Below are positions 1-64,000 of a stretch of 64,000 nt of DNA, one piece after another (within the stretch, counting starts at the first letter, position 1; every line of letters starts with the position of its first letter). The DNA lies in contig OZ024742.1 of NCBI GenBank assembly GCA_964016885.1, positions 87,730,001-87,794,000 of the forward strand. The letters run 5' to 3'. This DNA is from Eledone cirrhosa (Eukaryota). Position numbers and translations under genes: made by a program. The notes beneath the pieces are model-generated. The model did no database searches. It had not been told where the DNA came from and saw nothing but the letters and a program-made list of their open reading frames with translations.

Positions 1-95
1 TTTTTTATTGTGGGTGATGTTTGGCTTTGTTGAGTTTTTTTTTTTTGTGTTTCCTTTTTTGTATTTTGGAGGCTTTTGGTTTTCCCTCATCTTCA

Positions 96-690
96 CTACT
101 GAGGGTCTGTGTCTGTAAGTGTGTCTGTATGTATGTTTATGGTTTTATTGGTGTGTGTATTTTGGGGAGGAGGGGTAATTTGACAGCTTTCCTCCTCACC
201 CCCTGGGTGGTCAATGTTGGTGGTGGTCTTTCTATTGGTGTTTTTGTTGGTGGTTTTGCCGGTACTGGTGTTGGTTGTATTCCTCGTCCCGGCGTCGGCA
301 GCATTGGAGCCTTTCGACCCCTTGTCTCTTTCAGCAGTTGAGGGCAGAAGGCTTGCAAATGGGTTTTTTTCCCCACAAACAAAACACTGCGGCCTTTTGC
401 CTTTGGTCGTAAGGTGAATGACCGTCCCATTCTGAAGGCGGATGTAGTCCGAGATTGTCTTCACATTCTCGGGCCTGATCTGGAGAAGGATCTCCATGTC
501 AACCCCGGACCAGTCCTCTCTGGCCGTTCTGGTCACTTCTATAGGGACGCTATCCGGCCCCTCCACAATCACACATCCCAGAAGCCACCACATGTCAAGT
601 CCTGGTGGGATTCTGGGAATGCAGAGACGGGCCGTTCTTTTTCCCATGTGGGAGGGGTACATTATGACCTTGATGGTTTTGCAAATATAT
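96..690 (-). mobile_element. Fragment of a gag-like ORF1 (CCHC zinc knuckle) of a non-LTR retrotransposon, L1/Tx1-like
   Basis: ORFs 96-722 and 137-430 join across a frameshift to give CFVCGEK/THLQAFC (Cx2Cx4Hx4C), followed by a Thr/Asn/Pro-rich tail. Confidence 0.55.
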
Positions 691-1720
691 GAAATAGAAT
701 GGAGCGAAATTTCATTTCTCACTCTTAGTACGGCAGTTCCTTAAATGTAAGATGCATGTATGTATACGTAGACACATATATGTATACAGACGTACAGTAG
801 TATGTATATATATACATGCATACTAGTTTCAAGCTTATTAGCTATCGTCAGCATTGTATACCTTCCTGCCAGATGATTGAACGTCTCAACGTATATACTT
901 TCTTTATGCATATTAACGGCTGAGGAGCCTAATTTGCATGTCGAGTGAGTTTAGTCGGCCGGGCGCACCGAAAACGATAAATGGAATAGAATGACACGAA
1001 ATTCTCAGTCTTAGTACGGAAGCTACTTAAATGTAAGTATGCATGCATGTATACGTACACACATATATGTATACAGACGTACAGTAGTATGTATATATAT
1101 ACATACATGCACACATATATATATGCACGTATCGGTTTACCAAACATTTATTATAATGCTCGGTTTGTTTGTAAACAAACAAAGAGCCTCAATTACGCCG
1201 TACAGTGTTTAGGCAACCACGTCACCTTTTTGTTCAACACTGACACAGGAACGATGTACTAGTTTCAAGCTTACTAGCTATCGTCTGTATCGTATACCTT
1301 CCTGCCACATGGTTGAACGTCTCAAATTATATACTTTCCCTATGCATATTATCGGCTGAGCAGCCTAATTTGCATATCGAGTGAGTCTAGTCGGCCGGGC
1401 GCACCGAAAACGATATATGGAATAGAATGAAATAACATTTATTTTCTCACTCTTAGTACGGCAGTTATTTAAATGTAAGTACGCATGAATGTATACGTAC
1501 ACACATATATGTATACAGACGCACAGTAGTATGTATATATATACATGCACACATATATATATGCATGTATCGATTTACCTGAGGTTCATTATAATGCTCG
1601 GTTTCTTTGTAAACAAACAAACAGCCCGAATTATGCCGTACAGTATTTAGGCAGCCACGTCACCTTTTTGTTCAACACTGACACAGGAACGATGTACTAG
1701 TTTCAAGCTTATTAGCTATC
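690..1720 (-). repeat. Tandem array of ~437-bp non-coding units (about 2.5 copies), each with a hammerhead motif
   Basis: TACTAGTTTCAAGCTTA recurs at ~821, ~1257 and ~1695. Confidence 0.85.
821..857 (-). ncRNA. Minimal type I hammerhead ribozyme (copy 1; 3' arm of stem I lost)
   Basis: Minus strand reads ACAATG-CTGACGA-TAGC TAATAA GCTT-GAAA-CTAG-TA. The sister copy at 1251-1293 supplies stem I (ACGAT/ATCGT) but has a CAGACGA core. Confidence 0.6.
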
Positions 1721-2469
1721 TCATTTTCAATGTCTGCCCCACCGGCAACCGATCTGTATAATCAGTTCCTGATAGAATTCTTATAGAATTCTTATAATAA
1801 AGAGGAACTGACTATACGGAGCGGTTGCCGGTCAGCAGAAATTGAAAATTAGAATAGGTGCTCTGAAATAGCGATATATATATGTTCTGCCTGATAGACA
1901 ACTGCTCTGTATAATCAGTTCCTGATTATTACTAGAATTCTATAAGAATCAAACATTCATGATTTTCAGCAAACAGGTGGAGAATTTTGCTTTGATAAGT
2001 ACCAATCAGTACGAAACAGAGCTCTGTCAGCTTTATCTCCCCTGTTTGCTGAAAATGTTAAGTAAATGAGACTGTCACTGCTCTAAAACAATATCATAAT
2101 GTCTTCGAAATGCTTTTAATTAAGCATACAGTGTATTGCAAAATACACTATATATACATTCATATATACATCGCTATTTCAGAGCTCCAATTCTAATTTT
2201 CAATTTCTGCCTGGCCGGAAACCGGTCTGTATAATCACTTCCTGATTATTACTAGAATTCTATAAGAATCAAACATTAATGATTTTCAGCAAACAGGTGG
2301 AGTATTTGGCTTCAATAAGTACCAATCAGTACGAAACAGAGCTCTATCAGCTGTATCTCCCCTGTTTGGTGAACATTTAAAGTAAGTGAGACTGTCACTA
2401 CTCTAAAACAATAGCGTAAGGTCTTGGTAATGCTTTTAATTAAGCAATGCAAAATACACTATATATACA

Positions 2470-2473
<4 letters not shown>
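1720..2473 (+). mobile_element. Non-coding retrozyme-like / non-autonomous PLE element: inverted 5' segment plus two 320-bp tandem units, ending in (TA)n
   Basis: 1961-2170 repeats at 2281-2473. 1723-1850 is an imperfect foldback of the unit sequence. (TA)n lies at 2474-2516. Confidence 0.7.
1989..2031 (+). ncRNA. Type I hammerhead ribozyme, C3U/G8A core variant
   Basis: GCT-TTGATAA-GTAC CAATCA GTAC-GAAA-CAGAGCTCTG-TC-AGC, with GUC cleavage triplet. Stem I is extended by 1962-1983 pairing with 2036-2056. A degenerate copy lies at 2309-2351. Confidence 0.85.
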
Positions 2474-2521
<48 letters not shown>

Positions 2522-2829
2522 CTAATTACAGTTATTTGCCGACGTTATTTCATACATAAAATCACGTCAAGTGCAACGGAAGTAACATTTATGTAACAAC
2601 ATATCTGGTGTTTCTTATTATTCATTTGGCGTAGTGTCTCTATAATATATATATGTACAGTTGTCTGAGTGTGTGGATTTATGTTCTTTTTATTAATACC
2701 GAGTGAGCGAGAAATGTGTGTTTTTTAATGTGTATATGTTATTTATGTTTATATTACTTACATAGCTAATTGTCTTTGTGTGAATGTGCTAAGTGGGAAT
2801 TGGGATGTGTATGCAGATATGAAACAATT

Positions 2830-3245
2830 TATTTGAATAAGTTGCCTGCAAGATAATGTTGATTTTGACGTTTCGACCGATTTCTCCCATGCAGAGCGAT
2901 GTGATCTAGGATTTGGCTATCATCTAAATAGTTCATTTATAATGTAGTCTATAGGTGTTAAACCTCAACTCCAGAATATACCTTCAATGTATCGTTGGGA
3001 GTGCACGGCCGTACAGATGCGTGTGATTTGGTTAGATTATTCATACTTCATTCTCTTAAAGGGAATTTCCCAAACCACAGCATTGGTCTCTACTACTAAG
3101 AGAGTGTGGATGTTTTCCATACCTGCAATGGATATTCCCTTGATAATTTCTGACAAGAACTATTAGAGAGCTTTATTAACTTTTGACAGACAATAATCAT
3201 AGTTACTAACCTAACCAATGCCAACTTTTTAGATGTTATTTCAAA
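2830..3245 (+). mobile_element. Highly decayed Hydra-type PLE reverse transcriptase fragment
   Basis: Hand translation TFNVSLGVHGRTDACDLVRLFILHSLKGNFPNHSIGLY...ANFLDV aligns with NFDITMGSSDSAQVTYIVGLYLLKEL...GGLYRDD of the 25.6-26 kb RT. Confidence 0.6.
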
Positions 3246-4674
3246 TAATTTTTAAATCCTTAGAAACTCTAATCTATTTTTGCCCTAAGAAAATATTTGA
3301 GAGGGAAACCCCGTACTATAACAAAACATTTGTAGAGAGCAGCTTTATAGAGAATATTAAGTATATACGAAATACCACCAGTCAAAAATACACGTAAAAG
3401 TAGGAAAATAATGTTAATTTGGCTTACACCCATTGATTCTCTAACAATGAAGATTAAGATAGAACTATTAAGATCGGTTAGTATTATTAGACACACCTTT
3501 TCCCCCTGAACATATGTATTTGGGCAATTTGAAAAGCAGGCGGGGAAAATCAGATACTCCTGCAAACCTTACATACATGCATAGATAACAAATAAAAAAA
3601 GGAAAATATGTAAGATCGGATGTTCATGTAGAAAGAAACATTATAATGCCAGGGTGATTGTTCGCGAAGTTAAATATCACACGTGTTACAAGCAATGATA
3701 GAGAGAGTTGAGAAGGATATGCTGGTACGACTGATGACCGTATGAAACAGCGGTACTTTTCACATGCCACGGATTACAAACCCTAAGAAATGAAGACAGA
3801 CACAGTACAAGCCAACCAAATATGAGAACTGAAGTATGAACCTTACAGATTTAAATAAAACATCCATGGTAAGTCATGCTCTTTTATTAAATTGAGAAAG
3901 AATAGTTTACGTTGCATATGCCTAAATGTTAAGGCAGCACAATATCCTTGCACTAATGACATATAGCGTGGGTGGCACATATATAAAAAAGCCTATACGT
4001 ACATAACATAAAATAATATAATAATGAAATAATATACAATAATAAAATAAAATAAGATAAAATACAATAACATAAAATGCTGGAAAAAGAGAATGCATAC
4101 GTGACAATGATGCAGAGGGGGGCCGGGCATTATCGGGGTGTGCTCTAAGCTGCACACAAGGCCGGGTGGGGTGTGTGTGTGTATGGGGGGGGGTAAATGT
4201 TTATATGATATACATGGGGCTGGTATTCTAAGGCACTGGGAAGTATCATATGCATGATGCATGTCTCGTGGCTTGTGTGTAGATGTGGGCCTTGCGTGTG
4301 TACACAAACAAGTTATATATATTGTGGTTATGTGTAACATCCATTTCATAAAAGTATATATGAAATGTGCATGGGGTTGATGTATAGTTGGAATATAAAG
4401 AGTATGTGTTTCATAACAGTATTTATGGAATGAACGTGGAGTGTATGCCTGATTGTAATGTGCCAGCGGCATGAGTTGTGTGCGTGTGTATATCAGTAGC
4501 ATGTAAACAAAATTAAAACTTGACATTAAAATTAGAATTAAAATAAAAATTAAGATTAACATCACCATTACAATTAGTTGCGACATTAACCTTGAGACCA
4601 GCAGCATGTCCATCATCCAAATAGCAAATTAACCACCACGAATCAAATATTGGAAATCAATAAAGATCTCTTCT

Positions 4675-6180
4675 ATGAGAGGTCCATAGACCTCATCATG
4701 TACTCTCGCTACGTAGACGATATTAATATAGTTATACGGACACCCCCACAAAAGTGTACTAACAAGTATGATTTAGAATTTAGCACAATGGAAAGCATCC
4801 AGCAGATAGTTAACTCCATACACCATAGTATAACTGTAACTATCGACTACCCCTCCAAACACCCTAACAATAGACTACCTGTATTAGACACGGAACTATG
4901 GATTAACACTATAGACGAGAGGGCCCAAATTCTCCACTCACACTACGCTAAATCCATGGCCTACAAATACCTTATAATAAAACACTCATCAATGTCCAGT
5001 AGTGCTAAGTTTAATATTCTGATCGCAGACTTGGTACGAGTGATGAAGTACGTATCCCGCATGTGCCACCCAACATAGATGGAAAGACACATCCAACACT
5101 TCATCAACCGCATGCAGTTCTCCAAATAGACAGAATCAGAGTATACGAAGAAGCCACGGAGAGTATAAGACTCTCATATAACTGGACATGAAAGGAATTT
5201 GCCCATTATACAGGTGCAAATCATGGAATAGCTTAGATCGGACTAAACATAAGATAGGAAAGCCACCTCATGGTGCGACAACCAGAGATAACAGAGTGTC
5301 ATGTTCGTGGGTGCTAACCCTGGAGGGAAATTAGCTAACCAGTGTAGAAAGGCCCTGAGAAAGACCCACTTAAAGATTAAATTGGCAGAAAAGCCAGGAA
5401 CTAACATAAAATCCCTGATCAGCAAATCTTACCCTTATAAGAAGACCCACTGTACAAATAGGAAATGTTTTATACGTAAATTAAACCCCCGGATAAAGTG
5501 TAAAACTAGAAACGTAGTCTATAGTATATGATGTATTAGTGTACTTTCAGAAACATGACAGAAACATATATAGGCGAGATAGCTCGTAGCATAGAGGAAG
5601 GATAGACCAACACTAAAAGAACGAAAAAACGGTTCAGTATTATACCAACACGCCAGACAACAACATGACGGTAACATACACAACATAGAAATTAAAATAA
5701 TATATAAACATAGAAATGACCCAGCAGACAGGCCAATCAGAGAGCCAAGTGAAATAGAACTTAGAAGGCCAAGCTAAACAGAAAGAAATGAATGGAATAA
5801 CAACAACACCCAAACAAACAATGCTAACTTAAGAGAAATATAAATAAATAAATAAATATATACACAAGCACAATAACAAAAAACGCATATAAACACACAC
5901 TAGTAAACTAAAATAGAATACAATAACCAAAACACAGTCATCCGAACGCGAAACCATAACAAACACTATTTACATACGCAAACGTATGCGCAGAGAAGAA
6001 TACAAAAATAAATAAATAAATAAACAGATAAAATAAAGATGGCGCCGATATACAATACAACAGGAGGAACATAATTGTACCACTGACGATGCTGCAGATG
6101 CGCAACGAAAGAACTTTGTTAGACTATATATATGTGCTTATATCTATACTATATCTGTATTTTTGACCGTTGGTAAACAT
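4675..6180 (+). mobile_element. 5'-truncated Neptune-type PLE, subfamily B (RT C-half, Cys linker, GIY-YIG, 3' pLTR), pseudogenised
   Basis: MYSRYVDD, LPVLDTELW, CTNRKCFIRK...CKTRNVVYSI and YIGE motifs, with stops and frameshifts. Closely similar to 31370-33675 on the minus strand. Confidence 0.9.
6079..6120 (+). ncRNA. Hammerhead ribozyme in the subfamily B pLTR
   Basis: ACCA-CTGACGA-T GCTGC AGATGC GCAAC-GAAA-GAAC-TT-TGTT. Confidence 0.7.
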
Positions 6181-6722
6181 TGAGGACAGAATGAATTGAC
6201 TGTGGAGATACAAAAGATACAGAAGCGAATACAAACCAAACAGTCAGGCTAGGAATTGCCGCGAAAAAAGTTATTCTAAGGGACCCGTATCTTAACAGAT
6301 GTATATATTATAACATAGGTATATATAGTGGGCGTCTGCACGGTATAATGTTTGAACAGCAGATTGGAACGTTAAACTTTTGTTTAGATTTATAGGATGA
6401 AGTTAAAATAAATTAAAGATTAACATTATAAAATTAAAAAAATCGAAAATTGAAAATTAAACAGTTTAAAAAATATTGAAGGTTTTGGGTTGCGAGGTTC
6501 AGTTAAAGAAAGAGTCTTTTATGAAGAAACTTTAATTGTATTAATGCTGACTTTTCTTCCTCTTTCTTTCTGTCTTTTTTCTTGTAGCATGACATTAACG
6601 CTGACTTTTCTTCTTCTCTTTGACCGAGAGGTTAGGGTTACCGGCTAAAGTGGAATATGCTAGATGGTCGGTCGTCCTCGGGTCTATGATTTTATCTGTT
6701 ACATTCATTTATTACATTTCGA

Positions 6723-6780
6723 ATACCTGTTGATATCACCGGATTCATACGGAACCCGGTCATTGAAATGATCATAGTAT
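6723..6780 (+). ncRNA. Orphan hammerhead ribozyme motif with one core mutation
   Basis: ATAC-CTGTTGA-TATCACCGG...CCGGTCATT-GAAA-TGATCA-TA-GTAT, immediately followed by AATAAA. Confidence 0.7.
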
Positions 6781-7962
6781 AATAAACCTTTCAAAGATCT
6801 ACACAAGTCTAGCCTCCTGTTATTTTATTATAATACTCGCACCACCAACTACACAAACGAAGACGGTTGAGCTGCTTTACGTTGAGTACTCACCATATTA
6901 TTACATCAAGATTGACCATAAGGAATTGACCAGCTCTATCCAGTGGTGAACCTTCAAACCTAAATATATATACATATACATATATACACATTGTGTGTGT
7001 ATGGGGGGGTGTATGTGTGGGTGTGTGTGTGTGTGTGTGTCGAATAAAGAAAATACATGCAAATCCGTTAGGTGCAAACTAGAAATCCCGCCCAATGGTT
7101 TGCCTTTGACGGGCCTGGAAATATTACCTGCAAACACATCGAGCAAATTATATCCTATATACCAGAACGCCCGCAGCATTTTATTTATTTTCTAGTTTCA
7201 TTCTAGACATGAAACCTCTGTTATTCCTAGAGGCAACATATTCTTAAACCTATATCCCAAACAATGTCTATTGTTCTACCAAACCATTCTCAAGCAAATC
7301 CAGTGTCAAATCCAGCCTTGCACAATTTGTGATCCAGATGATTCTAGGCACCCATATCTATCAAATAGTAACCATTCGACACCTCCACTTCACATCGTTC
7401 ATACCTCCCGTAGATCGATATCCTAGGCCGTCCTCTGCAGGAAACAATACCACTAAATTCATAATTCATAACAATCTCTAACTCCCTAGACTAAATATAC
7501 AGTTTGTACTTTTGAACTAGGAAACTACCCTTTCCTTATCAGCCGGTGTGATGATGTATTTTCATGAAAGGCCTTTATGTTATAAATTTGGCTCATGTTG
7601 GCATGTGATGTGTCTTGATTATGTATACTACACTGGAATACCATATTCTTCATTGAACATAATTTTATGTAAGTGACGTATGTGGATACCTGTATTAGTA
7701 ATTAAATTAGTATTAGGTTGGTTTAGGTTAAAGCAATTAAATGAAGTGTAAACTTTGCCACAATCGTACTGTACAAGATTGTGCTTGATTTTCTCCGAAC
7801 CTTCCTGTGGCTATTATATTTCCTGTAGTATGTCTAGCTTTAATGTGTAATACGTTAGGCACGTTCTCTTGTGTGCTACTGTTAACATACGTTTACATTT
7901 AATTCTATTTGTAAAACCTGCATTTATGAAATTGTGTCCATTGTTTTTCTTTTTTGTTTGTA

Positions 7963-8180
7963 CACGAGGGGCGGGTGAAAATTCAGAGGCTGACAAATTA
8001 CCAGGGTGACCAAGTTGCTCTCATAAAATGTCCAGATGAGTTGTTTCTTGCAACATAGTCACAGGAAAGAAAGAATGAAGTCGTTAATAAGGAGTGTTAA
8101 AATTAATGCATGCAAGATTTCACGTCGCCAGCCTGTCTCCTCTGGAGTTAGTCTATAAAGGTTTCAGCCTGCCTTCATAG
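7963..8180. mobile_element. Possible Tc1/mariner-type MITE
   Basis: Degenerate terminal inverted repeats: CACGAGGGGCGGGTGAAAATTC versus the reverse complement of GGTTTCAGCCTGCCTTCATA. Confidence 0.35.
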
Positions 8181-9689
8181 TTCTTATGTATCTATCTAGT
8201 AAAAAAAACAGTTTTATAGTTATTAAACTTCATCGTTACCCTGTTCTTTTTATGAAGATATATTACTCCTTGCGATTCATTAGTAAAGAAGTTTGATAAA
8301 TGCTTGCAATATATTGTATATATATTCATTGTAAAATACGAATTGACGCAGATGTTTACAATAATTGTTATTACAAAGCCTCTCAACTTTATTTTCCTCT
8401 TTGAGCAATACTTTGGATAGTATGCAGCACGTAACACAGCGGAACGTAATATTAGAATAGGCAATACTTGTTTTCGTGCTAATATTAGTAAATAATTATA
8501 AGGATTTCGATAAACATTAGAACAAATATTGTGATTCACCCATACGATTTCTCAAAATGTAGTATCCATTAAATATTGTGGGAAAATATTCTATCAGAAC
8601 TGATAAATTTATCGATGTTGAATCTAATCTGCTTTGTTTGGTAAGCAGGCAGAAAGATTGGTTATGACACTATCTAAACCTGCTCGTAGTGAGCCGTGGT
8701 TGTAGGGGGTAAATAAGGTCAAGCATCTGCGTCTTGAGTTAGATATCCAATTTGTTCTACGGAAACATATTTGGAATATTGCATAACTTTTAAATGAATT
8801 CTAACACAAAGTATATAATCCCAATTTAAGCAATATTTTTTTACCAGTAAAAGAGACACCTACAAGGCACATACTTATTGTAGTTATATAAAAATGACAT
8901 ACAAATAGATATATTATTTGACAAATGATAATATTATAATTATGTATAATTCGGAGCTCATTAAGAATTATTTCCTAATCTTTCAAAATACATAGAACTC
9001 TGTCAGCAAAACATGGTAAAATATACTGTCATTATCAATTATAAAACTTCTCCTTACTTCAACAAATCAATTAATATGACGAAGAAAGTTTGCAAATTGA
9101 TTCTTCAAATGAAGAATGTTTGGCCAAATGTTTAAGAATCCTCATGCAACTATGAATTTAAATATTTTGAGATATAACAACTGTATTTCATATAAATCCT
9201 GTTAAAACGTAGCACCTCCAACCGACATGTTCATTTATCATCACCATTTACCATATAGTATATACACGTCTTAAGTAGAAGGGAATGCTGATTGCTTTAG
9301 TAATAACATTATTATATTTGATATTGTAATGTATACAAGATACGTGTTATTTTGTGTTCTAATTTTCCTTCACTAGGTTAGCCTTGAATCTAAATAATGC
9401 ATACATGGAAACACTCAAATGGTTGACTAACGGGACATATATTTCTTTCAATTTCTTCAAAAGCACTACAGGGGTTAACAGCTTTTGGGTGTGCTTTTTA
9501 ACAGGTCAGATGTTAAGAAACACCAGCAATAGAATATATTGATGTGGGTCTACCTAAAGTGATTATGATGACCAGATTGTATTCCATTCTAATGCTGTAG
9601 AATTTGGTGTGTATACATTTAAAAATGTATGCAGATATACATGCAAGGATGCACCTAACGATTATATGCCTGCCTGTCGCAGAGAATTC

Positions 9690-10000
9690 ACCAGTGACTA
9701 ATTTTAAAGCAAGGAGAGACCCTTGCGTCTTCCAATGGATATTGCATCGTATCAAGAGACGCGGATTTTGGATGTGGGACCCTTCGTGAGAGAGCGTATA
9801 CTTAATTATGGCAGCTCTGTATGATCAAGCAATATTATGTGTCAAACAATTATACTTGGCCAATGCTCCTCACAGACGCAACGATCTGAGGGACGTGCTT
9901 CTTACTCGGTCAGTTCGGAGTGTTGATTATGACACCAGTCACTCACTTGATTTTTGCTGTCTCAAACATCATCCAAAAAAAGATGCACTACGTTAACCTT
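9690..10000 (+). mobile_element. RTE-clade LINE AP-endonuclease fragment, decayed
   Basis: RRNDLRDVLLTRSVRSVDYDTSHSL matches the RTE APE C-terminal ...DV..TRS..SADCDTDHSL pattern. Confidence 0.6.
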
Positions 10001-10698
10001 ACGGGCCCTAATCGTATTAATGGTGCTGCAACTAATCATTTAGCCAAAGCATTGCACTCATATTAACACGCGAGAACGCCCTCCTTACAAACCAATGAAA
10101 GTGAAATATTCTGCTGAGCTAGTGCAATCTCAGGGAGGGTCTCTATAGTAACGCATTGAAAACCTTCGAGGAAAATAGATAAAGATACAGGACTGGTCCG
10201 CACCGAGAACGAATAAGCAACAAGTAACAGTGGAGGAGACGCCCGTCGCACAGTTTAAGGACCAACCAACCTGGGCATATCTGCAACCATTTAGACGGTA
10301 AGAGACAACACACAGAAGAAAGTGAAATACTATGCTAATTATTTCTGGCTACGGTGTCATTTGATACATTTAAAGATAGAGGATTCTCATATTCGATTAT
10401 ATTTTTTACCAATATACATAGCGTATATTTAAATATCGTAATTAGGAAAATTAATATATGCAATGTTGAAAGAGTGAGATGTCTTTGAATATATGAATTG
10501 AGAAGGTTTCTATTTTAATAATTAGTTTGAAACTTCAGCTACTTCAATGTTTGCCATACACATGGTTTTCCATACACATCCTCACACACAGATACACACA
10601 CACATGCAAACAGACACACCCACCCACACACACAGATAAACATATATATGGAATAATGCAGCATATGTTTAAGAATAAACATATATATATATGTATAG

Positions 10699-10760
<62 letters not shown>

Positions 10761-10809
10761 GTGTATGTGTGTGTTTGTGTGTGTGTTTGAGTGCATGTTT
10801 GTTTTTATT

Positions 10810-10858
<49 letters not shown>

Positions 10859-10999
10859 ATACTTTGGGAGGGTGATGTTGCCAATAAGAAAAACACGCAC
10901 CAGTTGTTTCACTTCAGTTTATTATAATAAGTTTATAAATTTAGGAATTTATAAATTTCCTGTTGGTTGGTTCCTCAAACAGATGGTTGTTTATATATT

Positions 11000-11042
11000 G
11001 TCAAAGTTCTTTCGTCACACATTTTGTGATCTCTTCAGTGAC
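11000..11042 (-). ncRNA. Hammerhead ribozyme in the inverted pLTR (subfamily A)
   Basis: Minus strand reads GTCA-CTGAAGA-G ATCACA AAATG TGTGAC-GAAA-GAAC-TT-TGAC. Confidence 0.75.
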
Positions 11043-11124
11043 TGGGGTTTATTTTCTTTGTTTGTGTGCCACTCCTTTGTTCTGTCCTACGCCATCTTGT
11101 TTCTGTGTGTGTGTTGTGTGCTCA

Positions 11125-13110
11125 GGATAGAGAAAAAGCCCTCAATGCCCATATGGCGATGTGGACGAATATAATACAGCCCAACAAAAGGACTGCCAAC
11201 AACTTCCAGGCCTGGAACAATGACGTGCCAGCGTTGTATGGGCTTCGAAAAGACCATAAAACGAGCAGTGACCCTGTCACGGGACCACCAACGCAGCCAG
11301 TCTGTGGAGCTAACATTGCTAGTAACTACAGACTGTCCTACTTCCTCTCCCTCATCATACGCCCCATCATTGAAATGTCCCCAGATGTTTGTGACAGCAC
11401 GCAGGAACTCCTCAGCAGAAACGGCGAGAGTAACCGATCTAGGGACCTACAAACTGCATAATAGGTAGTATGGATAGTGTGTCGCTTTATCCATCTATTG
11501 ACGTGGATTTTGCTGTGGAGAAATGCGTAAAAATGATCAGTGAGAGCAATGTTGAGTTCCGTGGGAATGATACCAGTGAGCTGGGACTCATATTTAAACT
11601 TACCTACAGTAATAATCACCTAGACACATATGACCTTAGCAACCTGTGCCCTACAAGACCAGCAAGAGGCAGACCACCTACCATTACCTCAATGGCCAAG
11701 AAAACCCACACAGATAGATGGAACGGGTGGACCAGAGTCATGCGGACACCCGAAAACCACGATGAACTAAAGAAAATGATTGCACATGCGGTGGGGGCCA
11801 GCATAACATTAACCCTTAAGGAACATATGTTCAAATTTAATGGAAAAACATATTCCCAAGAGGAAGGAGCAGCCATTGGTGTTAGCATTGCAGGCGACAT
11901 AGCTAATTTATTCATGGTATGGTGGGACAGTAGACTTAAACTTAAACTTAAAGAACAATTAGAAGACCCCTTAACCCTGATAATGAACTCCCGCTACGTT
12001 GATGATATAAACATCGTAGTTAAAACACGCCCACTAGAGAACAGTCAGGAATTAGAGAAAAACACAATGGAAAGCATCCAGCAAATAGCTAACTCCATCC
12101 ACCAGAGTATTAGAGTTACTATAGACTACCCAAGTAAACACCCCAACCATCGATTACCTGTACTAGACACAGAGTTCTGGTTAGATACCATTAATAACAA
12201 AAAACAAATCCTCCATTCCCATTATGCCAAACCCATGACTTCCAAATATCTGATCCACCGAAACTCAGCTGTTTCGGACTATACCAAAATCAACATACTG
12301 ATTGCGGATTTGGTACGGGTGATGAGAAACGTGTCTGGCATGTGCAACCCCGAAGAACTAGATAGACACATACAACACTTCATCCACCGTATGCAGTTCT
12401 CTGGTTACAATCAGAGAGATAAAATCAGAGTGTATAGAGGAGCCAGAACCAAATGGGAAAAAATGGTAAATAATGACACAAATGGGACCTGCCCCTTGTA
12501 TAGGAGCACATTTTTGAATAGAATAGAAAGAACTAGGAATAAGGCTAATAGAATAAACTCATAGTATGATAGCAATAAATACCAGAGTGTAATGTTCATC
12601 GATACAACCCCTAGATGTGAATTAGCTTACAAATTTAGAAGGGCCCTAGATAAACATAAACGCAATATTAAGATAGTAGAAAGAACAGGTACCTCCGTAA
12701 AAACACTTATTAGCAAGACATACCGTTTTCAAAGACCCCCCCCCCCCCCCCGTATAGATAAGAAATGTATAACCTGTAAATTAAGCCCCCATATTAACTG
12801 TAAAACTATAAATGTGGTATATAGCATAAGATGTACTGAAGGACAATTTAGAGACAAAAATATAATGTACATAGGTGAGACAGCTCGTAGCGTAGGGGAA
12901 CGGATAAATGAACACTGGCGAGATCTTCAAGATAGTAAATAATCATCTGTACTCTACCAACATGCTAAAATAGAACATAAGGGTAAATTAGAGAACATAG
13001 AAATAAAAATAGAATCTACACACAGAAAAGACGCAATGTTTAGACAAATCACAGAGGCAATAAATATAAAAGAATTACAACCAAAATTAAATAGAAAACA
13101 TGAGTAGAAC
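11125..13110 (+). pseudogene. PLE polyprotein (RT + Cys-rich linker + GIY-YIG endonuclease), disrupted
   Basis: ORFs 11066-11461, 11470-12564 and 12592-12942 are collinear, separated by a frameshift and stop codons. Confidence 0.9.
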
Positions 13111-13335
13111 AGCAACATCACAACTTACAATTAAGGACAAAATGAAAACACACACGCACATAGAACAAACAACCAACCTGTAACATGTAAATAAACAAAT
13201 AAATAAACGAATATAAATACACACATACACCCGGATGTGGCGCATGCGCAAACTGAGCACACAACACACACACATAAACAAGATGACGTAGGACAAAACA
13301 AAGGAGAGGTACAAAAACAAAGAAAAAAATCCCCA

Positions 13336-13378
13336 GTCACTGAAGAGGTCACATAATGTGTGACGAAAGAACTTTGAC
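13336..13378 (+). ncRNA. Hammerhead ribozyme in the 3' pLTR (subfamily A)
   Basis: GTCA-CTGAAGA-G GTCACA TAATG TGTGAC-GAAA-GAAC-TT-TGAC. Confidence 0.85.
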
Positions 13379-13669
13379 AATATATAAACAACCAACTGGT
13401 TGTGGAACCAACCAACCAACCGGAAATTTATAAATTCCTAAATTTATAAATGTATTATAATAAACTGAAGTGAAAGAACATGTGCGTGTGTTTCTTATTG
13501 GCAACATGACCCTCCCAAACTATAACAATATCGGTTTCAATATACAAATTCAGAAACGAAATATATATATATATATATAGTAATAATAATAAATTTGAAT
13601 ACTAAAATCCAAAGAGGGCTCGATAAGGATAAATATATATCAAATATATAAGAACCGTAGAGCAAATAT

Positions 13670-15434
13670 TTATTAAAATAACAGATTAAAGTTTAAGCAA
13701 ATAATCGCTGCTTTCACCCTAAACGGGATCTTCTGAACTAACAAAGTCAATCTGTGAACGCAGAACTGGATATTTCAAAAAACGTTGCAACCAGAGGAAG
13801 ACAGGAAGACGATACTTTGGTTCGTGGAAACGTTCGCTGGCAAAGAACGGGAAAAAACGAATATAATACGTCATTAATAGGAGCGGTGAAAAACAATTAC
13901 GCGCAAAGTCAGAACCACGTTTATGGTATAAAAGAGGTCGTAGACTAATGTTCTCTTAGGTGGTGCATAGAGACGTTCTGTGGCAATGAACGAAAAAAAC
14001 GAAGATAATACGTCATATGTGGAGCGTGGAGAACAATAGCACGCAAAGACAAAACCACGTAAATGGCATAGCAGAAGTCGTAGACTATAATTCTAACTAG
14101 GAGACCAAATGAATCTCCGCTACAGAGTTAAGAACAAAGTAAATAAATACAATACAGAAGTAATAGAAATAAATAAAAACATACACGCAAACAAATACGT
14201 ACATACACAAGCATACGCAAAAACTTACCATAGGTATACAAAACCCCGCACATATAAATGTGTGTGTGTGTGTATGCGTCTATACAAATAAATAAATAAT
14301 TATATAAACTATATAAATAAATAAATACGCATATAACAATCGCACACACGTACCTACATATAAATACACGAATGTTCGGAGACGTAAGTCAACCAAAACA
14401 TAAAGTACACATATACACACACCCACCAAACTTACGAACCTGCATACTCGCACAGAGGCAAAACTCCCGTATACACATAGCCAAACCATATGTACCAGAA
14501 TAAATAAAATGATACGCCATAACAATCAAATATACGTACGAGAAGGTATACGTAACTTCACAAAACATACGGCTAAAATATACTTACCTATGCAAATATA
14601 TAAAGGTATAAACAAAACATATACTTAGCTCCCACATCAAGACGTAAAATATCCACGTATAGATCGTCCTATCCGTTAGGGTATAACGTGGGGCTGTAAT
14701 ACAGGAAAGTTTTATGCAATTTATGTTTACAAGCCGAAATTGCCTCAGATTTTTTATTTAAGATGTGGTCTGTGGCGTAGAGTATTTCCAGGGCCTCAGC
14801 GGCGCAGAGGTCACATGGTGTTTTATTTCCGTTATACGATCTAGCCCTAGCTAGGATCTCCCAGTGTAACTTAGATTGGGTGTGGTTGTCTTTTCGACTC
14901 CAGATATAAGCTGAAAGTGACGTGATATTCCTTCTTAGAGGGTAACGAAAAGAATTTGTTCTTAACTCTGTAGCGGAGATTCAATTGGTCTCCTAGTTCG
15001 AATTTTAGTTTACGACTTCTGCTATACCATTTACGTGGTTTTGTCTTTGCGTGCCATTGTTCTCCACGCTCCACATATGACGTATTATCTTCGTTTTTTC
15101 GTTCATTGCCAGAGAACGACTCTATGCACCCCCTAAGTGGACATTAGTCTACGACCTCTTTTATACCATAAACGTGGTTCTGTCTTTGCCCGTAATTGTT
15201 TTTCACCGCTCCTATTAATGACGTATTATATTTGTTTTTTCCCGTTCTTTGCCAGCGAACGTTTCCACGAACCAAAGTATCGTCTTCCTGTCTTCCTTCG
15301 GTAGCAACGTTTTTTGTTTACAAGCCGAAATATCCAGTTCTGCGTTTACAGATTGACTTTGTTAGTTTCAGAAGATCCCGTTAAGGGTGAAAGCAGCGAT
15401 TCTTTGCTTAAACTTTAATCTGTTATTTTAATAA

Positions 15435-15437
<3 letters not shown>
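13670..15437. repeat. Long inverted repeat (~465-bp arms at 13670-14135 and 14955-15437) between (TA)n tracts
   Basis: The arms are reverse complements, and each contains an internal ~139-bp duplication. Confidence 0.9.
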
Positions 15438-15524
<87 letters not shown>

Positions 15525-15547
15525 TATATATAATATATATATATGTG

Positions 15548-15626
<79 letters not shown>

Positions 15627-15690
15627 TATATATATATATGTGTATATATATACATATATACATATATACATTCATGCATACATACATATA
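15438..15690. repeat. (TA)n microsatellite
   Basis: Direct inspection. Confidence 0.95.
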
Positions 15691-16949
15691 TACACATGAA
15701 ATGAAACATATGTAATCTGCTTAATATACAGTAGTGATCAGATGACATATAAAGCCTAATTCTTAAGAATAAATATTGTGAAGTAGATATAAATTCCCCT
15801 GTAGGTCCATTAAAGCAATTTAATAATATATAGGAGCGATACGGATCCCAAGTTCATTACAAATCGAAAATTCTTCTTCTGATACGTTAGATAGCAGGAC
15901 TGTATGGTTTCTGTGACACTTTAGATAACAGATAATTTAATTAACGATGAGATAGGAGGGGTCAATATATAATAATTACTAACGAGAAATGTATACTCGA
16001 GAAGATAAAATGTAAAATGTTACTGTTTAATTTGTAGATATATTTAAATAACATTGAGACGCGTAATTAATGTATCGAATATCGTTATTATTTGAGTATG
16101 AAGAAAATATTGTATTCAAACCAATTTAAAGTTCGATAACATATGCTGCTGGTCTTTGAATCGTCTTTGATATGCAACCCTAAAATATACCAGGCCCTCT
16201 TATTGCGACTTCGCATAGGGTGTTATGTTGCCCCACACTTCCTTTGCATGCGATGAAGCCCCTTACGCTCAGAGTATAGACGTGTAGTGTGCACTCGTAA
16301 GCCTGTGGATTTCATGCAAGGGACAGAACACATCCAGTAGTGAATTGCATTAAGTGTTGCCCATAACCTGGTGATACCCAAATCAAATGATCCAGAGAAT
16401 TCTGCAAGTAAATGGCGATGATACTTTAGGCAAAACTCCGATGAAGGATTGATACAGCCGCTTCAATCATGGACGCACCTCAAAGGGGATTGGAGTATGT
16501 TCAAGCAGGCCATCCAGTAAACGAAACAAGGAACCAATTGGGAATGTTCGGTGAATAGTCATCATGACCGGCGTGTTACACGTTAAAATGAAAAGCAAAA
16601 AAAGACTCACAAATTAGGTATAAACACCGGATGTGTGCATATTATTTTAAAGGAAACATTATGCATGCGTAGTGTCGGAGAAATTCATTATGAACGTACG
16701 GGCAGAGCAGGTGAAGCAAACCTTTGCCATAATTTGATACGAATCAGCCTGACCCAAACTTCACAAACACATTTGTGAAAGTATATGCAATATCTCTGTT
16801 TGATGCGTTCGGCAATCTTGCCTGAATACGAAACGCAGATGAGCTCGCAATACAATTGCGTACTTTAGGTATAACAACTGGGAGCAGAAGTGACCAACCT
16901 GTTATAAGATGTTCATTCATGCGTATGAAGTAGCGCATCATGTCCCCAC

Positions 16950-17200
16950 AAGGGATATTGCCCTTGTAAAGTATTACAACTCAGCCCTAAGCAATAGCGG
17001 CTTCTCCAAAAGAATCACGTAATCTCCAGATCACCGCACAGTATATGGCTAGAAAAATCTTAGGCATAACACTGTCATCTTGTTAATGCCACCATTCGCA
17101 CTCAATGTGAAGACTAATGTAGGTAGAAAATTACTAGCACTATAAGATCTTCACTTTCATATAGGTCATCAATATCGACAAATATACAATCATGATCCAG
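16950..17200 (+). mobile_element. Decayed Hydra-type PLE fragment (RT thumb/linker)
   Basis: KYYNSALSNSGF...PPFALNVKTNVGRKLLAL*DLHFHIGHQYRQIYN resembles the corresponding regions at 24.9-25.4 kb and 61.8 kb. Confidence 0.65.
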
Positions 17201-18182
17201 TAACATAAAATCTCTCCTCACCAAAACACGGAACAGACTTTCACCTTAAGGATGCTCATGTCAGAAGTCAGACTCATATTTTTTGTACCAACAATTCATC
17301 ACTCCAGCGTCAATATGTCAAGCGAAAGTGGGATCCTCCTTCCTTAAGGAGAAGGCTCCAGAGACCATGCCCACCATACAACGATATCGGCACACTTTTC
17401 AATTCTCATCAACAACGCAGATGTTTGTATGGGAGCGTAGGTGATCTACAAGGTAAAAACTGTAGCTCCTCTGACTTGCTGCACATAATGATTAGGGATT
17501 ACTCAACGACGAGGGCTAATGTTAATAAACACGTTGAAAGACATTGCAACGAAAAGATACACGACACCATAGATGTGACTGAAAGGAATGCAGGCAATTT
17601 AAACATCAAATTGTCAAGTATCATGAGCATTCGTTTTTCATTTGAAGTTTTTTGAGTAAATTTATGGTAATACTTCGAGGTATTAGTTGTAACGTTTACG
17701 GTCCTAATTCATATCAGAAATTATATGTCATTAATGTGTATTATATAAAATGCTGGTTTTAAAAATCAAATCCACGTGCATGTCATTAGTTTGTATATAT
17801 ACTAAGTATTTATATCGGAAAAAAAATCAATTTACATCATATAAATGATTGAAACCTTTAATTAAATATACTGATTTCCATGGTTTGTTATCTCTTCTGT
17901 CTCCGGATGAAATTCATCAGGGTTAAATATATTCATGGGAATATATATTCTTTCTTCGGTATTTCATTTAATAATTTATATCGAATTTGATATTGCTTTC
18001 TATAGCATAAGTTGAGGGATGTAGGCACATATTTTTAAGTTGCATAGCCATCATCAAACAAAATGATCCTCCGAGTGCACGATCGAAACCTTGGAAACAA
18101 GAGACGCTACTTAGCTTAAAAACTGAATATCTAATCCCCACTTCGGTATTCAGTATGTTTTACTGTCGTCAGTCAACTACAT

Positions 18183-18227
<45 letters not shown>

Positions 18228-18229
<2 letters not shown>

Positions 18230-18323
18230 AACGAGTATGACCCGACGGCTGAGCTCAAGCCGCTTCGACGGCTAATTCTGGACTAAACGGCTTGAGATCA
18301 GCCGTCGGGGTCCTACTCGTTCC
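18228..18323. other. GC-rich ~96-nt hairpin next to (TA)n
   Basis: GGAACGAGTATGACCCGACGGCTGAGCTCAAGCCG pairs with CGGCTTGAGATCAGCCGTCGGGGTCCTACTCGTTCC. Confidence 0.85.
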
Positions 18324-18404
18324 GATTAGCCACTCTACTACCATAAGTATTGAGTACTTTGGTGCATTATGGTCCACCTGGTTCCTTACCACAATTCCTT
18401 CGTT

Positions 18405-19295
18405 ATATATATATATAAAGGTTAAGATATACATAAAGTTATATATATATATATATATATATATGTTGCAACTGGTCACTTTTATGCTCTATGAAGAATT
18501 AATAAATTAAAAATTCAAAGCAATATGTCATAAATCATGTCTTTAGAATCATCAGATAAAATATATACTATTTCTTCTTCTAATTAGCATAATTAACCAT
18601 ATATTTTATCTGATGATTCTAAAGACATGATTTATGATATATTGCTCTGATTTTTTAATTTATTAATTCTTCATAGAGCTTAAAAGTGACCAGTTGCAAC
18701 ATATATATATCTATAACTTTATGTATATCTTAACCTTTATATTTAATAATCTCCCGCTAGGTTGAGATTAAATTTGGCGATATTTGGCTGTGCTTTCTAG
18801 CAGCAAGCCTACCCTCCGTAAACAACCAATCACATTCTTTCTGGCTTGACCACAGCCACATAGCGATTCTTAGCCAATTTTGAATCTATTTTTGGCGGGA
18901 TCGGATTGAAAAACTAGATGTCTAATTTTGAGTTTTCTCCTGATGAATCCTAACTCAGGATATTCCTATTATTTGGATGTCTAAAAATACGGATGAAACC
19001 ATGGTAGAGATACAATTACGGTATGTACGCATTTCTTCTAAGTTTAGTTTTACACCTAATTGTGTATGGTTGATGATGTATTTAGTCAGTTTCTACATGC
19101 TGTCGAAATGTTGGTTAAATACGCGATAGGGGCCACCGCGAAGAGGCCACGTTCGGTTATTTGTCGGAGATTTCTCAATAAGAGCATTTCTTCTTATTGC
19201 TTGGTCTAATTGATTTTTTATATGGTTAATTATGCTAATTAGAAGAAGAAATAGTATATATTTTATCTGATGATTCTAAAGAGATGATTTATGAT
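18405..19295 (+). mobile_element. Non-coding retrozyme-like element: inverted 5' segment plus a ~660-bp unit with terminal redundancy, in (TA)n
   Basis: TATTTTATCTGATGATTCTAAAG occurs at ~18602 and ~19259. 18405-18602 is the reverse complement of 19221-19262 joined to 18600-18741. Confidence 0.8.
18936..19010 (+). ncRNA. Type I hammerhead ribozyme with a large stem II insert
   Basis: TCTC-CTGATGA-ATCC...(40 nt)...GGAT-GAAA-CCATGG-TA-GAGA. Confidence 0.85.
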
Positions 19296-19296
19296 A

Positions 19297-19684
<388 letters not shown>

Positions 19685-19786
19685 TAAATTATCGAGAATC
19701 GGAACTTCGGCCCACGAAATAACGAAACACAATCTTCGAAATGTGCGGCAAAGTGCTCAATGGTTCGGATAAACCAGAGCTATAAC

Positions 19787-20552
<766 letters not shown>

Positions 20553-20567
20553 TATATATATATATAT

Positions 20568-21467
<900 letters not shown>

Positions 21468-21511
21468 TAAAAAAGAACAAAGGAACTATTATGACATTAT
21501 AACAAGTTTAT

Positions 21512-21558
21512 TGCCGACAGCCATTTCGTTCGACCATATGGTGGGACTTTTCAAGGCA
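21512..21558 (-). ncRNA. Type I hammerhead ribozyme, C3U/G8A variant
   Basis: Minus strand reads TGCC-TTGAAAA-GTCCCACCATATGGTCGAAC-GAAA-TGGCTG-TC-GGCA, then ATAAA. Stem III is palindromic through G-U pairs. Confidence 0.7.
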
Positions 21559-22419
21559 TATAACATGTGATTGTAAGTTCATTATTGACATCAACGTATC
21601 ACTCAAGAGTAGCAGTTTGAAATTGTGGTATACATCTGCAGCTCCGCTTGTATATTTGGGGTCTATATTCTAAGGGGCTCTTTTATATTAGTTGCCGGAA
21701 TTGTAAAAGGGATGGGTTATGGGGTGTTAAGAGAATTTGAAAATGGCCTGAGAGTCAGGGATTTAAGGTTAAAAATTAGATAATTTATAAAAGACTTGGG
21801 ATCTCGTAGAAGCACCTTAAAAAATCCCTCAATAGGTGCATAAAGCTTACAAGCCCCAATAAACTTAACAAACTAGAAGAGATTAAGAGACTACTAAAAT
21901 AAAAAATAAAGATATAAAGTTTCCCTAAAAACTATAAAGTTTCCCAAGAAGTTCCTTCGAGAGAAAAAAATGTCTTTCGAAAGAAAAAAACTTTCTTCCA
22001 CAGAGATCTCGTTAAACAATTTCAGAAAATTTACGAAGTTTTGATAATCCCTACTAAGTTGAAAGAAACTAATCAATTAAAGGTTAATTCAAAAAGCCCT
22101 CAATAAACCCCTCAGAAAAGGCCCCTTTATTATTTTTAATAGGAACCTCCTCCGAGAGGCCCTTCGAAGAATTAAAATTTTAGAGAGCCTTTAAGCATAT
22201 ATATAAACGAATTGAGGAAAATTATAAATTAAAAGTTAAGAATTACGGTCTTTGGGATATCCGAGGAACTTTCAAAAGGCTGCTTCAACAGATACAACTT
22301 AGGTATAATAGATAAAATAATTTAAGTAATTTAAGTAATTTAATTAGGGAGCAATTCAAAGAGCTTATCAAGTTGGGCAAGATTAAAGAAAATTATAAGT
22401 AAGAAAATACATAAGCAAA

Positions 22420-22890
22420 AAGACAATAATTATAAAATGTATTTTTAAAAGACAATAATTATAAAATGTATTTTTAAGAAGGTATAAGGTAGCTTCAGTA
22501 ATCTAATAATGTACTATCAAAAAATTATTATAAAATGATCACAAAATTATTATAAAATTATTATAAAATTATTACAAAATTATCATAAAACTATTGATAC
22601 AGGATTAAAAAATTACTATAAAATTATTGATACAGGATTAACAAAGACATAATAATATATTCCTGCCTAATTAACAAAAAATCAATAAACAATTAACAGT
22701 CAAGCAAAATTAGCTCAGGGATATCCCGCTCTCGGATACTTTATACCCATACAGCATTACATATGATTAACAAAGACATAATGGTATACTCCTGCGTAAT
22801 TAACAAACAATCAATTAACAATTGATAGTCAAGAAAATGTACTCAGTGATATCCCACGCACGGATACTTTACACACATACAGCAGGATAA
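22420..22890. repeat. Short AT-rich tandem duplications (~25-33 bp and ~130 bp units)
   Basis: AAAAGACAATAAT..ATAAAATGTATTTTT x2, ATTGATACAGGATTAA x2 and GATTAACAAAGACATAAT...CATACAGCA x2. Confidence 0.75.
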
Positions 22891-24219
22891 ATAATACAGG
22901 TGACCTTGTGGGCGCGATATCCATTATTCGTATGTAGTCATCTGCATAGCTCCAGGCACATTTTGTCTTATTTAAAAGTTCAGAGTTCACGAATCAACTG
23001 GGATTCACTATCAGCTGCGTGGACTCTCTGGGAAATGTACCTGTGTATCAAATAGCTAGTGGTTGCTGGGTGTGGTCCGTTCGATCGTTTAGTTTCGGGG
23101 ATTGCACGCTGCCGGTTCTCAATCCAAGGTTTCGCTGCATAGGATGTATTGGTTTACATGCTATATTGGTAAAAAAACAGTGTGGATTTGACTGGGGTGG
23201 TATACTACGAACTCCAAGCAGACACGCGACTGGTCAAATGCGAAGGGGTGTCCCCTCTTTGTTTGTTGTAGGGGTCTGTTCCAGCTTAGATGTTGGTCGT
23301 GTTATCCATATTGCGTCAGCCATGCATATTCAAGACAGGTCTGAATATATTTGCTGGTATGGGCCGGCGTCTACGCTATCCAAAGGGTCTCTCTTGTGTT
23401 ATTTTCAAGTTCGTTTGTCATCTCCCGGTTAAGACTGCGCATGCTTCGGTGAATCTCATGCATGGAATCTTGGGGTATCATATTACACGGGGTGACTAGC
23501 AGAACATATATATTCCATGCTATCGCGCACGCGCTGGCCTGTGGCTACGACCGTGTCCAGTCTCGGGTAGTATCAAACAGCAGGTAGACCAGCTAGACAC
23601 ACCCCTGGTCAAGGGGCACAACCCCTAACTTATCGAGTGGTCAGACATCAAGGGAGTCAACTCTCCAAGGCCATTAAGTCGACCGTGGTAATATACCAAA
23701 AAATCACTATTAATAAAGAACTAACTCAAAAAGAACCACTAATAATAAAGAAGAACTAACTCAAAAGAAGTGAGTGGGGGAGAATGGGGAGGGACATCTA
23801 TGTGGGCGGGGGTTTATTGGGGGAGGTGGGGGTTTGATTGGTTATAGGCAGGGAGCGGCCGCGATATTGGGTGTTCTGTTACTGTTTCCTTGGGCAAGTT
23901 CCCGTATTTGTTGACATACATCTCCGACGGCACCTCCCCAGATTAGTCAACGTGGGTCCAGGCACTCACAATGTCCCACACCGCAGGCATCGTCTGCCCG
24001 CAGGGTGCCCAGCAACAATGCTGCCACGAATCCCAGGTTGGCAATAGGGACACAGGGTCGACTGTTCCTCACCAGAGTCCCCATCGGCATTCGGGGAGCC
24101 GAGGCATCAATGCGGCCGGGGTTACTAAAGAGCACCCTATTCGCCAGCGGAGCAGTCCTGTCCTGGACAGGGTAGGGTCAGGGCTATGTGTCTGGTTTGA
24201 AGAAAAAGAAAGAGCTAAG

Positions 24220-26791
24220 TATAGTGTGGGGGCAGGACGAGAAGATTTATGATCTCCTGTTGAGCAAGATGAGTCCTGAGAATACTATGGCATGAGATTC
24301 AGTTAGGCACAAGCTACAAAACTTGCTCAACGAGCTATATGGAGGAGCTTTAGTAAGGCATCTCTAGCTTAGTGTGTAGGGGGTTTTTGTTTGTGTTAAG
24401 TTATGTATGTGCCCCGCTAACGACGTGGCATTTTTAAGCTTCACATATCGGAAGCTATGCTGGTGGGCGTTGAATCTCGTCTTGAACTGGTTACCGGTTG
24501 ATCCCACATACGTCTTAGTATACGTGTCTGTGGTTACGTTACATGCATATACTACGTTCCTAATAAGGCACTATCCAGCTAGTGGGAACTTGCCCTTCCG
24601 TCTAAAATAACACTTTCTAATAGGGTCATGCTCCTCAATCAGGGGTGCATGTCCCTCCAAGCGGCCGCGGGGCTGCCTAGTGGGACCGGTTTTATTGCCT
24701 GTTATCCCCCTGGGTCTTTCACTCAGTGGGTTGGTCCCGTGTTGTCGTGTGTACTGGCGTGGTTCACTATTTCGGATGGCCTTAAGTCCCTCTTTAATCT
24801 TACTCTTATTGGTCTTGGCTAGGTGTGAGGCCAGATTAGGGGTTGTTGAGTACGATAGTTTGATAGTATTCTTATTGATGACACTACCGTACCTACTACC
24901 TGGGGGGGAAGTTCCTATCTATTAAAGAGAAAACAGATTTGGGGCGGTCTGTAGTAATGTTAGAATTGAAGGGCGGGTTAAAGAAGGTACTATCAGATCT
25001 TCTATTCCTTCCACTGCGTTTCTTATCCCCTATCCTGCTTACCCTCCGTTCATCTATATTATTACGTGTTCTACCAGGTGTGGTTGCTGGGCTCCCAGTG
25101 GTATGTGTTTTGGTCTCGAGTCTCCTAGGCCTCTGGCCCCCGTTTTCACTGTTGGACTTGCTTGGGGCAGCGTGGTGCTTTCTATCCGTGTCTGCATTGC
25201 TAGTGTTGTTGTTCTTAGCTAAATTCCTATTGTCCCTATTCGTCTTTCTAGCTCTCCCTCCATCTCCCATGGACATATCGTGATTACATGCGTGATTACA
25301 GTGCTGGGTTGGGGTGGTGGTGTGGTGCCGCCTGTCTCTACATAATGGAGTTTATATTTGTGCCCTGACCCAGCTAGCGCCTTATTGTAATACTCCGCGT
25401 TCGCTTCAAATGCGGTCACGCTGCTAGATAGTCCGCTAATCCTACTAGATACTCCCTTAACTATTGCTTTGATGACTGAGCCTGGGTGGTTGGAGTTGGC
25501 ATTGACGTATGTCAGCATCTCGTTAGGTTTATGGTACGGTGCATATTCTAATTTATCTAGGTCTAGCGTGGCCTCTAGAAAGTTGACTACCTATCTATTT
25601 CTATCCATAGTTATTGATAGGTGAAAGTTCTTGAAGAATTTATATAGGTCCTTTCTAGTCCTTTCTAGTTTGTGTCGTTTAAAGTCCACAGTAAGCAATG
25701 CGTCGTCACGGTATAGCCCACCTCTGAGGTGTGGGAACTGCTCGTTGAGCTCCTTGAGCAAGTACAATCCGACGATGTATGTCACCTGTGCTGAGTCACT
25801 AGACCCCATAGTGATGTCGAAGTTGTAACGAGTGTTCTTGCGCGCCAAAAATTCATCCTCAAATGTGATAATTGTTTTACGAGCGGCAAGGACTATGTCA
25901 GTCTGGGATCTAGTGAGTCCGCCCGTCCGCATTGCCATCATGAGGGCCTTATTCAGTAGTATGGGGGATATAGACGTATAGTATGAGTCTATATCGAACT
26001 GGATGAAACGTAGTGATTTGTGGTTGCTAATGCTTGAGAACCACTTTATCACTTCTGCAGTGATTCCCCATAGGTCCAGGCTAATCCTGTCCTTAACTTT
26101 CGGTATTACTTCATCTAGTATTTTTTACTTATAATCCCTATGGCAGATTTAGAGGGGCTAATGAGCCTGACAGAGGGGCTACTTGCAAAGTCCTCCTTAT
26201 GATCTTTCAATGTGAACGTTGGTTGTTGGAGGTGTAAGGTTATGTGCATTTCTCTAATCCTAGCTTCGTTACTATCACTTTAGCCTCCCTGTTAATCTCA
26301 TTTAGGTTGGCTACAGTGGTTTTTTTATAGTTTTTATGTAGCTCATTGTATATGAATCCGCGGTATTCTTCATAACTCAGGTTGTACATATTCTTAGTCT
26401 TGTCCGAGGGTACGAGTATACAGTTTCTGTCCTTAACAGATTTAACTAGTGATTCTAACTTAGTTTGGAAGCCGCTATGCTTACCGTTTTTCCTTTTATA
26501 CCTAATAGACCGGACGAGAGAAAATAAGTCACTCTCAAACTTATCGAGTAGAGGGTTATGGGGCGGACTCCTAAATGTCCTAAATCCATACTTATTATTT
26601 GATAGACTCTCTAGTGGGGCGCTACGGCGCCTATCGAAGTGGAATGTGCGCCATCTTATTCTCCTTACAAACGAGTTAACGCTGGCTATAAGCTGCTTTT
26701 CATAAGTACCCCTTGGTGGTATGGGTATATTCTTAAGTGATAACGGAAGATGGTCCTTTGTCAGCATACTGTCAGTGTATTGAAAAGCCAC
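24220..26791 (-). pseudogene. Near full-length Hydra-type PLE polyprotein (RT + C-terminal GIY-YIG), disrupted
   Basis: SLKNIPIP, SDKTKNMY, FIQFDIDSYYTSI, GGLYRDD, YVNANSNHP, FFNPPFNSN and CLIRNVVYACNV...YVGSTGNQFK motifs, with a terminal ...SCPH. Confidence 0.9.
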
Positions 26792-26879
26792 CCCAGGGTG
26801 GTGTGTTTTTCAGTGAAGGTTAAGCTCTACCGGAGGTAGCTAAATAAGCAAGATGTATGGTAGGTCGTATATGAATCCG

Positions 26880-27025
26880 TCTTTATTGAATCCGTTTATT
26901 TATTTTTTTTCTTCTCTGCGCATGCGTTTGCGTGTGTGTAGAGTATTTGATGTGTGTTCGTGTTTGGGTGACTGTGTTTTGGTTATTGTATTATATCTTA
27001 GCTTACTAGTGTGTGTTTATATGTA
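26880..27025 (-). mobile_element. Fragment of the subfamily B Neptune 3' UTR
   Basis: Reverse complement of ~5885-6020. Confidence 0.65.
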
Positions 27026-28000
27026 TCTGATTATTCCTACTCCCGCCTGTGCAGCTATTTCGGGTTTTACACCTGAATAGTGGAATTGCCATCCTCCATG
27101 ATATTCTAGAGTATCAGAGACAAGGAACATTATTGAAAAAACCCCGACTATATCTATCCAGTATGATCTATCTTCCTCCTCTAGTGCCTGCTCTTTACCT
27201 GTAAAGTGTGTGATGTTATAGGTAACAACTGTCAACGTTTGTTCCCTTCCAGACATTATTTGTGGTCTCGGGATATTCAAACTCTCTGCGTCCATCCCAT
27301 GCCTTAGAGAGGCCTTAGAAGACTGTTGTTGTATCAATGGACTATCCATTCTTAACACCTTCGTCTAACACAGAGTCATCCATAAATATATGAAGGGAAT
27401 CAGGAACAGATATTAATTTTGTTTTTTATGACCTCTTCGATTCCTTGCTTGATATTCGTATTAATAGAGGGATGTGATATCAACTGATAACCATATAAAT
27501 AGCAACTTGAGACTGCTTAAATCTAAAGAGGCCCACTCACTTGGCATGTCGAGTGCAACCTACAGGTTACAGGAAGAAGCGCTGGAGGAGATATAAATCA
27601 GGATCTGGTATGGAGATTCTATTGCATCCAAATACAGAGAAACCCCTAAAGAATCTGAGGTCGTCGAGACAGAGTGGAGAATTTTCTGTTAATCAGTTCC
27701 CGCTTCAGTCATAACATGCTGCAATAAAAAGTGGATTATTATTGCCCCGCATGTTGGGAGGACATTTCGGTTCAATCAAAAGGTAAAGTTGCCATCCGAT
27801 AAAAGGAAACCTACAAAGCTTGACTTGGATGTAAGTACTCCCCTTGAATTTGCGGTGAAAGCAGGTAGGAGAATCGCGATAAAGATAGTAAAAACGCCCA
27901 ACGTCATCACATAGGATGACTTCTGGCTTAAGCTAGAATCTTCCTTAAGATCACCAAATAAAGTGTTTTCGCAGACCATCCGCCGATTTCTTCATAGGAA
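27025..28000. mobile_element. RTE-clade LINE remnant with an inverted 5' part (APE N-terminus on minus, APE C-terminus/linker on plus)
   Basis: Minus strand gives VVTYNITHFTGKEQAL...IDIVGV...GWQFHYSGV...AQAGVGII. Plus strand gives DINFVFYDLFDSLLDIRINRG..STDNH. Confidence 0.7.
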
Positions 28001-28149
28001 GTTCTCTATCTCTAAAAGATATTACACTCTAATATTCATTGCTATCATACCAAGTGTTTCTTTTATTAGCTTTATTCCTAATGCGTTTGTACCAAAATGT
28101 GCTCCTACACATGGGGATTGTCCAATTTACATCATGTTCCGCAATCTTT

Positions 28150-28630
28150 GCCCATTTGGTCCTGAATCATTTACATACCCCGATCGTATCTCTCTGATTG
28201 TAGCCAGATAACTGCATGGAGTTGATGAAGTGTTGTATGTGTCTCTCTAATTCTGTGTTGTGGCACAGGCGGGACACGTCCTAATCACTCTTACTAACTT
28301 CACAATCAGTATGTTGATTTTTTATATGATCCGAAAGAGCTGAGTTTCGGTGGATCAGATATTTGGAGGTCATGGGTTTGGCATAATTAGAAAGCAAGTT
28401 TCGCATTCTGTTACTAATAGTTTCTAACTAGAGTTCTGTGTCCAGTACGGCAATCTATGGTTGGGCTGTTTAGTTGGGTACATACTATGTTCACTTGTGT
28501 ATGAATATGTACTACAGCTACGAAGATGGCATAAACAACTTAGTAAAAACACCCCCACAGGAGAAAGTCAAGAATTAGAGAAGAACACCATGGAAAGGAT
28601 CCAGCAAATAAATTTAGTATAGACTACCTA
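28150..28630. mobile_element. Old Neptune-type RT fragments in inverted arrangement
   Basis: 28150-28480 (-) and 28510-28630 (+) resemble 12000-12500. Confidence 0.65.
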
Positions 28631-29012
28631 ACTCTCACTAGACCACGAAATTCTCTCCCCCTCTTTATATTCCACTGCATTACTCACTCTCTTTCACTAT
28701 CTTAATTCTCCCTCTCTCACTAAACCAACACATTCTCTCTCCCTCTCTATATCCCAATACAATAAGGTTTACGTTGAAACATCACAAGTTTTGATCTTCT
28801 GTAAAGAAGGACGACAAAGCTCTACATCCCCTCTCCCAAATGTTGAACATTGTGAGGGGGAGTTCTTTTGTTTTTTTAGGTGGTGTGCTTTTCTTGAATT
28901 ATTTGACAGGAGTTTAAAGTATGGTGTGGTGGATGGTGGTGGTTGTGACCAGTGTATATAAGTAACATAAACCGACACATATATATATACATTATACACA
29001 ACAATTCACACG

Positions 29013-29045
<33 letters not shown>

Positions 29046-29199
29046 CCATATATATACATATGATATATATATGTGTGTGTGTGTATATATATATATACAT
29101 ATATCGGTTTCCGTTACTTATATACAATTGTCACAACCACCACATACACACATGCACACACACACACCCACGCACTCTAAACAGTAACTCGTTTTTAAG

Positions 29200-29890
29200 T
29201 CAAGTATACCAAAGCACACGATATTGAACATTCCGTTTAACCTGGAAAAAGTAAAGTGTTTGCAAAATAGTATTGAACCCGTTTAAACTACTGCATACCC
29301 TCAATAGTATACTCATCTAAACAGTGTTTACACTCGGTATAATCACCAACGGAATAGAAAAAGCTAAGCTTATAGATATCCAAGATCTTAAGAAATCAAC
29401 AAAAAATAGAAATGTGTATTTCCATATGTGTCAAACTGTGACCACACAATTATCTAACTCTTTTACCACCACCAACAAATAAAACATTCCTATTATATAT
29501 GACGATAAAAGAATAAAAGAAATTATATAGACACAAAATAAAACGTAAAATACAGGCCAAAACACTAAATCACCATTAAACATGTGTCAAACTTAACGGG
29601 CAGAATCCCACAAACAAATCTCCAACCGATTGTTATAAAACGAGGAAGAGCAAAATGTCATAACTGCATATAATTGAAGGACTGGGTAACACAGGTGAGG
29701 ATTAGGCAAAATAATGACCATACACCACCAACAAATACGTGATAAAAACACGGGACATATCTCCTTAAGCAGTCACATTGCAGCATTAAACATAACTAGC
29801 TCTAACATGTTTCCTCTTTAAAAATGCCCAGGTGTTTTCACTCAACAACAGCGAACATTTTATTTAAAATATAAACTACAATTAAATACG
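29200..29890 (+). mobile_element. Heavily decayed PLE (RT thumb + GIY-YIG) of a third type
   Basis: Relic motifs KHTILNIPFNL, NGIEKAKLIDIQDL, KCHNC and TIHHQQIRDKNTGHISLSSHI. Confidence 0.55.
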
Positions 29891-30803
29891 TAATATTTCC
29901 TCACTAAACAATAAATAATGCAATATATATTGGAATGACCAACTTAGACACGGTTGTAAGCCAATCTAAACAATTCCATCAACACACACACATACCGAAT
30001 ACCACAAAATGAAAATAAATGTCATAAGTAAAAAGAAAATCTACTAGAAAATTTTACTTTCCAATTGTTTTATTTCATTCTCTCTTTTTTATTTTATTTT
30101 TCTCATTTTCTTTTTCATTTTTTCTTCTACATAATGAGAAACCCATCGTTTTTATACCCCACTCAAGGGTGTTTTTGAACCATCATTATCATTTTATTTG
30201 TATTCATATTATAATTTTTACTTCCCCTATTCCTGCGTTTAACTGCAAACCCTTAAAGCAATTTTGATCAATTGACCTCATGAATACACAGAAAATGACA
30301 CACAACCACACAGCCACACACACACACACATAATACAAACACACACACACACACACAACAGCAACAACAACACAAAAGAAAAATAGCTATATCCACTCGT
30401 AGCTTTTAGCAACTTTTAAAACCGGAAAATAACTGGGCCTTTTGATACAAAATGTGATGCAACGCACCTAAATGCCCACACACTTATAAAATATGCCCCC
30501 TAAACCATAAGTATGGACAGTTAAAGTCTAACCAAGTGAATCATGACCTATTGAGCTCCACTTACACTTTCGTCACACAACCTTCATGAAAAATATATAT
30601 ATAATATAACACAAATGTTTCACAGAAACATCACATATTTTATATCTACTAAGAGTATGTGAAACCAAGCATTTCTTTTGTAAATATATGTAAACATTGA
30701 TATACGAATCGACACCGATAATATATGACAAAAAATAAATCCACTGAATGTATTAATTATGCTTTATTTATTCTGCCGGTTTGAAGAAAAAAAAAATATA
30801 TTT

Positions 30804-30890
<87 letters not shown>

Positions 30891-30924
30891 TATATAATGC
30901 ATAATAAACAATACAATATAATTA

Positions 30925-30992
30925 CCTCTTTACCAGAGGTTTCCCGAATAAGACGCATACAAAAAACGTCCTTATTCGTTCGTCAGACTAGG
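30925..30992 (-). ncRNA. Hammerhead ribozyme motif with an intact core and eroded stem I
   Basis: Minus strand reads CCTAGT-CTGACGA-ACGAATAAGGACG...CGTCTTATTCGG-GAAA-CCTCTGG-TA-AAGAGG. It lies in a ~375-bp segment between two (TA)n tracts. Confidence 0.65.
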
Positions 30993-31267
30993 CAATTTTA
31001 AACATAGTGAAATATTTGAAAAAATTTCCTCAAGAAAGTTTAACGAGCAAAAGAAAATATATAAATAAAAGTAATGCAAAAGATATATAAAATATATAAG
31101 GAAATATAGTAAGAATATGTGTATAAATATGTGTATATGCCGCTACAAATGTACATATGAGCAAGACGTTATCTGTGTTTCATCACATACATATTAATTT
31201 ATACACTGCTCAGGGGATATTTTTCCTCATTCGAGCTGATTCCATTGTAAAAGAATTCATTATCTTA

Positions 31268-31315
<48 letters not shown>

Positions 31316-31319
<4 letters not shown>

Positions 31320-33675
31320 TCCATTGACAAAAATAATACATATACAATATAGACACAAACACATATATATAGTTGATCAAAGTTCTTTCGTTGCACATCT
31401 GCATCATCGTCAGTGGTGCTATTGTTTCCAATCGTTGCATTGTATTTTCTACGCCATCTTTATTTGGTCTGTTTATATATTTATTTATTTGTTTATTTTA
31501 TTTTGTCTTCTTTGCCTGTGTGTATAGTGTTTTGTCTGATGTGTGTTCGTGATTGGGTGACTGTCTATTGGTTAATGTATTCTATCTTTACTAGTGTGTG
31601 TTTATGTGTTTGTTGTTATTGTGCTTGTGTATGTATTTATTTATTTATTTATCCATTTATTTATTTATACCTCTCTTAGATCAGTGTTGTTTGTTTGGGT
31701 GTTGTTATTATTCCATTCATTTTTTTTTGTTTAGCCTTGGCCTTCTAAGTTCGATTTCACTGGCCTCTCTGATTTGGCTATCTGCTGGGTCATTTCTATG
31801 TTTAGATATTATTCTAATATCCATGTTGTCTATGTTACCGTCGTGTTGTTGTCTGGCATGTTCGTATAGTACTGAACCGTTTTTTCGTCGTTTTAGTTCC
31901 CCCAGAGTTGGTCTATCCTTTCACCAATGCTACGAGCTGTCTAGCCTATGTATGTTGTTGTTATGTTTCTGCAAGTACCCTCTGTACATATTATGCTATA
32001 GACTACGTTTCTAGTTTTACAGTTTATCCGGTGGTTTACCTTACATATGATACATTTCCTATTAGTACTATGGGTTTTCTTAAAAGGGTAGGTTTTGCTG
32101 ATCAGGGATTTTATGGTGGTTCTTGGCTTTTCTACCACCTTAATCTTTAAGTGGGTATTTCGCAGGGCCTTTCTACACTGGTTAGCTAATTTCCCTCCAG
32201 GGGTAGCGTCCACAGACATGACACTCTGGTATCTCTGGTTGTCGTACCATGAGGTGGTTTTCCCTATATTATGTCTAGCCCTATCTAAGCTATTCTTTGA
32301 TTTGCTCCTGTATAATGGGCAAATTCCTTTCATGTCCAGTTCTATGAGGGTCTTATACTTCTCCATGGCTCCTTCATATACTCTGACTCTGTCTCTTTGG
32401 TTGTAGCCAGAAAACTGCATGCGGTTGATTAAGTGTTGGTTGTGTCTTTCCATTTTTGTTGGGTCGCACATGCGGGACACATTCTTCATCACTCGTACCA
32501 AATCTGTGATCAGAATATTAAACTTAGCACTACTGGACATTGTTGAGTTTTTGAGTATCAGGTATTTAGGGGCCATGGGTTTAGCATTGTGAGTGGAGAA
32601 TTTGGGCTCTCTCGTCTATAGTGTTAATCCATAGTTCCGTGTCTAATACAGGTAGTCTATTGTTAGGGTGTTTGGACGGGTAGTCGATAGTTACAGTTAT
32701 ACTCTGGTGTATGGAATTGGCTATCTGCTGGATGCTTTCCATTGTGCTACGTTCTAAATCGAACTTGTTAGTGCTCTTTAGTGGGAATGTTCTTATAACT
32801 ATATTGATATCGTCTACGTAACCATAGTACATGATGAGGTATATGGAGCTCTCGTTAAGGAGATGTTTGAGTCCCCTTTCCCACCATACCATAAAAAGGT
32901 TGGCAACATCACCTGCTATGCTGACGCCAATGGCTGCTCCCTCATTTTGGGTGTAGATCTTCTCGTTGAACTTGAATATGTGGCCCTTTAGTGTAGTTTT
33001 GATACTAGTCTCTATTGCATGTGCGTCCATTTTTCTTACCTGATCATTGTTTTGGGGGGTCCGTATAGCTTTGATCCACCCAATCCACCTTCCCCTGGGA
33101 GTCCTTTTAGCCATTGAGGTTATGGGTCTACTGGGACAGAAACGTCTATGGTCATGGCTGTCTAGGTAGTCAGTGTCGTAGGTAAGTCTAATTAGGAGGC
33201 CCAGTTCGTCTGTGTCGACGTCGCAGAACTTCACCTCACTCTCAATGATCACTCCACACATTTTTCCACAGCAAAATCAATGTTAATGGATGGGTACAGT
33301 GATACCACATCCATGCTGCCTGTTTTTGTTTCACTCACTGATTCTGCTGTGGAGGTCCTCTCTACTGTCACATACATCTGGGGACATCTTGATTATGGGG
33401 CGTATAGCCATTGAGAGGAAGTAGGAGATGCTGTAGTTGCTAGCTATATTTGCTCCGCATACGGGTCTTGTTGGTGGACCTGTTGTCGGGCCGTCGACCG
33501 TCTTGTGGTCTTTGCGGAGCCCATACAAGGATGGTATGCCATTGTTAGACGCCTGGAAATTATTGGCAGTGCGTCTGCTTGGCTTTAGGATGTCGGTCCA
33601 CATCATCATGTGAATGTCGAGGATGTTCTATCTCCCATCATGTGTTTGCTGTGCAATTTCGCTCGTGTTAGTTCG
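31316..33675 (-). mobile_element. 5'-truncated Neptune-type PLE, subfamily B
   Basis: ORFs 33331-33609, 32581-33261 (YGYVDD) and 31941-32576 (GIY-YIG). The 3' end abuts (TA)n at 31272-31316. Confidence 0.92.
31376..31417 (-). ncRNA. Hammerhead ribozyme (subfamily B pLTR)
   Basis: Minus strand reads ACCA-CTGACGA-TGATGC AGATGT GCAAC-GAAA-GAAC-TT-TGAT. Confidence 0.7.
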
Positions 33676-34793
33676 CCTCTAGGGGTTGTATTGATGAACA
33701 TGAGCAAATTTTGGAATAGAATAGAAAGAACTAGGAACAAGGCCAATAGAATAAACTCATGGTATGATAACAATAAATACCAGAGTGTAATGTTCATTAA
33801 TACAACCCCTAGAGGCGAACTAGCCTACAAATTTAGAAGGGCCCTAAATAAACATAAACTCAATATTAAGATAGTAGAAAGACCAGGTACCTCCGTAAAA
33901 ACACTTATTATCAAGACATACCCGTTCCAATGACCCTCATGCATAGACAAGAAATGTATAACCTGCAAAATAAGCCCCCATATTAACTGTAAAACTAGAA
34001 ATGTAGTGTATAGCATAAGATGTACTGAAGGACAATGTAGAAACAAAAATATAGTGTACATAGGTGAGACAGCTCGTAGTATAGGGGAACGGATAAATGA
34101 ACACTGGCGAGACCTTCAAGATAATAAAGAATCATCTGTACTCTACCAACATGCTAAGATAGAACACAAGGGTAAATTAGAGAACATAGAAATAAAAATA
34201 GAATCCACACACAGAAAAGATGCAATGTTTAGGTAAATTACAGAGGCAGTAAGCATAAAAGAATTACAACCAAAATTAAATAAAAAATCTGAGTGGAACA
34301 GCAACATCACAACTTACAATTAAGGACAAAATGAAAACACACACACACATAGAACAAACAACCAACCAACAACATGTAAATAAATAAACAAATAGATAAA
34401 TGAACACAAACACACACAGACACCCGGATGTGGCGCATGCGCAAACTGAGCACACAACACACACACAGAAACAAAATGGCGTAGGACAGAAGAAAAGAAA
34501 GGCACAGAAACAAAGTAAGGAATCCCCAGTCACTGATGAGGTCACAGAGTGTGTGACGAAAGGACTATGACTATATATAAACAACTATCTGGTTGTGGAA
34601 CCAACCAACCAACCAGAAACTTATAAGTTTGTAGATTTGTAAATTTATAAATTTATAAATATATAATAAATTGAAGTGAAACAACTGGTGCGTGTGTTTC
34701 TTATTGGCAACATGACCCTCCCAAAGTATAACAATATCGGTTTCAACACACGAATTCAGATAAAGAATCTTGCTAAACAAATTCAGAAACGAA

Positions 34794-34797
<4 letters not shown>
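33676..34797 (+). mobile_element. 5'-truncated Neptune-type PLE, subfamily A (short inverted 5' piece + GIY-YIG + pLTR)
   Basis: High similarity to 12500-13560, YIGETARS motif, and an end in (TA)n at 34797-34835. Confidence 0.92.
34529..34571 (+). ncRNA. Hammerhead ribozyme (subfamily A pLTR)
   Basis: GTCA-CTGATGA-G GTCACA GAGTG TGTGAC-GAAA-GGAC-TA-TGAC. Confidence 0.85.
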
Positions 34798-34839
<42 letters not shown>

Positions 34840-35089
34840 GTTAGCCTCATCGATTCCGACTACAGATTCACTTTCACGACTAAGTAGAGGAACATGTTTC
34901 ATCGCGCGAATTGTTTAGATAGCGCAAATGTTGTTTAATCATAAGAATCCAGTTTTAAGCAATGACATCCAAGGAAACCTAATATAATGAAGATCACCTC
35001 AACAATAATGCATTCAAATATTTGTTGGTTCGAGTGTCAATATGGAATCGGGAAGAAATATCGTGGGCTAAATATAAATCGTATCTAAC

Positions 35090-35185
35090 TAGTCCTATAT
35101 TTGGCACAAGGCCAGCAATTTAAAGGGGATATAAAAGTCAATTAATTCGACCCCCAGTTTGTTATCTGTGATTTATATTATCGAA
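35090..35185 (-). mobile_element. 3' part of a tRNA-derived SINE
   Basis: GGCACAAGGCCAGCAATT is the reverse complement of the tail of the SINE at 53720-53900. Confidence 0.55.
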
Positions 35186-37825
35186 ACTTTGTTGATGACA
35201 TTTATTTTGAAATTTACAATCACTTTTTTTAACTTGTTTCTTCTTTTATTATATTAAGGTTATTTTGTCGTTCTAAATATCTTTGGATCTCAGTCACAAT
35301 GATTAAATTAAACTACGTGTAAATATATGAAAATATACGAGTTCATAATAAAATAGCTTTCGTTTTATTTCATAGGAAATATCACGCGCTTAGAAAAATA
35401 TTCCGAAAAATAAACTTAATACAAAGCTACTAATTGCTAACTGAATTGTTAGCGGAAACATCACAAACGTATTGCGGATGAATGCAGAATACATTAAATA
35501 TGAGTGATATTTTTAGTGATATCGATGATTATTAAAGAGATATTGATGATATGTAATGAAACCCATTGCAGCAATCGTTTCATATTCAGAAAAGAATATA
35601 GACATTATGGTTGCCAACTTACTAAAATTTCTCTTCATTTCAGGAAATTATCTAAATCGGGAGGAAATAAAAATACAATACAACTATGTTCCTAGAAATG
35701 TTACGGAAGTGGTATATAAGAATTTGTAATAGACAAATCGTTCACTGTACCACGTTTATTTGTCATTCTTACAATATGATTTTAAGTAATAAATAACTAC
35801 GTGATATTACTACGAGATAGAGGAAATATTACGTGACATTTCTCGTAAACATCTATAAAATATATCTCCATTGGGGAGTATCAAATATTCATTACAATGG
35901 TTTATTGTTTAGGAAAGGTATTTAATTTTTATATTCTCTGGAAATAAAATCTCTGAAAATGTATCATATCCGTAGTTTATTTAAATATCAAATATGTGAC
36001 GTTCCATTGTGTATTTCGTGTATGAGTCTGTGCGTATGCGTGTGTGGTATATGGGCCTGATTGTGTGGCATGTTTGCATGTGTGTATGTTTAAACTGGGG
36101 TGGTATTATGCTGAAAATACTAAATACTCTATTATCTCAAACTTCTTGTTCGTGTGTGAAGATCTAACTTTTCACCAACGAGGAATCACCGTTCTACATA
36201 GGGTTGTATGGAAGATTTCAACCTCATGACTTTGATATTTGCATATTTGATATCGACACCGTCTATTCTAAGTCATCTCTCCTATCACTTTTCATATTTG
36301 ATTTATTGATTATTTCGAGTGTCTGTTCTCGCAATTTGGAAAACATTGTTCAGGAAACATTAAAAAGGAAGTAGTACGGGTTTTATGTAGCCATACATAA
36401 CATTTTCTTTAACTTTACTCTTAATTATGTTTCCAAGGAAGAAAAACATTAATAGAAAACACTTGCAATGTTATCATGAATTCTTAGCCGATAATTTATC
36501 AAAGAAATATATTATTCTTGCCAGTACATTTATATAATAGTTGGGTAAAACTGATAGATAAAACCAATAGAAAATTACACACTTTCCGTCTATAGATATT
36601 ACGTCGATTTTCAGTATGATTATTTTCGGGAAAATGGTTGTTTTCTCTGAGATTATGAATACATGTTATGGACTACATATTAACCAGCATTAGACAGCAG
36701 AATATTTTATTACTATAACTAGATAAATATCACTTCTATAACCCTTATCTTGTGTTCGTATAGATAAAAGTCACGTACATCTATAAACTTACATGTATAC
36801 TTTCAATGCTTTGCAACATGTCTTTTACGGATATTCTCATATTATTATCTCTATGATTATTTCAAAACTGTGTAGCACACAAATGTTTTCTTGAAGCAAG
36901 AAATACTTAAGTAAAATTGTATCAAATAATGAAATTTCAGTTCATATGTATTGTATTAAAAAAACTCGTTTCACCAACGTAAATCGTGCTGTGAGTGTAG
37001 ACTTGTCATAATTGACGGCGGTGATAATTATGTAATTGATTATATTAAATGGATGGAAACTGATACAATTCTAACCTTGTTTATATACATTCCAATAATA
37101 TTGCTATATATAACATGATAATCAAATCACATGCTAAATGCCTAAAATTGTGAGACAAACATTTTGATAATTTTACAGACATGTTATATCTTAAGTAAGC
37201 AGGAATTCCATATCTCTATCATATGTATGCACTATTTCAAAAATTACTAATGACAAATATGCATTGCATATTATGATACAAAAAATAAAATTAGAAATAT
37301 GCATAGATTTATTTTTAAAATTGTAAAGAAAAATATTTGTCTAAGAAAACATTTTCACTTTTTATAGGTATCTGTATGTAATTCTCAATTATTAACTCTG
37401 AAAATTTATACGTGGCATATATATTAACTCAATCGTGATAAATCAAATTAATTTTTTTTATTTATTTCAAACTTAAATTTCCTTGCAAAGAATGCACTAA
37501 ACATTATTATTAATCTCATAACGTACAGCAGTTAATGAAAATTGGATATATTATGCATATATATTGTATAAAACTTACAATACATTCAACGTAAAACGTC
37601 CATATTAAAACGGATCAGCGTCTTCTATCGAACCAACTCAAATAAACCAAAGTTACTATAGATACAGCAAAAACAAAGGGAAATAACTGATGATCATTTT
37701 TCAGCGTTTAGCGGTTATGAAGGTTATAAACACTTCTGCATTGTTGTGAGCTGTAGAAGCTGGATTCTAATTGAATACAAATTATGTTTATGAGCTGTTT
37801 AAACTCGTCAACGTACAAAGCGCTT

Positions 37826-37864
37826 GCCTTGATAATTGCTAAACAGCGAGAAACGATCGTCGGT
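37826..37864 (+). ncRNA. Orphan minimal type I hammerhead ribozyme, C3U/G8A variant
   Basis: GCC-TTGATAA-TTGCT AAAC AGCGA-GAAA-CGATCG-TC-GGT. Confidence 0.85.
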
Positions 37865-37992
37865 TATTTTCCTTTTTTGCTGAAACTAGGTACATGACCA
37901 TAGTCACTACATTATATTTACACCGAAATTCGTTCGAAATATTTTAAATAAACATGCAGTATATTATTAAATATGCAATTCGTACATTTATA

Positions 37993-38053
<61 letters not shown>

Positions 38054-38071
38054 ATACATACAAATAATATA

Positions 38072-38106
<35 letters not shown>

Positions 38107-38999
38107 CGTATATAAATATAAATTTAGCGAGAATCGCATTTCGGCCGGTAGAAATTAGCGAAACGCAACTTCTATATTGTGCAGACAATCGCTCCATGCA
38201 TATGAAGAGGATAAGTTTAAGTTAAAATGGTCATACACGCTGAGTCGATGGTTAAGAAGCCATAGCCACCATAGCCAAAAAGGCGAACATTCTAAACGAG
38301 TCAAACAAAATGAGATATGATTGAAATAGTTACCCGGACCCTCAGGGAAGATGGAATATTCCAAAATTGTGTTTCTGCAACACTTAAATCAATAATACTG
38401 TCTGCTTATAAAAATAAGCTTTTGGTATAATGATCTAACAAGGCATCGCTTTCTCAACATGATTTTGTTCTTGTTGCGCCGGAATCTCGCATGTTGTGAA
38501 AGCACATGTGAAATTCTAAGGGGATAAAACCCCTACATTGGCCAGTGAATTCAGCATGTGTAGTCATTGCAAATAATTGCAAACACCACACAAATCGAAT
38601 AAGCTCTCTACCGAGTTGTTTTTAAAATAAACTTAAGCGATCAATCGGTCAATATAATTAACTAAAAGCCAAAAAAATAACTGGTTAATCGCTTGACTTG
38701 TGAGATTAATACAAATATAAATTTAGCGAGACAGCCCTTACCAGTGTCCCTCACACCAGACTTAGGATCAACTCACCTACCAAACTCGTCACTATTTTGA
38801 GAAATTCATGTATACATAAATATTATCTATTCCCATTTGATTTTATGATAGAGGCGGGGATCTAAACTAGGTCGATTTAGTTTCAATTTTCTTTTATCAT
38901 CTTCTTTTAAGTAGATGGATTCATTTTTTATTATTTATCACAAACTTAGTTTGAAAAGCCTGAAACACCGGTGAATACATTCACTAGTCTAGTTTTTCA

Positions 39000-39690
39000 G
39001 ACAGGAAGGATCAGGGTGTACAAAGGAGCCATGGCTAAATTCAAAGCCATTATAGAGTATGATATGAATGACAATCGCCCCCTACAGAGGAGCAAATCAT
39101 CAAATAAAATCAAGTTGACGAAGAATATAATCTATAGGATAATATGTACAGAGGTACAATGCATAAACATGACAAAATATAAGAGACATCCCATAGTATA
39201 GGAGAGAAACTAAAGGAACACTGACGAGGAATTAAGGAAGTGTAAATCTCACCAGTGCTATATCAATATACGAAGGCTTAATACATTGCTTCGAAAGAAA
39301 GATCATATACACACATAGCACTGATGAACCACTCAGACAAATTTTGGAGGCCACTCACATTAGAGAAGATGAAAGATAAACAGAAAACATGAATGAAATA
39401 GTAACAGCCAACAACATACTGAGTGAAGACAGATAAAAAACAGCAAAACAGCAAACGATACAAATCCAAACACACATTAAATACACGTCGAAATGACAAA
39501 CAGAAAAAAAATATACACACACACACAAAACCGCAGGGGCAAACGCATGCACAGACACAAAAAAAAACGAAAAAACGCACCTCAGACAAAGAGAAGATAG
39601 ATTGAAACTATAAGATCAAGAACAATAGAAAGCACAAAACACATAATTGATAATGTCAAAGAATGTGACGAAATAATTTTGATAAACAAA
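39000..39690 (+). mobile_element. Old decayed Neptune-type 3' fragment with a terminal HHR-like motif (39643-39683)
   Basis: IRVYKGAMAKFK...NIIYRIICTEVQC, then ATAA-TTGATAA-T GTCA AAGAATG TGAC-GAAA-TAAT-TT-TGAT at the position of the subfamily A HHR. Confidence 0.65.
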
Positions 39691-40016
39691 TGAATAACGA
39701 GCCATAAGGATCAAGTGAAAAGTATATGGTGGGTGTATCGGCCATAGCTTTTCCCTTGTGCAATATCAGTGACGTGGATCGAGGAGAATAGCATGCATGG
39801 GCGACAACTGGCTTTCCACACACGCCATGTCCAGGCTTATGTCTCAGTAAGGAACATTCTATGTACAAAATCATGGTATTCCATACACGCATACAAATAG
39901 ATGCACGCACACACACATACAACACACATGCAACATATACACACACGGACATGTATATGTATGTATGTATATATATATATATATATATAAATATATGTAT
40001 ATACAGAGGAAGAGAA

Positions 40017-40049
<33 letters not shown>

Positions 40050-40318
40050 GAGAGAGAGAGAGAGATAGGGAGAGAGAGAGAGTGGGAGGACTATAGAAAG
40101 AGTATAGTAGTGATCAGGTTTAGTTATGGCAAATCGAAGACTATATCAACATGAATAATTTCTTAATTCAAGAGGTGAACATTTTTATCAAGTGTTTCCA
40201 TGCTGGTTAGGTTAACAGTTGGTACAATGAAGATAATTCAAGGAGAGTTTATCTACAATATATTAAGTAACATGAATATTTCAACGTCGCAGTTAGGAGA
40301 TTAACATGCATTATGCAA

Positions 40319-40406
40319 TTGACACGTGTTTCGTTATCACACAACTGAACAAGATCTAGAAACTTTAGTCCGACTAGATGTATCGGAAAATTCACTTCCT
40401 ACAATT
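40319..40406 (+). pseudogene. Leucine-rich-repeat gene relic
   Basis: LTRVSLSHN* followed (after a frameshift) by LETLVRLDVSENSLPTI, matching LxxLxxLDxSxNxLxxI. Confidence 0.5.
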
Positions 40407-40571
40407 TCGTATCATTAACTGATGCAACTCGTCGGAAAAAAGGGAATGTTATAATTAACGCAAAGTAATAATGATTTTGACATAAATACATACATAAATA
40501 AATACATACATGCATACATACATACACATATACATACATACATACATACATACATACATACATACATACAT

Positions 40572-40960
40572 ACGTATGCTGTGCCAATTATAACGCCAAC
40601 ATTTGGCCTGCTGAACTGGTCATTGCAAGAACTAACTGAGATTGATGTTAGAACTCGAAAACTTCTCAGTGTTACTGGGAACTTTAACATCAATGGTGAT
40701 GTGGATAGGCTATACTTCTCACGCAAGGAAGGTGGCCGGGGTCTAAAATCAATATTAACAAAATATGAGACCCGGATAATAACACTGAAGCAACACCTTC
40801 AACACAGGAAAAAGGTTGGCAACCATCTTGCCCAGGTTTATGAGCATGAAAAAAAAAATCATTAGAATAGCGACTGATCTGGTGGAGTGATATGGAATAA
40901 GCCTGATATAAATCTCTCACCCAGAGAAATCCTATTCAATGTTCAAACAAGATACAAGGA
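40572..40960 (+). mobile_element. R4/Dong-like non-LTR retrotransposon RT C-terminal fragment adjacent to (TACA)n
   Basis: YAVPIITPTFGLLNWSLQELTEIDVRTRKLL...DRLYFSRKEGGRGLKSI. Confidence 0.75.
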
Positions 40961-41057
40961 GCAAATATTTGTATAACTGATATAAAGCACTCAACAAATT
41001 ATTGGAGTAAAAATACGATATATTAACAAATGGAAACTATATTTATAAAACCATATA

Positions 41058-41122
41058 TATTTCATTATACATATTTCAAGGACATCAAGTTAAATTTTGG
41101 CGTGCTTTCATCAGAAAAAATA
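41058..41122 (-). ncRNA. Hammerhead ribozyme (family D) in a pLTR remnant at 40965-41190
   Basis: Minus strand reads TATTTTTT-CTGATGA-AAG...CTT-GAAA-TATGTA-TA-ATGAAATA. Confidence 0.75.
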
Positions 41123-41703
41123 TAATATAGATCGGTTTTATAAATAAATATTGACATACCCTGAAAGAATGCGACCATTTCTGTTGGAAGCTCCCTGATA
41201 GTAGGGTTATAAATTTATTTATACTATTATGCAAATTAGTGTAGGATATTTTTAAATCACAGTAGATTTAAAATAAGCCGTTGGGGTATGAGAGAGGGAA
41301 AGAGAAAAAAGAAAAAAAGCAAAAAAGCAGCCTTAAGAGGAAAATAAGAAAACGAGAAAAGGAGAAAGAGAGAAAGAGAAGAAAAAAGAAAAGGGAAAAG
41401 AGAAAGCGAAAGAGAAAGCATAACTTTTAAGATGAAGTGAAAAAATAAATATTTTTGGATGAGTAAAGTAAATAAGTAAATAAGCGTGAATGGAAAATAC
41501 TCGTGAATGGAAAATTAATTTTAACCAGTGTTTAAATATGATTAAATGTTTAGTTTATCAATTAAATTATCAATCAAATTATTGAGATCTATAGATTTAA
41601 AGTTGAGATCTATATATTATTAAAAATGGATATGTTATTAAAACCCATATATTATTAAAAGAATATATTCATATATATATACGTACGCACACATACATAC
41701 ACA

Positions 41704-41742
<39 letters not shown>

Positions 41743-42164
41743 ACACATACCATACACATAGATGAAGTACTTTTTATGTATAAGATATAGGAATTTTCTT
41801 ACACTTATATATTTTTCTGAGAAACAAGAGAAAAAACCCGGATAAAAACATTTCTATGTAATAGCAAAACAGCGTGAAGGAAATTAAGTTATTTACCTAT
41901 ATTAAATGTTATAAATGTCAAGACAACAAAGGAAATTTAAGACTATAGTAACCTTATGTTATAATACAAACCTTATATTATAACTTTTATAGTTAGTAAA
42001 TCCACCTATTATGTAGTTGTGACTGTTATTATATAAGTTTGTTTATCACGAACCTTAAGGAAACACTTATAATCTAGTGCATTTGAATTGTATGCATGTA
42101 TGTATATATATACACACAACTCGCACATATGTACACATAGACATAGATACACATACAGCTAGAT

Positions 42165-42260
42165 ATGCGTTATGTCCTTGAGCAAGACACTTTATTTCAC
42201 GTTGCTCCTTCTACCTGGAGTTGCGACCGATAAATAGTATTAGCAATTGGAAAGACCAAT
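42165..42260 (+). mobile_element. SINE central-domain fragment
   Basis: GTCCTTGAGCAAGACACTTTATTTCACGTTGCTCC resembles conserved metazoan SINE core domains. Confidence 0.45.
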
Positions 42261-42329
42261 GGAAACACTGTTTCCTCGGTCCGATTTGACGAAAGTCGAT
42301 CGTTAGTAAAATATATATATATATATACA

Positions 42330-43022
42330 TATATTAGAAAGTGAGGTTTTTTTTACAAAATGAAAAATAACCGCGGTGTCCTACACGAGTGAAAGTCTAA
42401 AGAAAAAGGGATGAAATCGAAAATGCAACTGGAGTCTTATTTTTTTTTAAAATATATATATTTATTTGGTTCCTTTACCGGTTTCGCAGTTCTTCTGCTT
42501 TTCAAAAGGTGAGTTGAGATGGAGGGTCTGTGGTTTTTCTCACATCCGGTTGGTCTCTGAATGTTACTTGTTTTATATGGAAAAAGTGTCTCGAAATGCC
42601 AGGTTTTTCGAGAAGTAATTTGATTGGTTTGTCAATAATTATAATAAATTTCGCGCCAGTTCGCGTTACAATACTTCTTCAAATAAGAGGGGGGGGGGTC
42701 GCAGGTTGTTTTTTTCATATATGAGTGTTTGAATTTCTTTTTACTTGAAAAAAGGAGGCTCACGAAGGCTTTTTTTTGGTTGGTTATAAATGAAATTATG
42801 GCTGTCATGTGAACAAATTTTCATTAAATTTGTGTGCCCTTATTTGGGAATCCATTCTGTAGCCTTTTTAGAGCATTTTTTGATAAGTGAAAGATAATGG
42901 TCAAGAGAAAGGGATAGGAGAATTGTTCTGGTTCAGTGAATATGGTTAGTTCGCTGGGGTGTCATAATTCAGATTTTCTATTGAATAAAGAAAGTAAAGA
43001 TATGTGTGTTTATTTGTGTGCT

Positions 43023-43055
<33 letters not shown>

Positions 43056-43432
43056 GTTTGAATTTCTTTACTTTAAAAAATGGTGGCTCACGAAGGCTTT
43101 TTTTAATAAACGAGATTTGTTATAATCTTTTTAATAACTTGATTGGTTATAAATGAAATTTGGCTGTCACGTGAACAAGTTTTCATTACATGTTTGCGCC
43201 CTTATTTGGAAAACTATTCTGTAGTCTTTATAGCGAATGTTATGACAATGGAAAGATAGTGGCCAAGAGAAATGGCATTGAGAGAATTTTTTGATAAGTG
43301 AAAGATAATGGTCAAGAGAAAGGGATGGGAGAATTTTCTGGTTCAGTGAATATGGTTAGTTCGCTGGGGTGTCAGAATTCAGATTTTCTATTGAATAAAG
43401 GAAGTAAAGATATGTGTGTTTATTTGTGTGCT

Positions 43433-43465
<33 letters not shown>

Positions 43466-44032
43466 GTTTGAATTTCTTTACTTTAAAAAATGATGGCTCA
43501 CGAAGGCTTTTTTTTAATAAACGAGATTTGTTATAATCTTTTTAATAACTTGATTGGTTATAAATGAAATTTGGCTGTCACGTGAACAAGTTTTCATTAC
43601 ATTTTTGCGCCCTTATTTGGAAAACTCTTCTGTAGTCTTTATAGCGAATGTTATGACAATGGAAAGATAGTGGCCAAGAGAAATGGCATTGGGAGAATTG
43701 TTCTGGTTCAGTGAATATGGTTAGTTCGCTGGGGTGTCAGAGTTCAAATTTTCTATTGAAGTGAAGATATGTATGTTTATTTGTGTGCTTGTGTGTGTGT
43801 ATGTGTGTGCGTATGTGTGTGTGTGTATGTGTGTATTGGAAGATGATTTTATTAGTAGAAATGGGGGAGGGAGTTGTGTGTGTGTGTATATGGGTGTTAT
43901 GTGTGTGTGTGCGAGTTTGTTAAGATGGAGAGAATATATATTTTGTGTGTGTGTATATATATGTGTGTAATAAATATATATATTTTTGTTAAAAATAAGA
44001 CTCCAGTTGCATTTTCGATTTCATCTCTTTTT

Positions 44033-44036
<4 letters not shown>
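42330..44036 (-). mobile_element. Family C non-coding PLE-derived element: pLTR with HHR, ~410-bp internal tandem repeats and an inverted pLTR piece, between (TA)n
   Basis: GGCTCACGAAGGCTTTTT recurs at ~42757, ~43085 and ~43495. 43968-44036 is the reverse complement of ~42400-42466. Confidence 0.75.
42472..42509 (-). ncRNA. 38-nt minimal type I hammerhead ribozyme, C3U/G8A variant (family C)
   Basis: Minus strand reads CCTT-TTGAAAA-GCAG AAGAA CTGC-GAAA-CCGG-TA-AAGG. Confidence 0.9.
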
Positions 44037-44130
<94 letters not shown>

Positions 44131-44623
44131 GTACAGTACATAGTATAATTGAAGTACATAATATATAAAAAATAAGATAAAAATGAATTATATTATGATT
44201 TGGAAATATATTCTTACAATTATAAGCAATATAACTTTAAAGGAATATCATTTAAAAAAAATATAACTTAAAAAAATTACAGAATATCTTAAGATATAAT
44301 TTAAAAATAAGAATATGTCTAAAAAATTCATTATAAAATTTAAATTTTTTATACAATATTTAACTCTCAGTATGTTTAACTTAATTTTATAACTATATGG
44401 GTAATTTTCAAAGAAAAAGAAAGAGAAACTTTCAAAAGAGAAACTTTCAAATATAGGAGAAACATTTCAAAGAAAATATTTTCTCCTTTTAAGAGCTTTC
44501 GGTATGTTTATCTAGAAAAATTTACTAGGAACATTTTTTTCATATTTGAGAGTTTAAACAGTGAAATGAAGGAATCTAATGATTTATAGATAGGTTCAAC
44601 GTATTAATATAATTAATTATATA

Positions 44624-45760
44624 TTACATTTTAAATTTATATTTAAACGTTGAGTTCAATCTATGTCTGAGGCAACTGAATAGATTTCTTCTTACATTTA
44701 GGGAATTTTTGCTTTTTAATATAAAGAATATTTCCTCTATACAAAGATCACAATTTTCTGAAGAGGAATTAAAAGGAGTAGCTTTTGAAATAATATTCCA
44801 AAGTAACGAACATTTAACGTTCTTTAATTTGAGGTCCCATAATAAGCTGGATGGAGAAGTTGAAGATATTTTGTTTAAATGCGTAAAAGAGCTTTTATAG
44901 TTATTAAAACGAGATTTAAAATCTGTGGAAGTAGATCCTACATAATTAAATGAATTTAAATTAGTTATTACATTACAATTATATACTATATTTTTAGCTA
45001 AGCAATTGTTATTTAACGAACAATTAGATTTATTTCTACAGTTACATTTATCAAATTGGATATTGCTGGGGTTAGTAGTGGTATTTTGGTTAGATTTTAC
45101 ATTTCTATTATTAATTCTATTAATATTCTGCGCTAAATATTTGGTGGATGAATAAGTTAATTGTATAGTATGTCTATTAAAAATTGAGTAATATCTGTGT
45201 TCTAGGGAAGCATTTGTCAAGAGCTTTAAAAAATAGTTTAGCAATAGGAGTTTTAATATTTAATGAGAAAGGAGGAGCGACCCATAATATATTCCTAGTT
45301 CTATTTCTTTTTTTGTTTTCAGAATTATTGTAAGGTTTTCTATTATAGTTGTTAAAATTGTTAGGATTATGGTTAGTTGTTATATTATTATTATGAATGT
45401 ATTTAATTTTATTTCTATATCCAGCTCTACCTAACGCTTGGTTGTAATAATGTGCTTATCATCAAATATATTCTTATTAGCTGAAATTCTAGAAATGCGT
45501 TGCTGTACAGAATTCACTATATTATTTTTAACGGTGATTAGAGTTAAAATTAACGTAGTTTAACTTCTCGTTTAGTTTGTGAAAAGGATAATGAAGACAT
45601 GTGTTAAGGTTTAATGTTACATCTAGAAAATTAACTATTTTATGGTTATTCTCTATTTCTACTTTTAGATTAAGGTAATTAAAAAAATGTATAATTACTT
45701 TTCTTTTCCTATTTAATTCACAGTTATTATTTTCGATAAGCAAAAGCATATCGTCTACTG
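44624..45760 (-). pseudogene. 5'-truncated Hydra-type PLE (family D) RT C-terminus + GIY-YIG
   Basis: VNFLDVTLNL, YVNFNSNH, CNCRNKSNCSLNNNC (CxC-x5-C-x5-C), IVYNC...YVGST and CDLC...CLRH motifs. An inverted family D pLTR with a truncated HHR lies at 45800-45960. Confidence 0.9.
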
Positions 45761-45956
45761 CGATTTAAAAATATCCGACACTAATTTGCATAATAGTATA
45801 AATAAATTTATAACCCCACTATCCGGGAGCTTCCAAGAGAAATGGTCGCATTCTTTAAGGGTATGTCAATATCTATTTATAAAACTGATCTATATTATAT
45901 TTTATCTGATGAAAGCACACCATAATTTAACTTGGTGTATCCATTGTTTAAGATAT

Positions 45957-46017
<61 letters not shown>

Positions 46018-46479
46018 CTGTGTATGTGTGTGTGTATGTGTGTATGTGTGTGTGTCTATATATGGGTTTCAGGTTGACCTCGAGTGCTACAGGTAACATG
46101 TAACCAAGTACAATATGTCTTATGGTCGGGTCGCCAGCGACTAAACCGGCAAACCCACCAAGCTTGCTTGTTGAGGAGGGTGATCTTTGAACACCCTGCG
46201 GGATGAAATACATGACACGGCAAAGTGCGGAGGTACTCAACCGAGTCAACAACCATCCATATAGAACTGTTATTTCCACCTGGGAGTGAAAGACTCCCAG
46301 TTGTTGTCACAACACCTTTCTAAGAGAGGGAAACTCTTAAAAAACATGGGGCTTCAGAAGTATATGATGTTCTTGATCAGTTCTTCTTTTCGGGTAGTGT
46401 TATATATATATGTATATATATAGAGAGAGATAAATGAAAAGTATAGAAATTATTGTAGCAAGAAGCCAACAGTATTAAC

Positions 46480-46562
46480 AATTCATCCTTACGAGGTCGA
46501 TAAGATAAAGTACCAGTAACACATTGGTGAATTGCTGGCCTTGTGCCTAAAGTAGAAACAAT
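46480..46562 (+). mobile_element. 3' part of a tRNA-derived SINE
   Basis: Matches the tail of 53720-53900. Confidence 0.65.
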
Positions 46563-46587
46563 GATATATATATATATATATATATAT

Positions 46588-47313
46588 ATAGATAATTTAA
46601 TATATCAACTAACATAAGCGCACAGATGCACGCCCATGCTAGCAAATACACAGGTTATGTCATAGTACCTAGGTGGTTCAATGCAGTGAAAATTTAAGTA
46701 AGTAAGTAAAAAAATTTTTTTTAATTTTTAAAAAAAATATTTTCTTATTTTACGTCTTTTATATTATTGTTCTGCATTCTCCTGCATTGAACCACCTAGG
46801 TACTATGACATAACCTGTGTATTTGCTAGCATGGGCGTGCATCTGTGCGCTTATGTTAGTTGATATATTAAATTATCTATATTTATCTCCAAATCACTGA
46901 TTTGTCGAGCAAACTTGCCAAAACCACTTCTAAAAAAATTTTTTGGGGTGTTAGTAGGCGTCAGTCATCTTACCATCCCATTCCTTCTAACTAGCCTCTG
47001 TGTCACGTGATTGATTCTTTAGAATCGGCCATTTGACCTGAAGCAGTGAGAATTTCGGTACATAGAATCCAGTCCTCGCCAGCTGTTCGATCTACCGAAT
47101 TATTATTATTTTTATATGAGCCGCCAGTGTCCGCGCATTGCCTGGAGACTTAACTGAGAATAGACTCCCTGATGACGCAATGAATTCTCGACAGTTGGAT
47201 TACGTAACTGTCTTTATCCCATTGCAGAAACTAATTAGTTGGAGTGAAAATTTAAGTAAGTAAGTAAAAAATTGTTTAAAAATGTTTTTAAAAAATATTT
47301 TCTTACTTTACGT

Positions 47314-47316
<3 letters not shown>
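46588..47316 (+). mobile_element. Non-coding retrozyme-like element: 99-bp inverted 5' segment + 558-bp unit + ~74-bp terminal redundancy, in (TA)n
   Basis: 46588-46686 is the reverse complement of 46782-46880. 46685-46758 repeats at 47243-47316. Confidence 0.88.
47164..47245 (+). ncRNA. Type I hammerhead ribozyme with an extra hairpin in loop II
   Basis: ACTCC-CTGATGA-C GCAATG...GACAGTT/AACTGTC...CATTGC A-GAAA-CTAATTAG-TT-GGAGT. Confidence 0.85.
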
Positions 47317-47368
<52 letters not shown>

Positions 47369-48004
47369 GTGTGTGTGTGTGTGCCAGTTTATCACGTGTT
47401 CAATCAGAGGTAACCACAATAAGTAAGGTACTCAATACATAGCAGAGTATAACTGTTTAATATAGAAATGGCTTCTATAGAGTTTTATTCGAAGGAATCA
47501 CCAGGTAAGCCGATTGTTAATGTGATATGGCGGTATTTATAAATTTCCTGGTGGTAGGGGAAATAGGTGATTGGCAGGGTGGAGTTCGTTGTCAGATGGA
47601 TTTAAAGAATCGGTATTCTTTAAAAGAATCTATATTCAGATAAAAATACATAGTGATACAAAGGCAAAAGTGAATTCACGCCAAATACCTCTAGACAAAT
47701 GCATATACACTAACAGGCACTCCTAATTTTCAAGGTTCATTGATTCTAAGTGAACAAAGTGTTTTCATTAAGTGGCTAACCTAACAGTCTCTGCTAAATG
47801 ATGGTGATGTGTGCAAAAAATAGTCAGGTGCCTACAATCACACACATATATGTACAGACACTCACACACACAGACGCGCGCGCGCGCATACATACACACA
47901 CGCACGCACACAACCCCCAGTCTCAAGCGTGAACCTAATAGTAACAACTTTCGTACTTTACTCATTGTTGCAAATTAATTTTCCGATATATATATATATA
48001 TATA

Positions 48005-51000
48005 TTTCGCTTCTGAATTTGTTTAGGAAGATTCTTTATCTGAAAACGTGTGTTGAAACCGATATTGTTATACTTTGGGAGGGTCATGTTGCCAATAAGA
48101 AACACACGCACCAGTTGTTTTCACTTCAGTTTATTATAATAAATTTATAAATTTAGGAATTCATAAATTTCTGGTTGGTTGGTTGGTTCCACAACCAGAT
48201 AGTTGGTTATATATTGTCAAAGATCTTTCGTCACACATTATGTGACCTCTTCACTGACTGGGGATTATTTTCTTTGTTTTTGTGTGTCCTACGCCATTTT
48301 GTTTCTGTGTGTGTGCTGTGTGCTCAGTCAGCGCATGCGCCACATCTGGGTGTCTGTGTTTGTTTATATTCGTTTATTTATTTGTTTATTTACATGTTAC
48401 CGGTTGGTTGTTTGTTCTATGTGCGTGTGTGTTTTCATTTTGTAGTTAATTGTAAGTTGTGATGTTGCTGTTCCACTCATATTTTCTGTTTAATGTTGGT
48501 TGTATTTCTTTTATGTTTATTGCCTCTGTGATTTGTCTAAATATTGCGTCTTTTCAGTGTGTAGATTCTATTTTTATTTCTATGTTCTCTAATTTACCCT
48601 TGTGTACTATTTTAGCATGTTGGTAGAGTACAGATGATTCTTTACTATCTTGAAGGTCTCGCCAGTGTTCATGTATCCGTTCCCCTACACTACGAGCTGT
48701 CTCACCTATTTACACTATATTTTTGTCTCTACATTGTCCTTCAGTACATCTTATGCTATATACTACATTTCTAGTTTTACAGTTAATATGGGGGCTTATT
48801 TTACAGGTTATACATTTCTTATCTATACACGGGGGTCTTTGAAAAGGGTATGTCTTGCTAATAAGTGTTTTTACGGAGGTACATGTTCTTTCTACTATCT
48901 TAATATTGAGTTTATGTTTATCTAGGGCCCTTCTAAATTTGTAAGCTAATTCAACTCTAGGAGTTGTATCGATGAACATTACACTCTGGTATTTATTGCT
49001 CTCATACCATGAGTTTATTCTATTACCCTTATTCCTAGTTCTTTCTATTCTTTTCCAAAATTTGCTCCTATAGAAGGGTCTGGTCCCATTTGTGTCATTA
49101 TTTACAATTTTTTCCCATTTGGTTCTGGCTCCTCTATACACTCTAATTTTATCTCTCTGATTATAACCAGAGAACTGCATACGGTGGATGAAGTGTTGTA
49201 TGTGTCTCTCTAGTTCTTCGGAGTTGCACATGCGGGACACGTTTCTCATCACCCGTACCAAATCCGCAATCAGTATGTTGATTTTGGTATGGTCCAAAAC
49301 AGCTGATGTTTCGGTGGATCAGATGTTTGGAAATCATCGGTTTGGCATAATGGGAATGGAGGATTTGTTTTTTGTTATTAGTGGTATCTAACCAGAGCTC
49401 TGTGTCTAGTACAGGTAAATGATGGTTGGGGTGTTTACTTGGGTAGTCTATAGTAACTCTAATACTCTGGTGGATGGAGTTGGCTATTTGCGGGATGCTT
49501 TACATTGTGTTTTTCTCTAGTTCCTGACTGTTCTCTAGTGGGGGTGTCTTAACTACGATGTTTATATCATCAACGTAGCGGGAGTACATTATCAGGGTTA
49601 AGGGGTCTTCTATTTGTTCTTTAAGTTTAAGTTTAAGTCTACTGTCCCACCATACCATGAATAAGTTAGCTATGTTGCCTGCAATGCTAACACCAATGGC
49701 TGCTCCTTCCTCTTGGGCATATGTTTTTCCATTAAATTTGAACATATGTTCCTTAAGGGTTAGTTTTATGCTGGCCCCTACCGCATGTGCAATCATTTTC
49801 TTCAGTTCATCGTGGTTTTCGGGTGTCCGTATGGCTCTGGTCCACCCGTACCATTTATCTGTGTGGGTTTTCTTGGCCATTGAGGTAATGGTAGGTGGTC
49901 TGCCTCTTGCAGGTCTTGTAATTATTACTATAGGTAAGTTTAAGTAGTATCCCAGCTCACTGGTATCAATCCCACGGAACTCAACATTGCGCTCACTGAT
50001 CATTTCTACGCATTTCTCCACAGCAAAATACACGTCAATAGAAGGTTACAGGGACACAACATCCATACTACCTATTATGCAGTTTGTTAGGTCTCTAGAT
50101 CGGTTATTCTCGCCGATTCTGCTGAGGAGGTCCTCCGAGCTGTCACATTCATCTGGGGACATTTCAATGATGGGGCGTATGATCAGGGAGAGGAAGTAGG
50201 ACAGTCTGTAGTTACTAGCAATGTTATCTCCACAGACTGGCTGCGTTGGTGGTCCCGTGACAGGGTCACTGCCCGTTTTATGGTCTTTTCGAAGCCCATA
50301 CAACGCCGGCACTTCATTGTTCCAGGCCTGGAAGTTGTTAGCAGTCCTTTTGTTGGGCTGCATTATATTCGTCCACATCACCATATGGGCATTGAGGGCT
50401 TTTTCTCTATCGTCATGCTCCTGTCGTGTTACCTCTCTTGTGTTAGTGATGTGGGGTTGCATTGCCTGGATGTAGTTTGGCAGGCTGTCAACCGACATTC
50501 TGCCAGACTTGTTTGTTGGAAAGCATGCTATCTCTCCATTACGCGAGCGCTGCATGAGCTTACGCAAACCATTTGCAGATTTTTCTCCCAGTTGCTGGGC
50601 CTCCATTCTATTATGCTTCTTGCTATACTGTTCTATAATATTTCTAAGTTCGGATCTAGCTATACTAAATTGTGCTTCTGTTTGTTCATCGATCTGCGAC
50701 GGCAATTACATGCGTTTATTAAATGGTAAAGTCGTGGCGTGGACTCGTCGCAGGTCGAACGACTTATCGGAGGGATTATAAAAAGTAGAGTTCCAGGCTG
50801 CTGCTTTATGTGTACTAGTGCTATTGTTATTATTAGTTGTGTTGTTTCTATTTCTATTTCCACCAACAGCCTCATGGTTGTTTCTATGTCTCTCATTATT
50901 ACTCCTGTCTCTTTCCACTGGCTCATTGTTATTATCTACTCTATTTTGTGTGTCTGTGTGTTCGTCTTGGTTATTTTCGTTGTCCATAGTGTCCCTTCTC

Positions 51001-51588
51001 CTTTTAATCCTATTACTTTCCCTTATTTCTGTGATTTCTGTGCTAGTGTCATTACTTGTTTTATGTGCCTGTGTGTTTGTTAAGATTGTGATGGTGGTGA
51101 GAGGCATTGAATGTGTGTGTTTTGTTGTTGTTGATGTGTGCTGTTGTTGATGCGTGTTGTTGTTGTCTCCGTGTGTGTTATTATTGTTGTGTGTGTTGTT
51201 ATTGTTGTTTGTGTCTGCGTGTCTGTTGTTGTTGTTTATGAGCATGTTATTATTGTTGGTGTGTGTGTTGTTGTTAGTGTTGTTTGTGTCTGTGTGTCTG
51301 TTGTTGTTGGGATGTATGTTGTATATGTGTCTGCGTATGTTGTTTCTTTTGTTTTTGTTATTGTTTTTGAGGCTCCAACGTAATTTGGGAAATGATTTTT
51401 CTATTTCTGACAGACAACTAATCATATTTACCTTCTTGAATGTCGCAAATGTGTCGTTGATGTGGAAGCTGGCTAGCCTGCAGTGGGTCTCATGTCTGGT
51501 GAGTGCCTTTTGGTTGGCTGTCCGCGTAGAGAAGGTCGTGAGTGGGCTAGTTGGATATTCATCGAGGTTCTGTGGTTTTTCTCACATG
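48005..51588 (-). mobile_element. Longest subfamily A Neptune-type PLE copy (N-terminal region, RT, GIY-YIG, pLTR), disrupted
   Basis: ORFs 50706-51425, 50046-50705, 49500-50033 (MYSRYVDD) and 48710-49297 are collinear. The pLTR HHR at 48216-48258 has a palindromic AGATCT stem III but a C3G core. The 3' end is at (TA)n 47987-48005. Confidence 0.95.
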
Positions 51589-51750
51589 ATGTGAGAAAAA
51601 ACACAGACCCTCTATCTCAAGTCTACTTTTGAAAAGTAGAAGAACTGTGAAACCGGCAAAAGAACCAAATAAATATATATATATTTTTAAAAATAAGACT
51701 CCAATTGCATTTTCGATTTCATCTTTTTTCCTTATATATAAATATATATA
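51589..51750 (+). mobile_element. Family C pLTR with a degenerate HHR (51626-51662)
   Basis: Reverse complement of 42400-42545; CTT-TTGAAAA-GTAG AAGAA CTGT-GAAA-CCGG-CA-AAAG. Confidence 0.8.
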
Positions 51751-51796
51751 CATAATACAAGTTATATTTAGTTATCTAGAACTTAAATCCTGCTAA

Positions 51797-52056
51797 ATGT
51801 TCTCAACTCAATATATGATTAATTGTTTTGACTGAAATTCCTTAGTACATAGTCCCGTGAGAAAGAATAATACATTTGTGAGAACTGCAAAATGCATGCA
51901 TACAATGCACTTTGATATAGGTCTCTCAAAGATAGCTTGTGTAACGTTCAAACTTACCAATGACTTTTCGCTGTTAATGTAATTATAACGATTACAAAGA
52001 AATCACTTATTGATATGCGCAACTCTCAATTTCAATTAGATATTTCACTAAATAGA
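51797..52056 (+). pseudogene. Leucine-rich-repeat gene relic (LRRNT-like + LRR)
   Basis: CSQLNI*LIVLTEIP, then NVIITITKKSLIDMRNSQFQLDISLNR, an LRR-like pattern. Confidence 0.4.
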
Positions 52057-52539
52057 AAGAATATGTCATAATATATGCGCCTAATATTTTTTTGTCACAT
52101 ATAATGACATGTTTGCGTTTAATTTATACCTTGGGCCTATAGATAATATTCCAGAAAAACATACGTTAAGTTGTATATGATAAATATATGAATGTTCGTA
52201 TAATTGTTATGGATATTATCTCGGTATTTCGTTGACCGTTTGAAAAAAATCTCTTAACGTTATGGTTTGAATTTCCAAATCAGAACTTGAAGGTTATCTC
52301 GATATAGTACCAAATATTACACCGATAAAAAATTAATTAGTTAAATTAATTCATTAATAATTATTTAGTCTATGTATTATACAGATATTGTAAAATAGTT
52401 ATTACAATCACGTCAAATCCGTATAACTGCATTCTAGTTTTAACTTCAACAGTTCTTATTTCAATGAAAGAGTTTATGATATTCCCTACAGCTGGCAAGG
52501 ATTAATTTAATTGTGCATATATTATGTACTTATTTGAAT

Positions 52540-52649
52540 GGTGGTGGTCGTGGTCTGATTGTGTTGTTGTTGGTGGTGGTGGTGGGCTGGTGGTGTAGGT
52601 GGTGGTGGTGGTGAAGGTTTTTTTGTTGGTGATGGCGGTGGTGAACGTG

Positions 52650-52681
<32 letters not shown>

Positions 52682-52810
52682 GGTGGTGGTGGTGATGGTG
52701 GCGTCGGTGGTGGTGCTGGAGGTGGTGTTGGTGGTGGTTTTCATGTTGATGATGGTGGTGATGGTGGTCTTAGTATTACTAGTAGTAGCAGCAGCAGCAG
52801 CAACAGCATC

Positions 52811-52885
<75 letters not shown>

Positions 52886-52910
52886 CGTAGTAGTAGTAGT
52901 AGTAGTAGTA
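52540..52910. repeat. Compound trinucleotide microsatellite (GGT)n/(TGT)n/(AGC)n/(AGT)n
   Basis: Direct inspection. Confidence 0.95.
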
Positions 52911-53717
52911 TTTGGAATATATGTATCAATATTGTACTAGTAGTATCAATAGACATTATCAGAAATGAGCTTCTCCAGGAATTGGTGAAAGAAAATCATG
53001 AATATGTCGATTTATCGGCGGCAATTTTCTTTATACATTTAATTAATTCTCAATTCTATATTATACTATACTGGAGCCACGGTGTTTATAAATAACTGTT
53101 ATTAGTACAGCTATGTTAATGAAACTATGTTATGAAGTGTGTTTTCAGTGTGAGTTTTATTGAAACTTAACATTGGTAAATATCCATTATCATGATATCA
53201 TGTCAATATTTCCATGAAATATGTTTTACGTTATTTAATTTCGTATATTGAGGATTTTAGTTCAAATGTCACGAAAGTTAATATGCATTTATATTTACTG
53301 GGAAAATCTAACTAACCTAGCGTGCTCGTACAAGTTTAAGGCAATATACCCATATTAGATTTTCAGGTTTTATTCGCATAATACTTTATATTCAATAAAT
53401 ATAAATACAAACTTATATTCGGAGACCTTAAGTTGCCCAGGCACCATACATTTTCAACTATCGGATGTATAACATTGAGGATATAACAAGCTTGCTCATT
53501 AGAGGTGAGACTTATTAATCACAATATTTCATTTCAAATACTCATCCCTCAGCATATCTGAATAAGTTCAACATCCTGATAATCCAAACCTTCGGAGTAA
53601 AGATGATGAGTTGGTGCACATACTCAAAACTGAAATCCTCAGAAGTGGATAACAGTACATGAACTAAGACAGGGAAAAACTAAATGTGTCAATGATCGGA
53701 CAACAAACTGCAAATGA

Positions 53718-53900
53718 GGGCGGTGGATTGGCAGTATCGGTAGAGGGTCGGACGCCAGCATAGTTACGTCCCTTTACGATCTGAGTTCAAATCCCGCCGA
53801 GGTTGACTTTGCCTTTCATCCTTACGGGGTCGATAAAATAAAGTACAAGTAATGCACTGCGTAATTGCTGGCCTTGTGCCTAAAGTAGAAACAATTATTG
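53718..53900 (+). mobile_element. tRNA-derived SINE (octopus-type)
   Basis: Pol III A box TGGCAGTATCGG and B box GTTCAAATCC. The tail is shared with 46480-46562 and 35090-35185. Confidence 0.8.
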
Positions 53901-54779
53901 AAAACGAAGTAATGACCAAAGGAATTGTTCGTATCACTGATGTTATGCATTCATGGAAAGCAACTTAAGATTCTTCGAAAATTAAAGAAACATCTGTTTA
54001 ATAAGTGATCTCAGTAACAGTGGCTGAGTGTTGTACTAAACAGACGGAAATGGAAGGTTGAATATACAGGATTCAGAATTGAAGCAGGTATGTGAGCAGT
54101 TATCCAAAATCAGAATTATCAACAAGCATCAACCATCTAACTTCTATCGATATAAAATATTCCTTTACTACCTAAGTGATGAATGTTTGAGGAAAATTAT
54201 GTTGGATTAAAACTTCCGGAGCAGCCTCATCTAAATAATTAAAGCAGAGCAGTTCTGAATAACATAAAGATTTCTTCAACAAAACATTTAAAGACTGAAT
54301 GTTTTCATGTTCCAGTCATTTTCAGCATCTTCCCGGAGAACATCATAGATGAAACAATCCAGGACGTGTTCACATATATTCCCTTTGGAGCACGGACTCT
54401 GTCCAGTCTTAAACTCGTTGATAATATAAACCTATAAAGCATTGACGAAAACAAATCCTGGATAACACTATCAGACCGGAAATAGTATCAAGAGTGTACG
54501 AAATAGAAATAAGTTCAGGAATATGCAAGATTATGGTTATGGTTATGGAATATGCAAGATTATGGTGATAACCAGAGTATGGCAAGCAACATCATGTTGA
54601 AAGAAAATAGATTTAAGTTAGATAACCTAGGATCTGCCTTTTGCTAGGAATGCATCTTACTGAAGGATATGATGATAGATCTAATCCTCGTCTATTCTAA
54701 CAAGTAGAAGGTGAACTATTTTAGCCATGGCACATCCATAACCTCCAGAAACCCAAATTGTACATGCACTAGAATATTT

Positions 54780-56260
54780 TTCTTCCTCTTCCTTTTCCCC
54801 ATGCTGTCCTTGCCCTCCTTTTTTCTCCGTGTTCTACATCCTTTTCTTTCATCCTAGTGATCCTTGATATCCGTGTCCTCATTGTTCTGTTTAAATACAT
54901 CCCCTACGCTTGTTGCTCACCTTTTCCTCATTGTCTTCATTACTGTGATACCCTGCTGTTACTGCTCTCCTTTATCTCATTGCTCTCCTTCTTCCCCAGT
55001 TGCTTTCATTGCTTTACCTACCTTCATTTTCTTCTCTCTTTGTTCGCCTTGCTCACATTTTTCTCATTGTTCTCCTATATTCACCCTTGATCTCGTTATT
55101 CACCTTGCTCCTGTACCCGTTGCTGTCCTTCCTCTCCTTTTCCTCATTGTCCTCCTTAACTCCATCCCATACTCTCGATACACTCGTTACTTTCCTTTTT
55201 CGCATTGCCTCCTTAACTTCATCCGCTGCTCTCGTTAATCTCCTTTATTTCATTGCTTTCCTTACCTTAATTTTCTGGTCCCCTTGCTCTGCATGCTTTT
55301 TTTACCTTCATTCTCCCCTCTGATTGCTTTCCTGGCTCACCTTTTTCTCATTGCTCACCTTATACCCATTCCCTGCACTCATTTCTCATTGTTCTCCTTC
55401 TTTTTCATTGTGCTCCTTACCTTCATCACATACTCTCGTTTTCTTCTTGCTCTCATTTTCTTCCTTGCTCTCGTAACATTCATCCGCTGCAGCTCTTTCT
55501 CTCCTTGCTCTTCTTTTTCTCGTTGAACTCCTTTTCTCGTGGCAAAGTGAGAAGTGGATGGAAATAAAAAAATCACTAAGTAAAAGGGGAGCAATAAGAA
55601 CAGGGGAGGACGGTAAGGAGTGCAATGAGACCAACGAGAGTAGGGGAATAAGGCAAAGAGAGCAATGAGGAAAATGATATAAACGAGAGAAATGAAAGCT
55701 GGAGATGTGGGTAAGAAGATCAACAAGAGCAAAGCAGCGAGAACAGCGGATGTAGGTAAATAGAACAATAAGAAAAAAGAGCTAAGGCGAGCAACTAGTG
55801 AAGAGAATGGAGTTAAGAGCATCAATTAAGGCAACGGCAGTAGGGGACGGACGTAAGGACAGCCAAGCGAGCAACGCGAGTTGGAGATGAAGATAAGTCG
55901 GTCAATTAAAACAAGGAGAGCACAGAGAGCAACCTGAGCTGGGGATGAATGTACGGAGAGCAATGATTAAATGGATAACAAGGAGAGCAGCGAGAGCAAG
56001 GGATGAAGATAAGGATAGTAATAAGAAAGAAGAAGAGCAAGGAGAATAAGGAGAGCAATGAATAAATGTAAGGAAAGCAATCAGGCGGAGAGTGAGTAAG
56101 CTGAGGAATACATGAATTTCGGGAAAAAATAGAGCAAGGAGAGCAAAGAGATTACGGCACGCAAGGAGAGCAATGGAGCTTTGAGAAAATGAAAAGCCAG
56201 AAGAGAAGACAGGGAAAGGAGAACGCGGAGAGTAGAAAGAGTAATTTGACAAATGAGAGG
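54780..56260. repeat. Degenerate CT-rich minisatellite mirrored by its AG-rich reverse complement (pivot ~55543)
   Basis: CTCATTGCTC-like motifs on the left, GAGCAATGAG-like motifs on the right, and an abrupt purine skew switch. Confidence 0.7.
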
Positions 56261-56477
56261 AATCAGAGCACTATATATATATTTTTTCTCAATGAATATA
56301 TCATGAATTGTCACAGTATGGTCGATAATATCAAGTCTCCACTGGTTGAGAGAGTGGCGCTAATGAAACAGCTATCTCTCTCTCGAAGCATCCCAAATGT
56401 TTAAGGTATTTGAACAAACAATATAAATTGATATATAACATTTTGATGTAACCCCTATACTTTGTTCTTATTATATT

Positions 56478-56682
<205 letters not shown>

Positions 56683-58346
56683 GTAGCTACACTTCACGAA
56701 CTTAATCACACACTACATGTCTAATTGTTCCAGGCAAAATATATGTTTCATAATAATTTGACTTAGAATTATAAGTATCAGTTACATCAAAATATACAGG
56801 TCCGGTATTATACGCATAATAAATTACATTTTGCACGAAATGTATAGGGTATATCATTTTTTTTTGCCGATGCCAACAAGATTTAAATTATTATTAGATA
56901 CTGGAAATCATTCAAAATGGCTCCTTTCCAGGAATACATTGCCAAAAACCCTCATTGTATAATTTTTTGTATTCAAGAAACGAAGAATGTGAATTCTTTT
57001 ATATATATTGTGTATTTAAGAAAATATATAAATTTAGATTAAATCATCAAATTCAATTGAAAAACAAAATAACCTTAGGTTCGTAGGATCAAATTAACTA
57101 TGTGTGAATAGATATTGCTTTTCTTTTTGTTTCTACTATTATTAACAGCAAAGTTAATTAGAATGTAAAAACTCCGGAGCTTGTCGATAACTAGGATTGT
57201 TACTAAAATTAAATGAGTTTCGAACGTAATCATTTCGTATTTGCACACCGACCTAACGCAAACTAAATACGAGACACTTATTTACAATTAGTACACATGA
57301 TTAGATACTCGGGACTAAACTAATTCAATGTATAAATGAGATGATGTAAATAGGTCAAACTCAACAATTTTAAACGTACTTATGATAAAGAACGACATGG
57401 CTAAGAATCGACGAAAATCACTATTCGGATTCAAAATCAACAAGAAATCACATTTAGGATTAAATATCGTCAATCACGAATGAAAATATTACAAAGCAAT
57501 TACTAATGGAGCGGTATTCTTCTTACACAAGCTTTGGCTTAATTAAGCTTGTATTATTTTGTTGTGAAATCGACAGTTTCTCTTCCACGGAAATACATTG
57601 GTCTGTTACATTTATACAGTCACATCATTTTTGTATAATATACTCATAGTAGTGTGGGTTTTCATCATGTCAGGAAAAGATAATTAATTTGAAAATTAAT
57701 GGACGTAGTGAATATATTATAATGATCAATGAATACAGAAATTGAAGTGTAGATTGGATAACTAAGCTATGTGGTGACCGAGAGATAATGTTGTAGTGAG
57801 TTTAACTTTCGGAAAAAGGCAGTGCTTCACCGAGAAGAACTGTTAGAAGAAAACGAAAACGTCTACCTAAACCGGGTTAGATTTCGAAATTTAAAATGAG
57901 ACACCAATTGAATATAAGGCAATACTTTTATAAATAATAATTAAGATATTGCCGTCTGCAAATTTAATTTGTTTCGGTTGAGAAACATTTGAATTTCTCA
58001 AGAAAGTTGACAAAATCGCTATTGAACACAAATCAAAATTCAAAAAGGAATGTGTGTGCATATTAGTATTTCGAGACGAATATGAATAATAGACGAGAAG
58101 TGTATGGTTCACTTTATTAGACTTATATTCTACAGGTTACACGGATTTATTAGGAGGAAACTGTAGTAAGTAAACGCTAACACATAGGACTATGTGATCA
58201 AATACCAAGTGTTAATAAAACAATACATCCGTTATTTTGAATATATCTTAACAATATCTTCTAAAACATTTCACAATTTTAGTACTCCGATTTCTAGGTA
58301 AGTACATTAGAACAATTCACACGCACACATGTTCTAATGTATTTCC

Positions 58347-58410
<64 letters not shown>

Positions 58411-59231
58411 TATTTTCCGTTGTGTTGTAATATAAATATTACACACAGTAGATTATCAGCTGACGTAGAGTTTGCTCGACGGTTCCAGTTGTAGTTCCAA
58501 AAGTAATCCGGAGAAAAATAGAAAGATTTGAATGGATACAGTTTAGTTGAAAGGAATTTATTGACACGTGTTTCTATAACAGTTACATAACCTAAAACAG
58601 CTGCTATCTACAAACTTTTAGTTATGCAGACATTCAATATTTCAATGTTATTATTTACTGTCATTTCATCAGAATAATATTACTGAGGACCTATTTAGTT
58701 TTTATAGAGAATATTAGGAGGGAGGGGTGAAGTTGTTAGACGAATAGTTGAAGGAGTGGTTTTTCGATAGCAGTGAGAATTCTTGGTGGCAGTGAGTAAT
58801 TAGATTCCCATCTGTTGTTTTGACATTTTTTATAGAATATATTATTGGTTATTTTTCTAAATCTATAGAAGGATTAGAGATAGTAAAGATATGCGTGGTT
58901 GGTTTTGTTTGCACTTAATTAACATTCAGACTTAAATTTTTCTTTCAAGTGTACGTATCCTTTCACCCACGCATTCACACACAAATATATTTGCACACCT
59001 CTACAAAATACATATACTCACAATTCACATATTCATACTTACATATATATACACATGTATACACATATATATACACACATGTATTCATGTACATACATAC
59101 GCGCTCATGTGTATACATTTTCATACTCAACTTATCTTTATATACACACGTATAGACACACACATATATACATACATACTCTAGTCCATGTGTACACACA
59201 TACACATACATACACATCTATATACACATAT

Positions 59232-59319
<88 letters not shown>

Positions 59320-59850
59320 CACTTTAATACATGAATACACTTACATCTAACTATACACATCAAACATATATATATATTTACTTATTTATATACATTTTCA
59401 CATATATATACATACTTATGGACGTTTTTAGACACATTCATTATCGCATATTTGCACCTATTCTCATCAGCATATCTTTCCATTATTAGTGTGGTAATTT
59501 AAGGTTATTAATATATGTTGAGAAGAGATTGTTTTTATATTTTTCTAACTAGATTAAGGTTTATATAGTTGGGGGATGTCCCTCTTTTATGTAATATTCG
59601 GCTTGTAGTGGGAAAAAAGGGTTTTAGTTCTGTGACGGCAGAATAATGTTCGTTCAATTCTGTTATTCAGCAGTTTCTTCTTGTGTGTGATTATGTAATA
59701 AATCTCAAGATTACACAATTTGCAGAAATTTTGGCTCCTGGAAAAGCTTTGGGTTTTAGCTAATTTCTCCCATTTTAGGGTAAACGAGTGCTTTTATATC
59801 AGTTATAAAATATTTACTCGTTGTAACCCAACAATCTTAAATAAAACTTT

Positions 59851-59882
<32 letters not shown>

Positions 59883-59886
<4 letters not shown>

Positions 59887-61620
59887 AAAGTTTGATTTAA
59901 GATTGTTGGGTTACAACGAGTAAATATTTTATAACTGATATAAAAGCACTCAACAATTTCTGGAGTAGGTTTACGATATTAAACAAATGGAAACTATATT
60001 TATAAAACCATATTTATTTCGTTATATATATTTCAGGGATATCATATTAGAAATATGGTATGCCTTCCTCAGACAAAATACAATACATAAGCTGTTTTAT
60101 AAATAATTTTTGACATACCTTATAAATAATGCAACTTCCATTTAAAAAGTTGATTTGGTAGTGAAACTGTTATGACAGTTATATAGAAAGAAAACGAAGA
60201 TGAGAAGAAGAAGATGAAGAGATGTATGTAAATAAAAAAGAAGAAGGTGAAGAGATGTATGTAAAGAAAAACAATAGAGCGAGATAGAGAGACAATGAGA
60301 TATGGGAGAGAGAAATACATTGAGGAAGTGAAAAAATATAGTAGGCAGCTTTTGGACATATGATCAACGTATATGTGAGGGAAGGGATACAGTTAAACTA
60401 GCCGACACATAAATCACGCCCAGTGTATAGGAGAAAAAAGAAAGAAAGGTGATATATTTAAAATATATTAAAAATATATTATGTCTCATCCATTTGAATT
60501 ATTAATTTTTATTAATTATGTATTATAATGTAAATATCAGTATTCATGAATGAGACACATATCCATAATGTGTGAAAAAATGACCACATGCTTAGTTTAA
60601 AAATTCTTAGGTCTATAAGCAAGATCTGAGATAAAACTTCAAACATAAGTATATATGCATTCTCATGAAAAAAGAAAAAGAGAAAAGCGGAGGTTATCTC
60701 AAATTCAAGTTGATAAATATAGACATACATGTGAACCTACGTGATATGCTCCACAAATTCTTATATTTCATGAAAAACTTCATTGCGTTACAAAAGATTC
60801 CACCCTACATATATTTACATACATATATACATATATATAGACATAAAATATATAAGATATACATTAACATTTAAAATAACATTCCAGCCTCACTTGCATG
60901 ATTGTCGATCAAGCATAGAGTAGACAACAGATATCAATATTAAAAATTAAAAACGCCAAGAATATCTTCGTCACTCCACAGAGTATCTAGGGACGCAAGA
61001 GAACATAGTATGCCACGCATATCGGTCACATAAAATCAGAATCAAAAGCAAACAAAACCAAAATTGTTCACCAAGCCTTATTTAGCAGAAATCATTCAAA
61101 ACTTATTCTACAAATGCTCTTATATTTATTATAGAAGTTTATCCAGCTTAAAAGTATTCAAAAGATTGGGAACAACGCCAATATTAGGGTAGTTTATTTA
61201 ATCTCATTAATTATATATTCATGCAGAAAGGTTTAAAAAAAAAAAAAAAAAAGAATTGAAGGAATCGAAAGATTTATCGCCAAGTTTCATAAATAGTTAA
61301 ACATCTTAAGTAAATATACTACATTTTATACTACATTTTAAATTTATATTTATATTTAAAAGTTGAGTTCAATCTATGTCTGCAGCAGCTGAATAAATTG
61401 GTTCGTAAATTAAGGGAATTTTTAGATTTTAGTAGAAAGAATATCTCCTCCGCGCAGAGGTCACATATCTGAGAAGAGGAATTAAAAGGAATCCCTTTTG
61501 AGACTATAATCCAAACCGTCGAATATCCAACTTTATCATGTTTAAGTTGCCAGAGTAACCCTGACAGCGATGTTGAAGATTTTTTATTTGGATCCGTGAA
61601 AGAATTTTTGTGATTACTAT
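59883..61620 (-). mobile_element. 5'-truncated Hydra-type PLE, family D (GIY-YIG C-terminus, long 3' UTR, pLTR)
   Basis: NHKNSFTD...CDLCAEEIFFLLKSKNSLNLRTNLFSCCRH is closely related to 44624-44900. The 3' end is at (TA)n 59854-59882, with an inverted copy of the terminus at 59786-59854. Confidence 0.85.
60015..60080 (-). ncRNA. Type I hammerhead ribozyme (family D, covarying copy)
   Basis: Minus strand reads TATTTTGT-CTGAGGA-AGG...CCT-GAAA-TATATA-TA-ACGAAATA. Confidence 0.9.
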
Positions 61621-62602
61621 AGGATCTCCCGGGGCGGACAACAACCACCCCACAAATCCGGGCCGCTAAGATAACAAAAAGTATAGAGCCCAAAAGGGAA
61701 GCACCAGTGCGGAAACCACCAGCAACCCAACAAATCTCCAACAAATCACGAATCCCCCAAACCACACATATAGGAGAAGACACCGACAAATCACGTGGTA
61801 CATCCCACCCTACTCAGCGGCCCTAAAGAAAAGCTTGGCCCGATTATTCTTTGGAGCACTTGACAAATGCTTCCCGAGGGACCACAGATACCACAGGATC
61901 TTCAACAGACACACTGTGAAGCTTTCGTATTCCACCACGAGAAATTTGGTCCAACACATAGCTAGCATCAACAGAAGTAGGCTTAAAAACCGCACACAAC
62001 CAGAAGATGGCAATACAAACACTCAGCAGAACCATGTGAAAGGAGGGAAGTGGGGAACCAGAGCCCACCCAAGAAACACAAACAGACCCAAGGACCCCCC
62101 ACCGAGCATGGGGGAAGACCAACATGTAACACATAATGAGAACCCTAATATAGGCACGCAGAGGCCGACCACCCTCTGCAACGGCAGAAACCCCGAATCA
62201 TGCCCCCTTGGTAATGAATGTCTCAAGAAAAACCTAGTGTACGGTTGTAGGGTTAAAACCCTCAACTCCGAACACCTCTACATAGGAGCCACATCAACGA
62301 GCTTTAAGGACCGCTGGTACAACCATCGCCATTCATTCAAGAAGGAGGCCAAAAGGAAAAGCACAGCTCTCTCCGACCTGATCTGGAAGCTTAAGCTGGA
62401 CAGGACCCCATACTCTCTGGCCTGGTACATAATCAGGAAAGTACGACCCGATAAAGGGGGATCTTGCATATGCAAACTATGCCTGAACGAGACCCTCGAG
62501 ATACTAAGAGGTGGAAGCGGCCTGATAAACCTCAGAACCGACTTCTTCGGGACATGCAGACACCTTAGAGCCGGGACCTTTCTCAAGATATATGGACAGT
62601 AG
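61621..62602 (+). pseudogene. 5'-truncated GC-richer Hydra-type PLE: linker + intact GIY-YIG endonuclease domain
   Basis: RRRHRQITWYIPPYS is in frame with ORF 61835-62602, which contains CPLGNECLKKNLVYGC...YIGATSTSFKDRWYNH...CKLCLNE...CRH. Confidence 0.9.
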
Positions 62603-63816
62603 CAACACAAGAAGATGTGAACTCCCCTCAAGCTATAGGGTCTTCTACAGAACATGAAAACACCTCTCGGCCAGACCTCCCTCAAGCTATATGGGCAATA
62701 ACAACACCCTAGGTTGTGAACTCCCCTCAAGCCACAGGGAACAACCCAGGCAGAGCAGAACCATGATAGCCTAGAGATAGAATCGGACACAGCCATAATA
62801 ATTTGGCCAACATCTATAACACAAACACTTTTAATTTACCAGATTTCTGACTTTCAAGTTCCAATCTTAAATCTTGATTTCTCTTTATTAATTTGTTTTT
62901 TTGTTTTCTGCCCTCTTCACTGTATCACCTTATATTTATTTTAAGTTGAGATAGATTATAACACAAACACATTGAATATCTCATCTTAACATCTTGTCTC
63001 ATACCAATCTATCCAACATATTCTGACCTTGAGATTGGTTATAGCACACACACACACACTTTATCCTACATTATTTCTCACCTCTCCATATACATTATCA
63101 TTACTTTTTCACCAATCTCTCATTTACTCTTTATTCTTTATTCTCTATTTATTTATTTATTTTCAAATTACACAAATTATATTAATTACTTTATTATATT
63201 ATTTATTTATTTTCTGTTTTCTTCATTTATTGCCATATATTTCTTCATATACATGAAATACCCCCCCCCCCCTCACACACACACCACCACTACTACGATG
63301 GTGGCGGGAGGGATGAAGAAAAAACACAAACTGGATACTTCTAAATTGTTAGCAGCAGCAAGATATAAGCTGACCACTACAACAACAACAGTACCAAAAT
63401 AATGGTGGAGGTCAAATGTACTGAACAATAGCAGGCAAAATCACTACAGGGAGCCTCACCCCAGAAAGAATTCTATAGACTTCTGACTGAGGAATGCTCT
63501 CAGAACTGAACAATGGGAAGTTTGACACTTTTTTAGTTATTTTGTTATTTTGTTCCTTTAACACCTTGTCCCTTCTACCATTTTATCAATTTTTAAGCTA
63601 ACTCCAACAATAACAACACTTACAATGAGGAATGTTCTAATAACTTACCAATGAGAGGAGAAGGGGACCTGTGACACTGAAATTCGTTTGTTTGAATTCA
63701 TATGACTCCAGTTCCCCAGTGAATTAACAACCCAACAAGGAACTGGGCATATCAGAGTATTGACAATATCATACACCTAAACAACATATGTACTTGTCTA
63801 TACCATACTAATTGAA

Positions 63817-63871
63817 ACTGCCTGAAGAGGTCACAGCCAAAGATGGCTGTCACTGAAATATATATAGCAGT
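63817..63871 (+). ncRNA. Type I hammerhead ribozyme (family E)
   Basis: Identical to 19547-19601. Confidence 0.9.
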
Positions 63872-64000
63872 AATAAACGAAGCTAAATTTTAATCATTTG
63901 ACTTTTATTTAACTTTATTTTACACTACTCCGGAGTAACCAAACCAACCTGCGCACTTCGTCGAGTGCTCCAGCCTGCATACTGAGGTGTTGGTATACAA

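What the first reader, a model, noticed from the sequence alone, without database searches (positions are those of the whole stretch)
31316..34797. Two different PLE subfamilies fused 5'-to-5' in a single (TA)n site
Seen: subfamily B (minus, 31316-33675) is joined with no spacer, TA tract or host DNA to subfamily A (26-bp inverted piece, then plus 33702-34797). Each 3' pLTR ends in (TA)n. The same heterologous head-to-head geometry appears at 51588/51589, 61620/61621 and possibly 1720. Inference: both ends of a break in palindromic (TA)n can be primed by separate RNPs/RNAs, even of different families, and the two cDNAs are then joined. This would explain the classic PLE inverted pLTR as a special case and give non-coding HHR RNAs a route to hitch-hike.
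Basis: partly seen in the sequence, partly recalled or inferred. Interest (0 to 1): 0.78.

Follow-up and report, generated by a model that had tools for sequence, protein, structure and literature searches.

The report
Old and young Penelope copies abutting
Two related Penelope-like jumping genes do meet head-to-head here, but the left one carries about three times more mutations and lacks its normal end, so it was likely already in place when the right one inserted; the many same-family pairs in this genome nearly always have one long and one short end, which suggests that both ends of the cut DNA prime copying.

Summary
The junction is real. B (minus, 31317-33669) abuts a 33-bp (not 26-bp) inverted A piece and A (plus, 33702-34793), with (TA)n at both outer ends.

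One insertion from two RNAs is not supported here. B has 52/2004 private substitutions against 6/623 for A (p=0.012), a neutral-decay pattern and private deletions. Its 3' end lies 130-200 bp short of both normal B ends, and no near-identical source copy was found. A likely inserted later, with the 33 bp as a stunted second arm.

61620 is a true cross-family junction with matching ages and normal ends, the best case for the idea.

Cross-family head-to-head junctions (7-10 of 20) are not clearly above a chance-landing null (0.31).

The firmer result is in same-family pairs: 60 of 64 have one long and one short 3' end, none two long, and the arms are sister copies. This favours coupled two-end priming. 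The one-sided tail is published, and the scan noted it before in another genome.

The parts
31271..31316 (.). (TA)n tract at B's 3' side
31317..33669 (-). Subfamily B Penelope-like copy: 5'-truncated, decayed (3 private stop codons, 21- and 23-bp deletions), 3' end about 130 and 200 bp short of the two normal B ends
31386..31413 (-). Hammerhead-like core (CTGACGA-stem-GAAA) in B's pLTR; motif match only
   Evidence: no Rfam hit at gathering score
33669..33701 (-). 33-bp inverted piece of A (copy of 33790-33822); likely a stunted second arm of the A insertion
33702..34793 (+). Subfamily A Penelope-like copy: 5'-truncated, young, ending at the family's long 3' end (with the 56-bp tail, about 34738-34793)
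34533..34561 (+). Hammerhead-like core (CTGATGA-stem II-GAAA) in A's pLTR; motif match only
34794..34836 (.). (TA)n tract at A's 3' end
59884..61622 (-). Family D copy, normal long end plus TA; left half of the second cross-family junction
61622..64000 (+). Family C copy; runs just past the window to its normal long end plus TA; same apparent age as D
   Evidence: L369
10851..13579 (.). Same-family A head-to-head pair (275-bp short-end arm plus 2.4-kb arm): the common form
13580..15417 (.). Same-family F head-to-head pair, one long and one short end
51561..51754 (.). Palindrome of short element N51 centred at 51588, left arm cut to about 28 bp; not an A junction
681..1800 (.). Tandem non-coding element N1 (minus; its relatives carry a hammerhead-like motif) joined at 1720 to a plus-strand piece of N2

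Best explanation
An old, decayed B copy and a young A copy of two Penelope-like subfamilies are joined 5'-to-5' through a 33-bp inverted piece of A, likely because A inserted later beside B and the DNA between them was lost during that insertion. Shown: the geometry, the age gap, B's abnormal 3' end, the one-long-one-short rule and the sister status of arms in same-family pairs. Inferred: in this genome these elements normally integrate by two-end priming. The element cuts both strands of a (TA)n tract; one end primes reverse transcription at the long 3' start site, the other at the short site 56-100 nt upstream, on RNA from the same source; the two truncated cDNAs are then joined by 1-7 nt of microhomology or a short templated patch. 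Here A's right end primed normally at the long site. The left end had likely been trimmed past its TA into the old B copy, so it primed inside the A RNA, as in L1 twin priming, and made only 33 nt. B is then flank, not cargo.
For: Age: private substitutions B 52/2004 vs A 6/623, p=0.012; with the smaller first set 47/1814 vs 10/1092, p=0.0013. Nearest relative 4.4% vs 1.6%. Only 1 of 21 same-family pairs shows such a gap.

B's changes look neutral: codon positions 15/14/18, 13 synonymous, 34 non-synonymous, 3 stops, plus 21- and 23-bp deletions. No near-identical B source among the 39 other copies scored in each (best 95% and 92%). B's 3' end is abnormal, 1 of 52.

Short inverted self-pieces also sit between A or B 5' ends and unrelated flanks: L062 38 bp, L095 about 22 bp, L180 about 30 bp with 7 nt shared with the flank, L153 230 bp, L066 about 190 bp, L173 about 235 bp. 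Loss of a neighbour's end is common: L119, L171, L180, L379 (both arms), L384.

Same-family rule: 60 of 64 pairs long+short, 0 long+long; arms are sisters in 8 of 8 pairs on the tree. In vitro, a PLE protein cuts and extends both strands and starts at two sites that bound the tail (PMC11167929).
Against: Only 1 nt of microhomology at the B/inverted-piece joint, which is weak for internal priming. The clock is rough across families: in L379 the B copy (nearest relative 2.7%) appears to overwrite an A arm (1.9%), the reverse of the clock order. Searches scored only 40 candidates each, so a source copy could be missed. No empty or half-filled allele was seen. Sister arms could also come from gene conversion, and one RNA cannot be told from two RNAs of one locus.
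Confidence: 0.55

Rival explanations
1. Two independent insertions (old B, then a complete two-armed A pair in the neighbouring TA tract), followed by a later deletion that removed the tract and all but 33 bp of A's second arm.
For: Same age evidence. Same-family head-to-head is the default for A (83 of 107 A arms of 250 bp or more). Remnants of an arm next to a foreign element occur (L384, L379).
Against: Needs an extra event that spares only the centre of the palindrome. Similar short inverted pieces recur beside young copies with unrelated flanks.
Confidence: 0.25
2. One reading: one break in (TA)n, left end primed on a B RNA and right end on an A RNA, cDNAs joined through a 33-nt templated patch. 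The B RNA would have come from an already dead copy and been primed at an abnormal site by 2-nt AT pairing.
For: Flush geometry with TA at both ends. B's end coincides with an AT in the family sequence. Other cross-family junctions have matching ages and normal long ends: 61620 (7/718 vs 10/979, p=1), L176, L066. Two L1 cDNA intermediates can recombine with each other (PMC13526784 abstract; 10.1101/2024.08.27.596794 passages).
Against: No source copy for B found. Age gap and abnormal end. Cross-family head-to-head junctions are 7-10 of 20 against a null of 0.31, p=0.43 to 0.06. The only other junction of this form between two coding families (L173, A+F) is also age-discordant (3/873 vs 43/2291, p=0.0007).
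Confidence: 0.12
3. B inserted later into the TA at the end of A's second arm and deleted most of that arm, as appears to have happened in L384.
For: The same B | inverted A remnant | A layout in L384, where A is the older partner (7.4% vs 2.4%).
Against: Here A is the young partner; none of the 34 B arms sampled has a nearest relative closer than 1.7%; B lacks a normal 3' end.
Confidence: 0.05
4. Misassembly joined two unrelated copies.
For: The junction was not confirmed by the listed contig pieces.
Against: The 33-bp inverted piece and 1-nt overlap resemble the 64 same-family joints (35 overlap by 1-7 nt, 22 have 1-60 nt inserts). Raw reads of another sample show opposite-strand joints within both families, though these could be library chimeras. 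The right flank is single-copy apart from one short repeat.
Confidence: 0.03

Closest known systems
Canonical endonuclease-bearing Penelope-like element insertion unit (PMC8557442 passages; PMC3846280 passages)
   Same: RT plus C-terminal GIY-YIG ORF, partial tandems forming pLTRs, adjoining inverted 5'-truncated copy, tail often at only one end, (TA)n bias hiding target duplications.
   Different: Tails here are 56-100 bp rather than 30-40. The one-long-one-short rule and sister status of arms are counted here. PMC3846280 explains the inversion by self-priming on an antisense template and reports no cross-mobilisation between the two PLE types of its host; cross-family 5'-5' joints are not described in the passages read.
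Anolis Poseidon (PAc) in vitro reaction (PMC11167929, parts 1-2 of 4 read)
   Same: Both strands cut and extended, AT-rich target, two RT start sites bounding the tail, predicted dimer.
   Different: The parts read report no difference in start site between strands and do not propose that one insertion uses each site once; the genomic pairs here suggest it does.
L1 twin priming and recombination of synchronous L1 intermediates (10.1101/2024.08.27.596794 and 10.1101/2024.12.14.628481 passages; PMC13526784 abstract)
   Same: Two DNA ends prime on one RNA and the cDNAs join by microhomology; target deletion and short inversions; two intermediates can recombine.
   Different: L1's second primer anneals at a chance internal site. 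Here the second end normally uses a fixed site 56-100 nt from the first, so both arms include the 3' end.
Double insertion of transposable elements at one target (PMC5932611 passages)
   Same: Consecutive insertions into a preferred target build composite units.
   Different: Those tandems are mostly head-to-tail and keep the target duplication at the joint; here the target is lost.

Membership tests
EN+ Penelope-like element (A, B) | Single ORF with RT and C-terminal GIY-YIG | tested here: met
   Natural A copy L162: 755 open codons with weak Pfam RVT_1 (E 2.7e-4) and GIY-YIG (E 3.8e-4) hits, both below curated cut-offs; B is 65-67% identical
EN+ Penelope-like element (A, B) | pLTR formed by partial tandem copies | tested here: met
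   pLTR-ORF-pLTR tandems in L142, L157, L161, L162, L126
EN+ Penelope-like element (A, B) | Adjoining inverted 5'-truncated copy and one-sided tail | tested here: met
   117 of 166 arms of 250 bp or more have a same-family inverted neighbour; 60 of 64 pairs long+short
EN+ Penelope-like element (A, B) | Hammerhead ribozyme in the pLTR | tested here: inconclusive
   Core motif present and A's stem II folds; no Rfam hit at gathering score; cleavage untested
Neptune/Nematis-type clade of PLE | CX2-5CxxC linker before GIY-YIG | tested here: met
   A shows C-x4-C-x2-C before the GIY-YIG core; feature as described in PMC8557442
Neptune/Nematis-type clade of PLE | RT phylogeny with reference clades | not tested
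   No reference PLE sequences were fetched
   52/2004 vs 6/623, p=0.012
   A yes; B 130-200 bp short, 1 of 52
   Reads uninformative; no second haplotype of the flank among 40 scored candidates
Single two-RNA insertion, 61620 junction | Same age and normal ends on both halves | tested here: met
   7/718 vs 10/979 private, both long ends plus TA, flush joint; compatible with the model, not proof

The most novel reading that the evidence does not exclude
Penelope-like elements integrate by programmed two-end priming: one dimeric complex uses its long start site on one DNA end and its short start site on the other, which explains inverted pLTRs and the one-sided tail. Occasionally two complexes of different families each take one end and both use their long site, giving long+long cross-family fusions such as 61620 (D/C), L176 and L066, and letting non-coding hammerhead RNAs ride along.
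Probability: 0.25. Interest if true: 0.75.

Novelty: new variant of a known kind. Interest (0 to 1): 0.45.

Why it matters
How Penelope-like elements make inverted repeats and one-sided tails is named as an open task in PMC8557442. The counts here argue against simple fold-back or self-priming, which would not give each arm a different fixed end. They give a direct prediction for the existing in vitro system: one long-start and one short-start cDNA per target. The A/B composite itself is probably ordinary pile-up in TA tracts. If age-matched cross-family fusions such as 61620 prove to be single events, two unrelated retroelement RNAs can cooperate at one break in a germ line.

Tried and rejected
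Reads: the first laying was not run. The second (one sample as contigs in three runs, one RAD run) listed no piece across the junction and says nothing on an empty allele. No second haplotype of the right flank was found.

Rfam at gathering score: 0 hits. My first hammerhead scan missed the A and B cores because of a strict stem filter. Folding z-scores were not significant. PDB search gave only a weak GIY-YIG match, E 0.33.

Simple fold-back as the source of same-family arms was rejected: it predicts the same 3' end on both arms, seen in 2 of 64 rows (one of these, the window pair at 10851, is a long end with an internal deletion). It also cannot give inverted pieces that start upstream of the main arm's 5' end (L066, L173).

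Candidates dropped on inspection: L180 A+G (A is joined head-to-tail to short element K); L171 (head-to-tail to Y); L167/L074 (A nested in H with a 7-bp target duplication); L050 (29-bp patch only); window Z/N51; one spurious A-B row (L085); junctions with the SINE-like repeat. The automatic 5'-end chaining was confounded by TA tracts and not used. An early guess that D at 61620 was much older than C was wrong. The unbiased sample is 200 kb, not the 600 kb planned. No complex or structure prediction was run.

Full report
Observation. The window lies at G000:C3:87730001-87794000 in a 3.0-Gb genome; the host was not identified. B runs on the minus strand from 33669 to 31317 and abuts (TA)n. A runs on the plus strand from 33702 to 34793 and abuts (TA)n. 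Between them lie 33 bp that copy A's own 33790-33822 in reverse (97%). Alignment with 26 other B copies puts B's boundary at 33669, with one base shared. Only the window itself holds this joint among 40 scored candidates. A has an RT plus GIY-YIG ORF (weak Pfam hits), partial-tandem pLTRs and hammerhead-like cores; B is 65-67% identical in protein.

What the families normally do. From 180 loci plus the window I kept 200 distinct arms with a visible 5' joint. All loci were chosen by similarity to window copies, so they lean young. Of the 166 arms of at least 250 bp, 117 have a same-family inverted neighbour, 17 join TA directly, 31 join something else, and 1 (this finding) joins the other subfamily head-to-head. 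Each family has two fixed 3' ends: A 4011 and 4067, B 4189 and 4245-4258. Among 64 same-family pairs with both ends visible, 60 have one long and one short end, 2 were called short+short, 2 have an odd end, and none is long+long (one spurious A-B row dropped). Four rows are one duplicated insertion; on 59 independent callable pairs, 57 long+short gives p=6e-15 against 0.5. One query selected for long ends on the focal arm, which does not explain the short partner. A cruder count over seven families found 137 long+short, 6 long+long and 2 short+short among 236 pairs, 91 having an uncallable end. Three of the six long+long are tandem arms that end short when followed through. Arms run from 80 bp to 6.1 kb, beyond one unit. 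Joints overlap by 1-7 nt in 35 of 64, are flush in 3 and carry 1-60 nt in 22.

The arms are sisters. For 22 pairs overlapping by at least 700 bp, the partner is the nearest copy for at least one arm in 18 and for both in 12. On a tree of 42 A arms, all 8 pairs with both arms present are sister tips (support 0.70-0.995). So a pair comes from one source element. One RNA cannot be told from two RNAs of that locus, and gene conversion is not excluded.

Age of the two halves here. Private substitutions are 52/2004 for B and 6/623 for A (p=0.012); 1 of 21 same-family pairs shows a gap at p<0.05. Nearest relatives differ by 4.4% and 1.6%. B's private changes fall evenly on codon positions (15/14/18; 13 synonymous, 34 non-synonymous, 3 stops), unlike shared B variants (8 of 12 synonymous). 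B has private 21- and 23-bp deletions. No source-like copy appeared (best 95% and 92% among 39 others each). B's 3' end is the only one of 52 TA-abutting B ends below position 4150. B therefore most likely aged in place, and A came later.

The 33-bp piece. Similar inverted self-pieces lie between A or B 5' ends and unrelated flanks in L062, L095, L153, L180, L066 and L173. In L180 the piece shares 7 nt with the flank; here only 1 nt. In L066 and L173 the piece begins upstream of the main arm's 5' end, so it is a true second arm rather than a fold-back. I infer that a left end trimmed beyond its TA primes inside the RNA, as in L1 twin priming (10.1101/2024.08.27.596794, passages). A later deletion of a full second arm fits equally in geometry.

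Cross-family joints. Over the loci held (about 1.5 Mb non-redundant) I found 7 direct head-to-head joints (61620, 1720, L100, L176, L180 K/G, L348, and L115 read by eye) and 3 through an inverted A piece (this finding, L066, L173). About 10 are head-to-tail, where a 5' end meets a neighbour that lost or is split at its 3' part (L119, L171, L180 K/A, L379 twice, L384, L167, L313, L375, L079). A landing null, the orientation of annotated elements 10-3000 bp beyond a TA tract, gives 0.31 head-to-head (0.23-0.41 by distance). Seven of 20 gives p=0.43 and 10 of 20 gives p=0.06: no clear excess.

61620 joins D and C flush, both with normal long ends and TA, and with equal ages (7/718 vs 10/979). L176 and L066 are also age-matched and long+long, a combination absent from the 64 same-family pairs. 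A's long end was selected by the query in those two, and the numbers are small. L079 holds a 70-bp A piece at the centre of a Y pair, which suggests A sequence was at hand when Y inserted. Against: L173 is age-discordant (p=0.0007). 51588 is the centre of an N51 palindrome, with A ending at 51453.

Literature. PMC8557442 (passages) describes the inverted 5'-truncated copy, the tail often at one end and the TA bias, and names the mechanism as an open task. PMC3846280 (passages) proposes antisense self-priming. PMC11167929 (parts 1-2 of 4) shows cutting and extension of both strands and two start sites. 10.64898/2026.07.22.740005 (part 1 of 5) derives animal retrozymes from PLEs. PMC13526784 (abstract) and 10.1101/2024.12.14.628481 (passages) show L1 intermediates recombining. 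PMC5932611 and 10.1101/179705 were read as passages. In the listings and the texts read, I saw no description of cross-family PLE 5'-5' joints or of a counted long/short rule. The library lacks most subscription papers, including older Penelope work that I recall but could not read; no supplements were opened. An earlier scan note (e1-9975795) reports the one-sided end rule in another genome.

Verdict. The composite is real and most likely sequential: about 0.8 that B came first, about 0.12 for a two-RNA event. The transferable result is the evidence for coupled two-end priming, which sharpens a known architecture into a testable mechanism. The 61620 junction is the better locus for testing the two-RNA idea.

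Noticed in passing
window 59884-64000 (continues in L369): D/C cross-family head-to-head junction with equal ages, normal long ends and a flush joint; best candidate for a two-RNA event.
   Followed up: yes
L079:2783-2975: Pair of short element Y with a 70-bp piece of A's pLTR at its centre; possible template capture across families.
   Followed up: partly
L379:1297-5326: An A pair whose outer ends are both replaced, by B on one side and by N1 on the other, about 3.1 kb and 0.37 kb of A missing.
   Followed up: partly
L161, L162, L166, L171: Single arms of 5-6 kb that run through more than one element unit, as expected from a multimeric or circular RNA template.
   Followed up: partly
L180:2150-5155; L242-L270: Very young family G (nearest copy 0.5%, open ORF of at least 620 aa, long AT-rich 3' region, no hammerhead motif seen in the part scanned); few inverted arms in the loci held.
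   Followed up: no
window 681-1720, 1885-2460; L214, L223, L229, L232: Non-coding tandem elements N1 and N2 with hammerhead-like motifs, ending in TA like the coding families; retrozyme-like.
   Followed up: partly
L074:819-1902: Single-arm A inserted outside a TA tract, inside element H, with a 7-bp target duplication.
   Followed up: yes
window 51454-51560: 107-bp piece of another repeat (87-91% to L108, L129) between A's 5' end and the N51 palindrome; family unknown.
   Followed up: no
L070, L071, L077, L177: The same A insertion (same 5' break) at four places, with a variable 8-10-bp repeat at the joint; duplicated region or alternative haplotypes.
   Followed up: no
window 42870-43699: 411-bp tandem duplication at 97% identity.
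   Followed up: no
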